NCBI GenBank assembly: GCA_964016885.1 | Contig: OZ024762.1 | Location: forward strand, 17,112,001 to 17,176,000 | Origin: Eledone cirrhosa | Lineage: Eukaryota | Direction: 5' to 3' | Length of the DNA stretch: 64,000 nucleotides | Shown here: in pieces, positions 1 to 64,000 of the stretch | Position numbering within the stretch: position 1 is the stretch's first letter | Layout: each line of letters starts with the position of its first letter | Translations under genes and position numbers: made by a program | The notes under the pieces: model-generated | What the model was told of the DNA's origin: nothing | Databases searched by the model: none | The model's input: only the letters and a program-made list of their open reading frames with translations

Positions 1-120
1 AACCACACCACCGTTGACACTGCTGGAGGTCTGAAAGCTGATGAGTGTGGCACTGTTATGAGGAAGGACAGGTCAGTTGGCCACGTAATCCTGTCTCACG
101 GCGGAACCATAGCTTTGGTG

Positions 121-918
121 CCTGGAACTGGATGGCACTGCTGTGAGGAGGGACACACCAGCTGGCTGTGCTGAGCCCTTCTCACAGCAGAACCACAGTC
201 TGGTAGCCTGGAACTGGATGGCACTGCTATGAGGAGGGACACACCAGCTGTCTGTGCTGAGCCCTTCTCACAGCAGAACCACAGTCTGGTAGCCTGGAAC
301 TGGATGGCACTGCTATGAGGAGGGACACACCAGCTGTCTGTGCTGAGCCCTTCTCACAGCAGAACCACAGTCTGGTAGCCTGGAACTGGATGGCACTGCT
401 GTGAGGAGGGACACACCAGCTGGCTGTGCTGAGCCCTTCTCACAGCAGAACCACAGTCTGGTAGCCTGGAACTGGATGGCACTGCTGTGAGGAGGGACAC
501 ACCAGCTGTCTGTGCTGAGCCCTTCTCACAGCAGAACCACAGTCTGGTAGCCTGGAACTGGATGGCACTGCTGTGAGGAGGGACACACCAGCTGTCTGTG
601 CTGAGCCCTTCTCACAGCAGAACCACAGTCTGGTAGCCTGGAACTGGATGGCACTGCTGTGAGGAGGGACACACCAGCTGGCTGTGCTGAGCCCTTCTCA
701 CAGCAGAACCACAGTCTGGTAGCCTGGAACTGGATGGCACTGCTATGAGGAGGGACACACCAGCTGTCTGTGCTGAGCCCTTCTCACAGCAGAACCACAG
801 TCTGGTAGCCTGGAACTGGATGGCACTGCTGTGAGGAGGGACACACCAGCTGTCTGTGCTGAGCCCTTCTCACAGCAGAACCACAGTCTGGTAGCCTGGA
901 ACTGGATGGTACTACTAT
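121..918. repeat. 86-bp minisatellite, about 9 copies
   Basis: CCTGGAACTGGATGGCACTGC recurs at 121, 207, 293 ... 895 with period 86 and near-identical units. Confidence 0.95.
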
Positions 919-1039
919 GAAGAATGCAGCAAGATAGAACCATCAGTAAGACCCCAATAAAAAGAAAAACACAAATAAACAGACAGGAGATAAACAGTGG
1001 ATAAATGCTAAGGTGAAGAAAAAATCTAGAACTAAGAAA

Positions 1040-2150
1040 AACAGAGACTCTGGAATAAGAAAGCCCAAGTACTTTGTAAGTTCTACAAGAAAGGGACTTG
1101 TTGGCATGGGGAAGCTGGGACACGTAGTTTTGCACACCTCAGACTCTATGCAAGATGTGCCCACCTTACTCATGCCAAGTACTGAAGCCAAAACCAACAC
1201 GTGCAAACAAAACAGCTGATAGGGTCACTGCTCAGGAAGTATGCTGAGCTTGTATGTACTGCCCCCGATGAAGAGGGGACAGTATGCAGAAGCAGGACAG
1301 ACTGTAGTTGTGGAACAATAGTCTTTTTTAACCCTTTAGCATTTAAACCGGCTGTATCCGGCCAGAATTTTCTCAACTCTTTCTGTTCAAACCGGCTGTA
1401 ACTGGCCACTCATACTGATGATAAGGTATTTTTCTCAAAATAAATATCAAAATCTCATAGAATTGATATTATGTGAGATACTGTGTGAGGTAAAGCCTTT
1501 ACTGTGAAAATACAATAGTATATATAGAGTAATGTAAATGTTATGTGAGGTAAAGCCTTTACTGTGAAAATACAATAGTATATATAGAGTAATGTAAATG
1601 TTATGTGAGGTAAAGCCTTTACTGTGAAAATACAATAGTATATATAGAGTAATGTAAATGGTAAAGGGTTAAACATGGCAGAAAAGATTGTGAGACAGCT
1701 GAGTTGGCTCCATCAAATATAAAGCCAAAGTCAGTCACATCAACATTCATGATCCCCACAAATAAAGGAGCCAGGGTGGTCACCACTGATACCCACACAA
1801 ATGCCATTTCAGCAGCCCCCACTGACACCACAAATGTCATACCAGTGCTACTACTAAATGTCAGAGGGCTGGTAAAACTGACCAACATGTATGAGATCTA
1901 CCTACCAAAGAGACCTAGCCTCAAACAATATGCATGACACTAACTGAAACTCACCTGACAGCTAGGATGGCAGATGTGGAGATAGACATACCAAAGTATG
2001 TTGTATTTCGTACTGACAGGATGGGGAGAACTCATTAGTATTGTAGATAGCCTGAAAAGGATTTAGGAAGAACTTCTGAAGCAAAACTGGACTGACAGTC
2101 TCTCTGTGGAAGATGTCAACATACAACTTGAACAATTCATGGAAATAATA
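1040..2150 (+). pseudogene. Decayed CR1/L2-like LINE fragment (CCCH-like ORF1 remnant and APE endonuclease start), interrupted by a MITE
   Basis: + strand reads CKFYKKGTCWHG..SFAH (~1076), VLLLNVRGL (~1845), LTETHL..DVEIDIPKYVVFRTDR.GR (~1940-2030) and LLKQNWTDSLSVEDVNIQLEQF; stops, frameshifts and a deletion are present. Confidence 0.7.
1332..1668. mobile_element. piggyBac-type MITE with internal 60-bp tandem triplication
   Basis: TTAA on both sides (1328-1331, 1669-1672); TIR CCCTTTAGCATTTA / TAAATGGTAAAGGG; 60-bp unit x3 at ~1482-1660. Confidence 0.8.
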
Positions 2151-2292
2151 CGTTTCCTTTCCCTTGGAAAACATCGGTGACATGGAGAGGGGAGACTGGT
2201 TTACATGGGTAACTGTGTCACAGCTCACACCTATGCAGGTTTAGCTGGCCTCCTCCAAGGCATATCTCGTTGGAGGAGTCTTGGGTAATTTA

Positions 2293-2458
2293 ATGATAGA
2301 AACCCCAGTCCCTATCATCTAAGTTCTTCAGCTGAGTAAACTGGAGAAACGTGAAATAAAGTGTCTTGCTCAAGGAAACAACACATCACCCGGTCCGAGA
2401 ATTGAACTCACAACCTTTCGATTGCAACCCCAATGCTCTAACCACTAAGCCATGCGCC
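2293..2458 (-). mobile_element. tRNA-derived SINE family A (5' part)
   Basis: Reverse complement begins GGCGCATGGCTTAGTGGTTAGAGC (A box) with GTTCAATTC (B box); matches 3960-4125. Confidence 0.85.
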
Positions 2459-3166
2459 TGCTGGTCTTTCACAGACAAACCTTGCCCAGGCTTGTGCCTC
2501 AGTAGGGAACATTCTATGTGCAACACCATGGTCATTAGTGGGACCATAAAGATATATCTATACATAATATAAAAGAGAGATGTTTGTTGGTTGGTTCCTT
2601 CGTGCATCACACAAAAACAAATAGTGACAATGGAAAAGTAAGTACAGCAATGGTATCAAGATATACCCATGGAATCAGGGTATACCCAGGAAGGTTTATT
2701 GATACTCATTTTATAAAAGCGAAGAAAAATATCCTGAGTAAACTAACCAACCCGACTGCTATTTCTAGCAGGTTGGGAGACAACCATAAGGGATTCTCTC
2801 TGCGTTGTCAGTGATGCTTGTGTTTCACAACCAGCGTCTCCATGGAATCGAAAATTGGTTTACACACACATATTTACATATAATTATCTAAAAAAAAGAC
2901 ATCCTTCTACTCGTGTGTCTTTTTTTTTCCTGCTGGGTGCATATTACAAAATTGAATTTCACCATTCTCATAACAACAACAAATGCATGAATTACATCTT
3001 TATTGCATGGAAGAACCGTTGAAATAATTATAAGGAATAAACGATTTATGTAACATCATCTTTATTAATGTTATTATTATACTGAAGCTCCATCGTAACT
3101 ACAAACTACGGATGTTGAGAGCTTTCTCCTGCTTGCTCCTGTTTTTTACCAAAGCAATCTCTTCGG

Positions 3167-3216
<50 letters not shown>

Positions 3217-3479
3217 CAAGCAAATTATAAACGTAAACATGTAAGTATGTTTTTGAAACAGTGCGCGAGTTTGAAATTAGAAATTAGAAATTATAAGCTT
3301 TCACCGTATTTTAGACTAAAGAAATTTCTAGCCTGATAGTGGGGTTTATAACCCTCGGAGAAATGGAAAAAGATGAGTGTTGACGGCAGCACTCATCTTT
3401 TTCCATTTCTCCGAGGGTTATAAACTCCACTATCAGGCTAGAAATTTCTTTAGTCTAAAATACGGTGAAAGCTTATAAT
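3217..3479. mobile_element. Fold-back element with ~93-bp arms (3290-3479) plus tail to (TA)n
   Basis: Near-perfect inverted repeat with a tiny loop at ~3383-3387; same asymmetric design as the ribozyme-bearing fold-backs, but no canonical core found. Confidence 0.75.
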
Positions 3480-3482
3480 ATA

Positions 3483-3665
3483 TCATCATCATCATCATCA
3501 TCATCAACGTTTAACGTCCGTGTTCCACGCTTGCATGGGTTTGGACAGGGGTATTCCCACTTGAGGCAAGAGTGATTGTCTTGCTCGCATAGGACTGTCT
3601 GGCAGGTTTTCTACAGTTGGATGCCCTTCCTAACACCAACCACATTTACAGTGTGGGTCTGGGAG

Positions 3666-3672
<7 letters not shown>
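3483..3672 (-). mobile_element. SINE/LINE 3' tail ending in (TGA)n
   Basis: Homologous to the tail at 4170-4300 and nearly identical to 49621-49813. Confidence 0.8.
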
Positions 3673-3703
<31 letters not shown>

Positions 3704-3708
<5 letters not shown>

Positions 3709-3872
3709 AAGAAAGTGTGGTAAGTAACCAGGTGGACCATAATGCACCAGAGTACTCAATACTTAGGGTAGTAGAGTGGGGAATGGTAAAAGAATCAGGC
3801 CCCCGATGGCTGAGCTCCAGCCGTTTCGACAGCTAGATCCAAACTAAACCAGTAGTATGGTTTAGTTCGGAT
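3704..3872 (-). mobile_element. PLE-like family P1 3' end with partial hammerhead
   Basis: Matches P1 copies at 14023, 45441, 46758, 54061, 58587, 61023 and 61616; flanked by (TA)n. Confidence 0.8.
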
Positions 3873-3959
3873 GTATATATATACATATATACATGTGTAT
3901 ATATGTATATGTATATATATATATGTATATATGTAATGTATGTATATATATATATATAT

Positions 3960-4300
3960 GCACATGGCTTAGTGGTTAGAGCATTGGCCTTGCAATTGAA
4001 AGGTTGTGAGTTCAATTCTCAGACCGGGTGATGTGTTGTTTCCTTGAGCAAGACACTTTATTTCACATTGCTCCAGTTTACTCAGCTGTAGAAATGAGAT
4101 GATAGGGACTGGGGTCCCTATCATTCCACTGCAAAGTGGTCGTGGAGGTGCCACGGCAAAAAAGCACCCAGTACACACTGTAAATGAGGTTGGTGTTAGG
4201 AAGGGCATCCAGCTGTAGAAATCAAGCCAGAATCAGTTCCCGTCCCACCCTTGCAAGCAGGGAAACGTGGACGTAAAACGAAATGATGATGATGATGATG
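3960..4300 (+). mobile_element. Full-length tRNA-derived SINE family A with (TGA)n tail
   Basis: A/B boxes, CCTTGAGCAAGACACTTTA core, GGAAGGGCATCCAGC tail and terminal (TGA)n. Confidence 0.9.
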
Positions 4301-4650
4301 ATATACATACATAGTATCAGCAATTATAATAAATGTTGAACAACAACAACATATTACACTCTAGACTTGTTTTATTTCAGTATTTTGAGGTTTTTTTTTT
4401 TAATTTTTAGTTTTGTTTTGTATTCATTGTTATTCTCAGAAATCTTATGAACCTGCTCAGATCTTCTTTCTCTGGTGACATCTTTCGTTGTCAACATCTC
4501 CTTTGTCACAGACTCAGGTCTCGGGCACTTGAATTTCTGAATAACAATAATAATAATAATTTCTTAATTGGCCACAAGGGCCGACATATAGGGGACAATA
4601 CAATAGACGGAGGCTGTGGGGGAGGAAGGTACATATATATCAGTAATCGT

Positions 4651-5200
4651 GGTTTCTTATATAGGCACAAGGCCAGCAATTTGGGAGGAGAGTAAGGTCG
4701 ATTCAATCAACCCCAGTGCGTGACTGGTACTTTATTTTATTGACCCCGTAAGGATGAAAGGCAAAGTTAACCTCGGCGGGATTTGAACTCGGATCATAAA
4801 GGGCCGTAACTCTATTCTGTAAAACAGCGTCTGACCCTCTACCGATACTGCCAATCCACTGCCCTACATATATAATAATAATTGTTTCTACTTTAGGCAC
4901 AAGGCCAGCAATTACCACAGTACATTACTGGTACTTTATTTTATCGACCCCGTAAGGATGAAAGGCAAAGTTAACCTCGGCGGGATTTGAACTCAGAATG
5001 GCAAGGGCCGTAACCCTATGCGTCAAAGCATGGCGTCCGACCCTCTACTGATACTGGAACTCAGACCGTAAAGGGACGTAACTCTATGCGTCAAAGCATG
5101 GCGTCCGACCCTCTACCGACGCTGCCAATCCAATAATAATAATAATGGTTTCTGATTTAGGCACAAGGCGGAGGAAGGGAAAGTCGATTAAATTGACCCC
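4651..5200 (-). mobile_element. Cluster of Nin-domain tRNA-derived SINE family B copies
   Basis: Reverse complement has TGGCAGTATCGGTAG, GAGTTCAAATCCC and GCCTTTCATCCTTACGGGGTCGATAAAATAAAGTACCAG; two near-full and two partial copies. Confidence 0.9.
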
Positions 5201-5619
5201 CTGCAAGCATGGGTTAGACGGGTTGATTGCAAAGGTAAATAGTCATGTTTCTCTGTCTGCATTGGTACAGGTGATAGACTATTCTGGAAAGGGACGGATT
5301 CGATGTCAGAAGGTGAGTTCTTAGATCATCATCATCACCATCATCGTTTAACATCTATTTTCCACGCCAGCATGGGTTAGACGGGTTTGTCCCATTAGAG
5401 GTAAGTTAAGTCGGGTGACGATGTCTTGCTCATATAGGACTGTTTCTGGCTTGGTTTCTATGGCTGGATGTCCGTCCTAGCTTCAACAACCTTTACAGTG
5501 TGGACTGGGTGCTTTTTATTGTCACCTACACAACCACATTTACAGAATGTAAAACAAAGTTGACCTTGGTGGGATTTGAACTCAGAATGTAAAAAACCAG
5601 AACAAACGAAAGGCTTTAA

Positions 5620-5931
5620 CTTAAGGTCCCCAACCACTGGCCATAAACCAATATCACTCCATGGATCATTTGCTACCGGGCCACAAAGAAATAATTAACT
5701 TGTTTAAAATTATATAATAAATAAATTGAATATTGGACTTTAATTTTAAAAGATTCGTTTAAATATGCAATATTTAATAAATATGCAATATTTAATAAAT
5801 CGTTCTTTTTATTATTGCCCTCCTTATTGAAATACACTTAAATATCTCATATGTACAACTACTTGTCCATGGAAAGATTGTCCAGCATGAAGCCAGTCTG
5901 TCTGTGGTATAAAAAAGGTTGGAGACCACTG
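5620..5931. mobile_element. hAT-Charlie (MER1-like) MITE, decayed
   Basis: Ends GGTCCCCAACC ... GGTTGGAGACCACTG resemble Charlie-type TIRs. Confidence 0.55.
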
Positions 5932-6133
5932 CCCAAATATATTTTATTTTCCACAAGATGGATGAAGGAACATGCCAAACGGTTGGAGAAAGGGACTTTT
6001 AAAAAATAAACAATGAAACAAAATGAACACCCCACAAAAAAATGGCATGCAAAAAAAAAAAAGTGTAAATTTGGGGTACATCTCTCGAAGGACAACAGGG
6101 GTATCTCTATCTAGAACAAACCAAGGTGTAATA

Positions 6134-6555
6134 TGAGGGTTGGCTGAAAGGTTCATAGGCTGACCAAGATACTCTCATGGAATGACCAAATGAGGTTTAT
6201 TTTTCAACATAGTCCCTGGAAAGAAACAATGCAGTTATTAATAAGAAGAGATTTCACAGCTCTAGCATCACTTTTCATAGACTGACCAAGATACTCTCAT
6301 GGAATGACCAAATGAGGTTTATTTTTCAACATAGTCACTGGAAAGAAACAATGCAGTTATTAATAAGAAGAGATTTCACAGCTCTAGCATCACTTTTCAT
6401 AGACTGACCAAGATACTCTCATGGAATGACCAAATGAGGTTTATTTTTCAACATAGTCACTGGAAAGAAACAATGCAGTTATCAATAAGAAGAGATTTCA
6501 CAGCTCTAGCATCACATCTTCATAGTCAGCCTAGGACCTTTCCAGCTGACCCTCG
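6134..6555. mobile_element. mariner-type MITE with internal 122-bp triplication
   Basis: TA flanks; TIR TGAGGGTTGGCTGAAAGGTTCATAGGCTGAC / GTCAGCCTAGGACCTTTCCAGCTGACCCTCG; unit starts at 6161, 6283 and 6405. Confidence 0.8.
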
Positions 6556-6819
6556 TAGGTGTATATCTAAGATGAATGAAGATATAATAGGGGTATATTT
6601 ATCTATGATAAATTAGGGTCCAGAGGGTGTTTCTATCTTGGATAAACCAAGGTATAATTGGAGTATATCTATCTAGGATAAATCAAGGAACAATTAATTA
6701 GAATGTGACACCTGCTCTCCACCCTCGCCTTCCTCCTCTCAAACTAGAATTTGAAGAATTTGATGATGGCTGCACTATAGAGGCAAGTGTCTGTCTTCAA
6801 TTATTTCAATTTTGTCCAT

Positions 6820-7172
6820 TGTATAACTCCTTCGACTGTGACCAGCAGACAGAAGCCTACCTGCCCTTCCCAGAGGAAAAACTGCTTGCCTTTCCCAAAC
6901 AAAGGAAAAACTCCCTGCCCTTCTTAGACCAAGGGAAAACCGTCTGCCTTTCCCAGAGGAAAACAGCCTGTATAACTCCTTCCACTGTGACCAGCAGACA
7001 GAAGAAGCCTACCTGCCCTTCCCAGAGGAAAAACTGCTTGCCTTTCCCAAACAAAGGAAAAACTCCCTGCCCTTCTCAGACCAAGGGAAAACCGTCTGCC
7101 TTTCCCAGAGGAAAACAGCCTGCCCTTCTCAGACAAAGGAAAACTCCCTGCCCTTCCTAGACAGAGGAAAAT
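6820..7172. repeat. Local ~149-bp duplication made of ~30-bp subrepeats
   Basis: TGTATAACTCCTTC...CAGCAGACAGAAG at 6820 and 6969; CCTGCCCTTC/CAGAGGAAAA subunits. Confidence 0.8.
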
Positions 7173-7669
7173 TATCCAATATAATAGAATATTGTAAAAT
7201 GAATGAACAAATAAATATTGATTTATAAATAAAAACATTGTTGGTGTCACTCCTATATTCTCCTGGGGAGAGATGGGCTCCATCAGGTTTAAAATGATCA
7301 AGACACTGCCTCCACCAGGTGGCACTACTTAAGATTCCATCAGGAGTTAACTGCCCTTCACCTTTACTTTCTTACCAGTTTTACTATCAAAGTCTAAGAT
7401 AATCAGGAGTCTGCAATACAACATCTTTCCATCTGCCTTCTTCATTCTCTGCTGTATTACATCCTTCTTACATCCATCTGGAGTTTTAGAATAAGATCAA
7501 TTCCTTCCTGATATGGGAAATAAAATTAAAAAAACAACAACAACAACAAAAACAAAAAAACAACAATTATGATAAAATTATATTTCAACTTTTGAAAAAA
7601 TTAATTAAAAAAAATGTTTATATATATATATATATATATATATACAAACACACACACACATACACACAC

Positions 7670-7705
<36 letters not shown>

Positions 7706-7800
7706 GTATTTACATATGTATGTGTATATATCTATGTATGTATATACATATAAATAAATGTATATGTATATATATATATTTATTTATATATGTATATATA

Positions 7801-7858
<58 letters not shown>

Positions 7859-7859
7859 A

Positions 7860-7969
7860 TAATAATAAATTTGAAGACTAAAATCCAAAGAGGACTCGAT
7901 AAGGATAAATTTCAGAAGATCCCGTTAAGGGTTAAAGCAGCGATTCTTTGCTTAAACTTTAATCTGTTA

Positions 7970-7975
<6 letters not shown>
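7860..7975 (+). mobile_element. PLE-like 3' end with degenerate hammerhead between (TA)n tracts
   Basis: AATTT CAGAAGA TCCC-GTTAA-GGGT TAAAG CA..TG CTT AAAC; inverted homologue at 47110-47155 retains GAAAG. Confidence 0.55.
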
Positions 7976-8019
<44 letters not shown>

Positions 8020-8177
8020 TAAATAAATAAATTTATATATATATACATATATAAATAAATAAATATATATATATATATTTTCTTTTTTTTTTTCATGAAA
8101 TGAAAAAAAAATATATATACATATATAAATAAATATATATGTATATATATATATATATATACATATATAAATAAATA

Positions 8178-8245
<68 letters not shown>

Positions 8246-8551
8246 CACACATATATATATATGTATATGTAGAAAATATTTGTAGATGTGAAAAAGGAAA
8301 ATAGTACTAACTCAGGGAAGAGAGTTGATATATTATATTTATGTTCATACACAGAACAAAAGTGCTACCTAAGGTTTCAAGGCCCAATATTGACATGATC
8401 TTCAGGTGCTTAGAGAAAACACCTGAAGATTAGGTCACAGTTTTGCTCCTTCTTACAATCTGGTAGCGCTTTTGACTGTGTATGAGCATAAATAATATAA
8501 TATCGTATAATATAATATAATATAATATAACATATATATATATATATATAA

Positions 8552-8997
8552 TATAAAGTGCAAGGCAAGGGGTTATAATTCACTTCATTTATTCATAGTC
8601 GCTGTTATATATATTTCAGTGATAACTGTTATGTAATAGTTATGACCTCATCAGACAGCTAGGAGCTGAATAGACAAAACAGACCAATGTCACTGGTGCT
8701 TTGAGAAAGCAGTACCTGGGATATATCAATGAATTGAAACAACAAAAGTAAGTTTTATTTCTTTATGTTTTTTTTGGGTTTTTTCTGTTCAACTTCCAGC
8801 TTTTTTTATAAAAAAAAAAATATATATATATATATATTGTAATTTATTGTCGGAAATATACCAGTTATTTGTAATATTGATGTGTGAGTGTCTGTGTCGG
8901 TGAAATATAAACATATGCATCAAGTTCGAACACAAAGGAACCAAATTCCCACTGTCACTGCCCAAGTGAATTATAACCTGTTACCTTGCACTTTATA
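8552..8997. mobile_element. Element with ~34-bp terminal inverted repeats
   Basis: TATAAAGTGCAAGGCAAGGGGTTATAATTCACTT (8552-8585) versus AAGTGAATTATAACCTGTTACCTTGCACTTTATA (8964-8997). Confidence 0.6.
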
Positions 8998-9222
8998 ATT
9001 ATACCCCGGCGTAAACAAACCCTCTTGTGTATTTCGCCAAGTACTCTACCCTGCATACAAAAGTGTTGGTGATAACCTAACAAATTCTCTAATTATACAT
9101 CATCATTTTACGTCCGCTTTTCCCTGCTTGCAAGGGTGGGACGGGTCCTATTCAGCACAGCATCTCTCCACTTGTTTGTCACGGTCCTATGAACACAACA
9201 AATAAGAATAAGAATATATATG

Positions 9223-9256
<34 letters not shown>

Positions 9257-9257
9257 C

Positions 9258-9307
<50 letters not shown>

Positions 9308-9310
<3 letters not shown>

Positions 9311-9646
9311 GTGTGGGATGCTTAAAGCGTCCGTAAGCGGTAGGCCGTTTGAGCACTCGATGTTCTTACAGAGCAGAGTATAATATCACATAAGAAACGG
9401 AGAATCAGTGGTGCGACGAATTAAAATTTATTAGACACATCACAATCGTTTCTCTGGCGACCAACTCGAGGCACGATCGATGCGATGATCGAACCTGACT
9501 CTGAAATCGCAAGATCCTCAGATACGTCTTAATCTTTCGAAGCAGAGTTTCCACATCGTTCCTCGAACTGGTCGCCAGAGAAACGATTGTAATATGTCTA
9601 ATAAATTTTAATTCGTCACACGACCGATTCTCCGTTTCTTATGTGA

Positions 9647-9650
<4 letters not shown>
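9308..9650. mobile_element. PLE-like fold-back element with hammerhead
   Basis: ~95-bp imperfect arms (9384-9477 and 9555-9649), tail 9308-9383, (TA)n on both sides. Confidence 0.8.
9433..9529 (-). ncRNA. Type I hammerhead ribozyme with long stem II
   Basis: AGACGTAT CTGAGGA TCTTGCGAT..GTCGCCAGA GAAAC GATT GT(G/A) AT(G/A)TGTCT; 8-bp stem I; the partner arm has the GTA triplet. Confidence 0.65.
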
Positions 9651-9740
<90 letters not shown>

Positions 9741-10149
9741 CATACATACATACATATATATATATATATAAATGAAAGGTATAGAAATTGTTGTAGCGAG
9801 AAGCTAACAGTATTCCATAACATATATGCGACTATAGCGTCAACATGGGAAAAATAGTTAACGTAAGATGTAGGAAAAATAATACATATATATATATGTG
9901 TGTGTATGGAGAGAAGGAAAAAGATATATATATAGAGAGAGAAAGAGACAAACAAGCTGACAGAGACAAATATAAAAAAAATGAAATAGTTTGAGTCACC
10001 TCCCTTGCATAAATCAGTTTAAATATTTTTTTTTTAAACATTTTTACCAGAGTTGTCTCCCTTGAAAGACTGCAGCATATAATGTCCATGCATAGTCACT
10101 GTCACACGCACAAGAATCCATGAGTTTCCTAGTAACGTGCGACAGCGAC

Positions 10150-10245
10150 GAACATACGACACCGGAAGTGTCTGTGTTTTTTTTTGCTGTTTGTTTTTTG
10201 TTTGTTATTTTTTCTCTCTCAACATTAAATAGCCGCCATTTTTAG
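10150..10245 (-). promoter_or_regulatory. Housekeeping-promoter-like motifs (ETS/GABPA and YY1)
   Basis: CCGGAAGTG at 10162-10170; AAAATGGCGGC on the minus strand at 10232-10242; locally CpG-rich unique sequence. Confidence 0.4.
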
Positions 10246-10317
10246 TAAACATAATTGTTTCTTACACCTACAACAATTAAAAAAACAACAACAATATTTA
10301 AAACAGACAATAATAAT

Positions 10318-10506
10318 ATTTGTTTCTACTTTTGGCACAAGGCCAGCAAATACCCAGTGCATTACTGGTACTTTATTTTATCGACCCCGTAAGGATGAAA
10401 GGCAAAGTTAACCTCGGCGGGATTTGAATTCAGAATGGTAAGGGCCGTAACTCTATGCGTCAAAGCATGGCGTCCGACCCTCTACCGATACTGCCAATTC
10501 ACCGCC
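10318..10506 (-). mobile_element. SINE family B
   Basis: Near-identical to the other Nin-domain SINE copies. Confidence 0.9.
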
Positions 10507-10898
10507 CTTCCACAGACAATAATAATAATAATAAACAATAATATTTGTTATTTCTGGAAGATGAGACAAAAAAAAAAAAATGAACAGAACAAATAAATGA
10601 AAAAAAAATAAAATGAAAAATAAAATCATTCAGTTGTTTTAAACACTGTTGTGGTCTTGACCGCGGAGCGCCGCCCCAACACCTCCACACCATGGGCCTA
10701 GAGGCCATAACCCTCTCCCTCCCCTCTCATTATTCTGTGACCCGAGAGCCCTAGAGCCTGTTCCTTCCTTTTCCGTTTTCATAACCACAAAAGACACTTA
10801 CAATTTTATACAATAAAGATTTTTGTTGTTGTTGTTTAAACAATATATTAAATAACGTCATGTAAGTTTTTGACGTGAGTTTGTCTCCGGGATACTTA

Positions 10899-11457
10899 CG
10901 AGGAGACTTCAAAACGTTCGTGGAAAAGGTACATAGCTAAAAATCATATGAGATCAAAATCCCTATTTTGATCTCAATGCACCTGTAAGTTCTCATACTA
11001 ACGTGTCATAGCATGTTCTAACACGAAACCTTGACTGTATGTTGCAACACGGCACCGCCAGCCGGAAGTCAGCACACGCTCGAGTAACATGGCCTCCATC
11101 AAAACATCAAATTCATGGTGAAGTTAGGGTGGAAGAGCAGCCAAAACATTGACACTCTGGAACAGGTTTATGGAGGCAATGCCCCAAATAAATCAACAAC
11201 CTACAAATAGATAAGTAATTTTAGAAGTGGAAGAGATGAGGTTGAAGATGATCCCCAGTTGAAGATGTAAAAAAAGCTGCTTTGACATGGTTTAAATCGA
11301 ATGGCAGACGGTTTAAATCAAATGCAGATGTATTTAAAGGCTGGTATTAATGCTTGCGGAAGTGAAAATATATGGAGCATATATTTAAAATAAACATAAT
11401 CACTGAAACCGTTTTATCCTACTGTCCTTTTTCCACGAACTTTTTGAAGTCCTCGCG
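10899..11457 (+). mobile_element. Internally deleted Hsmar2-like (irritans) mariner
   Basis: TA flanks; TIR CGAGGAGACTTCAAAACGTTCGTGGAAAA / TTTTCCACGAACTTTTTGAAGTCCTCGCG; 11103-11256 reads NIKFMVKLGWKSSQNIDTLEQVYGGNAPNKSTTYK*ISNFRSGRDEVEDDP. Confidence 0.85.
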
Positions 11458-11491
11458 TATACATATATACAGCAGGTCCGAGCACAAAGGA

Positions 11492-13160
11492 ACCAAACTC
11501 CCACTGTCACTGCCTCCGTCCCTCCCGAATCTACCCACCAAACTCCCACAATCATTGCCTCCGTCTCACCCGCTCTCCCCACCAAACTCCCTCTGTCACC
11601 GCTTCCGTCTCTCCCGCTCTCCCCACCAAACTCCCACTGTCACTGCCTCCGTCCATTCCGCTCTACCCACCAAACTCCCACTGTCACTATCTACGTCCCT
11701 CCCGAATCTACCCACCAAACTCCCACTGTCATTGCCTCCGTCTCTCCCGCTCTCCTCACCAAACTCCCACTGTCACTGCCTCCGTCTCCCCGCTCTCCTC
11801 ACCAAACTCCCACTGTCACTGCCTCCGTCTCCCCGCTCTCCTCACCAAACTCCCACTGTCACTGCCTCCGTCTCTCCCGCTCTCCCCACCAAACTCCCAC
11901 TGTCACTGCCTCCGTCCCTCCAGCTCTCCCCACCAACTCCCACTGTCACTGCCTCCGTCTCTCCCGCTCTCCCCACCAAACTCCCACTGTCACTGCCTCC
12001 GTCTCCCCCGCTCTACCCACCAAACTCCCACTGTCACTGCCTCCGTCTCCCCCGCTATCCCCACCAAACTCCCACTGTCACTGCCTCCATCCCTCCCGAA
12101 TCTACCCACCAAACTTCCACTGTCATTGCCTCCGTCCATCCCGCTCTCCCTACCAAACTCCCACTGTCACTGCCTCCGTCTCTCCCGCTCTCCCCACCAA
12201 ACTCCCACTGTCACTGCCTCCGTCTCCCCCGCTCTCCCCACCAACTCCCACTGTCACTGCCTCCGTCCCTCCAGCTCTCCCCACCAACTCCCACTGTCAC
12301 TGCCTCCGTCTCCCCCGCTCTACCCACCAAACTCCCACTGTCACTGCCTCCGTCCATCCCGCTCTCCCCACCAAACTCCCACTGTCACTGCCTCCGTCTC
12401 CCCCGCTCTCCCCACCAACTCCCACTGTCACTGCCTCCGTCCCTCCAGCTCTCCCCACCAACTCCCACTGTCACTGCCTCCGTCTCCCCCGCTCTACCCA
12501 CCAAACTCCCACTGTCACTGCCTCCGTCCATCCCGCTCTCCCCACCAAACTCCCACTGTCACTATCTCCGTCTCCCCCGCTCTCCCCACCAAACTCCCAC
12601 TGTCACTGCCTCCGTCTCCCCCGCTCTCCCCACCAAACTCCCACTGTCATTGCCTCCGTCTCTCCCGCTCTCCCCAACAAACTCCCACTGTCACTATCTC
12701 CGTCTCCCCCGCTCTCCCCACCAAACTCCCACTGTCACTGCCTCCGTCTCCCCCGCTCTCCCCACCAAACTCCCACTGTCACTGCCTCCGTCTCTCCCGC
12801 TCTACCCACCAAACTCCCACTGTCACTACCTCCGTCTCTCCCGCTCTACCCACCAAACTCCCACTGTCACTGCCTCCGACCATCCCGCTCTCCCTACCAA
12901 ACTCCCACTGTCACTGCCTCCGTCCCTCCCGATATACCCACCAAACTCCCACTGTCACTGCCTCCGTCCCTCCCGATATACCCACCAAACTCCCACTGTC
13001 ACTGCCTCCGTCCCTCCCGATCTACCCACCAAACTCCCACTGTCACTGCCTCCGTCTCTCCCGATCTACCCACCAAACTCCCACTGTCACTGCCTCCGTC
13101 TCTCCCGATCTACCCACCAAACTCCCACTGTCACTGCCTCCGTCTCTCCCGATATACCCG
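11492..13160. repeat. ~44-bp C-rich minisatellite, about 38 copies
   Basis: Unit ACCAAACTCCCACTGTCACTGCCTCCGTCTCTCCCGCTCTCCCC; explains the 602-aa and 347-aa ORFs. Confidence 0.95.
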
Positions 13161-13233
13161 ACTATTTGACTAGCAAATAACCTCGTAAGGCTTTCTAGAC
13201 TTAGCTAGGACCTGTAACTATATATATATATAT

Positions 13234-13979
13234 TTATGAAAATAAACCAAAGAAGTCTTCAATACATCAAAAGTCTTTATTAGCCAACAATGTTGTATTT
13301 GTATTATTTTTATTTTTATTTTTATTTTTATTTTTATTTTTATTATTATTCTTATTTATATTTAAACTCTTAATAAGGGTTAGTTTGTGCTTCTATTGAT
13401 GGAAATGCGTATTGATATATATGTATATGTGTGTACATATATATGTATATATATATGTATATTGGGCCTTTTAACATTATTATTATTATCATTAGCAATT
13501 ATATTATATTATATTATATTATATTATATTATATTATATTATATTATATTATATTATATTATATTATATATAGTACAATAATACCCGCTCTATATCACCA
13601 ACTCTGTTTTAGCTCTAGTTTCTACATTGGACTATATTTGTAATATGGTTCAAAATGTTACTTACTTCCTTAGCAATTTTTACTTGATAATTTTTTATTT
13701 TTTATTTTCCCATGCTTTAATCTATGTACACTCCATATTCTTCTGAGTTTTCGGCTTGTATTGGCTGATAGTGCTTCTTATAGCTTTAATTGCCCTGATG
13801 AGTCCTTAATAGGACGAAACATTGTTGGCTAATAAAGACTTTTGATGTATTGAAGGCTTCTTTGGTTTATTTTCATAATTATTCGGCTCTGTTTAATTAC
13901 ATTCAGCTATACCTTTACTGTCATTTCTATAATACAAAGAGGGTGTTTAACTCCAACACACTCTAGTATTTCAATTCTT
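13234..13979 (+). mobile_element. PLE pseudo-LTR remnant with inverted 5' copy, inserted in (TA)n
   Basis: 13234-13294 is the reverse complement of 13818-13878; hammerhead and AATAAA inside; (TA)n on both sides. Confidence 0.8.
13788..13836 (+). ncRNA. Minimal type I hammerhead ribozyme
   Basis: GCC CTGATGA GTCCT-TAAT-AGGAC GAAAC ATT GTT GGC, followed by AATAAA. Confidence 0.85.
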
Positions 13980-14022
13980 ATATATATATATATACACATA
14001 TATAATTATGCCATATATATAT

Positions 14023-14217
14023 AACGAAGGAAGTGTGGTAAGGAACCAGATGGACCATAACGCACCAGAGTACTCAATACTTAAGGTAGTAGTGTGGGTA
14101 ATAGGAACAAGTATATGACCCCGACGGCAGAGCTCAAGACGTTTCGACGGCTATTTCAGTCCAGAAATAGCCGTCGAAAAGGCTTGAGCTCTGCCGTCGG
14201 GTCATACTTTTTCCTAT
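14023..14217. mobile_element. P1 fold-back element
   Basis: Arms 14101-14157 and 14164-14217; tail on the left; TA-rich flanks. Confidence 0.85.
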
Positions 14218-14236
14218 AAATATATATATAAATTAG

Positions 14237-14283
<47 letters not shown>

Positions 14284-14301
14284 GATTATGCCATATGTAT
14301 G

Positions 14302-14340
<39 letters not shown>

Positions 14341-14417
14341 ATGTGTGTGTTTATAATAGTATCAATATAATAGTTAAAATAATATTAGCTGGAGTATTTA
14401 AACTCATTTACCGGTTG

Positions 14418-14512
<95 letters not shown>

Positions 14513-14688
14513 TATTTATCATATTATATTATATATATATATATTATAATATATATATATCATATTATATTATATGTGTATATATATATATTATATGTAT
14601 ATATATTATATTATATATAATATATATATATATATATATATTATATTATATTATATATATATATATATAATATATATATATATTATAT

Positions 14689-14744
<56 letters not shown>

Positions 14745-14749
<5 letters not shown>

Positions 14750-14985
14750 GCTTTATTTTTATTTATTATTTATTATATTTTTGTCTTTATTTGTTAATTT
14801 TTCTTTCGCACCGTTTCCTTTCGATATGTCTCTCCACCACTCCCCTACACACCTTTTGAACTCTTACCTGAAGAAGGGCTTATGCCCGAAACGTCGTCCT
14901 CCACCTACCCCCCACTCTCCTGAGCGTGAATCTAATAAACATTTGTCGTACTGCCTCTCTGTTCTGTCCCTGTTCAATTTTTTAT
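14745..14985 (+). mobile_element. PLE-like 3' end with hammerhead-like core
   Basis: CTGAAGA AGGGC-TTAT-GCCC GAAAC GTC at 14868-14895 then AATAAA; relatives on the minus strand at ~56050 and ~62260; all in (TA)n. Confidence 0.65.
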
Positions 14986-15017
<32 letters not shown>

Positions 15018-15192
15018 TATATTATATATATATATATAATATAATAATATATATATATATATATCATATTATATATATATATATATATAATATAATATAT
15101 ATATATATATATATATCATATTATATTATATATATATATATATAAATATATATATCATATTATATATATATATATAAATATATATATCATAT

Positions 15193-15229
<37 letters not shown>

Positions 15230-15258
15230 ATTATAATATATATATAAATATATATATC

Positions 15259-15289
<31 letters not shown>

Positions 15290-15290
15290 C

Positions 15291-15356
<66 letters not shown>

Positions 15357-15611
15357 ATATTATATTATATATTTATATATATATATATATTATATATATA
15401 TATATTATATTATATATTTATATATATATATATATTATATATATATATATATTATATTATATATATTATATTATATATTTATAAATATATATATATATAT
15501 TATGATATATATATTTATATATATATATATAATATAATATGATATATATATATAATATATATATATATATACATATATATTATAATATATATATATATAA
15601 ATATATATATC

Positions 15612-15642
<31 letters not shown>

Positions 15643-15669
15643 CATATTATATATATATATATATATATC

Positions 15670-15741
<72 letters not shown>

Positions 15742-16301
15742 TCTTATTTCTTGGTGTCATCTACAAACCTGATACATATAATAATAATCTCCGGGAAACG
15801 ACGTGAAGTTGCGAGAGTACACTTTCTGAAAGGTAGACATTCCCATCATCTGAAAATATAAGATAAGGAGAATAAATTCAGTATATTTTGTTTGAAAGGG
15901 TTTTTAACAATTTATTTTTAGAGCAAAACAAAGGCCAGGTATAATAAAGAACTCTTCCTTAAATTATGTCGGAATCATAGGGACGCTGTAGTGACACACG
16001 GCTTCTTGGGTATTTTAACCCTTTTGATATCAACTAGGCCGAAATATAGGCTCTTGTAACGAAACATGATTTGTAACGAAACAAGATTTGAACTGATTAA
16101 TTTTTAAAAGATTTCTACTTTAGTTAAGACGGCAAATTGGCAGAGTTGTTAGAATGTCGGATAGTGCCTTGTGGTATTCATTCTATCTGTGGTATTCATT
16201 CTATCTATTTTAACCCTTTTGATATCAACCAGGCCGATATCAACTTGTAACGAAACAAGATTTGAACTGATTAATTTTTAAAAGATTTCTACTTTAGTTA
16301 A

Positions 16302-16645
16302 GGCGGAAAATTGGCAGAGTTGTTAGAATGTCGGATAGTGCCTTGTGGTATTCATTCTATCTCTCTGCTTCCACAGTTCAAATCCCACCGAGGTCAGCTT
16401 TGCTTTTCATCCATTGTAGGTCGATAACAAAGTATCAGTCTAATACTGGGGTCGATTCTTCCTCTATATCTCTTTCTCGTCCCCCCCCCCCCCCTCTCTC
16501 TCACTGTCTCTTTTCTTCTCTGGAAGAAATCTGCTGTACTGAGGCCTGGAGAGGGATGGGCTCCCCCAGGCTTAAATTGCCCAAGACACGTCGTATGTCA
16601 ATATGGCGCCTCTACGACTCTATCAAGAGTTATGGGACCATACAT
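16302..16645 (+). mobile_element. Older Nin-domain SINE with (CT) linker and extended tail
   Basis: TGGCAGAGTTGTTAG head and Nin-like core; tail homologous to 20270-20375 (-) and 31192-31325 (+). Confidence 0.65.
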
Positions 16646-16744
16646 ACACACACCCATACATATATATATACATACACACACATACATACATACATACATA
16701 CATACACACTGCCACACATACATACATACATACATACATACATA

Positions 16745-18365
16745 GACAGTCAACGCGATCAGTCGCATATTTTGGCGTGGGAGACTATTTATTAAGATGA
16801 ATACTATCTCCAACAGTAATGCCACAACTACAGTCAGGTTGAATAACTGGTTATTCTTCTAACTATCCCTTCTGAAGACACCTTTTATTCGAATTCGTAG
16901 AGATATCCGACTAAATACATAATTCATTTTACAAGGATTTGCTACAAACAGCATGGCTGAACACAACATCAACAAAAAAATTAAGGAAGTACCGAAGACG
17001 AACAACAAGGAAGGTAATCAAACTTTATTTAGTTGTAGTTGCAGAAGAAACCGAAATTATAAATCGCATTTCTCTTGCAGTTGCGAACTTAATAATGATT
17101 TATTTAATTGTTATAAAATGGCAAAAAACAATCCCTCCATTGGCTATATGAACAGAATGAAGCTACACTGGGACGAAATGCACCCAGAGCTAAATTATTT
17201 CACAGGGAAACAATTACGCCAACAAGCGATGTTTGTTGAACGTAAAAATAAGATAAATATTATTAATTGTAAGTCCCCCACAACAAACATGTTATCAACA
17301 ACACGTGCTACAGGTCGCCATGCTACTAGACTTCCTAGCAGCCAGGTCGAACAGCGTCTTGAAACAACTATGCCTGTAAGAAACTTGACACCACCTGTAA
17401 GAAACTTGACACCACCTGTACCATCTAAGTCTACCTCGAATGCTGGGGAAAACACTATCGATAATAATAATAATCGAAGAAATTTGACACCACGTGTACC
17501 ATCCAAGTCTACCTCGACTATTGTGGAAAATACTATCGATAATTGTTTCTACTTTTGGCACAAGGCCAGCAATTATCCCAGTGCATTACTGGTACTTTAT
17601 TTTATCGACCCCGTAAGGATGAAAGGCAAAGTTAACTTCGGTGGGATTTGAACTCAGAATGGCAAGGGCCGTAACTCTGTACATCAAAGCATGGCGTCCA
17701 ACCCTCTACTGCTATCGATAATGATAATCAAAAGTATAAACAATTGAAAATTTCCCTCAACGAAATCTGCCAGAGAGAAATTAACTCATGTATAAATATC
17801 TCTCTTGCTGAACGTGTTAAAACGACAATGTTGCGCAAAACAAAACAGTGGCTCACAATGTGTTTGCTGTGCCTGTCCTAACACCAAAGTTTGGAATACT
17901 CAATTGGACGATAGACGAAATCCGAGCAGTTGATGTTGGAAAAATACTGAACAACACCGGAAACTTCCACATCAACAGTGACATAGACCGCCTTTACTTG
18001 AAACGTAAGCAGGGAGGCAGAGGCCTAACATCAGTCCAGACAACATTTGAATGTCGCATCATATCTCTCCGACAAGTTTGCAGATCCAGTATCCAAGATA
18101 CACCTTCAGCTTCATACCCATCATTATTGGAGCTACAGATTATATACCAACCCACTTGGACCAAAGTATGACTGAACTTGGATTTGTGGACAAAGAGAGC
18201 AGCTCCCTAATTCATAGACTACAAATGACTGCGATAGCTGGCACCTTCAAAATTTGCAAACCATTCTTGCGATTCAAAGGATGACAATTTCTTTTCTTTT
18301 TACAACCTTGCCACCAGGAAGGTGGCCGGTGAAAAATGTACTCGAAATTAAGCGAAAGAGAGACA
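16745..18365 (+). pseudogene. Deleted R4/Dong-clade RLE non-LTR retrotransposon
   Basis: GYMNRMKLHWDE..KQLRQQA (N-terminus), AVPVLTPKFGILNWT..SDIDRLYLKRKQGGRGL (post-RT), FIPIIIGA (RLE C-terminus); (CATA)n at both ends; SINE B inserted at 17541-17712. Confidence 0.75.
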
Positions 18366-18884
18366 TACATACATTTAAATTAAAATCTGCTGACATAATT
18401 TTATATTTGTGGAGAATACATATGCGGGAATATATTGATCGTTATCAGGTATTTTGTTTAAAATTTTTTATTAAATTTAATAAGATACTCAACGAATTAT
18501 GTAGTCTTACTTTCAGTGTAGATTGTCTCTAGTTCTAAGTTTTGATATGTCTTAGTGCAAACTTATCTGTGTATGAATATATTTCAAGTACTTTCTTATA
18601 ATGATTAAGGCTCGATTTTGTTCTCTGAATTCTATCTTGAGCTGTTTTTAGAGACAAGACATATGTTTGATTTTGTATCATTCATGACACCCTTCATTTT
18701 GAAAGTAATAATAATAATAATATATATATATATAAATATATGAAATTACTATCTTAGTAATGAAATAATTGATAATTTTAACAAACCCATCAAAATTCTT
18801 CATTAATTGATTGAAATAGGGTCCAGAAAGGATTAAACCTGGTAGAGGCCAACTCCTCCAGGTCTAAACATAGCTGATTTCTTC

Positions 18885-18961
<77 letters not shown>

Positions 18962-19126
18962 GACCCCAGTATTTGACTGTTATGTTTTTGTATGTATGTG
19001 CCCCCTACTGGAGTTGTAGGGACTCCATTATGACGATGCCATGTCTCTGGCGGAACCCATCTTCTCTAGCTCTGAACACAACTGATTTCTTCAAGAGAAG
19101 GATATATATATATATGTGTGTGTATA

Positions 19127-19195
<69 letters not shown>

Positions 19196-19366
19196 CATGA
19201 GAAGAGAGAGGAATACTGCGTGGTTGCACATGGGTTACATATTATAAAATTAGTCCCTCGTCAGTGATTTACCAACCATCATTGGTATTTCATCGCATTA
19301 AAAATCATATACCTCAGGTTGGTGCGAGCAATAACTAAAAAAAGCTATTGGGACAAGTGAGTCGCG

Positions 19367-19444
<78 letters not shown>

Positions 19445-19446
<2 letters not shown>

Positions 19447-19948
19447 GACGGCGATGAATTTGTTTTGCGAGGTTTTTGATATGAAATCGTGTGTCGAAAC
19501 AAATATTGTTATACTTAGGGAGGGTCATATTGTTGTAATAATATTGCCAGAAATAATAACAGAACACACTCACTGTTTGGTTGGTTTTCGCTTCTGTATC
19601 TTTTATATCTCCACAGTTAATTCATTCGGTCCTCAATGTTTACCATTGACTGACCAATGGTAAAAAATACAGATATAACATAGATATAAACACAATACAA
19701 CAGGAGGAACATAATAACACCACTGGTGATGTTGCAGATGTGCAACGAAAGAACTTTGTTAGACTATATATATGTGTTTATATCTATATTATATCTGTAT
19801 TTTTGACCGTTGGTCAGTCAATGGTAAACATTGAGGACCGAATGAATTAACTGATATAAAAGATACAGAAGCGAAAACCAACCAAACAGTGAGTGTGTTC
19901 TGTTATTATTTCTGGGAATATTACAACAATATGACCCTCCCCAAGTAT

Positions 19949-19955
<7 letters not shown>
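19445..19955. mobile_element. PLE-like family P3 fold-back with ~190-bp arms
   Basis: Arms 19502-19693 and 19773-19955; spacer has CTGGTGA TGTTGCA-GATG-TGCAAC GAAAG AA CTT (19723-19756); tail 19445-19501. Confidence 0.85.
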
Positions 19956-19983
<28 letters not shown>

Positions 19984-20050
19984 AAAAACAAACCACGCAC
20001 ACACAGAGAGAACGAACAACCAACTAGTGACAAGTAAATAAACGTATAAA

Positions 20051-20181
<131 letters not shown>

Positions 20182-20470
20182 AAAAGAGTGAGAGAAAAAG
20201 GAAGCGAGAAAGAGATATAGAGGAAGAATCGACCCCAGTACTAAACTGGTACTTTTTTTAGTATGTGATATGGTACTGTCCCATAACTCCTGATAGAGTC
20301 GTAGGGGCGTTGTGTTGATATACGGTGTTTCTAAGACATTTTAAGCCTGGAGGATTTGAACGCAGATTCTGCCAAAAACAGTGACTTAAAGCAAACCCAA
20401 ACAAAACAAAACTTCCATTCTGTTCTGGCAGGGTCTTTTGAAACCCTCAGTTGTTAACCCCTTTTATTAT

Positions 20471-21380
20471 CGCGGTGAATTGGCAGTATCGGTAGAGGGT
20501 CGGACGCCATGCTTTCCAGCATAGTTACGTCCCTTTACGATCTGAGTTCAAATCCCGCCGAGGTTGACTTTGCCTTTCATCCTTACGGGGTCGATAAAAT
20601 AAAGTACCAGTAATGCACAAACAATTATCATATTTTCAATGAAAAATACTGCCTATAATTTTCAAATAATTTTCAAAATAACCAAGAATTTGGAGTGATT
20701 TTATACCACGAGGCGGACTGACCCTTAAGCAGACCTGCCGACGTGTAAAAACCTAAACAGGGAGTACCATGTAAAAACGTGTCCCCAAAACGAGGAGAAA
20801 TGAGGCAAAATGGGGAGATTTTACATAATTGTTGCTACTTTAGGCACAAGGCCAGCAATTACCCAGTACATTACTGGTACTTTATTTTATCGACTCCGTA
20901 AGGATGAAAGGCAAAGTTAACCTCGGCGGGATTTGAACTCAGACTGTAAAGAGACGTAACTATGCTAGAAAGCATGGCGTCCAACCCTCTACCGATACTG
21001 CCGATTCACATAATGAAAGCTATACCTATTTTGACAAGAGAAGACATCTCTCACCCACCCCAAAGTGGGTGCGTGATCTCGCCGACGGACGGGGAGAGTT
21101 GGTAGGTCAGCTTAAGTTTTAATCATGGTGGTGGCGTATAAATTTGATTTACTTCCATAAACAAACATTATTAATTTATTTCTCACTTAGGCGCTGGATT
21201 GGCAGTATTGGTAGAGTGTCGGATGCCATGCTTTGGCGCATAGAGTTACGGCCCTTGCCATTCTGAGTTCAAATCCCGCCGAGGTTAACTTTGCCTTTCA
21301 TCCTTACGGGGTCGATAAAATAAAGTACCAGTAATACACTGGGTAATTGCTGGCCTTGTGCCTAACGTAGAAACAATTAA
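20471..21380. mobile_element. Three SINE family B copies (+ 20471-20620, - 20827-21008, + 21191-21380)
   Basis: Nin-domain core and A/B boxes. Confidence 0.9.
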
Positions 21381-21599
21381 TTTATTTCTCACTTAGAATA
21401 ACCATTATTTCTTTATCATTATTTAGAAATTATTATTCAAAGCATGTAACTTCCTCTCTGATTATTAAGGTGGTGTTTGCAATATAATTTGTGGGAAATA
21501 TTTAGATAGATATAAACACTTTATCACTTTCGTTACTATATTTCCAATGTAAATTAATGACAGGGTTTTCAAATAATTTTTTAGAGTAATAAATGATGT

Positions 21600-22005
21600 T
21601 GAGTCTTCTTCTTCGCCCACTTATTCCTGAGAGGGTCGTGGAGGAAGAGTCTTAAAACACTCCTTCCAGCGGGTTCTGTCAGAAACAACCGTCTCCAACT
21701 GATCCAGCTGGATCCCCAAGCAAGACCAGCCAATCTTGCTCGGGGTCTACTCCTGGGTCTCATGCGGGTTGGTTTTGCCCGTAAAATCTGTCCAGCGATT
21801 CTTTCCTGGGACATTCTAACCACATGACCATAGTATCGGAGTTGAGAAGTAGCAGCTCTACGTGGAGTAACTCTCTGATTTCCGAGCTACACACTCTATA
21901 GAGTAACCTTACTCCAAGACCCTTCAGAGGAACCCCATTTTGGCCGCTTGTATTCGCGATCGTATTCTTTCGGTCATTACCCAAGATTCAAGAGCATAGG
22001 TATGG
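21600..22005 (-). pseudogene. RTE-clade LINE 3' fragment
   Basis: Minus strand reads WVMTERIRSRIQAAKMGFL..RV.SSEIRELLHVE..YGHVVRMSQERIA.QIL.AKP...RPRSRPR. Confidence 0.8.
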
Positions 22006-22613
22006 TTCGCACGAATACCAAATTGAAGACAGCGAGTAATATAAAGAACTGATGTTTGGAACATAACTTAACAAAGGTTCTTACATAAAATTGTCATGGA
22101 AAGTTTTTAGATAAATATAAACACTTTAACACTATCGTTACTATATTTTCAATGAAAAACACTGTCTTTGATTTCCAAATAATTTTAGAAATAATCAAGA
22201 ATTTGGAGTGATTTAGTAATATAATTAACTCTCTGATTGGAACATAACTTAACAAAGGTTATTACATAAAATAGTTTTTAGAGAAATATATAAACTTTAA
22301 TACTTTCGTTATTATATTCTTAATAAAAGACATTGTCTTTTTAAATAATTAAAAAAATTAATGAAGAATTTGGAGAAATTTAATAATATAACTAACTTTC
22401 TCATTATTAAGCTGGTGTTTGGAACATAACTTAATAAAGGTTCTTACATAGAACTATGACAGAATGTGTTTAGATAAATATAAATACTTCAAAATAAACA
22501 GTTTTGTATCACAAAACCAGGGGAGGTTTCAAACGTTTTGGTATAAAAAAAAGGCTTTATTTTATCAACCCCGTAAGAATGAAAGGCAAAGCAAAGCTCA
22601 ACAGGATTATAAC

Positions 22614-23025
22614 CGTGGCGTGAAGCAACTGAGAGTACAAGACTGCCCTCATCCCCTGGACAGGACGTCAGTCCATCGCAGAGATACCCCCCAGATATTA
22701 CTGGTACTCATTTTTACCTGAGTATACTGGAACAACGCGAAATAAAGTGTTTTGCTCAAGAACACAACACCCAGCCCGGTCTAGGAATCGAATCAATGTC
22801 ATTATGATCATAATTCCAACACGCTTACCACTAGGCTTCGCTAGACTCCTCCCCTGGACAGGATGCCAGACCATCGCAGGGTTAAACCCCCAGTTATTAC
22901 TGGTACTCATTTTCAGCTGAGTATACCGATGCAATGTGAAATGAAGTGTTTTGTTCAAGAAGAAAACACACAATCCAGCCTAGGAATCGAACCCACGATA
23001 TGATCAATAGACTTACCACTTGGCC
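22614..23025 (-). mobile_element. Two decayed tRNA-derived SINE copies
   Basis: CTGGTACTCATTTT..CTGAGT..GAAATAAAGTG..TTGCTCAAG..ACAACAC motifs occur twice. Confidence 0.65.
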
Positions 23026-23928
23026 AACAGATGATAAAATCAAAGTTGACTTCGGTGGGATTCGAACTCAGAAAGTCAAGTATTTTGCGCGATGCTCTAC
23101 CGCCTCTGTAAAACAACTGACATCGCCGCCATATTGCATCGTATAAACGCGTGTGTGTGGAGGTGTGTGTGTGTGGAAGTGTGTGTCTGGAGGTGTGTGT
23201 GTGCGTGTGGAGGTGTGTGTGGAGTTGTGTGTGTGTGTGGAGGTGTGTCTGTGTGTGGAGGGGGGGATGTGTGGAGGTATGTGTGTGTGTGAAGGTGTCT
23301 GGAGGTGTGTGTGTGTGGAGGTGTGTGTGTGGAGGTGTGTGTGTGTATATGTATCTGTGTGTCAGTGTGTATATATGTGTATGTGTGTCAGTGTGTGTAT
23401 GTATGTGTATGTGTGTGTATGTGTGTGTGTATGTGTGTGTATGTGCCACTGTATCTGTTGTGTGTGTATGTATGTGTCTGTGTGTCAGTGTGTGTGTCAG
23501 TGTGTATGTATGTATGTATGTATGTATGTATGTGTATGTGTGTATGTGTAAAAATGAAATTGCTACTGTGAATGAAATACTGCGATAATTTATGAATCGA
23601 GTGACATATTTTGCAGGGAATCTCTTCTTCATTATACATCAACGTGTGTATATATATATATGTGTGTTTATGGGTGTGGGTGTATATATATATATACACA
23701 TGCAATATATATTTATGTACATACACACACAAATATTATATATATATATATATATACACACATGTGTGTATATATATATATACACATGCAATATATATTT
23801 ACACACACACACACACACATCTATATACATACACACACATGTACATATATATGTGTGTGTGTATGTGTGAGTGTGTGCATTTATATATGTATAGATGCAT
23901 GTATATATATTTATGTATGAATGCATGA

Positions 23929-23971
<43 letters not shown>

Positions 23972-24375
23972 TGTATGATGGAAGACTGTACGTGTTTGTA
24001 GGTGTGTTCGTTACACACAGTTAGTGTGCCATGTTTTGGCAACTTGTACACAGCTATGGCAGCTTACGTACGATAGATCACCATTGCAGCTTATATTTCA
24101 ATGAATTGGCAGACGACACCGAGAGAAAACACCGTAGTTTAAACATGGCCGTCGTCGGACCAGCTTTTAACACAGACTAAATATTGACTTTACGTCGTCA
24201 GCACGCAGACGTATATACATACATGAATGCATACACATGCACATACACACACACGCACACACACATATATATATATACACACATACATACACATACACAC
24301 ACATATATATATATAGACACACACATATATATATATATATACATATATATAAATACATAATATATATATATATAT

Positions 24376-24563
24376 AAGTTTATCCCGGGTTCAATCAGGG
24401 GTAACCACAGTAAGTAAGGTACTCAATACAAAGCAAAGTATAAATATTTAATATAGAAACGGCTTCTACAGGACTAGAACTGTTTCATTCGGGAGAAATC
24501 TTCAGGGCTTCCTGATGATTTCTCACGAATGAAACAGTTCTAGTCCTGTAGAAGCTTTTCTAT
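24376..24563. mobile_element. PLE-like family P2 fold-back with a hammerhead core on each arm
   Basis: GCTTC CTGATGA TTTC-TCAC-GAAT GAAAC AG-TTCTAGTC-CT GTA GAAGC (24507-24555); mirrored at 24462-24506. Confidence 0.85.
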
Positions 24564-24819
24564 ATGAATGGAATAACAACAACACCCAAACAAACAACAC
24601 TGACCTAAGAGAAGTATAAATAAATAAATAAATAAATAAATACATACACAAGCACAATAACAACACACACATATAAACACACACTAGTAAACTAAGATAG
24701 AATACATTAACCAATACACAGTCACCCAAACAAGAACACACATCAAACAAAACACTATACACACACGCAAACGCAGAGAAGACAAAAAAAAAAAAAGAAT
24801 AAACAAATAAATAAATAAA

Positions 24820-25113
24820 TAAACAGACTAAATAAAGATGGCGTAAGCATACAATGCAACGGGAGGAAACACTGACGATGTTGCAGATTTGCAACGAAAG
24901 AACTTTGATAGACTATATATATAAAAGTTTGTGTCTATATTGTATCTGTATTTTTTGACCGTTGGTCAGTCAATGGCAACATTGAGGACCGAATAAATTA
25001 AATTAACCGATATAAAAGACACAAGCGAAAACCAACCAAAAAAGTGAGTGTGTTCTGTTTTTAATTCTGGCAATATTATTACACAAATATGACCCTCCCC
25101 AAGTATAACAATA
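24820..25113 (+). mobile_element. P3 copy with hammerhead core
   Basis: CTGACGA TGTTGCA..TGCAAC GAAAG AA CTT at 24872-24905; ends AAGTATAACAAT into (TA)n. Confidence 0.8.
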
Positions 25114-25131
25114 TATATAAATATATATATC

Positions 25132-25219
<88 letters not shown>

Positions 25220-25224
25220 GTATA

Positions 25225-25813
25225 ATGGTCAGGTCACGAGTTGGTACTGTAACATTTATCCCAGTACAACCTGTCCCATGGTCGGGTCGTTGGCGACTAA
25301 ACTGGCAACCCCACCAAGGTTTCTTGGTGAGGAGAGTGACTTTGGACATCCTGCAGGACTAAAAACAAAACCTGTCAAAGGGCAAAGGAGCTCTTAAGAG
25401 TCAATGGCCATCCAAAATCACCGGGAGAGATGACCCCTTAGCCTTTGTCAAGGCAGAATTCTAGGAGAAGGAAAACTCTGATATAACACCTGCAACCCTG
25501 ATGGTATCCAATGATGTTGACTTGTTCTTCTTTTTGGTAAATATCATCTCGGTTAAGAGAGTGGGACTGGATTTGTGCAGTGCCTTTGCTCACTATAAAA
25601 GCTTCACGGCACAGGCATTGCTTTATATCTGGAGATCTCTCTGCACTTGTCGTCACATGGTACCATGGGCCCAGCACTATGTGTCAATAATTGTCACAAG
25701 TGTAGTGTTTGTACCAGAGTTTTCAAGTCGCTGGCTGGACTAAAAAGTCACACTCGTTCAGCGCATCGGTAGGGGTTCTCCTACATGGATATAAAGTAGT
25801 GGCCGTACTCGAA
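25225..25813 (+). mobile_element. Non-autonomous retroelement family Q (RTE-like 5' region)
   Basis: Homologues at 32540-32822, 37933-38535 and 38957-39431; CTAGGAGAAGGAAAACTCTGA motif resembles RTE 5' regions; ends GGCAGCCA(C/T)CAT plus microsatellite. Confidence 0.7.
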
Positions 25814-25856
25814 AACGAGTTGGCAGCCACCATATATATGTATATATATGTGTATG

Positions 25857-25920
<64 letters not shown>

Positions 25921-25923
<3 letters not shown>

Positions 25924-26050
25924 GTGGAACACTGGAAGGTAATATCGTAGTGGTAGAGCACTCAGTCCAAGTGACGAGTTAGGTAGAAGTGGTTACACAA
26001 CAGTTAGTTCAACATACCGAGAACAATTGTTTCACCTTCGCGGATCTTCA

Positions 26051-26053
<3 letters not shown>
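25921..26053 (-). mobile_element. PLE-like end with minimal hammerhead core
   Basis: Minus strand CTGAAGA TCC-GCGAA-GGT GAAAC AATT GTT; same core on + at 26804-26833. Confidence 0.7.
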
Positions 26054-26125
<72 letters not shown>

Positions 26126-26426
26126 GTATAGGATTATCCAAGATGTAGTAATGGTTAATTACTACACTGGATATGGTTGACGTACGGTAAGAGGTTACTC
26201 TACGAGTTATGGAAGAATTGTTCAAGAAACTTAGTTCCTGATCCTTCAGTATTCAGGAGTGTATATAAAGAATGAGGAAACAGTGGTCACAGCATTGGAT
26301 ATTCGAGTTCTGCAAGTACTTGTGAATTTGCACGTAGCGTAACTAGGCTGCAGTACCACCGTGGAAACACTTGTAAGCACACGGAATAAATTACCTTTTT
26401 ATGATGTCTACCTGTTATTATTCATT

Positions 26427-26804
<378 letters not shown>

Positions 26805-26848
26805 TGAAGATCCGCGAAGGTGAAACAATTGTTGAAAACATCTTTACG

Positions 26849-26887
<39 letters not shown>

Positions 26888-27047
26888 CACGCCGTAAAGA
26901 TGTTTTCTCTCATCTACACAAACAATGGTAGTATTCCATATATATATCATGAATATTTAGAATTCTATATAAACTTGTATGTTGTATACACTAGAACGTG
27001 TATATATTGTATATGTGTGAATAGCCTGTATGCATATAGGCTTCTGT

Positions 27048-27123
<76 letters not shown>

Positions 27124-27138
27124 CATATATACATATAC

Positions 27139-27264
<126 letters not shown>

Positions 27265-27670
27265 TATAAAGTATGTCCTTAGAATCATTTCATAATATAT
27301 ATACACTATTTCCTCTCCCAATTAGCATAATTAACCACACAAAAAAAAAAATCAATTAGACCAGGCTATAAGATTAAAAGGCATCTATGAAGAAATAGTA
27401 GATAAATAAACGACAGCCATCTATTCGCGATCAACAGCTATAGAATATTTACCCAACATTTCAACACCACGTGGAAATCGATTAAATATACCGTCAACCA
27501 TACACAATTAGGTATAAAATTAAAGTTAGAAGAAAAAATGCATATACACATACCAGGATTACGTTTTTACCCTAGGGTTTCATTCGCTTTTGGAAATATC
27601 TTATTAAGGATAAAATCTCGAGCTTCGAATTCATCAGGAAACAAACTCATTTGGACAAAGGATATATATA

Positions 27671-28974
27671 CAGGGTGGGGCATAATTCCTGTTACAAAGT
27701 TTTAAATCAATTTAAAAATACATTATGCTGCTAATATAACTAATATATTTGTATCAAATCCATGCACTATAACCATATTAACTATTTTTGAGAACATTAC
27801 GCCATTAACAATTTGCAATGTCCATAGAATTGAAAAGAAAGTTTATAATAGTGAAGCATGAAAAAGGCCTGACTCCACCCGAGATATTTAAACTGGGGAA
27901 AATTCTTAAGATCAATAGAATGTTGATCAAAAGGACAATCGATCGATTTAAGGAAACTTCCTCGACCAAAGACAGACCTCAATCCGGACGCCCTCGCACC
28001 TCAAGAAAATCAAAACTCATTAAAAGTGTGAGGGAAAAAATAAAGCATAATCCAAGAAGGTCCATGAGAAAAATGGCAGAAGAAGCAGAAACATCGCCGA
28101 GAACTATGCGGATGATATGTCGAGATGATCTGGGGATGTCACCCTATAAGTTCCAAAAGAGGCAGCTTCTTTCTGCAGCCTCAATTGAAAAGAGGCTCTC
28201 CAGAAGTAAACTGTTATTGAACCGTATCAAGGATGACACGCTGCAAAACATCATCTTTACAGATGAGAAGTTATTCACTGTGCAGCAGTCTCACCATCAT
28301 CAAAATGATGGAGTACTTGCAAAAAGTTTCAAATCAATTCCTTCAAGTGTAGGAAAAGTGTTCAGAACACAGAAACCAGCACCAGTGATGCTTTGGGCAG
28401 CCATTTCTGAAAGAGGGAAGTCTCCTCTGATTTTTGTGCCTCAAGGAGTTAAAATTAACAAAGAACTTTGTATAAAGGATATTTTGGAAGGAGCACTGAT
28501 GCCATGGTGCGTATCTGTTTATGGCGATGACATGTGGACTCTCCAACAAGATGGAGCAACGAGCCACACTGCTCGCGTAACACAATAGTGGTGTAGAGAC
28601 CATTGTCCTGCATGGATCAGTAAGAAGAGTGGCCTCCCACATCACCAGATCTCAACACTCTCAATTTTTCTTTATGGTCAATTCTTGAGAGTGAAGCCTG
28701 CTCTACTCCTAGCCAAAATATTGAAACTCTAAAATCAAAACTGAATAAAGTATTGGGAGAAAATACCCATGGAAACTGTTCGTGCAGCCATCGAAGACTT
28801 TCCTAGAAGTCTTCGAGCAATAGTGAGAGCTAGGGGAAAGCATTTCGAATAAATTTTTGTGCAGTTATTTAATAGTATATTACTTACTATTTGTTGAAGT
28901 CAGATCTTGAAATAAATGTTTTTTTCAAGAACTATTTGCATTTTATTTTGTAACAGTTTTTATGCCCCACCCTG
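27671..28974 (+). mobile_element. Full-length Tc1/mariner DD37D (maT) transposon
   Basis: TA flanks; TIR CAGGGTGGGGCATAA..CTGTTACAAA / TTTGTAACAG..TTATGCCCCACCCTG; 1304 bp. Confidence 0.95.
27818..28852 (+). pseudogene. DD37D transposase, disabled
   Basis: SGRPR, IIFTDEKLF, QQDGATSH, WPPTSPDLNTLNF; 37-residue spacing to the third catalytic position (D to N); stop at 28586-28588 and later frameshifts. Confidence 0.9.
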
Positions 28975-29826
28975 TATAATGAATGGATTTGTAAACATTC
29001 GCTGTTGATGTTTGCGTTTTATGATATGACTGGAGTTGGTAGTAGTTGTTACTCACACATATATATATACACATATACATACATATATACACATATATAC
29101 ACATATATATATACATATATACATACATATATACACATATATATACATATATACATACATATATACACATATATATATACATATATACATACATATATAC
29201 ACATATATATACATATATACATACATATATACACATATATACACATATATACACATATAGATACATACATATATACACATATATACACATATATATATAC
29301 ATATATACATACATATATACACATATATATACATACATATATACACATATATACACATATATACACACATATATATACATACATATATACATACATATAT
29401 ACATACATATATACACACATATACACATATATACATACATAGATACACATATACACACATGCACACGTATACACGCACATACACGTACATTGGCGCATAT
29501 ACACAGACATATACATACACACACAATCGCGTATATATATATACACACGCAAACACTGGGATACACACACACATATACACACATATATGTACACATATAC
29601 ACACACATATACACATAGATGCACACACGTATACACAAACAAACACAGGGATACACACACATATGTACACATATGTACACATATACACAAACATGCACAC
29701 ACATATACACACACACATTCGCTCACACACACACACATAGACACGCTCACACACACACACACACATCTAGAAACACAGCAAGGCATGCATATACATGCAA
29801 ACATTCCCAGATACACATACACGCAA

Positions 29827-29875
<49 letters not shown>

Positions 29876-30795
29876 CAAATACACCACCACCACCAACAAC
29901 AACAGCAACCATACACACAGGTACAACCATACACACACGTTTATATATATATATATATATATACACACTTCCAAACACACTGTACACACCTACAACACAT
30001 TTACACACCTCCACACACACTGAACACATCTACAACACATCTACACACCTCTAAACACACTGAATACATCTACACACCTCCAAATACACTGTACACGTCT
30101 ACAACACATCTACACACCTTCACATCTACACACCTTCAAACACACTGAACACAACACGTAGCTGTGTGTATGTTGTGTCACTACCGTGTGAATGGTCAGT
30201 GTAATTGTATGTAGTGGGTATATATATTATGAACGTGTCTACACAGCAGCCACACGTTTACACACATTAGCAACACAACGTACACATATATATCTACACA
30301 TAGATAAACTCTGCATACACACAATTGCGCAGAGAGAACCACAACACATTTAATTACACACATACACAACACAACATATATCTAAACACAAGACATAGAT
30401 AGACTATACACAGATTTACACATTGTTCACATATTTTACACATGTATGTGTCTACACATGTGCTGCGTATATTTACACACTTCTCAGCCCAAACGTTATA
30501 GAGTTATGAGTTATGGTGACCCCAAGTTTTATATCCAGAGTTTGCTGGACAATCATCGGACGATTGAAAAACATGAAAAACACGCCCCAGCATCATATAT
30601 GGGTTGTTATTGCTTCCTGTCGGCAGTTTCTGGTATTGCATTCTGGGTTTGAAGACATAGAACGGGCCATAACTTGTTATATATTGATATTTAATGATAG
30701 TAATGTATATGTACCAGTCAAGTACCAGTCAAGTATTGGGGTCGATTCTTTCTCTGTATCTCTCTCTCTCTCTATCTCCCGCTCTCTATCTCTAT

Positions 30796-30871
<76 letters not shown>

Positions 30872-31117
30872 TTGTCTTCTTCAGCCTAAATCCCGCCGAG
30901 ATCAACTTTGCCTTTCATCCATTCAAGGTCGACAAAAAAAGTACCAGTCAAGTATTGGGTCGATTCTTCCTTTATATGTCTTTCTCTCTCACACACACAC
31001 AGATTGTCTCCTTCAGTCTCCCGCTGAGATCAACTTTGCCTTTCATCCATTCGAGGTCGATAAAAAAAGTACCAGTGAAGTACTGGGGTCGATTTTCCCT
31101 CTATATCTCTCTCTCAC

Positions 31118-31191
<74 letters not shown>

Positions 31192-31319
31192 TCTCTGGAA
31201 GATATCTACTGTATTCCGACCTGGAGAGGAGATGAGCTCCTCCAGGTTTTAAAATTGTCTTAGAAACGCTGTATTTCAATATGGCGACCATACGACTCCT
31301 CAGAAGTTATGGCTCCAGA

Positions 31320-31636
31320 ACATACCATACTATACCATACCATACTATACCATACTATACTATACTATATCATACCATGCCATACCATACTATACCATAC
31401 CATACTATACTATATCATACCTTACCATACTATACCATACAATACTATACTAAATCATACCATACTATACCATACCATACTATACTATATCATACCATAC
31501 CATACCATACTATACCATACCATACTATACCATACTATACTATACCATACCATACCACACAATACCATACCATACTATATCATACCATACCATACTATAT
31601 CATACCATACCATACTATATCATACCATACCATACC
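31320..31636. repeat. (CATAC/TATAC)n pentanucleotide repeat
   Basis: Direct observation; continues from the SINE tail end. Confidence 0.9.
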
Positions 31637-31920
31637 TATGTATATATCTACTCACAATTAAAGTACGGCTCGTATATAAACATATACACTCAACATAGAC
31701 AGTTTTTTTATGCATACATATTTACACACAAATATTTACTGCATGTATATATAATTTTCTATAAGCAGGTATGTATATATGTAGAGGTGTAGCCATGCAG
31801 TTCTATAGCTGTGCAGCCATGCATGATGGTGTATAAGAGGCTGTTTACTTGCAGATGACTGCATTTTTAATGCATCGATGCATCTCTATCAATCTGCTAT
31901 TACTACATAAGCACAAACCT

Positions 31921-31981
<61 letters not shown>

Positions 31982-32093
31982 AACATCACATACAATCGGG
32001 CATTTATATATTTAGATAGACAATACTAAGTGAGTTAATGTATGAAGACAGGCAGACGATACACGACAAGCTAGTAGAAAAATGATTCAAGAA

Positions 32094-32385
32094 TGTGGAA
32101 ATTTTATAGAAAATAATCGGAAGTGTCGGTATTTTGTAGAAAATAATTGGAGATTGTGGAATTTTGTAGAAAATAATTGAAGATTGTGGAATTTTGTAAA
32201 AAATAATTGAAGATTGTGGAATTTTGTAGAAAATGATTGGAGATTGTGGAATTTTATTGAAAATAATTGGAGATTGTGGAATTTTATAGAAAATGGTTAA
32301 AGATTGTGGAATTTTGTAGAAAATAATTGGAGATTTTGGAATTTTGTATAAAATGGTTAAAGATTGTAGGATTTTATTAGGAAAA
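32094..32385. repeat. 30-bp minisatellite, about 9 copies
   Basis: Unit GAATTTTGTAGAAAATAATTGGAGATTGTG. Confidence 0.9.
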
Positions 32386-32837
32386 TCTCCAGTTAATTCA
32401 CAAGTATTTTTTGAACGTCTGCATTGTGTAATGTTGTGTATTTGCAACAGTTTATGTATGTTTGTTTGTATGCGGAGACATAGAAATAGTCGGTCTGGAC
32501 ACCGGATCGCGCGGTTAAACCACTGGGAGTAAAGGACCTCTAGCCTTTGTCAGGGCATTCTTCTAGGAGAAGGTAACTCAGGAAACTGGGATAACTCTGA
32601 CATAAAACCTGCGGCTCAGTAGTTACCGATGTTGTTGATCTTTTCTTCTTTTCGGGTTATAGCTACTGTCGCTCAGAGAGTGGGATTGGCTCAGTGCACA
32701 GTCTTTCCTCACTTTAAAAAATATCTTTACGCACAGGCATTGCACGATAGAATTAATTAATAATTATTAATAATGGTATATCGTGCAATGGCCATACTCG
32801 ATAACGAGGGGGCAGCCATCATGTATGTATGAATGTG

Positions 32838-32869
<32 letters not shown>

Positions 32870-32911
32870 TGTATGTATGTATGTATGTATGTTGGTAATT
32901 ATGTTTGTATG

Positions 32912-33074
32912 CAGGGCCTCGAAGAGAAATTTTGCAAGGTGGTACAAGACCCCTTTGGGGCCCGAACCAGGCAAAGAGTTTTCTCAAAATGGATGTTACA
33001 TGGTTACCCTGGGGCCTTCTTAGCTTTTGGGCCCCGGAACAAAGTACTGGCTGGACCCCCCCTCAAAGGCCCTG
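32912..33074. mobile_element. Short GC-rich MITE in (TATG)n
   Basis: Termini CAGGGCCT / AGGCCCTG; internal GGGGCCC motifs. Confidence 0.6.
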
Positions 33075-33152
33075 TATGTATATATATATGTATGTATGTA
33101 TATGTATGTATGTATATATGTATGTATATATGTATGTATGTATATATGTATG

Positions 33153-33186
<34 letters not shown>

Positions 33187-33795
33187 TGTATGTATGTATG
33201 TATGTATGTATGTATGTATGTGTGCATGTATGTTTGTATGTATGTATATATATATGTATGTATGTGTATGTTTGTATATATGTATGTATGTTTGTATGTA
33301 TGTATGTGTATGTTTATATATGTGTGTGTGTGTATGTGTTAATGTGTGTGTGTGTGTGTGCATCTATATATGTATATATGTGTGTGTGTGTATGTATGTG
33401 TGTGCATGTATGTATGTGTGTGCATGTATGTATATGTGTGTGTGTGCGTGTATGTATGCATGTATATATATATATGTGTGTGTATGTATGTATGTATACA
33501 TGTATATATATATATATGTGTGTGTGCGTGTGTGTGTGTGTATGTATACATGTATATATATATTAGTCTGAACGTATAGCCATTTCTAGTTAATTCACAA
33601 GAAACGCCATTACAAACTAGTTTCTATTCTTTTCAATTTTTTTATTTATTCATTCTATTAATGGCAGACGACTGCAGCTGAAGAAAATAACTACACAACG
33701 GCTTTCCTTTCCATTTTTACGTGCATGCATAAAAGTGTATAGCCTATATATATCGTACATCTATATAGCGTGCGCCCACACACACACACACACAT

Positions 33796-33843
<48 letters not shown>

Positions 33844-33854
33844 TGTGTATAAAA

Positions 33855-34038
33855 TAATTGTTTCTACTTTAGGCACAAGGCCAGCAATTACCCAGTGCAT
33901 TACTGGTACTTTATTTTATCGACCTCGTAAGGGTGAAAGACAAAGTCAACCTCGGCGGGATTTGAACTCAGATCGTAAAGGGACGTAACTATGCTGTAAA
34001 GCATGGCGTCCGACCCTCTACCGATACTGCCACTCCAC
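33855..34038 (-). mobile_element. SINE family B
   Basis: Nin-domain SINE; further partial copy at 34677-34795. Confidence 0.9.
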
Positions 34039-34284
34039 CAGTGTGTGTATAAAATAATAGTGTGTATATATTGAGAAAAAAATTTGATTGAGAGTGTTGA
34101 ATATCTGCAGAGAAGACCGAATGAGAACCAATGTGACTCCATTGCGATAATCAACAGTTAGATTGAATGGGCGGTATTTGAATGAATATTTAGTGGTTTG
34201 TGAACGAATTTCTAGACTTGAGCGTAAAAGCTTGCAGAGTTGTCACCATTGGTCGATTTGCTTAAGCAGACGTTAAGCAGAAGA

Positions 34285-34562
34285 CAATATATACAACATA
34301 CAACATGCAATATACAACATACAATATAGAACATACAACATATAACATACAATATACAACATACAACATACAATATACAACATACAACATACAATATACA
34401 GCATACAACATACAATATACAACATACAATATACAATATAGAACATAGAACATACAACATACAATATACAACATTCAATATACAATATAGAATATACAAC
34501 ATACAACATACAACATACAATATACAACATGCAATATACAACATACAATATACAATATACAA
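34285..34562. repeat. (CAACATA/CAATATA)n heptamer repeat
   Basis: Direct observation. Confidence 0.9.
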
Positions 34563-34837
34563 CCATTTTCTACCATTCAACCAGTGAAATACTCAAAACC
34601 ATTGAAAAGCCATTTTGAAAAAAGATTTTTCCTTCATGTAAAACATCTTAGAAAAAAACTAGTGTGTTTTTATTATAATTGTTTCTACATTTGGCACAAG
34701 GCCAGCAAATACTCAGTGTATTACTGGTACTTTATTTTATTGACCCCGTAAGGATGAAAGGCAAAGTTAACCTCGGCGAGATTTGAATTCAGAATGATAT
34801 TTTATTATAATGATAGTGAAACTTGGTAATGTTAACG

Positions 34838-34866
34838 TGTAGTAGTAGTAGTAGTGGTAGTGGTAA

Positions 34867-34903
<37 letters not shown>

Positions 34904-35029
34904 TGTAGTTGTTGTAGTAGTAGTGGTGGTGGTAGTAGTAGTGGTAGTAGTAATAGTAGTAGTGGTTGTAGTAGTAGTGGTGGTGGTGGTGGTGGTAGTA
35001 GTAGTAGTAGCAGTAGTAGTAGAGTAGTG

Positions 35030-35060
<31 letters not shown>

Positions 35061-35302
35061 GATTAGTAGTAGTAGTAGTAGTGGTGGTGGCGGTAGTAGT
35101 AGTAGTAGTAGTGGTTGTAGTAGTAGTAGTAGTAGTAGTGGTTGTAGTAGTAGTAGTAGTGGTGGTGGTGGTGGTGGTGGTGGTAGTAGTAGTAGTAGTG
35201 GTAGTAGTGGTGGTGGTGGTAGTGGTAGTAGTAGTAGTAGTGGTTGTAGTAGTAGTAGTAGTAATAGTAGGAGTAGTAGTAGTGGTTGTAGTAGTAGTAG
35301 TA

Positions 35303-35346
<44 letters not shown>

Positions 35347-35409
35347 TGTTGTTGTAGTAGTAGTGGTAGTTGTGGTGGTAGTAGTATTAGTAGTAGTAGT
35401 AGTAGTAGC

Positions 35410-35442
<33 letters not shown>
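34838..35442. repeat. (TAG/TGG)n trinucleotide tract
   Basis: Direct observation. Confidence 0.95.
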
Positions 35443-35443
<1 letters not shown>

Positions 35444-35677
35444 TATGTGTGAGTGTGTATTGTAAGTATGTAGGTAAATGCATGGTGTGCAACTTTGCTA
35501 CATATATATACTTGTGTATGTATATATATATATATACTTGTGTATGTATATATATATATATATATACATATATGTATATACACACACACATATATATATA
35601 TATATATATGTGTGTATATATATATATACATATACGTATATACACACATATATATATAAATATATACATATATATAA

Positions 35678-35764
<87 letters not shown>

Positions 35765-35778
35765 TATATATATATACA

Positions 35779-35824
<46 letters not shown>

Positions 35825-35849
35825 CATACCTACATATATATGTATATAA

Positions 35850-35903
<54 letters not shown>

Positions 35904-35914
35904 ATATATATATG

Positions 35915-35950
<36 letters not shown>

Positions 35951-35977
35951 CATGTATATATATATATGTATATATAT

Positions 35978-36068
<91 letters not shown>

Positions 36069-36089
36069 GGTTATATATATATAAATAGC

Positions 36090-36230
36090 CTCCATTTCAT
36101 TGGCTCCGCCTATCAAACCCCGCCCACTTTACCGCTCACGTGTCGGGCATGAGGCCGAGAAACGAGTCACGTGTCGCAGCACGATTGTCTCTTTTCTCGT
36201 AGCAACAAGATGGAGCCGAGTACTGCGGTG
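36090..36230 (+). promoter_or_regulatory. Putative Pol II core promoter and first exon
   Basis: ATTGG 36099, GC box CCCCGCCC 36118, two CACGTG E-boxes (36137, 36168), GTAGCAAC X-box half site 36199, YY1-like AAGATGG overlapping ATG 36210; CpG-rich patch in an AT-rich region. Confidence 0.6.
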
Positions 36231-36352
36231 GTGGTGATGATGAGGAGGAGGATGGTGGGGGGGGGGATTCTACTAGGATTTGGTGAATGGCGGAGGAGGT
36301 TGATGAATGTGAAAGAGAAAAATAAACATGGCCGCGAAGACGATTATGAATG

Positions 36353-36403
<51 letters not shown>

Positions 36404-36431
36404 AGGAGAGAGGGAGAGAGGAAAAAGATGA

Positions 36432-36475
<44 letters not shown>

Positions 36476-36651
36476 GAGTGAGATGAGGAAAGAGAGAGAG
36501 AGAAAGAGAGAGAGAGAGGAAAAAGATGAGGAAAGAGAGAGAGATAGAGGGAGATGAGGAAAGAGAGAGAGAGAGAGAGAGAGAGAGGAGTGAAATGAGG
36601 AAAGAGAGAGAGGAAACAGTTGAGGAAAGAGAAAGAGAGAGAGAGAGAGAG

Positions 36652-36721
<70 letters not shown>

Positions 36722-36763
36722 TTGCTTGCAATAATAATGTTAGAATTGCTAGCAATAATAATG

Positions 36764-36977
36764 ATTTATTATATAGGAACAAGGCCAGCAATTTTGGGGC
36801 AGGGGGAAGTCGATTAAATCAACCCCAGTGTATTACTGGTACTTTATTTTATCGACCCCGTAAGGATGAAAGCAAAGTTAACCTCGGCGAGATTTGAAAT
36901 CAGATCATAAAGGGCCGTAACTCTATGCTGCAAAGCATGGTGTCTGACCCTCTACCGATACTGCCAATCCATCGCCC
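36764..36977 (-). mobile_element. SINE family B
   Basis: Nin-domain SINE; + copy at 37503-37690. Confidence 0.9.
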
Positions 36978-37750
36978 CTTTGTTGTTGAATGATGATGAT
37001 GGTGATGATGGTGATGGTGGTGATGGTGGTGATGGTGGTGATGGTGATGGTGATGATAATGGTGGTGCTGATGGTGATGATGGTGATGATGGTGATGGTG
37101 GTGATGATGGTGATGGTGGTGATGATGGTGATGGTGGTGATGGTGGTGATGGTGATGATGATGATGGTGGTGTTGGTGATGGTGATGATGATGATGGTGG
37201 TTATGATAATGGATGAAGATGACGGTGATGATGGTGATGATGGTGATGATGGTGATGATAATGAGGATGATGGTGATGATAGTGATGATAATAATAATAG
37301 TTACTCTGGGAATAAATGTAAATAAACAGATAAACACAGAGGCATTTTATAGACCCCTCCCTAAAAAAAAAAACAAGACTTAGAAATGTATACAACAGAA
37401 AGAGGTACTACCCCTGGGGATTGTAGACATATTACATAGAGCATTGGCTCCCTGGGTGGGTTCCGAGGAGCTGTTGTCTGTTCCTCTTCATATCTATCAT
37501 TAGTGGATTGGCAGAATCGGTAGAGGGTCAGACGCCATGCTTTGCAGCATGGAGTTACGGCCCTTTACGGTTTGAGTTGAAATCCAGCCGAGGTTAACTT
37601 TGCCTTTCATCCTTACGGGGTCGATAAAATAAAGTACCAGTAATACATTGGAGTAATTGCTGGCTTTGTGCCCAAAATAGAAACAATTATTATTGAAGCT
37701 ATGTGATAAATACCAACATTCCTAGACCACACATGCAATAACATCCATAC

Positions 37751-37797
<47 letters not shown>

Positions 37798-37932
37798 CAT
37801 ACAGATATACATACATATCTACCTAGTTGATGTGTAAATTCCAATGAGAGAGTCTTGTGTCTATGTTAGAAACCGACTCTCTCTCTATTGGTAAAAATTT
37901 GTGAAATTATAAAACCAGAAGAACATACATAT

Positions 37933-38535
37933 ATGGTGGCTGCCAACTCGTTTTCGAGTACGGCCACTACTTCATATCCATGTAGGAGAACCCCTACTGA
38001 TGCGCTGAACGAGTGTGACTTTTTAGTCCAGCCAGCAACTTGAAAACTCTGGTACAAACACTACACTTGTGACAATTATTGACACATAGTGCTGGGCCCA
38101 TGGTACCATGTGACGACAAGTGCAGAGAGATCTCCAGATATAAAGCAATGCCTGTGCTGTGAAGCTTTTATAGTGAGCAAAGGCACTGCACAAAGCCAGT
38201 CCCACTCTCTTAACCAAGATGATATTTACCAAAAAGAAGAACAAGTCAACATTATTGGATACCATCAGGGTTGCAAGTAACATGTATGGTAACATACTGG
38301 TAACATGTATTCCAGTACAACCTGGCTCATGGTCGGGTCGTTGGCGACTAAACTGGAAATCCCACCAAGGTTTCTTGGTGAGGAGGGTGACTTTGGACAT
38401 CCTGCTGGACTAAAAACAAAATCTGTCAAAGGACAAAAGAGCTCTTAAGAGTCAATGGCCATCCAAAATCACCAGGAGAGATGACCCCTTAGCCTTTGCC
38501 AAGGCAGCATTCATGGAGAAGGAAAACTCTGATAT
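37933..38535 (-). mobile_element. Family Q copy with 5' inversion
   Basis: 37933-38275 is the reverse complement of 25491-25813; 38301-38535 is a direct match to 25250-25484. Confidence 0.85.
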
Positions 38536-38631
38536 GACACATACATACATACATACATACATACATACATACATACATACATACATACATACATACATAC
38601 ATACATACATACATACATACGTACATACGTT

Positions 38632-38935
38632 CAAAGATTAGTGAAAAGGAGAACATTTATGCAGAACTGATGAGAAATCTGCAGATACTCCACCCTGATT
38701 ACACCTTCAGATTTATGCCTGTGATTATTGGGGCACTGGTATATGTTAGTAACTGCCTCAATACAAAATACAAATCTTGAGAAGCTGGGCTTCACAGGAA
38801 CAGAAAGAACACAACTAGTTAGGACACAACTATTTGATGTTGTGTAAATTCCAATGAGAGAGTCTTGTGTCTATGTTAGAAACCGACTATCTTTATTGGG
38901 AAAAAATTTGTGAAATTATAAAACCAGAAGAACAC
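38632..38935 (+). pseudogene. R4/Dong-like 3' fragment in (CATA)n
   Basis: KISEKENIYAELMRNLQILHPDYTFRFMPVIIGAL; 3' UTR duplicated at 37826-37925. Confidence 0.7.
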
Positions 38936-38956
38936 ATACATACATACATACATATA

Positions 38957-39431
38957 TGATGGCTGCCCCCTCGTTATCGAGTATGGCCATTGCACGATAC
39001 ACCATTATTAATAATTATTAATTAATTCTATCGTGCAATGCCTGTGCGTGAAGATATTTTTTAAAGTGAGGAAAGACTGTGCACTGAGCCAATCCCACTC
39101 TCTGAGCGACAGAAGCTGTAACCCGAAAAGAAGAAAAGATCAACATCGTCGGTAACTACTGAGCCGCAGGTTTTATGTCAGAGTTATCCCAGTTTTCTGA
39201 GTTACCTTCTCCTAGAAGAATGCCCTGACAAAGGCTAGGGGTAATCTCTCCCGGTGATTTTGGATGGCCATTGACTCTTAAGAGCTCCTTTGCCCTTTGA
39301 CAGGTTTTGTTTTTAGTCCTGCAGGATGTCCAAAGTCACCTTCCTCACCAAGAAACCTTGGTGGGGTTGCCAGTTTAGTCGCCAACGACCCGACCATGGG
39401 ACAGGTTGTACTGGGATACATGTTACCAGTA
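38957..39431 (-). mobile_element. Family Q copy (second subfamily)
   Basis: Reverse complement matches 32540-32822 and 25245-25470. Confidence 0.8.
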
Positions 39432-39522
39432 GCACATACAGTATATACATACATACATACATACCCGACGTCTGAGCTCTTGCTGTTTCGACTTCATACC
39501 TTTCATTATTATTGGTTTCTTA

Positions 39523-39916
39523 GGGCGGTGGATTGGCAGTATCGGTAGAGGGTCGGACGCCATGCTTTCCAGCATAGTTACGTCCCTTTACGATCTGAAT
39601 TCAAATCCCGCCGAGGTTGACTTTGCCTTTCATCCTTACGGGGTCGATAAAATAAAGTACCAGTAATGCATTGGGTAATTGCTGGCCTTGTGCCTAAAGT
39701 AGAAACAATTATTATTGGTTTCTTATATAGGTACAAGGCCAGTCGAAGAAAGTCGATTAAATCGACCCCAGTGCGTGACTGGTACTTTATTTTATCGACC
39801 CCATAAGGATGAAAGGCAAAGTTAACATCGGCGGGACTTGAACTCAGATCATAAAGGGCCGTAACTCTGTGATGCAAAGCATAGCATCCGACCTTCTACC
39901 GATACTGCCAATCCAC
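39523..39916. mobile_element. Tail-to-tail pair of SINE family B
   Basis: + copy 39523-39710 and - copy 39716-39916. Confidence 0.9.
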
Positions 39917-40179
39917 ATATGACTAATAATAACACACACACACACACACACACACAGATGCACACACAGACGCACCGACACAGGTGCACGCAATTATACA
40001 CACACACACACACACACACACTCATACACAGACGCACACGCAGACGCACAGACACAGGTGCACGCACACACACATACACACACAAACACTCACACACATA
40101 ACGCACACAGACGTATACACACTCCCACTGTTTCTGTCTAACTAATTTCACTCTCCCCCAAAATCAGAGTCTGACGGAA

Positions 40180-40942
40180 GGTTACAACAAAAGACAGACC
40201 TGCCCTTGTTAAGTTCTCAGTCCTTAGTCGTCCCTTCTATATTACACACAAGACGTGGTTACAACAAAAGACACACTTGCCCTTGTTAAGTTCTCAGTCC
40301 TTAGTCGTCCCTTCTAGATTACACACACGACGTGGTTACAACAAAAGACAGACCTGCCCTTGTTAAGTTCTCAGTCCTTAGTCGTCCCTTCTATATTACA
40401 CACAAGACGTGGTTACAACAAAAGACACACCTGCCCTTGTTAAGTTCTCAGTCCTTAGTCGTCCCTTCTAGATTACACACAAGACGTGGTTACAACAAAA
40501 GACACACCTGCCCTTGTTAAGTTCTCAGTCCTTAGTCGTCCCTTCTAGATTACACACAAGACGTGGTTACAACAAAAGACAGACCTGCCCTTGTTAAGTT
40601 CTCAGTCCTTAGTCGTCCTTCTAGATTACACACAAGACGTGGTTACAACAAAAGACACACCTGCCCTTGTTAAGTTCTCAGTCCTTAGTCGTCCTTCTAG
40701 ATTACACACAAGACGTGGTTACAACAAAAGACACACCTGCCCTTGTTAAGTTCTCAGTCCTTAGTCGTCCTTCTAGATTACACACAAGACGTGGTTACAA
40801 CAAAAGACACACCTGCCCTTGTTAAGTTCTCAGTCCTTAGTCGTCCTTCTAGATTACACACAAGACGTGGTTACAACAAAAGACACACCTGCCCTTGTTA
40901 AGTTCTCAGTCCTTAGTCGTCCCTTCTAGATTACACACAAGA
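40180..40942. repeat. 76-77-bp minisatellite, about 10 copies
   Basis: Unit GGTTACAACAAAAGACACACCTGCCCTTGTTAAGTTCTCAGTCCTTAGTCGTCCCTTCTAGATTACACACAAGACGT. Confidence 0.95.
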
Positions 40943-41099
40943 TGTCCTAACTCCATCGTTCTGAAGACCCAGCTTTGTCACATACTGTCTGAAGATTACA
41001 TTGAGGGTACCCGTGTCTGTGGAATACTCAACCACATACACCAGAGTTTCCCAGCCAGAGAACCACGACCCATGGCTCTCACTGGGCAATGACTTTCTT

Positions 41100-41932
41100 A
41101 TATACACACTATTGGGTGTATATTCTTGTCTAAGTATAAATATATATACACACTATTGGGTATATATTCCCTAGGTATAAACATATATACACACTGTTGG
41201 GTGTATATTCTTGTCTAAGTATAAATATATATATATACACTATTGGGTATATATTCCCTAGGTATAAACATATATACACACTATTGGGTGTATATTCTTG
41301 TCTAAGTATAAATATATATATACACTATTGGGTATATATTCCCTAGGTATAAACATATATACACACTGTTGGGTGTATATTCTTCTCTAAATATAAACAT
41401 ATATACACACTATTGGGTATATATATATATATACACACTATTGGGTGTATATTATTCTCTGAATATAAACAATATATATACACACTGTTGGGTGTATATA
41501 TACATATATACACACTGTTGGGTATATATTGTTTTCTATATATAAACATATATACACACTGTTGGGTATATATTATTCTCTATATATAAACAATATATAA
41601 ACACACTGTTGGGTGTATATTCTCTAAATATATACATATATACACACTGTTGGGTATATATTATTCTCTATATATAAACAATATATATACACACTGTTAG
41701 GTGTATATTCTCTAAATATATACATATATACACACTATTGAGTATATATTATTCTCTTTATATAAACAATATATATACACACTGTTGGGTGTATATTCTC
41801 TAAATATATACATATATACACACTATTGGGTATATATTATTCTCTTTATATAAACAATATATATACACACTGTTGGGTGTATATTCTCTAAATATATACA
41901 TATATACACACTATTGGGTATATATTATTCTC
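41100..41932. repeat. ~36-44-bp AT-rich minisatellite
   Basis: Recurring ATACACACT(A/G)TTGGGT(G/A)TATATT. Confidence 0.9.
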
Positions 41933-42013
41933 TTTACTTGTTGAAACAACTGGAGTGTACAGATATCTTCCCTCATTACACACACACACATATATATATA
42001 CATACACACACAG

Positions 42014-42088
<75 letters not shown>

Positions 42089-42164
42089 CATAAACACGCT
42101 GACGAACACATACACAAATACACATACACACACACACAAACACCCACACATACACACATGCACA

Positions 42165-42208
<44 letters not shown>

Positions 42209-42299
42209 ACACACACACACACACACATGAATTAAGGACGTCACATCGCTCAATTTAAATGAGTAAGTTATTTATCCAAAAATCTTCCTTCATTATTTC

Positions 42300-43230
42300 A
42301 CATAAGTACCTTTGTTAAGTTACATTCCAAACACCAGACTGACAACGAGAAAATTATTATGACCAAATCCCTCCAAATTCCTGAATATTTTCGAAATTAT
42401 TTGAAAATCTTCGACAGTGGTTTTCATTAGAAATATGTTAATGAAAGGGTTAAAGTATTTATATTTATCTAAAAACCTTCCATCATAATTTTATGTAAGA
42501 ACGTTTGTTAAGTTATGTTCCAAACACCAACAGTGACATTCGTTCGAAATATGGTAATGAAAGGGTTAAAATATATTTATCTAAAAACCTTCCATCACAA
42601 TTTTATGTAAGAACCTTTGTTAAGTTATATTCCTAACACCAGCCCTGTTAGTTAAAAAAAAATGTATATTTGAAAGTGTTTATATTTATCTAAAAAACTT
42701 TGTCATAATTTACGTAAGAACCTTTGTTAAGTTATGTCCCAAACACCAACCCTGGTAGTTAAAAAAAAATGTATATTTGAAAGTGTTTATATTTATCTAA
42801 AAAACATTCTGTCATAATTTACGTAAGAAACTTTGTTAAGTTATGTTCCTAACACCAACCCTGGTAGTTAAAAAAAAATGTATATTTGAAAGTGTTTATA
42901 TTTATCTAAAAAACTTTCTGTCATAATTTACGTAAGAACCTTTGTTAAGTTATGTCCCAAACACCAACCCTGGTAGTTAAAAAAAAATGTATATTTGAAA
43001 GTGTTTATATTTATCTAAAAAACATTCTGTCATAATTTACGTAAGAAACTTTGTTAAGTTATGTTCCTAACACCAACCCTGGTAGTTAAAAATAAATGTA
43101 TATTTGAAAGTGTTTATATTTATCTAAAAAACATTCTGTCATAATTTACGTAAGAACTTTTGCTTGGTTAAGGTGCAAAGACCAAGTTAATGAATAAGTT
43201 AGTTATATTACTAAACCCTTCCGAATTCTT
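42300..43230. repeat. ~118-120-bp tandem array from a dispersed repeat also at 21400-22490
   Basis: TAAGAACCTTTGTTAAGTTATG..CCAAACACCA units; AAAGGGTTAA ends suggest a piggyBac-like origin. Confidence 0.7.
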
Positions 43231-43699
43231 GATTATTTTCAGTATGAAATGAAAATGAATACATAACTGTGTTTTAAAGTGGTAATCTAGAAATTTTCCA
43301 CCATAATATTGAGTGTGTGTCTGTGAAACTTCTAGCTGCGGGTAGCCAACTCTGTGCCGATGGTGGTAAGTAAGGAGGTGATCCTAGGGCTCAGGATACC
43401 AGACGTTCCTATTGCTACGGGCTCGATCACAAACCTGTCGGAGAGCGACTAGTATTAGGAGAGTTTATGATTCTAGGCCTGAAGTGCAGCAAAACCTGGG
43501 TTAGTTGCAAACTGCACCAGGTTGCCGCTGGAGAATATAGGCAGTGTTTTTCATTATGAAAATTGCGAATAACTTGAATCAGAGATCAGAGCAAAAGTTT
43601 AGCAAAATCAAATCTCCCCACAAAACTACAATTATTGTACAAATAAACACCCTTCTTAGCTATTTCCTTGTAAATTTCCCTGTCTCTCTGTATATTTTT

Positions 43700-43965
43700 T
43701 CACTCTCAGAGTTGCTGAAGCATGGAAGAAACTACCTGCATCAGTTGTTAGCTGTCAGGACACTGCATCCTTCAAAACTTCCATACTTCCCAAAATTCAC
43801 CAACACTACATCTGATATTCCACCTCCATACACACCCACACATGTATCAGTGTGTCTATCATGACTCATACACTGTTCATTTTCCTGACATTTCTACATT
43901 ATTCTATGTACTATACATACACCTTTGATGAGTTGTAGTGCACCTGAGCACTGTACACAATAATT
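43700..43965 (+). pseudogene. CR1-type LINE 3' end
   Basis: FSLRVAEAWKKLPASVVSCQDTASFKTS, typical CR1 ORF2 C-terminus, followed by 3' UTR and (ATT)n. Confidence 0.75.
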
Positions 43966-44179
43966 TTCATTATTTTATTATTATAGAAACATACAAAAAC
44001 ACACACACAGACACAGACACAGAGACACACACAGGCACACACACACACAAACACACACACACACACCGACACACACACACACACACACACACATACACAC
44101 ACACATATGCATACAAGCAAACGGTCATTCATACACACATACAAAGTACATATAATGTAAATGTGATTATAATATGAGA

Positions 44180-44210
<31 letters not shown>

Positions 44211-44211
44211 C

Positions 44212-44383
44212 ACAGGTTAAATTCCGTTATAACGAATACCATTATAACGAATTTTTCAGTATAACGACATTTTTTTCAATCCCAGGCGACTCGCTCGATG
44301 TGTTTGGTCGATCTCATTATAAAGAGACTTTCCTTACAACGAATTTTTATACCCCATCTTTTCCGTTATAACGGAGTTTCACT
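44212..44383. mobile_element. Tigger/pogo-like MITE
   Basis: Termini AAATTCCGTTATAACG / CGTTATAACGGAGTTTCACT; TA-rich flanks. Confidence 0.65.
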
Positions 44384-44387
44384 ATAT

Positions 44388-44437
<50 letters not shown>

Positions 44438-44582
44438 CAAATATATATATATACATACGAATATATATATACATATATATATACATACAAATATATATAT
44501 ATACATACATATATACATACAAATATATATATATACATACATATATACATACAAATATATATATATACATATATATATACAT

Positions 44583-44629
<47 letters not shown>

Positions 44630-44635
<6 letters not shown>

Positions 44636-44947
44636 TAAAAGGAATTTCAACTTTGTCTGATTTACTTGTTTTATTTACAATGCTTTAAAATTTATAATGG
44701 TATTAGAATGAAATAGTATGGTAGAATATTAAATGTTAAGGGTTAATAGAACAAGTACTTTCATGCTTTCGCAATCTTCAGGTTCATATTCTGTGGTGAC
44801 AGTCAAGTTTGCAATTTTCAACTATTTCATTCTAATACCATATTATATAAATTTTAAAGGATTGTAAATAAAACGAGTAAATCAGACAAAGTTGGAATTC
44901 CTTTTATTAATATAATCTTCTATACACAATCATACACACCCGTGTAT
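44630..44947. mobile_element. PLE-like fold-back element
   Basis: Arms 44630-44717 and 44821-44912; hammerhead in the spacer. Confidence 0.8.
44749..44785 (-). ncRNA. Minimal type I hammerhead ribozyme
   Basis: GAAC CTGAAGA TTGC-GAAA-GCAT GAAAG TA CTT GTTC; palindromic AAGTACTT at stem III. Confidence 0.8.
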
Positions 44948-44958
44948 CTCTCTCTCTA

Positions 44959-45043
<85 letters not shown>

Positions 45044-45153
45044 TTACAAATATATACACATATATATATACATACAAATATATATATATATATATATATA
45101 CATACAAATATATATATATATACATACAAATATATACACATATATATATACAT

Positions 45154-45228
<75 letters not shown>

Positions 45229-45261
45229 TATATATATATATACATATATATACATATATAC

Positions 45262-45296
<35 letters not shown>

Positions 45297-45355
45297 TATA
45301 TGTATATGTTATGGAATACTGTTAGCCTCTCGCTACAACAATTTCTATACTTTTC

Positions 45356-45424
<69 letters not shown>

Positions 45425-45440
45425 ATATATATATATATAT

Positions 45441-45639
45441 AAGAAAAGAGTCAGGACCCCGACGGCTGAGCTCCGGCCGTTTCGATTGCTAGAAATGAAG
45501 GTTTCAGACTTAGCTGTCGAAACGGCCGAAGCTCAGCCGTCGGGGTCATACTTGTTCCTATTACCCACTCTACTACCCTAAGTATTGAGTACTCTGGTGC
45601 GGTATGGTCCACCTGGTTCCTTACCACACCTCCTTCGTT
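45441..45639. mobile_element. P1 fold-back element
   Basis: GAAACGGC-CGAAGCTCA-GCCGTC GGGGTC; tail on the right; (TA)n flanks. Confidence 0.85.
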
Positions 45640-45663
45640 ATATATACATATACATATATATAC

Positions 45664-45709
<46 letters not shown>

Positions 45710-45765
45710 TTATATATATATATATACATACATATATATATACATATATATATATATATACACAC

Positions 45766-45813
<48 letters not shown>

Positions 45814-46049
45814 ATATGACTTAAATTTAGGTTTAATCAATATACATATAAAATAAGTATCGATAATGTATCTCAATAAAAGCTCAATAAACTTCTGTTT
45901 AGAGTATCAATAATGTAAAACAAATTTGTCTATGATTGGATGGTCATATTTGGAAGTACAGCCATTTAAATATAACTTAATTGTTATGCGAGTAATATTT
46001 TTATTTAACACATTAAATTCTATTTGTTATTCTATTTTGTTATCAATAT

Positions 46050-46225
46050 ACTACTAAAACTCTGTGATTGTGTGCTTGTCTGTAATTTAATACAGCCAAA
46101 ACGGTGCCTAATGGGCAAATAATTTGAAATAAAATTGACCCTGAAATGGGAATACAAATGAAATAAATCAAATTTCGCATAAATCATAGCTCGGGTTCAC
46201 GAGATACGGGATTTTTCCGGGTACC

Positions 46226-46302
<77 letters not shown>

Positions 46303-46469
46303 AGGGGGATGGGAGAGGGAGATGGAGAGAGGGAGAGAAGGAGGAGGGAGCGAGAGTGGGAGAGGGAGAGAGAGAGAGTAGATTGAAAAAGAGACATATC
46401 TGGGTATATTCTAATTATTTGAAAATTATTTTTAAGTGAACATGACCCACGGGTCACGGGTGATCCTAG
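46050..46469 (+). mobile_element. Possible non-autonomous Helitron
   Basis: 3' hairpin GACCCACGGGTC followed by CTAG|T; 5' end uncertain. Confidence 0.4.
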
Positions 46470-46532
46470 TAAGGACCAAAACCTGGTTACTTTCTCAATA
46501 GATATATCTCAATATATCGTCTAAAATTATTT

Positions 46533-46601
<69 letters not shown>

Positions 46602-46680
46602 GGTAAACAGAAATACCAAAAAATCGGCACAGTACATGGAAGGAATATATTAGTTTAACGCTTGAGAGATCTCGGTCGAG

Positions 46681-46757
<77 letters not shown>

Positions 46758-46759
<2 letters not shown>

Positions 46760-46986
46760 CGAAGGAAATGTGGTAAGGAACCAGATGGACCATACCGCAC
46801 CAAAGTACTCAATACTTAGGGTAGTAGAGTGGGTAATAGGAACGAGTAGGACCCCGACGGCTGAGCTCAAGCCGTTTCGACGGCTAATTCTGGACTGATA
46901 TATATAACATATATACATATATATGAGTCCAGAATTAGCCGTCGAAACGGCTTGAGCTCAGCCGTCGGGGTCCTACTCGTTCCTAT
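46758..46986. mobile_element. P1 fold-back with a TA-rich loop
   Basis: Perfect arms 46836-46896 and 46926-46986. Confidence 0.9.
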
Positions 46987-47015
46987 ATATATATATATAT
47001 ACACACGTACATATA

Positions 47016-47080
<65 letters not shown>

Positions 47081-47156
47081 TTATATATATATATTATATA
47101 AGTATATATTTATTAAAATAACAGATTAAAGTTTAAGCAAAGAATCGCTGCTTTCA

Positions 47157-47187
<31 letters not shown>

Positions 47188-47216
47188 ATGTATATATGTA
47201 TATATGTTATATATAT

Positions 47217-47605
47217 TAGGGTGCCCTTATTTTTCAACCTTCTAAAAGTTTAACTCCCACCCACCTATCTTGTTCCAATTAACAAAAACCCAATCTCTGC
47301 AAAACTTTACCCCAATCGGACAACTGTTAGGCGACCCTCATCGACCGTGAAATTTTGAAGTTTTCTCCCGGAAAATCATTTTTTCAGATAAAAGTCTTTT
47401 ATCTCTTATTTAATTTTCTCTTAAATTAAAATCTTGTTCAGACTTATTCTTAGTATCAGAAGGATAAATGACAATAAATATAATAGGGAAGGCAACTTGC
47501 AAAGCTGTGGACAGAGCGTAGGTATAGGGCAAACACCTATTTTTTGCTGTGGGAGCAGCAACATTTTAACTTTCGGAAAATTATCTATTGCTAAGGGCCA
47601 CCCTG
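47217..47605. mobile_element. hATm-like MITE; related right end at 49440-49566
   Basis: TTAGGGTGCCCTTA / TAAGGGCCACCCTGA termini; shared CAATCGGACAACTGTTAGGCGACCCTCA subterminal motif. Confidence 0.6.
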
Positions 47606-47662
47606 ATATACATATATCCGTATGTGGTTGAGAGCTGAGAGAAATGAGTACTCGGTATTGAG

Positions 47663-47699
<37 letters not shown>

Positions 47700-47702
<3 letters not shown>

Positions 47703-48114
47703 GATATTAAATAAATGGAAACTATATTTATAAAACCATATTTATTTCATTATATATATTTCAGGGATATCATATTAACAATATGCTATGCCTTCCTCAG
47801 ACAAAATACAATATAGACAGTTTTATAGATAAATAGATTTGACATACCGTCAACTTTTCAAATACAAGTCGATGTTGAACGGTATGTCAAATCTATTTAT
47901 CTATAAAACTGTCTATATTGTATTTTGTCTGAGGAAGGCATAGCATATTGTTAATATGATATCCCTGAAATATATATAATGAAATAAATATGGTTTTATA
48001 AATATAGTTTCCATTTATTTAATATCGTAAATATACTCCAAATACTTGTCGAGTGCTTTTATATCAGTTATAAATATTTACTAGTTGTAACCCAACAATT
48101 TTAAATATAACTTT

Positions 48115-48118
<4 letters not shown>
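47700..48118. mobile_element. PLE-like family P4 fold-back with ~150-bp perfect arms and two hammerheads
   Basis: TATTTTGT CTGAGGA AGG..CCT GAAAT ATAT ATA ATGAAATA at 47921-47986, mirrored at 47742-47807; tail 48030-48118. Confidence 0.85.
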
Positions 48119-48187
<69 letters not shown>

Positions 48188-48189
<2 letters not shown>

Positions 48190-48591
48190 GGAGGTGAGTT
48201 TTATTGTAGTACAATAAAGCAATGCAGATATCAGATAAGAAGCACTCTACAGTTTGTAGGACTGGAGTATACATAATATAAGATCAAAAGATGGTTAAAG
48301 GAGTTCCATGTATTTTATTATGCGCATTTCAAAAACAAACATCATCATGCAATAATATTTGTGTTTTCATCAGATAAAACAGGAGAACATGAGATGAGGG
48401 CTAAAAAACACTTGTGGATAGTGCAGTTGATTTAAAACTGAACTATCCACAAGTGTTTTTTAGCCTTCATATCATGTTCTCCTGTTTTATCTGATGAAAA
48501 CACAAATATTATTGCATGATGATGTTTGTTTTTGAAATGCGCATAATAAAATACATGGAACTCCTTTAACCATCTTTTGATCTTATATTAT
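48188..48591. mobile_element. PLE-like fold-back with ~155-bp arms and two hammerheads
   Basis: GTTTTAT CTGATGA [long stem II] GAAAT GCGC ATA ATAAAAT at 48484-48552, mirrored at 48312-48380; tail 48188-48273. Confidence 0.9.
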
Positions 48592-48632
48592 ATATATATA
48601 TATTAGAAAGTGAACAACACAAAATGTAATTA

Positions 48633-48692
48633 CTCCATTACCAAAGGTTTCTGGATCTCAGACAATACGTCTGGATCGGTCGTCAGACAGAG
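48633..48692 (-). ncRNA. Type I hammerhead ribozyme
   Basis: CTCTGT CTGACGA CCGATCCAGAC-GTATT-GTCTGAGATCCA GAAACC TTT GGTA ATGGAG; about 30 nt from (TA)n. Confidence 0.75.
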
Positions 48693-49562
48693 ATGTTAGG
48701 GATAAAAAATATGAAATGAGATTTAAAACCTGTTAAAAATTGGAAGTGAGGCTGGAAAAATAACGGGAAATATACATAAGAAAAGAAGGGCAAGAAAAAT
48801 AATATATAAAAGTATATAGCAATAATGAAAAAGACATATGTGTGCATACATATACACACACATACAGATATAAGTAAAATATATAAATATATGTTTTTTG
48901 CTTTGCTTTTATATGCATATATACATATATATGATATGTGTATATATATATATACATATATACTCTCCTTACGATCCTTGCTTTCATATTTCTCCTTGCT
49001 CCCCTTTTCTCATTGTATTTGTATATAAACAAGTGCATAGATACAAGGAGAAAGGGAGAGCAAGGAGAAAAGGAGAGAAAGGAGAGCAAGGAGAAAGGGA
49101 GAGCAAGAAGAGAAAGGAGAGCAAAGAGAAAGGAGAGCAACGAGAAAAGAGCAAAGGAGAGCAGGGAGAGCAAAGAGAAAAGGAGAGCAAGGGGAAAAGG
49201 AGAGCAATGAGAAAAGAGGAGCAAGGAGAGCAATGAGAAAAGGAGAGCAAGGAGAGGTTAAGGGAAATATTGCTCAGGTTATGCTGGAAGCAAACAAAGA
49301 TGAAGAAGAGGAAGAAGAAGAGGTTGCCTGGATATGTCCACATTTAAATTTCTCTAAGAAGAAAAAAGAAAATGGTCGAGATAGGGAACAGTCTACCGCT
49401 TTTGAACAGAATTAATCGTTGCGTATACTATGTTCCAGCTTGAAGGCTTTTGAGGGTCGCCTAACAGTTGTCCGATTGGGCTGAAATTTTGCAAACCCCG
49501 TTGTTTGGTTGATTGAAACAGGTTTAGGGCGTGGGAGCAATGACCTATTGCTAAGGGCCTCC

Positions 49563-49623
<61 letters not shown>

Positions 49624-49814
49624 TCATCATCATCATCATCATCATCAGGTTTAGCGTCCGTGTTCCACGCTTGCATGGGTTTGGACGGGGGTTTTCCCAC
49701 TTGAGGCAAGAGTGGTTGTCTTGCTCGTATAGGACTGTCTGGCGGGTTTTCTACAGTTGGATGCCCTTCCTAACACCAACCACATTTACAGTGTGGGGCT
49801 GGGAGGTTTTTACC

Positions 49815-49895
<81 letters not shown>

Positions 49896-50199
49896 GGGGG
49901 GGGGAGTGACAAATTACTCAATATAATAATGTAGACTATAATGATATTATGACTCAGTACTGTTGAGGTTTCGTGTTTAAGTCTGAATCAAACATGGCCG
50001 ACAGTCTAGTGAATCGTTGGAAAACATCCCAAATTAGAAACAGACATTGGCGGGAAGAACCACTCCTGGGCTTCAAACTGGGGCAGGGGCAGTGGAAGCC
50101 TTTCTGAATCGGGGTTCGGGCCAAATTTGGTTAATTTAGTTGTAGTGATTGGTTTAACTGTTATTATCAAATATCAACCAAGATATATAAAAAATTAAA

Positions 50200-50481
50200 A
50201 ATGCCGTAGACATACAATTCAATGGGAGGAAACATAATAGCACCACTGATGATGTTGCAGATGTGCGACGAAAGAACTTTGATAGACTATATATATATAT
50301 ATATATATTTATATCTGTATTTTTAACCGCTGGTCAATCAATGATAAACATTGATTGCCAAATAAATTAACTATGGAGATATAAATGATACAGAAGCGAA
50401 AACCAACCAAACCGTGAGTGTGTTCTGTTATTATTTCTGGCAATATTATTACAACAATATGACGCTCCCCAAGTATAACAA
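50200..50481 (+). mobile_element. P3 copy with hammerhead core
   Basis: CTGATGA TGTTGCA-GATG-TGCGAC GAAAG AA CTT at 50246-50279. Confidence 0.8.
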
Positions 50482-52582
50482 TATGACGCTCCTCAAGTAT
50501 AACAATATGACCCTCCCCAAGTATAACAATATGACCCTCTCCAAGTATAACAATATGACCCTCCCCAAGTATAACAACATGACTCTCCCCAAGTATAACA
50601 CTATGACCCTTCCCAAGTATAACAACATGACCCTCCCCAAGTATAACACCATGACCCCCCCAAGTATAACAACATGACCCTCTCCAAGTATAACAATATG
50701 ACCCTTCCCAAGTATAACAACATGACCCTCCCCAAGTATAACAACATGACCCTCCCCAAGTATAACAACATGACCCTCCCGAAGTATAACACCATGACCC
50801 CCCCAAGTATAACAACATGACCCTCTCCAAGTATAACAATATGACCCTCTCCAAGTATAACAATATGACCCTTCCCAAGTATAACAATATGACCCTTCCC
50901 AAGTATAACAACATGACCCTCCCCAAGTATAACAATATGACCCTCCCCAAGTATAACAACATGACTCTCCCCAAGTATAACACTATGACCCTTCTCAAGT
51001 ATAACAACATGACCCTCCCCAAGTATAACACCATGACCCCCCCAAGTATAACAACATGACCCTCTCCAAGTATAACAATATGACCCTCTCCAAGTATAAC
51101 AATATGACCCTTCCCAAGTATAACAACATGACCCTCCCCAAGTATAACAACATGACCCTCCCCAAGTATAACATGACCCTCCCGAAGTATAACACCATGA
51201 CCCCCCCAAGTATAACAACATGACCCTCCCCAAGTATAACACCATGACCCCCCCCAAGTATAACAACATGACCCTCTCCAAGTATAACAATATGACCCTT
51301 CCCAAGTATAACAACATGACGCTCCCCAAGTATAACAACATGACCCTCCCCAAGTATAACAACATGACCCTCCCGAAGTATAACACCATGACCCCCCCCC
51401 CCCAAGTATAACAACATGACCCTCTCCAAGTATAACAATATGACCCTCTCCAAGTATAACAATATGACCCTTCCCAAGTATAACAATATGACCCTTCCCA
51501 AGTATAACAACATGACCCTCCCCAAGTATAACAATATGACCCTCCCCAAGTATAACAACATGACTCTCCCCAAGTATAACACTATGACCCTTCTCAAGTA
51601 TAACAACATGACCCTCCCCAAGTATAACACCATGACCCCCCCAAGTATAACAACATGACCCTCTCCAAGTATAACAATATGACCCTCTCCAAGTATAACA
51701 ATATGACCCTTCCCAAGTATAACAACATGACCCTCCCCAAGTATAACAACATGACCCTCCCCAAGTATAACATGACCCTCCCGAAGTATAACACCATGAC
51801 CCCCCCAAGTATAACAACATGACCCTCTCCAAGTATAACAATATGACCCTCTCCAAGTATAACAATATGACCCTTCCCAAGTATAACAATATGACCCTTC
51901 CCAAGTATAACAACATGACCCTCCCCAAGTATAACAATATGACCCTCCCCAAGTATAACAACATGACCCTCCCGAAGTATAACAACGTGACCCTCCCCAA
52001 GTATAACAACATGACCCTCCCGAAGTATAACAACATGACCCTCCCCAAGTATAACAACATGACCCTCCCCAAGTATAACAATATGACCCTCCTCAAGTAT
52101 AACAATATGACCCTCTCCAAGTATAACAATATGACCCTCCTCAAGTATAGCAACATGACCCTCTCCAAGTATAACACTATGACCCTCCCCAAGTATAACA
52201 ATATGACCCTCCCCAAGTATAACAATATGACCCTCCCCAAGTATAACAACATGACCCTCCCCAAGTATAACAATATGACCCTCCTCAAGTTTAACAATAT
52301 GACCCTCTCCAAGTATAACAATATGACCCTCCTCAAGTATAGCAACATGACCCTCCCCAAGTATAACACTATGACCCTCCCCAAGTATAACACTATGACC
52401 CTCCCCAAGTATAACAACATGACCCTCCCGAAGTATAACAACATGACCCTCCCCAAGTATAACAACATGACCCTCCCAAGTATAACAACATGACCCTCCG
52501 AAGTATAACAACATGACCCTCCCCAAGTATAACACTATGACCCTCCCCAAGTATAACACTATGACCCTCCCCAAGTATAGCA
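50455..52582 (+). repeat. 24-bp minisatellite, about 88 copies, derived from the P3 arm terminus
   Basis: Unit AACAA(C/T)ATGACCCTCCCCAAGTAT is single-copy at the ends of the P3 arms (~19927-19952 and ~25083-25110). Confidence 0.95.
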
Positions 52583-53991
52583 ATAAAAAAACTTCGATAT
52601 GTGATAAACATAACATGTATATATGTCGTAGTGTATATACAAATAGATGAGTGTTTGTAGTTTGGGGAGAAAAATATAATTATTGGGGGGCCATGGGGCA
52701 GGGCATGTCCCACCCTTCTAGACTATGGACCCCCTATCCTCCCTGGCCATCTCAGGTTTACCACACCTGTGAGGTACAACATGGCGGAATGTCTCACCTT
52801 AACTGTGTGATTTATAGATATAAAATATACAGAAACAGACACACACACAGGCACACATACACACATACATAGATACAGGCATACACACACACAGGCATAC
52901 ACACACAGGCATACACACACACACACAAGCATACATACACACACACAAGCATACATACACACACAGGCATACAGAGACACACACACAGACACAAACACAC
53001 ACACACACACAGGCACAAACACACACACACACACAGGGATACAAACAGACATACACACACACAGGCACACACACACAGGGATACAGACAGACAGACACAC
53101 ACACAGGCATACACACACACATACACACACACAGGGATACAGACAGACACACACACACACACATAGGCATCCACACACACATACACAGGGAGACAGACAG
53201 ACAGACACACACAGGCACACACACACACATACACAGGGATACAGACAGACAGACACACACACACAGGCATACACACACACATACACAGGGATACAGATAC
53301 ACACACACACACACAGGCATACACACACACATACACAGGGATACAGATACACACACACACACACAGGTATACACACACACACACAGACATACAGACATAC
53401 AAACACACACACATGCATTCACAGACATACACACACACACAAGCATACATACAGGCACACACACACAGACATAGAGATACACACACCCAATCACAAACAC
53501 ACACACACACATGCACACACAAAAGCGCATGACCCCCCCCACACACATACACTTAAACAGACAGACATACACACACACAACACACAAAAACATGCACACT
53601 CACTCATACACACACAAACACATACACACACAGAACCACACATCGACACACGCACACATATATACACACTCACGTACACCCTCAAAGCAGTTCCCCGCAC
53701 ACACACACACACACAGCCACACAACCACATACACAGAAACATACACACAAACAACATAGAAACCCCACATACGCACACATAAAAAACAAACAAAGAATAA
53801 GAAATTAAGAAACAAGGAAAGGAAAGGGAAAAAGAAAAAAAGATAAGACCTTTTGAACGTTTAGCCAAGGGAAATAACTCTCAGAATACAATGAAAGGGA
53901 GATAATTGGAGATAAAATATTGTGTGGTGGTTAATATAACGATATGTGAGATAAACAAACCTATAAATATACACGATAGACGAATTACATA

Positions 53992-54060
<69 letters not shown>

Positions 54061-54063
<3 letters not shown>

Positions 54064-54265
54064 GGAAATTGTTTAACCCCGACGGCAGAGCTCAAGCTGT
54101 TTCGACGGCTATTTCTGGACGCCGACTGAGTCCAGAAATAGCCGTCGAAACGGATTGAACTCTGCCGTCGGGGTAAACATTTTCCTATTACCACTCTACT
54201 ACTGTAAGTATTAAGTACTCTGGTGCGTGCGTTATGGTCCATCTGGTCCTTACCACACTTCCTTC

Positions 54266-54269
<4 letters not shown>
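54061..54269. mobile_element. P1 fold-back element
   Basis: Arms 54061-54120 and 54130-54188; tail on the right. Confidence 0.85.
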
Positions 54270-54327
<58 letters not shown>

Positions 54328-54332
<5 letters not shown>

Positions 54333-54563
54333 TATTAATAAACGGAAACTATATTTATAAAATCATATTTATTTTATTATATATATTTCAAGGGTACCAA
54401 AATTTTGGTACCCTTGAAATATATATAATAGAATAAATATGATTTTATAAATATAGTTTCCGTTTATTAATATTATTGATATTATACTCCAGAAGAAATC
54501 CGAAGAGTGCTTCGAATCTGTAAATAAATTTGTTGAGTAGCCAACAAATTAAATAACTCTTTG

Positions 54564-54565
<2 letters not shown>
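54328..54565. mobile_element. P4 fold-back, loopless palindrome
   Basis: 54328-54477 is a palindrome centred on CCAAAATTTTGG; homologous to the 47700 element; tail to 54565. Confidence 0.85.
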
Positions 54566-56020
<1,455 letters not shown>

Positions 56021-56184
56021 TTTAAACAACAAAGAGAGGTATAGAAAGTCTGTCGGGCTTTAGCCCTTCTTCAGGAGCCCAGACTAGAGACAGGATCACA
56101 CAGGATAGTTACAGGAAAGAAGGGTATTCCAAGTATAGTAAAAACAAGTAAATATAGAGAATATATATATATATATATATATAT

Positions 56185-56261
<77 letters not shown>

Positions 56262-56578
56262 TGTAAACAGAAAGAGAGAAAGAAAGAGAGAGATAGAGAG
56301 AGAGAGTAAGATAGGAAAGAGAGAAAGATAGTAAAATAGATAGATAGATAGAGAGAGAGAGAAGGAAAGAGAGAGTGTGTGTGAGAGTGAGAGAGAGAGA
56401 GGGAGAAAGAAGGAGAGAGTGAGAGAAAGAAGGAGAGGGAGAGAGAGAGAGAGAAAGAAAGAAAGAGAGAGAGAGAGAGAGGGGGGGGGGGAGAGAGAGT
56501 AAGATAGATAGAGATAGATAGCTAGAGAGAAAGAGAGAGAGAAAGAAAGAGAGAGTGAGAGAAAGAAGGAGAGAGAGG

Positions 56579-56625
<47 letters not shown>

Positions 56626-56666
56626 TAAGATAGATAGAGATAGATAAATAGATAGAGATAGATAGC

Positions 56667-56702
<36 letters not shown>

Positions 56703-56707
56703 AAGAA

Positions 56708-56741
<34 letters not shown>

Positions 56742-57029
56742 GGAGAGAGAGAGGGAGAGAGAGAAAATTTATCTACAGTATTTGCTGTTCGGACAATTTG
56801 TGCGAAGAAAAAAAAGCCAAGCAACCAAAAAAAGACAGTAAACCACATTACAATGTCTGCCCAAATATGTGGTCAACCCACGTAAGATGGAATATTTCAG
56901 TGTTTTTACTAGCATCTGTCGTCATTTGTACGTTTACAGAGGTCTCCTCTTACAATAGAAGAATTTCCTCGCGTCTCTTTCGAGAATAGACCTTCCCCAA
57001 ATCGATAAAAATCCACAGAAAAAATGGTA

Positions 57030-57145
<116 letters not shown>

Positions 57146-57146
57146 C

Positions 57147-57192
<46 letters not shown>

Positions 57193-57200
57193 GTATATAC

Positions 57201-57234
<34 letters not shown>

Positions 57235-57238
57235 GTAT

Positions 57239-57311
<73 letters not shown>

Positions 57312-57332
57312 AATACATATATATATATATAA

Positions 57333-57436
<104 letters not shown>

Positions 57437-57447
57437 GTATATGTATG

Positions 57448-57489
<42 letters not shown>

Positions 57490-57520
57490 GAACAAAATAA
57501 CGAAGAAAACGACACAGTAC

Positions 57521-57582
<62 letters not shown>

Positions 57583-57727
57583 GATATATATAATTCATTT
57601 TGAAACTAGTTAGACCATTACTCAGCAGAGTACTCAATACTTGGGGTAGTAGAGTATGGTTATATTATAAAGAGTCGGGACCCCAACGGCTGAGCTCTTG
57701 CCGTTTCGATACCAAATACACACACAA

Positions 57728-57761
<34 letters not shown>

Positions 57762-57854
57762 TTACGTTTATTACCTACATACATACATACAGTATATATA
57801 TTATATATGCACATATATGTATACATACATTTAAACGTACATATATATTCATAC

Positions 57855-57917
<63 letters not shown>

Positions 57918-58554
57918 CATATATATATATGTATGTGTGTGTGTTACAGGAATGACTTGTACATGACGAGGACTGCTCCCTTCGTATGGAATAATTGTTT
58001 CTATTTTCGGCACAAAGCCAGCAATCACCCATTACATTACTGGTACTTTATTTTTATCGACCCCGTAAGAATGAAAGGCAAAGTTAACCTCGAATACCCA
58101 TACTATGTAGAGAAAGCTGGTGGTGGTGCCCCGGGGTCGACTACCAGAAGGGAAGACCCTGTCTCACCTTCTTCACTATTCCAGTGTCTTCGCCCACTTC
58201 TTTTTAAAATTAATTTTATAAGATCTTTCCAAAAATCTCTATATATATATATATATGATAAATATACACACACACACATACACATATATATATATATATA
58301 CATACATACACACACACATATATATATACATACACACACACACACATACAAACACACATACGCACACACACACACACGCACAGACACACAACATATATAG
58401 GACAAGCACATATACGCCACCAGTTGATACACACACATTGGTACGTACATACCATACATATACATGTATGTGTATGTGTGTGTGTGTGTGTATATATATA
58501 TGTAAATATACATATATATATACATATATATATACACAACACACGCACACACAC

Positions 58555-58932
<378 letters not shown>

Positions 58933-58954
58933 GTATATATATATACATATATAT

Positions 58955-58995
<41 letters not shown>

Positions 58996-59010
58996 GTATA
59001 TATATATGTG

Positions 59011-59144
<134 letters not shown>

Positions 59145-59169
59145 GTATATGTATATATATATGTATATA

Positions 59170-59234
<65 letters not shown>

Positions 59235-59381
59235 CTTAAATTTAGGTTTAATCAATATACATATAAAATAAGTATCGATAATGTATCTCAATAAAAGCTC
59301 AATAAACTTCTCTGTGTGTGTGTGTGTGTGTATATATAAGTATATCTATCTATATATATATATCTATATATTAGATAGATA

Positions 59382-59413
<32 letters not shown>

Positions 59414-59480
59414 CATATATATACATATGTATATATATATATATATATATACATATATATACATATATATATATATATAC

Positions 59481-59551
<71 letters not shown>

Positions 59552-59572
59552 TACATACATCTATATATATAC

Positions 59573-59643
<71 letters not shown>

Positions 59644-59682
59644 CATATATACATACATATATACATATACATATATATATAT

Positions 59683-59889
59683 AAGTTTTAATATAGAAGA
59701 GATTCTACAGGACTAGAACTGTTTCATTCTTTAGAAATCATCAGGAATCTCTGAGATTCCTGATGATTTCTAAAGAATGAAACAGTTCTAGTCCTGTAGA
59801 ATCTCTTCTATATTAAAACTTTTATACTCTGCTATGTATTGAGTACCTTACTTACTGTGGTTACCTCCGATTCAACCCGGAATAACGTA
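59683..59889. mobile_element. P2 perfect palindrome with two complete hammerheads
   Basis: GAGATTC CTGATGA TTTCT-AA-AGAAT GAAAC AG-TTCTAGTC-CT GTA GAATCTC at 59753-59805, mirrored on the minus strand; palindrome 59683-59821. Confidence 0.9.
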
Positions 59890-59890
59890 C

Positions 59891-60148
<258 letters not shown>

Positions 60149-60303
60149 ATATATATATATGTATCTATGTCTGGCTGTATATATATTTACATAAGTATAA
60201 AAAACTTAAGGACCTACCGAAGATCCTAGGATTTGTCCCTATTCCTGGTTCCATCTTCCCTCGACGTTAAACGTGAGTACAACAGTTCTCTGAATGGACC
60301 GCA

Positions 60304-60343
<40 letters not shown>

Positions 60344-60475
60344 TTGTTGTTGTTCAGTTCCAGCTGAGTAGCAGAACGTACCACACACACATACACACAC
60401 ATACACACACATACACACACATACACACACACGTATATGTAGTAATAATAAATATGAAGAGCATATATATATATG

Positions 60476-60558
<83 letters not shown>

Positions 60559-60620
60559 TATATATATATTTATATATATATATACATATATATGTTTATA
60601 TATATATATATGTATACATA

Positions 60621-60661
<41 letters not shown>

Positions 60662-60707
60662 TTATATATATATATATATATATATACATATATATATGTA
60701 TATATAT

Positions 60708-60877
<170 letters not shown>

Positions 60878-60914
60878 TATATAAATATATATATATATAT
60901 ATGTATTTATATAT

Positions 60915-61237
<323 letters not shown>

Positions 61238-61259
61238 CTCTCTCTCTATATATATATAT

Positions 61260-61334
<75 letters not shown>

Positions 61335-61391
61335 TATATATATATATTATATATATTATATATATATAATATATATATATATAATATATAT

Positions 61392-61454
<63 letters not shown>

Positions 61455-61474
61455 TATATATATATAATATATAT

Positions 61475-61529
<55 letters not shown>

Positions 61530-61534
61530 ATATA

Positions 61535-61581
<47 letters not shown>

Positions 61582-61615
61582 ATATAATATATATATATAT
61601 ATATATATAATATAT

Positions 61616-61817
61616 ATAGGTAAAGATTCAGGACCCCGACGGCTGAGCTCTGGCAGTTTCGACGGCTCGATCCGAACTGTTCAGATCTAGCTGTCGAAAC
61701 GGCCAGAGCTCCACCGTCGGGGTCCTGACTCTTTACCTATTACCCACTCTACTACCCTAAGTATTGAGTACTCTGGTGCGTTATGGTCCACCTGGTTCCT
61801 TACCACACCTCCTTCGT

Positions 61818-61818
<1 letters not shown>
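61616..61818. mobile_element. P1 fold-back element
   Basis: Arms 61616-61677 and 61679-61740; tail on the right. Confidence 0.85.
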
Positions 61819-61872
<54 letters not shown>

Positions 61873-61884
61873 CTTTCTATCTCT

Positions 61885-61924
<40 letters not shown>

Positions 61925-62088
61925 CACACATATATATATATATATATATACATACATATATGAGTGTGTGTGTATAAGACTCCCCACTGGACAGGATGCT
62001 AGTCCATCGCACTATTATACCATCAGATATTGCTGGTACTCACTGCTAGCTGAATATATTAGAGCAACATAACAGAGACTAGGATTCG

Positions 62089-62180
<92 letters not shown>

Positions 62181-62329
62181 GTTCAAGGAAACAACAAACA
62201 GAGGTACAAAAGTCTTATTAGTTTCACGCTCTTTATGGAAAAGAGGAAAGAAAGTTTGACGTGTCGGGCTTCAGCCCTTCTTCAAGAGTACAATTCTTTT
62301 TATAAGCACAAAATGTAGACACCCTCGCA

Positions 62330-62425
62330 AGGCCGAGGTATTCCGTACTTCTATATACTGTTTCAGAAAGGATAAACATGCCAATCTATGTTTAGAATCC
62401 CGAGCAACGCCGGGCCATTCTGCTA

Positions 62426-62427
<2 letters not shown>
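62330..62427 (+). mobile_element. Helitron 3' end
   Basis: CCCGAGCAACGCCGGG hairpin followed by CTAG|T. Confidence 0.6.
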
Positions 62428-62515
<88 letters not shown>

Positions 62516-62516
62516 A

Positions 62517-62727
62517 CGTAGGTCCCGGGTTGAGTCGGGATAACCACAGTAAGTAAGGTACTCAATACATGGCAGAGTAAACATTTTTTATTTTATAGAA
62601 GGAGCTTCTACAGGACTAGTACTGTTTCATTCAGATGAAATCTTCAGGAAGCTGGGTGTCTTACCCAGCTTCCTGAAGATTTCATCTGAATGAAACAGTA
62701 CTAGTCCTGTAGAAGCTCCTTCTATAA

Positions 62728-62730
<3 letters not shown>
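62517..62730. mobile_element. P2 fold-back with two complete hammerheads
   Basis: AGCTTC CTGAAGA TTTCA-TC-TGAAT GAAAC AG-TACTAGTC-CT GTA GAAGCT at 62667-62717; perfect arms 62590-62657 and 62663-62730. Confidence 0.9.
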
Positions 62731-62765
<35 letters not shown>

Positions 62766-62840
62766 CAGTAATAATATATACAACATCCAAAAGCCATATA
62801 TACATACATATATACATACATATATACATATATATATATA

Positions 62841-62966
62841 GGAGGAGGTTATAGTTCACTTGAAGCATTGTGTAATGAGGTATAAACGTTTGAATATGTA
62901 TAATAAAGCCAAAACAATGCAGGTTTGGACATACCTGCATTGTTTTGGCTTTATTATACATATTCA

Positions 62967-62969
<3 letters not shown>
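62841..62969. mobile_element. Short fold-back with tail, in (TA)n
   Basis: Arms 62888-62924 and 62933-62969. Confidence 0.7.
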
Positions 62970-63004
<35 letters not shown>

Positions 63005-63377
63005 CGTAAGTATGCATGTCTATTTTTCTTAATTTTAAAATTTATTTTGAAGTGGCCACCTTCACGGCGGCAAGGTTGTAAAGATTGGCAAACTCCCGTC
63101 ATCCCTGTACAATAATTTATCTTAAGAAAGTTTTACAGATTAAGGTTACAGATACGCGGCCATTTCTAGATTAAGAATTCAGACAGTTTCTCAAACATTT
63201 TCAAACAAGGAACACACATATATATTCCCCTACCTTCTTTTACGGAACCCGAGACACTCCTTTGTAGAACCCTCTTTAGGGACCACTGAATTAAGGACCT
63301 GAGGTTTTTTCTCCACAAATTCAGGTTCAGTCATACTTGGTCTAGGAATGTTGCTATACATCACATAACTTCAATAA

Positions 63378-63901
63378 TAATTGTTTCTACTTTTGGCACA
63401 AGGCCAGCAAATACCCAGTGCATTACTGGTACTTTATTTTATCGACCCCGTAAGGATGAAAAGCAAAGTCAACCTAGCTTCAATGATAATGATTTCTTAT
63501 ATAGGCACAAGGCCAGCAATTTTGAGGGAGGGGAAAGTCGATTAAATTGACCCCAGTGCATGACTGGTACTTTATTTTATCGACCCCGTAAGGATGAAAG
63601 GCAAAGTTAACCTCGACGGGATTTGAACTCAGATAATAAAGGGCGTAACTCTATGCTGCAAAGCATGGCGTCCGACCCTCTACCGATACTGCCAATCCAC
63701 CGCCCTCATAGCTTCAATAAGAATTGTTTCTACGTTAGGCACAAGGCCAGCAAATACCCAGTGCATTACTGGTACTTTATTTTATCGACCCCGTAAGGAT
63801 GAAAGGCAAAGTTGACCTTGGCGGGATTTGAACTCAGAATGGCAAGGGCCGTAACTCTATACGTCAAAGCATGGCGTCCGACCCTCTACCAATGCTGCCA
63901 A
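63378..63901 (-). mobile_element. Three tandem SINE family B copies
   Basis: 63378-63475 (partial), 63492-63705 and 63722-63901. Confidence 0.9.
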
Positions 63902-64000
63902 ATGAAAGGTATGAAGTCGAAAAGGCAAGAGCTCAGACGTCGGGTATGTATGTATGTATGTATGTATGTATGTATGTATGTATGTATGTATGTATGTATG

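Follow-up and report, generated by a model that had tools for sequence, protein, structure and literature searches.

The minisatellite array and its host element P3

The window analysed, a stretch of 64,000 nt from contig OZ024762.1 of Eledone cirrhosa, contained at nt 50453–52578 (+ strand) an array of head-to-tail units of about 24 nt, a length within the 10–100 nt of minisatellite units. Cutting at AAGT(A/T)T delimited 89 units belonging to 24 variant types, and TRF reported the array as nt 50453–52583 with a period of 24, 89.2 copies and 90% matches. The last unit was followed by an incomplete terminal unit, AGCAAT (nt 52579–52584, +), the G of which is common to units 72 and 80. The unit pattern had 83 matches in the window with up to 3 mismatches allowed (0.00 expected), 80 of them within the array; outside the array the unit occurred as a single copy at nt 19925–19948 (+), 25083–25106 (+) and 19511–19534 (−). 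Two of these single copies had been named in an earlier sequence-only reading and are real, although the positions given there, 19955 and 25113, mark where the AACAAT behind each unit ends; the third, in the left arm of the fold-back at nt 19503–19956, was absent from it.

Unit 1 was the terminal unit belonging to a dispersed element of about 290 nt, designated P3. At this locus the P3 body, delimited by alignment with other copies and by a rise in read depth at about nt 50195–50200, extended from nt 50195 to 50484 (+), up to the second copy of the 8-nt sequence AACAATAT; it was pseudo-LTR-like, 5′-truncated and here without an inverted arm. Its part upstream of the array (nt 50214–50476) was 86% identical to nt 19692–19948 and 79% identical to nt 24830–25106, and the 260–280 nt preceding the array were 79–90% identical to the sequence preceding the single-copy units. 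The first of these other copies was a head-to-head fold-back (nt 19445–19956) consisting of a 58-nt tail (nt 19445–19502, −), a left arm (nt 19503–19688) and a right part (nt 19692–19956, with the core described below at nt 19723); it possessed one unit per arm, the tail on one arm, and (TA)n on both sides. The third P3 copy (nt 24830–25114, +) had one unit, the 5′ repeat of which was changed to ACAAATAT, and was followed by AT-rich/(AT)n sequence. With 89 units counted here and one unit at the P3 ends elsewhere in the window, the proposal that the terminal 24 nt had been amplified about 88-fold directly after the P3 body was confirmed.

Penelope-like elements (PLEs) are described, in the available text of two reports, as having inverted pseudo-LTRs, an optional tail of 30–40 nt and microsatellite targets (PMC8557442, PMC3846280). 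P3 showed all of these, namely an inverted copy, an optional tail and a (TA)n target in the copy at nt 19445–19956, together with tail and (AT)n loose ends in sequencing reads. In an anole PLE, the open reading frame starts at helix II of the ribozyme and the tail lies between two internal RT start sites (available part of PMC11167929). Like the pseudo-LTR relics in the portions available of PMC4209133, PMC8557442, PMC3846280 and PMC11167929, P3 has a head-to-head inverted copy, an optional tail, (TA)n targets, a very high copy number and an ATG at the start of helix II; the P3 tail of 58 nt differs from the 30–40 nt given there, and a 24-nt array is not among the PLE features given in those portions. 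In the three copies, the ATG at helix II opened only 24–27 codons before a stop, which is too short to be searched as a continuing PLE frame. Inspection by eye of the 109 stop-to-stop frames of at least 120 aa in the window recognised no PLE frame, and no RT gene or RT/GIY-YIG frame was linked to P3 within the 64 kb. Based on core boxes, inverted copy, tail and (TA)n as compared with the published marks, P3 is likely a non-coding relic of a PLE pseudo-LTR, which agrees with the nature first suggested for the host element.

A motif resembling the minimal hammerhead ribozyme was located at nt 50246–50282 (+), comprising CUGAUGA, one bulged U, a 6-bp helix II closed by G-C, GAAA, a 2-bp helix III with an AA loop and a 2-bp helix I. 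In the P3 copies the core sits 202–211 nt before the unit. The CUGANGA box was exact in 2 of 3 copies (CUGGUGA in the copy at nt 19723), while GAAA, the bulged base and the G10.1-C11.1 pair were present; helix II had 6 of 6 pairs, and helix I had 2 pairs, a mismatch and then 1 pair, in all three copies. According to the available text of PMC4209133, minimal hammerheads of PLEs have the bulged base, G10.1-C11.1 and a large helix II, with a helix I normally of 4–5 bp in metazoan PLEs but of 2 bp in D. virilis, and palindromic positions 15.2-16.2 and loop 3. The P3 core resembles them in its core boxes, bulged base before helix II, G10.1-C11.1 and 6-bp helix II, and its helix I may correspond to the 2-bp helix I of the D. 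virilis variant. Its positions G15.2-C16.2 are complementary; unlike in those PLEs, its loop 3 (AA) is not palindromic and its cleavage triplet would be CUU (PMC4209133, same portion). Rfam gave nothing at gathering score across the 64-kb window, and 8 weak matches in nt 49900–50520, none of them to a hammerhead family, which were taken as chance. The P3 ribozyme is therefore referred to here as a putative one, a likeness to minimal hammerheads. The array had been described as the end of a ribozyme element; the host element does have a hammerhead-like core, but the array starts 180 nt downstream of the core end and is not part of it.

The array units themselves were ribozyme-free, no hammerhead core match being found inside nt 50453–52578. 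Animal non-LTR retrozymes, as described in part of a preprint (bioRxiv 10.64898/2026.07.22.740005), and P3 appear alike in being non-coding, hammerhead-bearing and PLE-derived, with tandem repeats involved; in retrozymes, however, the ribozyme lies in every tandem unit, whereas the unit repeated here is 24 nt and has none, and the array as a retrozyme was rejected because no core lies inside the units. Expansion driven by hairpins was likewise rejected, since three units folded to 0 kcal/mol on either strand. The minus strand had 140 runs of at least 3 G, so that quadruplex-aided instability is possible. A coding role was discarded as well, the long frames through the array being a by-product of the 24-nt period and shifting frame. 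The array is most likely without function.

Growth of the array by DNA-level duplication

Compared with the single-copy unit, the 78 full-length units (the 11 units with length changes being left out of the count) carried 100 substitutions, which represented only 12 distinct changes, one of them shared by 39 units. In 5000 simulations of independent errors, at least 45 distinct changes arose and at most 10 were shared; in 5000 simulations of the stricter model allowing one change per site, there were at least 19 distinct changes and at most 14 shared. The variants were confined to local domains, with the F type occurring only in units 9–57, T15 only in units 7–61, and the CCTCCTC type in unit 2 and units 69–79. 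Units 1 and 2 have in common a private G12 that the family lacks. The ancestral unit was kept in 7 units and no derived change was fixed in all, for which reason the first duplication cannot be dated after the insertion.

At a higher order, the variant string revealed a block of 25 units, the first copy of which comprised units 8–32 (nt 50621–51213, +) and the second copy, of 599 nt, units 33–57 (nt 51214–51812, +), with 22 of the 25 units identical between the two. They contained an exact repeat of 431 nt (nt 50798–51228 and 51397–51827) and differed in 3 units, by two C-run lengths and one substitution; further partial copies differed again. The longest repeated run of variants was 17 units, versus a maximum of 5 in 500 shuffles. 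The 599-bp higher-order duplication reported from the sequence is thus real, and expansion by unequal exchange, put forward at the same time, is backed by the shared variants and the nested block duplications.

These findings show that the array expanded at the DNA level, through duplication of units and blocks that already carried mutations, a local growth also typical of transposon-derived minisatellites. DNA-level duplication of mutated units gives shared variants, domains and nested blocks, and repeated copying of one RNA template is excluded for the growth because of them. A telomerase-like product would consist of units from one template with independent errors, whereas here 12 shared changes and a block duplication were observed.

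P3 ends in sequencing reads and the origin of the array

Four of 8 matching sequencing runs, which represented a related organism (best share of words 0.25), were aligned to nt 49905–50510 at 80% likeness; no RNA run was among the 8 listed, which carries no information on expression. P3 was very abundant, with 6756 contigs in run X1 and with 352,894 and 387,391 RAD reads in runs X6 and X7, respectively; the unique flank at nt 49905–50072 had a depth of 0 in the aligned runs, so these counts come from other P3 copies and not from this locus. The depths at the matching position in unit 1 versus unit 2 were 3896 versus 72 (X6) and 3854 versus 84 (X7), and the share reaching unit 2 was 2.3% in the X1 contigs and 0 in X4, unit shares being rough where RAD reads are concerned because such reads sample P3 copies unevenly. 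Reads leaving the element at nt 50484 into the tail or (AT)n numbered 3214 (X6) and 3162 (X7). Single-unit P3 ends are the rule. In metagenome scans, neither a 29-nt pattern from the element end nor a 27-nt pattern from the arm gave any locus (0 each).

As to P3 ends with two or more units at other loci, which the sequence-only reading had called for, up to about 2% of the reads over unit 1 reached unit 2, with their flanks unseen and their placement ambiguous. Among the unit-2 reads, 45 of 73 (X6) and 49 of 87 (X7) had an A at unit position 21, which is absent from all full-length units of the array, and most unit-2 reads carried a C that would fit unit 1 better if the reads were single-unit; this hints at independent duplications at other loci. 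On the other hand, 156 and 141 reads fitted two places, so misplacement is possible, and the depth in the last bin fell as if reads stopped at AACAATAT (0.87 and 0.86 versus 0.89).

The unit is bounded by two copies of AACAATAT 24 nt apart, the 5′ copy of which was located at nt 50453–50460 (+) by direct-repeat comparison of the P3 copies. No direct repeat at a spacing of 10–80 nt in this copy was longer than AACAATAT, which held first place here and shared it with others in two further arms; TTATATCT is another 8-nt repeat. Since the tailed arm has both copies of AACAATAT too, the repeat is encoded by the element. It was broken in the copy at nt 25083, which belongs to a P3 subfamily with ACAAATAT in place of AACAATAT that made up 37–39% of the reads (at nt 50454–50455). 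In this subfamily the bounding repeat is cut to 5 nt, making it a natural control for any duplication model.

According to the part of PMC3389668 available, 23% of human minisatellites derive from transposons, and flanking repeats of 5–10 bp or an incomplete last unit are marks of the accepted birth models (Haber-Louis, Taylor-Breden). The array possessed both, AACAATAT occurring twice and AGCAAT closing the array, and its unit was single-copy in other copies of the element, as seen at all 3 other ends within the window and in about 98% of the reads. It shares with transposon-derived minisatellites of the Alu-derived type a unit of 10–100 nt from a dispersed element, a bounding repeat of 5–10 nt, an incomplete last unit and local duplication of units and blocks; it differs in that the parent is a PLE-type relic and not Alu or L1, in the position of the unit at the 3′ end of the element, and in its length of 89 copies, which is long (PMC3389668, same part). 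As also stated there, the two slippage models account for the birth of no more than 6% of the repeats that arose from transposons in humans, which counts against slippage here.

Taken together, the array is probably a minisatellite made from the last 24 bases of a likely PLE relic, grown by duplication at the DNA level and likely begun by slippage between the two copies of AACAATAT. The course of events would be as follows. A P3 copy would have inserted here with one terminal unit, as the other copies and the reads suggest; mispairing of the 8-nt repeats 24 nt apart would have produced a dimer by replication or repair slippage, according to the Haber-Louis model; slippage, conversion and unequal exchange then enlarged the array, with point changes and C-run length changes accumulating and being copied along, as the shared variants of the local domains show; and a late exchange duplicated the 25-unit block, as the variant string shows. 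Replication slippage had been given as an equally viable origin beside telomerase-like seeding, and turned out to be the better supported of the two.

The two ends of the insertion bear on this alternative. An A-rich junction followed the array (nt 52583–52596, +). By sequence comparison it may be either a tail remnant or the right-hand copy of ATAAAAAA in a target-site duplication of 8 nt, the candidate left half of which lies at nt 50187–50194 (+). ATAAAAAA abuts both ends of the insertion, and about 1% of random junction pairs reach 8 nt. The tail-like remnant noted before did match tail positions 27–36 at 9 of 10 nt, but the match is mostly a run of A that 2% of random 15-mers of the window equal in score, and a target-site duplication is an equally good reading of the junction. 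A tail remnant would mean that the RT passed through the site; with a target-site duplication, the copy would lack a tail and terminate at the likely RT start. The host sequence around the insertion occurred only once in the window. Immediately before P3, nt 50115–50190 formed part of another repeat, which had high summed contig depth in X1 but a single occurrence in the window.

PLE RTs are close relatives of telomerase RT. A PLE RT might have begun at the 3′ AACAATAT, extended its cDNA over 24 nt and brought the cDNA end back to the start site one or a few times, in the way that LINE RTs use short 3′ repeats and telomerase its template, before continuing into the body, with the rest made by DNA-level turnover; such seeding is judged unlikely. 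The 3′ AACAATAT, where tail-less copies join (AT)n, is by analogy likely to be the RT start, and the geometry therefore fits RT realignment as well as slippage. At the arm/tail boundary, to which an internal RT start has been mapped in the anole PLE (available part of PMC11167929, from which the start in P3 is transferred), AACAATAT provides an alignment repeat that delimits the template at the presumed start. The polarity is also that expected, the body being followed by short copies on the side made first; the junction may represent a tail-less end flanked by a target-site duplication of 8 nt; a second unit is reached by about 2% of reads, over half of which carry a variant that this array lacks; and template slippage on LINE 3′ repeats has been described (available text of PMC3747384). 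Against this, a tail remnant is an equally good reading of the junction and would imply that the RT passed through the site, no RT gene was linked, and the slippage units of LINEs are 3–5 nt and not 24 (PMC3747384, same text). The divergence gradient looked for along the array was missing (Spearman −0.07, p 0.49). One unit was present at all 3 other P3 ends in the window and in about 98% of reads, none of 18 fold-back structures checked had a terminal array of the P3 kind, and the 2% of reads was no higher than the window background, in which 10 complex minisatellites in 64 kb, this array included, give a 290-nt stretch a chance of about 4% of holding one. Moreover, a recurrence of about 2% would not separate slippage from RT seeding, because slippage could occur at this site in any copy that keeps the repeat intact. 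As to the subtelomeric location that had been proposed as a sign, there were no runs of 3 or more TTAGGG or TTAGG in the window, and 11 kb of ordinary sequence followed the array. No test backed the telomerase-like seeding, and none contradicted it: later DNA-level turnover erases the seed, the repeat does lie at the likely RT start, and the 2% of reads may include short duplications of independent origin.

The 3′ tandem tails of LINEs and SINEs (TGTAA in UnaL2, TAA in the I element) and telomerase repeat addition resemble the situation here in that repeats lie at the likely cDNA start and an alignment repeat bounds the unit, but the LINE/SINE tails have units of 3–5 nt and are the normal end of the family, whereas the present unit is 24 nt, about 98% of reads are single-unit and the genealogy is DNA-level (PMC3747384, as far as available). 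Among the papers listed in a literature search, none was seen to report repeat addition by PLEs with such a unit size, and the supplements of PMC4209133 and PMC8557442 may list the P3 family. The more general proposition that an animal PLE RT realigns on an 8-nt repeat at an internal start and adds a 24-nt unit more than once, in the manner of telomerase, in about 1–2% of insertions, the dimers seeding minisatellites like the present one, is rather improbable. If true, it would mean that the retroelement RTs nearest to telomerase are able to add repeats and have left a mark of this in a genome, and a first duplication made by RT would bear on how telomerase arose. The P3 family suits such testing, since it has very many copies, ends with and without a tail, a subfamily in which the repeat is broken, and an alignment repeat where the RT likely starts. 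For now, the array adds another transposon-derived minisatellite to a genome that has plenty of them, and would serve at most as a marker.

Much less probable than RT seeding is an assembly duplication accounting for some of the array length, chiefly for the exact 431-nt repeat. The exactness of that repeat and the want of an aligned run covering the locus are compatible with it, but the two blocks differ in 3 units, the partial copies show further differences, and no join error could generate 24 variant types. That a processive telomerase-like RT wrote the whole 2.1-kb array at once is barely credible, for in spite of fixed unit length and boundaries at the element end, one template would give identical units with independent errors and not 12 shared changes, domains and a 25-unit block duplication, the window has no telomeric repeats, and whole-array synthesis followed by complete later turnover collapses into RT seeding with DNA growth.

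Repeat landscape of the window

Origin from a dispersed repeat is also indicated for two of the nine other complex minisatellites, namely a 109-mer array and the start of a 44-mer array. The 109-nt unit (6.5 copies, nt 42452–43162) matched a dispersed repeat at nt 22050–22522, 20624–20701 and 21501–21579 with 77–92% identity over about 77 nt. The 44-nt array (38 copies, nt 11492–13151) started inside sequence that is single at nt 8906–8962, only the first 23 nt of the unit matching there. Just downstream of it lay inverted arms (nt 13230–13294 and 13818–13882) about 520 nt apart, and beside the right arm was a well-formed hammerhead-like core (nt 13795–13819) with a 5-bp helix II and GAAAC.

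Matches resembling the hammerhead core numbered 17 in the window, versus 1.12 expected. Many different short fold-backs were present, for example at nt 3290–3479, 9383–9649, 14101–14217, 24448–24568, 46836–46986, 47694–48035, 48268–48596, 54061–54188, 54318–54486, 59690–59815, 61616–61740, 62589–62731 and 62881–62976. Most of them abutted (AT)n at one end and passed into unrelated sequence at the opposite one, and several possessed hammerhead-like cores. The collection likely consists of Penelope-derived relics of several families, which are common in the window.

Among other elements, a stop-free frame of 259 aa at nt 27809–28588 (+) resembles a Tc1/mariner transposase, and broken coding pieces at nt 16923–18290 (+) resemble the two ends of a non-LTR retrotransposon. 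The latter pieces were interrupted by a SINE-like repeat of 100–200 nt, which had more than 10 copies in the window, several in inverted pairs, for example at nt 4712–5146, 10312–10501, 17539–17709, 20480–21386, 33839–34038, 34672–34796, 39528–39916 and 63373–63901.

What the first reader, a model, noticed from the sequence alone, without database searches (positions are those of the whole stretch)
59683..59889. Family P2: perfect palindromes with a ribozyme on both strands and stem I covariation
Seen: three copies (24376, 59683, 62517) fold back just upstream of the ribozyme, so transcription from either strand contains a hammerhead. Stem I covaries between copies (GCTTC/GAAGC at 24507 and 62668 versus GATTC/GAATC at 59755). 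Stem II loops vary while pairing is kept (TCAC, AA, TC), and the variable core position alternates (CTGATGA/CTGAAGA). Inference: selection on RNA structure in the source elements. A read-through transcript could switch between a rod-like dsRNA and the active ribozyme fold, as viroid-like RNAs do.
Basis: partly seen in the sequence, partly recalled or inferred. Interest (0 to 1): 0.8.

Follow-up and report, generated by a model that had tools for sequence, protein, structure and literature searches.

The report
Penelope-like retrotransposon stubs with hammerhead ribozyme
These palindromes are short leftover copies of a known kind of animal retrotransposon (Hydra-clade Penelope-like element) whose ribozyme-bearing end was likely copied twice, head to head, when it inserted, so the ribozyme on both strands is probably a by-product of insertion and not a viroid-like switch.

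Summary
The hammerhead motif is real. Two of the three copies (59683, 62517) are perfect palindromes with 69-bp arms and a full ribozyme on each strand; the 24376 copy is not.

They are 5'-end stubs of a Hydra-clade Penelope-like retrotransposon inserted in (TA)n. A 24-nt core occurs 33,479 times in the genome. Longer copies run into an RT + GIY-YIG ORF that has the Hydra motifs. Inverted 5' copies, and hammerheads on both strands, are already published for this clade.

In parents a TATA box lies about 30 nt before ribozyme stem I, and fold points pile up at that base. Arms end at two fixed internal sites. The short arm reaches further 5' than the long arm in about half the copies. Gapped inversions and lone short arms exist. 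This favours two target-primed cDNAs, each run to the RNA's 5' end and joined, over simple snap-back (about 60:30).

Stem I covariation is real but rests on two events. The rod/ribozyme switch is not supported: the hairpin wins by about 76 kcal/mol, the antisense arm is transcribed first, and the stubs lack the promoter.

The parts
59683..59751 (-). Short inverted arm of the subfamily-A copy; holds a full hammerhead on the - strand (cut at 59706); its outer end merges with the (TA)n flank about 60-66 nt past core C3
   Evidence: L001
59752..59752 (.). One-base centre of the palindrome; lies at the inferred 5' end of the element RNA (stem I start, -6/-7 from core C3)
   Evidence: inference
59753..59805 (+). 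Type I hammerhead motif on the long arm: 7-bp stem I, CTGATGA, U-U plus 3-bp stem II, GAAA, 4-bp stem III with 8-nt loop, predicted cut after 59798
   Evidence: architecture matches Hydra hammerheads
59806..59889 (+). AT-rich second end site, then the one-sided extension ('tail') with a terminal hairpin at 59860-59886 and the fixed 3' end, which in parents lies about 50 nt before the ORF ATG
   Evidence: (L213)
59330..59682 (.). (TA)n-rich target microsatellite, left flank (left edge approximate)
59890..60160 (.). (TA)n-rich target microsatellite, right flank (right edge approximate)
62517..62662 (-). Long arm of the subfamily-B copy (hammerhead 62603-62653, cut at 62609; tail and 3' end towards 62517)
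   Evidence: L031
62663..62731 (+). Short inverted arm of the subfamily-B copy (hammerhead 62667-62717, cut after 62711)
24376..24505 (-). Long arm of the older subfamily-C copy; its hammerhead lacks the 5' strand of stem I
   Evidence: L061
24506..24565 (+). Short inverted arm of the subfamily-C copy; holds the complete hammerhead (cut after 24550); differs from the long arm at several positions

Best explanation
These are short, promoter-less copies of the ribozyme-bearing end repeat (pLTR) of a Hydra-clade Penelope-like retrotransposon sitting in (TA)n, and the palindrome likely forms at insertion when both nicked target strands prime reverse transcription of the element RNA and the two cDNAs are joined head to head. 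Shown: the stubs are co-linear with the pLTR of ORF-bearing elements. Parents carry a TATA box about 30 nt before stem I. Arms end at two internal sites (about +53 to +66 and about +125 to +130 from core C3). The two arms of a young copy share their variants. Inferred: transcription starts at the first base of stem I. The encoded GIY-YIG endonuclease nicks both strands of (TA)n. One strand primes at the distal site (long arm with tail) and the other at the AT-rich proximal site (short arm). Both cDNAs run on uncleaved RNA to its 5' end and are joined bluntly or by 1-8 nt of microhomology. Because both start sites lie only 60-135 nt from the RNA's 5' end, most products are stubs; full-length copies need read-through RNA with a second pLTR. 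The ribozyme would act in the parent RNA (untested), not in the stubs. Odds: element identity about 0.95; dual priming as the route about 0.6.
For: Parent. L093 is pLTR(hammerhead)-ORF-pLTR(hammerhead) with a 4,251-nt unit. L161 has TATA, hammerhead, tail and an ORF of 814 codons from the ATG. L213 links the finding's own subfamily to the same kind of ORF.

Hydra motifs. RIRWR, DKT, CxCx5C, and CxxC and CxH beside the conserved E and N are present; there is no cysteine pair before YIG.

Ends. 98 of 125 tail-bearing ribozyme instances meet (TA)n at +125-134, and 74 of 102 tail-less ones at +50-69.

5' limit. In 30 subfamily-B loci chosen by their 3' part only, 26 had an inverted arm by script (28 with two read by eye). 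The furthest 5' point was -6 to -3 in 15 of 26, exactly -6 in 6, -7 to -12 in none and at the cut site in none. The TATA box starts at -35/-36 in 47 of 55 instances that have one.

Symmetry. The short arm reaches further 5' in 12 copies, the long arm in 12, with 2 ties. Exact mirror-image junctions recur in subfamilies B and C.

Gapped inversions. In L174, L175 and L212 the long arm stops before the part that the short arm holds. Lone short arms occur at L142, L144, L149 and L177. An inverted arm holding most of the ORF beside a short direct arm occurs at L091.

Arm concordance. 22 of 22 at two polymorphic sites in subfamily A; permutation p = 1e-4.

Precedent. The Poseidon protein cuts and extends both strands, starts at two internal sites that bound the tail, and uses uncleaved RNA (PMC11167929).
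Against: No RNA data: the transcription start is inferred from a TATA box and a pile-up of ends only. In subfamily B, -6 is also the start of a self-complementary 4-mer that could seed snap-back. Mirror-image junctions with microhomology are also what asymmetric central deletions of a perfect palindrome would give (recalled from work on long palindromes). Identical variants in both arms require the same RNA, or the same source locus, to be copied twice over a 60-nt overlap, which is simpler under snap-back. In the Poseidon assay the RT start did not differ between top and bottom strands. Samples are small (30 loci per search), and most were ranked by likeness to the window's copies. In subfamily B the concordance test was marginal (p = 0.049) because junction columns entered it and variants are few. 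Pfam found no family in two ORF copies, and clade membership was judged by motifs, not by a tree.
Confidence: 0.62

Rival explanations
1. Same element, different route: one target-primed cDNA reaches the RNA's 5' end, folds back and primes its own second strand up to the AT-rich site, which anneals to the other target end. Later asymmetric central deletions or spacer flips of the perfect palindrome create the mirror-image and gapped forms.
For: It explains within-copy arm identity directly (22 of 22). Perfect palindromes with 0-5 nt loops exist (L001, L122, L123). Many junctions have 1-8 nt of microhomology that fits slippage. Self-priming has been proposed in print for PLE palindromic junctions, on an antisense template (PMC3846280, passages).
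Against: It needs secondary rearrangement in about half of copies that are 98-100% identical to each other, while perfect 69-bp palindromes persist beside them. It needs one-sided deletions reaching beyond the palindrome for L174, L175 and L212, loss of the whole long arm for lone short arms, and a multi-kb one-sided loss for L091.
Confidence: 0.28
2. The palindromic unit is itself a selected, viroid- or retrozyme-like RNA that is transcribed, switches between rod and ribozyme folds, circularises and is re-inserted as a unit.
For: Both strands of 59683 and 62517 carry a complete motif. Some junctions recur in several copies. Animal retrozymes with type I hammerheads make circular RNAs (PMC7229834, passages).
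Against: Junctions and outer ends vary widely among near-identical copies. Both arms reach stem I in only 7 of 26. The hairpin is favoured by about 76 kcal/mol. The antisense arm precedes the ribozyme on either strand. The stubs have no promoter. There are no regular short tandem arrays: 5 of 221 loci show two same-strand cores within 1 kb, at irregular spacing, and the one inspected (L110) is two separate palindromes.
Confidence: 0.04
3. The palindromes are sequencing or assembly fold-back artefacts.
For: Fold-back chimeras occur in long-read data (general knowledge).
Against: Arms of older copies have diverged from each other (2.35 mismatches per 43 nt in subfamily C). Outer ends fall at element-specific sites. 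The arrangement is published for PLEs. Opposite-strand joints at the stem I position appear in contigs of 2 of 3 public runs, one sample, possibly the source sample.
Confidence: 0.01

Closest known systems
Hydra clade of Penelope-like elements (Craig et al. 2021, PMC8557442), e.g. Penelope-13_HM, Penelope-1_NV, Hydra-1_Obim
   Same: Single ORF with RT and C-terminal GIY-YIG; RWK-like motif, DKT, CxCx5C linker, CxxC and CxH; (TA)n target; type I hammerhead with U-U at the base of stem II and, in some families, an ACAG/CTGT stem III cutting after GTA. Penelope-13_HM is listed with a 5'-truncated inverted copy and a hammerhead on both strands.
   Different: Unit of 4.25 kb in L093 against generally under 3 kb (long low-complexity 3' region); 8-nt loop III against 0-3 nt; the hammerhead sequence differs from every listed family, including Hydra-1_Obim; tens of thousands of stubs.
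Poseidon element PAc of Anolis (Frangieh et al. 2024, PMC11167929)
   Same: Two internal end sites that bound a one-sided tail; an AT-rich target; a stem-loop at the distal site; copies made from uncleaved RNA.
   Different: Other clade. The tail here is about 65 nt, against 30-40, and lies wholly before the ORF. The PAc ribozyme overlaps the start codon; here it lies about 130 nt upstream of it. PAc starts without homology to the target; here both ends show TA microhomology. That paper does not derive the inverted copy from the two start sites (section 3 read whole).
Non-LTR retrozymes of animals (PMC7229834; bioRxiv 10.64898/2026.07.22.740005)
   Same: Short non-coding units with a type I hammerhead, related to PLE pLTRs; a U-U stem II base as in axolotl HHR_Amex2.
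   Different: Retrozymes are head-to-tail tandems with two or more same-strand ribozymes that release circles. These are single, head-to-head, promoter-less stubs.
L1 twin priming
   Same: The second target strand primes internally on the RNA and yields a 5' inversion.
   Different: L1 inversions have little overlap. Here about 60 nt are usually duplicated, giving a palindrome.

Membership tests
Penelope-like element, EN+ | Single ORF with RT and GIY-YIG endonuclease | tested here: met
   L161: ORF of 814 codons with YRDD and VY..YIG. Pfam gave 0 families for two copies, but homologues carry PF01541 and PF26215.
Penelope-like element, EN+ | Partial tandem forming pLTRs, each with a hammerhead | tested here: met
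   L093: two hammerhead repeats 4,251 nt apart around the ORF.
Penelope-like element, EN+ | Inverted 5'-truncated copy and one-sided tail | tested here: met
   26 of 30 sampled copies by script, 28 with two read by eye; tail on one arm only.
Hydra clade | RWK motif and DKT in place of DKG | tested here: met
   RIRWR and DKT in L158 and L161. The first is RWR, not RWK.
Hydra clade | CxCx5C linker; CxxC and CxH beside E and N; no CCHH | tested here: met
   CNCPDKTTC, CDLC, CMH; a single cysteine between VY and YIG.
Hydra clade | (TA)n insertion preference | tested here: met
   Flanks of the window copies and of fetched loci.
Hydra clade | Length generally under 3 kb | tested here: not met
   4.25-kb unit in L093. 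The paper gives this as a tendency, and one listed family is 3,045 bp.
Hydra clade | RT phylogeny groups with named Hydra families | not tested
   No named Hydra protein was held as a session sequence; homologues are unnamed.
Type I hammerhead ribozyme | Conserved core and three stems | tested here: met
   U-U replaces the usual first pair of stem II, as in most Hydra motifs. Rfam 0 hits. The ribozyme fold lies 1.0-3.4 kcal/mol above the predicted minimum.
Type I hammerhead ribozyme | Self-cleavage after NUH | not testable with these tools
   Needs an assay or RNA reads.
Non-LTR retrozyme | Head-to-tail tandem units, each with a hammerhead | tested here: not met
   Window copies are single; 5 of 221 loci have same-strand cores within 1 kb, irregularly spaced.
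Viroid-like RNA | Circular RNA with ribozymes in both polarities that replicates as RNA | not testable with these tools
   The DNA anatomy argues against it; RNA could not be examined.

The most novel reading that the evidence does not exclude
This family records how Penelope-like elements make their long-unexplained inverted 5' copies: a dimeric enzyme primes reverse transcription from both target strands at two internal RNA sites, both cDNAs run to a TATA-defined RNA 5' end that is the first base of the hammerhead's stem I, and the ribozyme therefore sits where it would clip the cap off the parent RNA. Some 33,000 arms give a natural atlas on which to test this.
Probability: 0.45. Interest if true: 0.55.

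Novelty: new member of a known kind. Interest (0 to 1): 0.3.

Why it matters
As an object it is ordinary: stubs of a described retrotransposon clade, with a described ribozyme and a described inverted arrangement. Its value is as test material. How PLEs form inverted copies, and what their hammerheads do, are stated open questions (PMC8557442, passages). This genome holds tens of thousands of short, young products whose two start sites, 5' limit and junctions can all be read within about 200 bp. If the inferred start site is right, the ribozyme begins at the first transcribed base, which points to decapping or turnover of the element RNA rather than to circle formation.

Tried and rejected
Rfam at gathering score: 0 matches. 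Pfam on two ORF copies: 0 families.

Three DNA searches of the own genome returned nothing because the first look skips common words; these are not evidence of rarity. As a result I have no 3'-only, unbiased sample for subfamily A, and the 47743 family was not followed up.

Sequencing runs: no RNA holder listed. The contigs laid come from one sample, possibly the source; their depth is not a copy number and was not used as one.

My first inverted-repeat script missed most arms because BLAST merged the palindromes; its counts were dropped and redone. One alignment row (L207) was cut 6 nt off register and gave no stem I cells.

Early ideas dropped: a Nematis-clade parent (the motifs fit Hydra); a SINE-like element with a fixed 5' end (long parents exist); cleaved RNA as the template (no 5' limit at the cut site in 26 copies).

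The pattern, meant to find other stem I pairings, returned mutated or truncated copies and no new subfamily among the 30 loci read. Earlier notes of this scan: none for this genome. The paper search for the U-U pair found nothing. No paper naming twin priming for Penelope elements came up (listings only; most subscription papers are not held). No structure or complex was predicted.

Full report
Observation. The window is G000:C23:17112001-17176000 of a 3.0-Gb, microsatellite-rich genome; the host was not identified. A motif scan finds a type I hammerhead at + 59753-59805 and on the opposite strand, at + 62667-62717 and - 62603-62653, and at + 24504-24558 only. Two exact palindromes with 69-bp arms are present, at 59683-59821 and 62589-62731. 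The 24376 copy is not exact: its arms differ at several positions and its - strand ribozyme has no 5' stem I strand. Rfam has no match at gathering score. The isolated motifs do not fold better than shuffles in a convincing way, and the ribozyme fold lies 1.0-3.4 kcal/mol above the predicted minimum. Positions below count from the first C of the core (C3 = 0); the predicted cut is after +38.

Abundance and layout. A 24-nt core occurs 17,897 + 15,582 times in the genome, control 0. Searches with each window copy gave 752, 934 and 2,389 candidates, of which 40 were scored each. Each insertion has a long arm with a fixed 3' end running into (TA)n and, usually, a shorter inverted arm on its 5' side. 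Among 227 distinct ribozyme instances in all fetched loci, 98 of 125 with the 3' extension meet (TA)n at +125-134 (26 have no such run in range, 1 earlier), and 74 of 102 without it do so at +50-69. The three window copies belong to three subfamilies: A (59683), B (62517) and C (24376, older, copies about 95% alike).

Parent. Subfamily-B loci extend far upstream. Nine were fetched at 10 kb. L093 is a partial tandem: repeat with hammerhead, ORF, long low-complexity 3' region, repeat with hammerhead, then (TA)n; the unit is 4,251 nt. In the inner repeat the sequence runs past the usual 3' end into an ATG about 50 nt on. L161 has an ORF of 814 codons from that ATG. L213 shows the same junction for subfamily A, with a frameshifted ORF of the same kind. 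The protein has RIRWR, DKT, YRDD, a CxCx5C linker, a C-terminal VY..YIG nuclease without a cysteine pair, and CxxC and CxH motifs. These are the diagnostics of the Hydra clade (PMC8557442, section 11 read whole). Its supplement lists Hydra hammerheads with the same U-U stem II base, several with the same stem III and GTA cut, and Penelope-13_HM with an inverted 5' copy and a hammerhead on both strands (part 2 of 59 read). Cervera and De la Pena also report hammerhead pairs on opposite strands (PMC4209133, part 1 of 4 read). Pfam scored nothing on two copies. There are 1,432 database homologues among 8,000 scored, about 700 aa and 37-51% identical among those listed. No tree was built.

Why the fold lies just before the ribozyme. 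Copies that keep native upstream sequence have a TATA box, starting at -35/-36 in 47 of the 55 instances that have one. Some of those loci were selected for TATA or for upstream sequence, but those were not and show it too. That places a polymerase II start near -6 (general knowledge of TATA spacing), the first base of the 6-bp stem I. In 30 subfamily-B loci picked by their 3' part only, 26 had an inverted arm by script. The furthest 5' point of either arm was -6 in 6, -5 to -3 in 9, -7 to -12 in none, further upstream in 6 and further downstream in 5, and none began at the cut site. I infer that the template is uncleaved RNA that begins at stem I. This is not shown by RNA data.

How the inverted arm forms. 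The two arms of a copy share variants: in 22 of 30 subfamily-A loci with both arms, both polymorphic sites agree in all 22 (minor alleles in 4 and 3 copies), 0.27 against 0.92 mismatches per 43 nt, p = 1e-4. Subfamily C gives 2.35 against 3.50 (p = 1e-4) and B 1.38 against 1.49 (p = 0.049). Junctions vary among near-identical copies, so the arm is made at each insertion from the same source. A cDNA that folds back cannot copy more than it holds. Yet the short arm reaches further 5' than the long arm in 12 of 26 copies (long arm 12, ties 2; two more short-arm cases by eye), exact mirror-image junctions recur, three loci have a long arm that stops before the part held by the short arm, four are lone short arms between microsatellites (these were picked out by eye, not counted against a total), and L091 has most of the ORF in the inverted arm. 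The simplest reading is that both target strands prime on RNA, one at about +128 beside a small hairpin and one at the AT-rich +53 to +66 stretch, and that the two cDNAs are joined. The Poseidon protein cuts and extends both strands, starts at two internal sites that bound the tail, uses uncleaved RNA and is predicted to be a dimer (PMC11167929, section 3 read whole), but that paper found no strand difference in start site and does not derive the inverted copy. The rival is snap-back followed by asymmetric central deletion. It explains arm identity more simply and cannot be excluded by junction shape; self-priming was proposed for PLE palindromes in PMC3846280 (passages). I put the odds at about 60:30.

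Covariation. Recurrent stem I variants are AGATTC/GAATCT (63 instances), AGCTTC/GAAGCT (59) and GGCTTC/GAAGCC (12): two compensatory changes. On 8 distinct sequences, 99% of cells pair; 2 of 500 shuffles reach that value, but 115 of 500 reach two covarying pairs, and stems II and III never vary. This agrees with selection in the parents and is too thin for a formal claim.

The switch idea. For the 59683 copy the hairpin folds at -120.3 kcal/mol against -44.5 with the ribozyme enforced. On either strand the complement is transcribed first. The stubs lack the promoter, only 7 of 26 have both arms reaching stem I, and one transcript has one sense ribozyme, so it cannot release a unit for circularisation as tandem retrozymes do (PMC7229834, passages; bioRxiv 10.64898/2026.07.22.740005, part 1 of 5). 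Read-through RNA would be a plain dsRNA hairpin.

Verdict. New family of a known clade, in a known arrangement. Searches for a printed dual-priming account of PLE inversions and for this family returned none, but only open-access text was searched, mostly as listings, and the supplements of the Poseidon paper were not read and may bear on this. Interest 0.3, carried by the junction data as a way to test an open mechanism.

Noticed in passing
window 47743-47986 and 48311-48553; 8601-8659 (-): Two further head-to-head hammerhead palindromes of other sequence (long stem II, very short stem III) and one single motif, beside (TA)n. Probably stubs of other Penelope-like families; one genome search returned nothing because common words are skipped.
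   Followed up: partly
G000, e.g. C3:86347857-86348747 and C9:16943150-16944040: A second, larger Hydra-like family, 80-86% identical in protein, with many open frames of 758 codons, among the 131 scored of 41,723 candidates. Whether it is the parent of subfamily A was not tested.
   Followed up: no
window 59838-59861 and the equivalent part of all subfamilies: The tail holds a motif that is nearly invariant across subfamilies; its antisense strand reads like two overlapping 5' splice sites (likeness recalled, not tested). Unexplained; it may be the protein-binding site.
   Followed up: no
window 59782-59795, 62695-62708: Loop III is 8 nt and contains a self-complementary CTAG or ACTAGT, longer than in listed Hydra ribozymes; it could pair two ribozymes into a dimer (co-fold).
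   Followed up: partly
L110:1085-1212: A palindrome whose two arms both end at the proximal site, without a tail, 326 nt from an ordinary long/short palindrome.
   Followed up: partly
L008, L011, L106, L115 junctions: Junctions carry 18-38 nt re-copied from the ribozyme region, suggesting template jumps or slippage at the join.
   Followed up: no
L192, L197, L198, L199, L205, L215: One decayed ribozyme fragment with identical flanks recurs 6 times among the first 30 matches on C1: carried inside another repeat or a segmental duplication.
   Followed up: no
window 27809-28588 (+): Open frame of 259 codons that looks like a Tc1/mariner transposase fragment (label recalled).
   Followed up: no
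window 3344-3425, 54099-54151, 62888-62969: Exact hairpins with 22-37 bp arms and no hammerhead motif; the first two extend as longer imperfect palindromes.
   Followed up: no
L097:7532-9999: ORF pieces of another Penelope-like element with DKG and YLDD motifs near a Hydra copy (label recalled).
   Followed up: no
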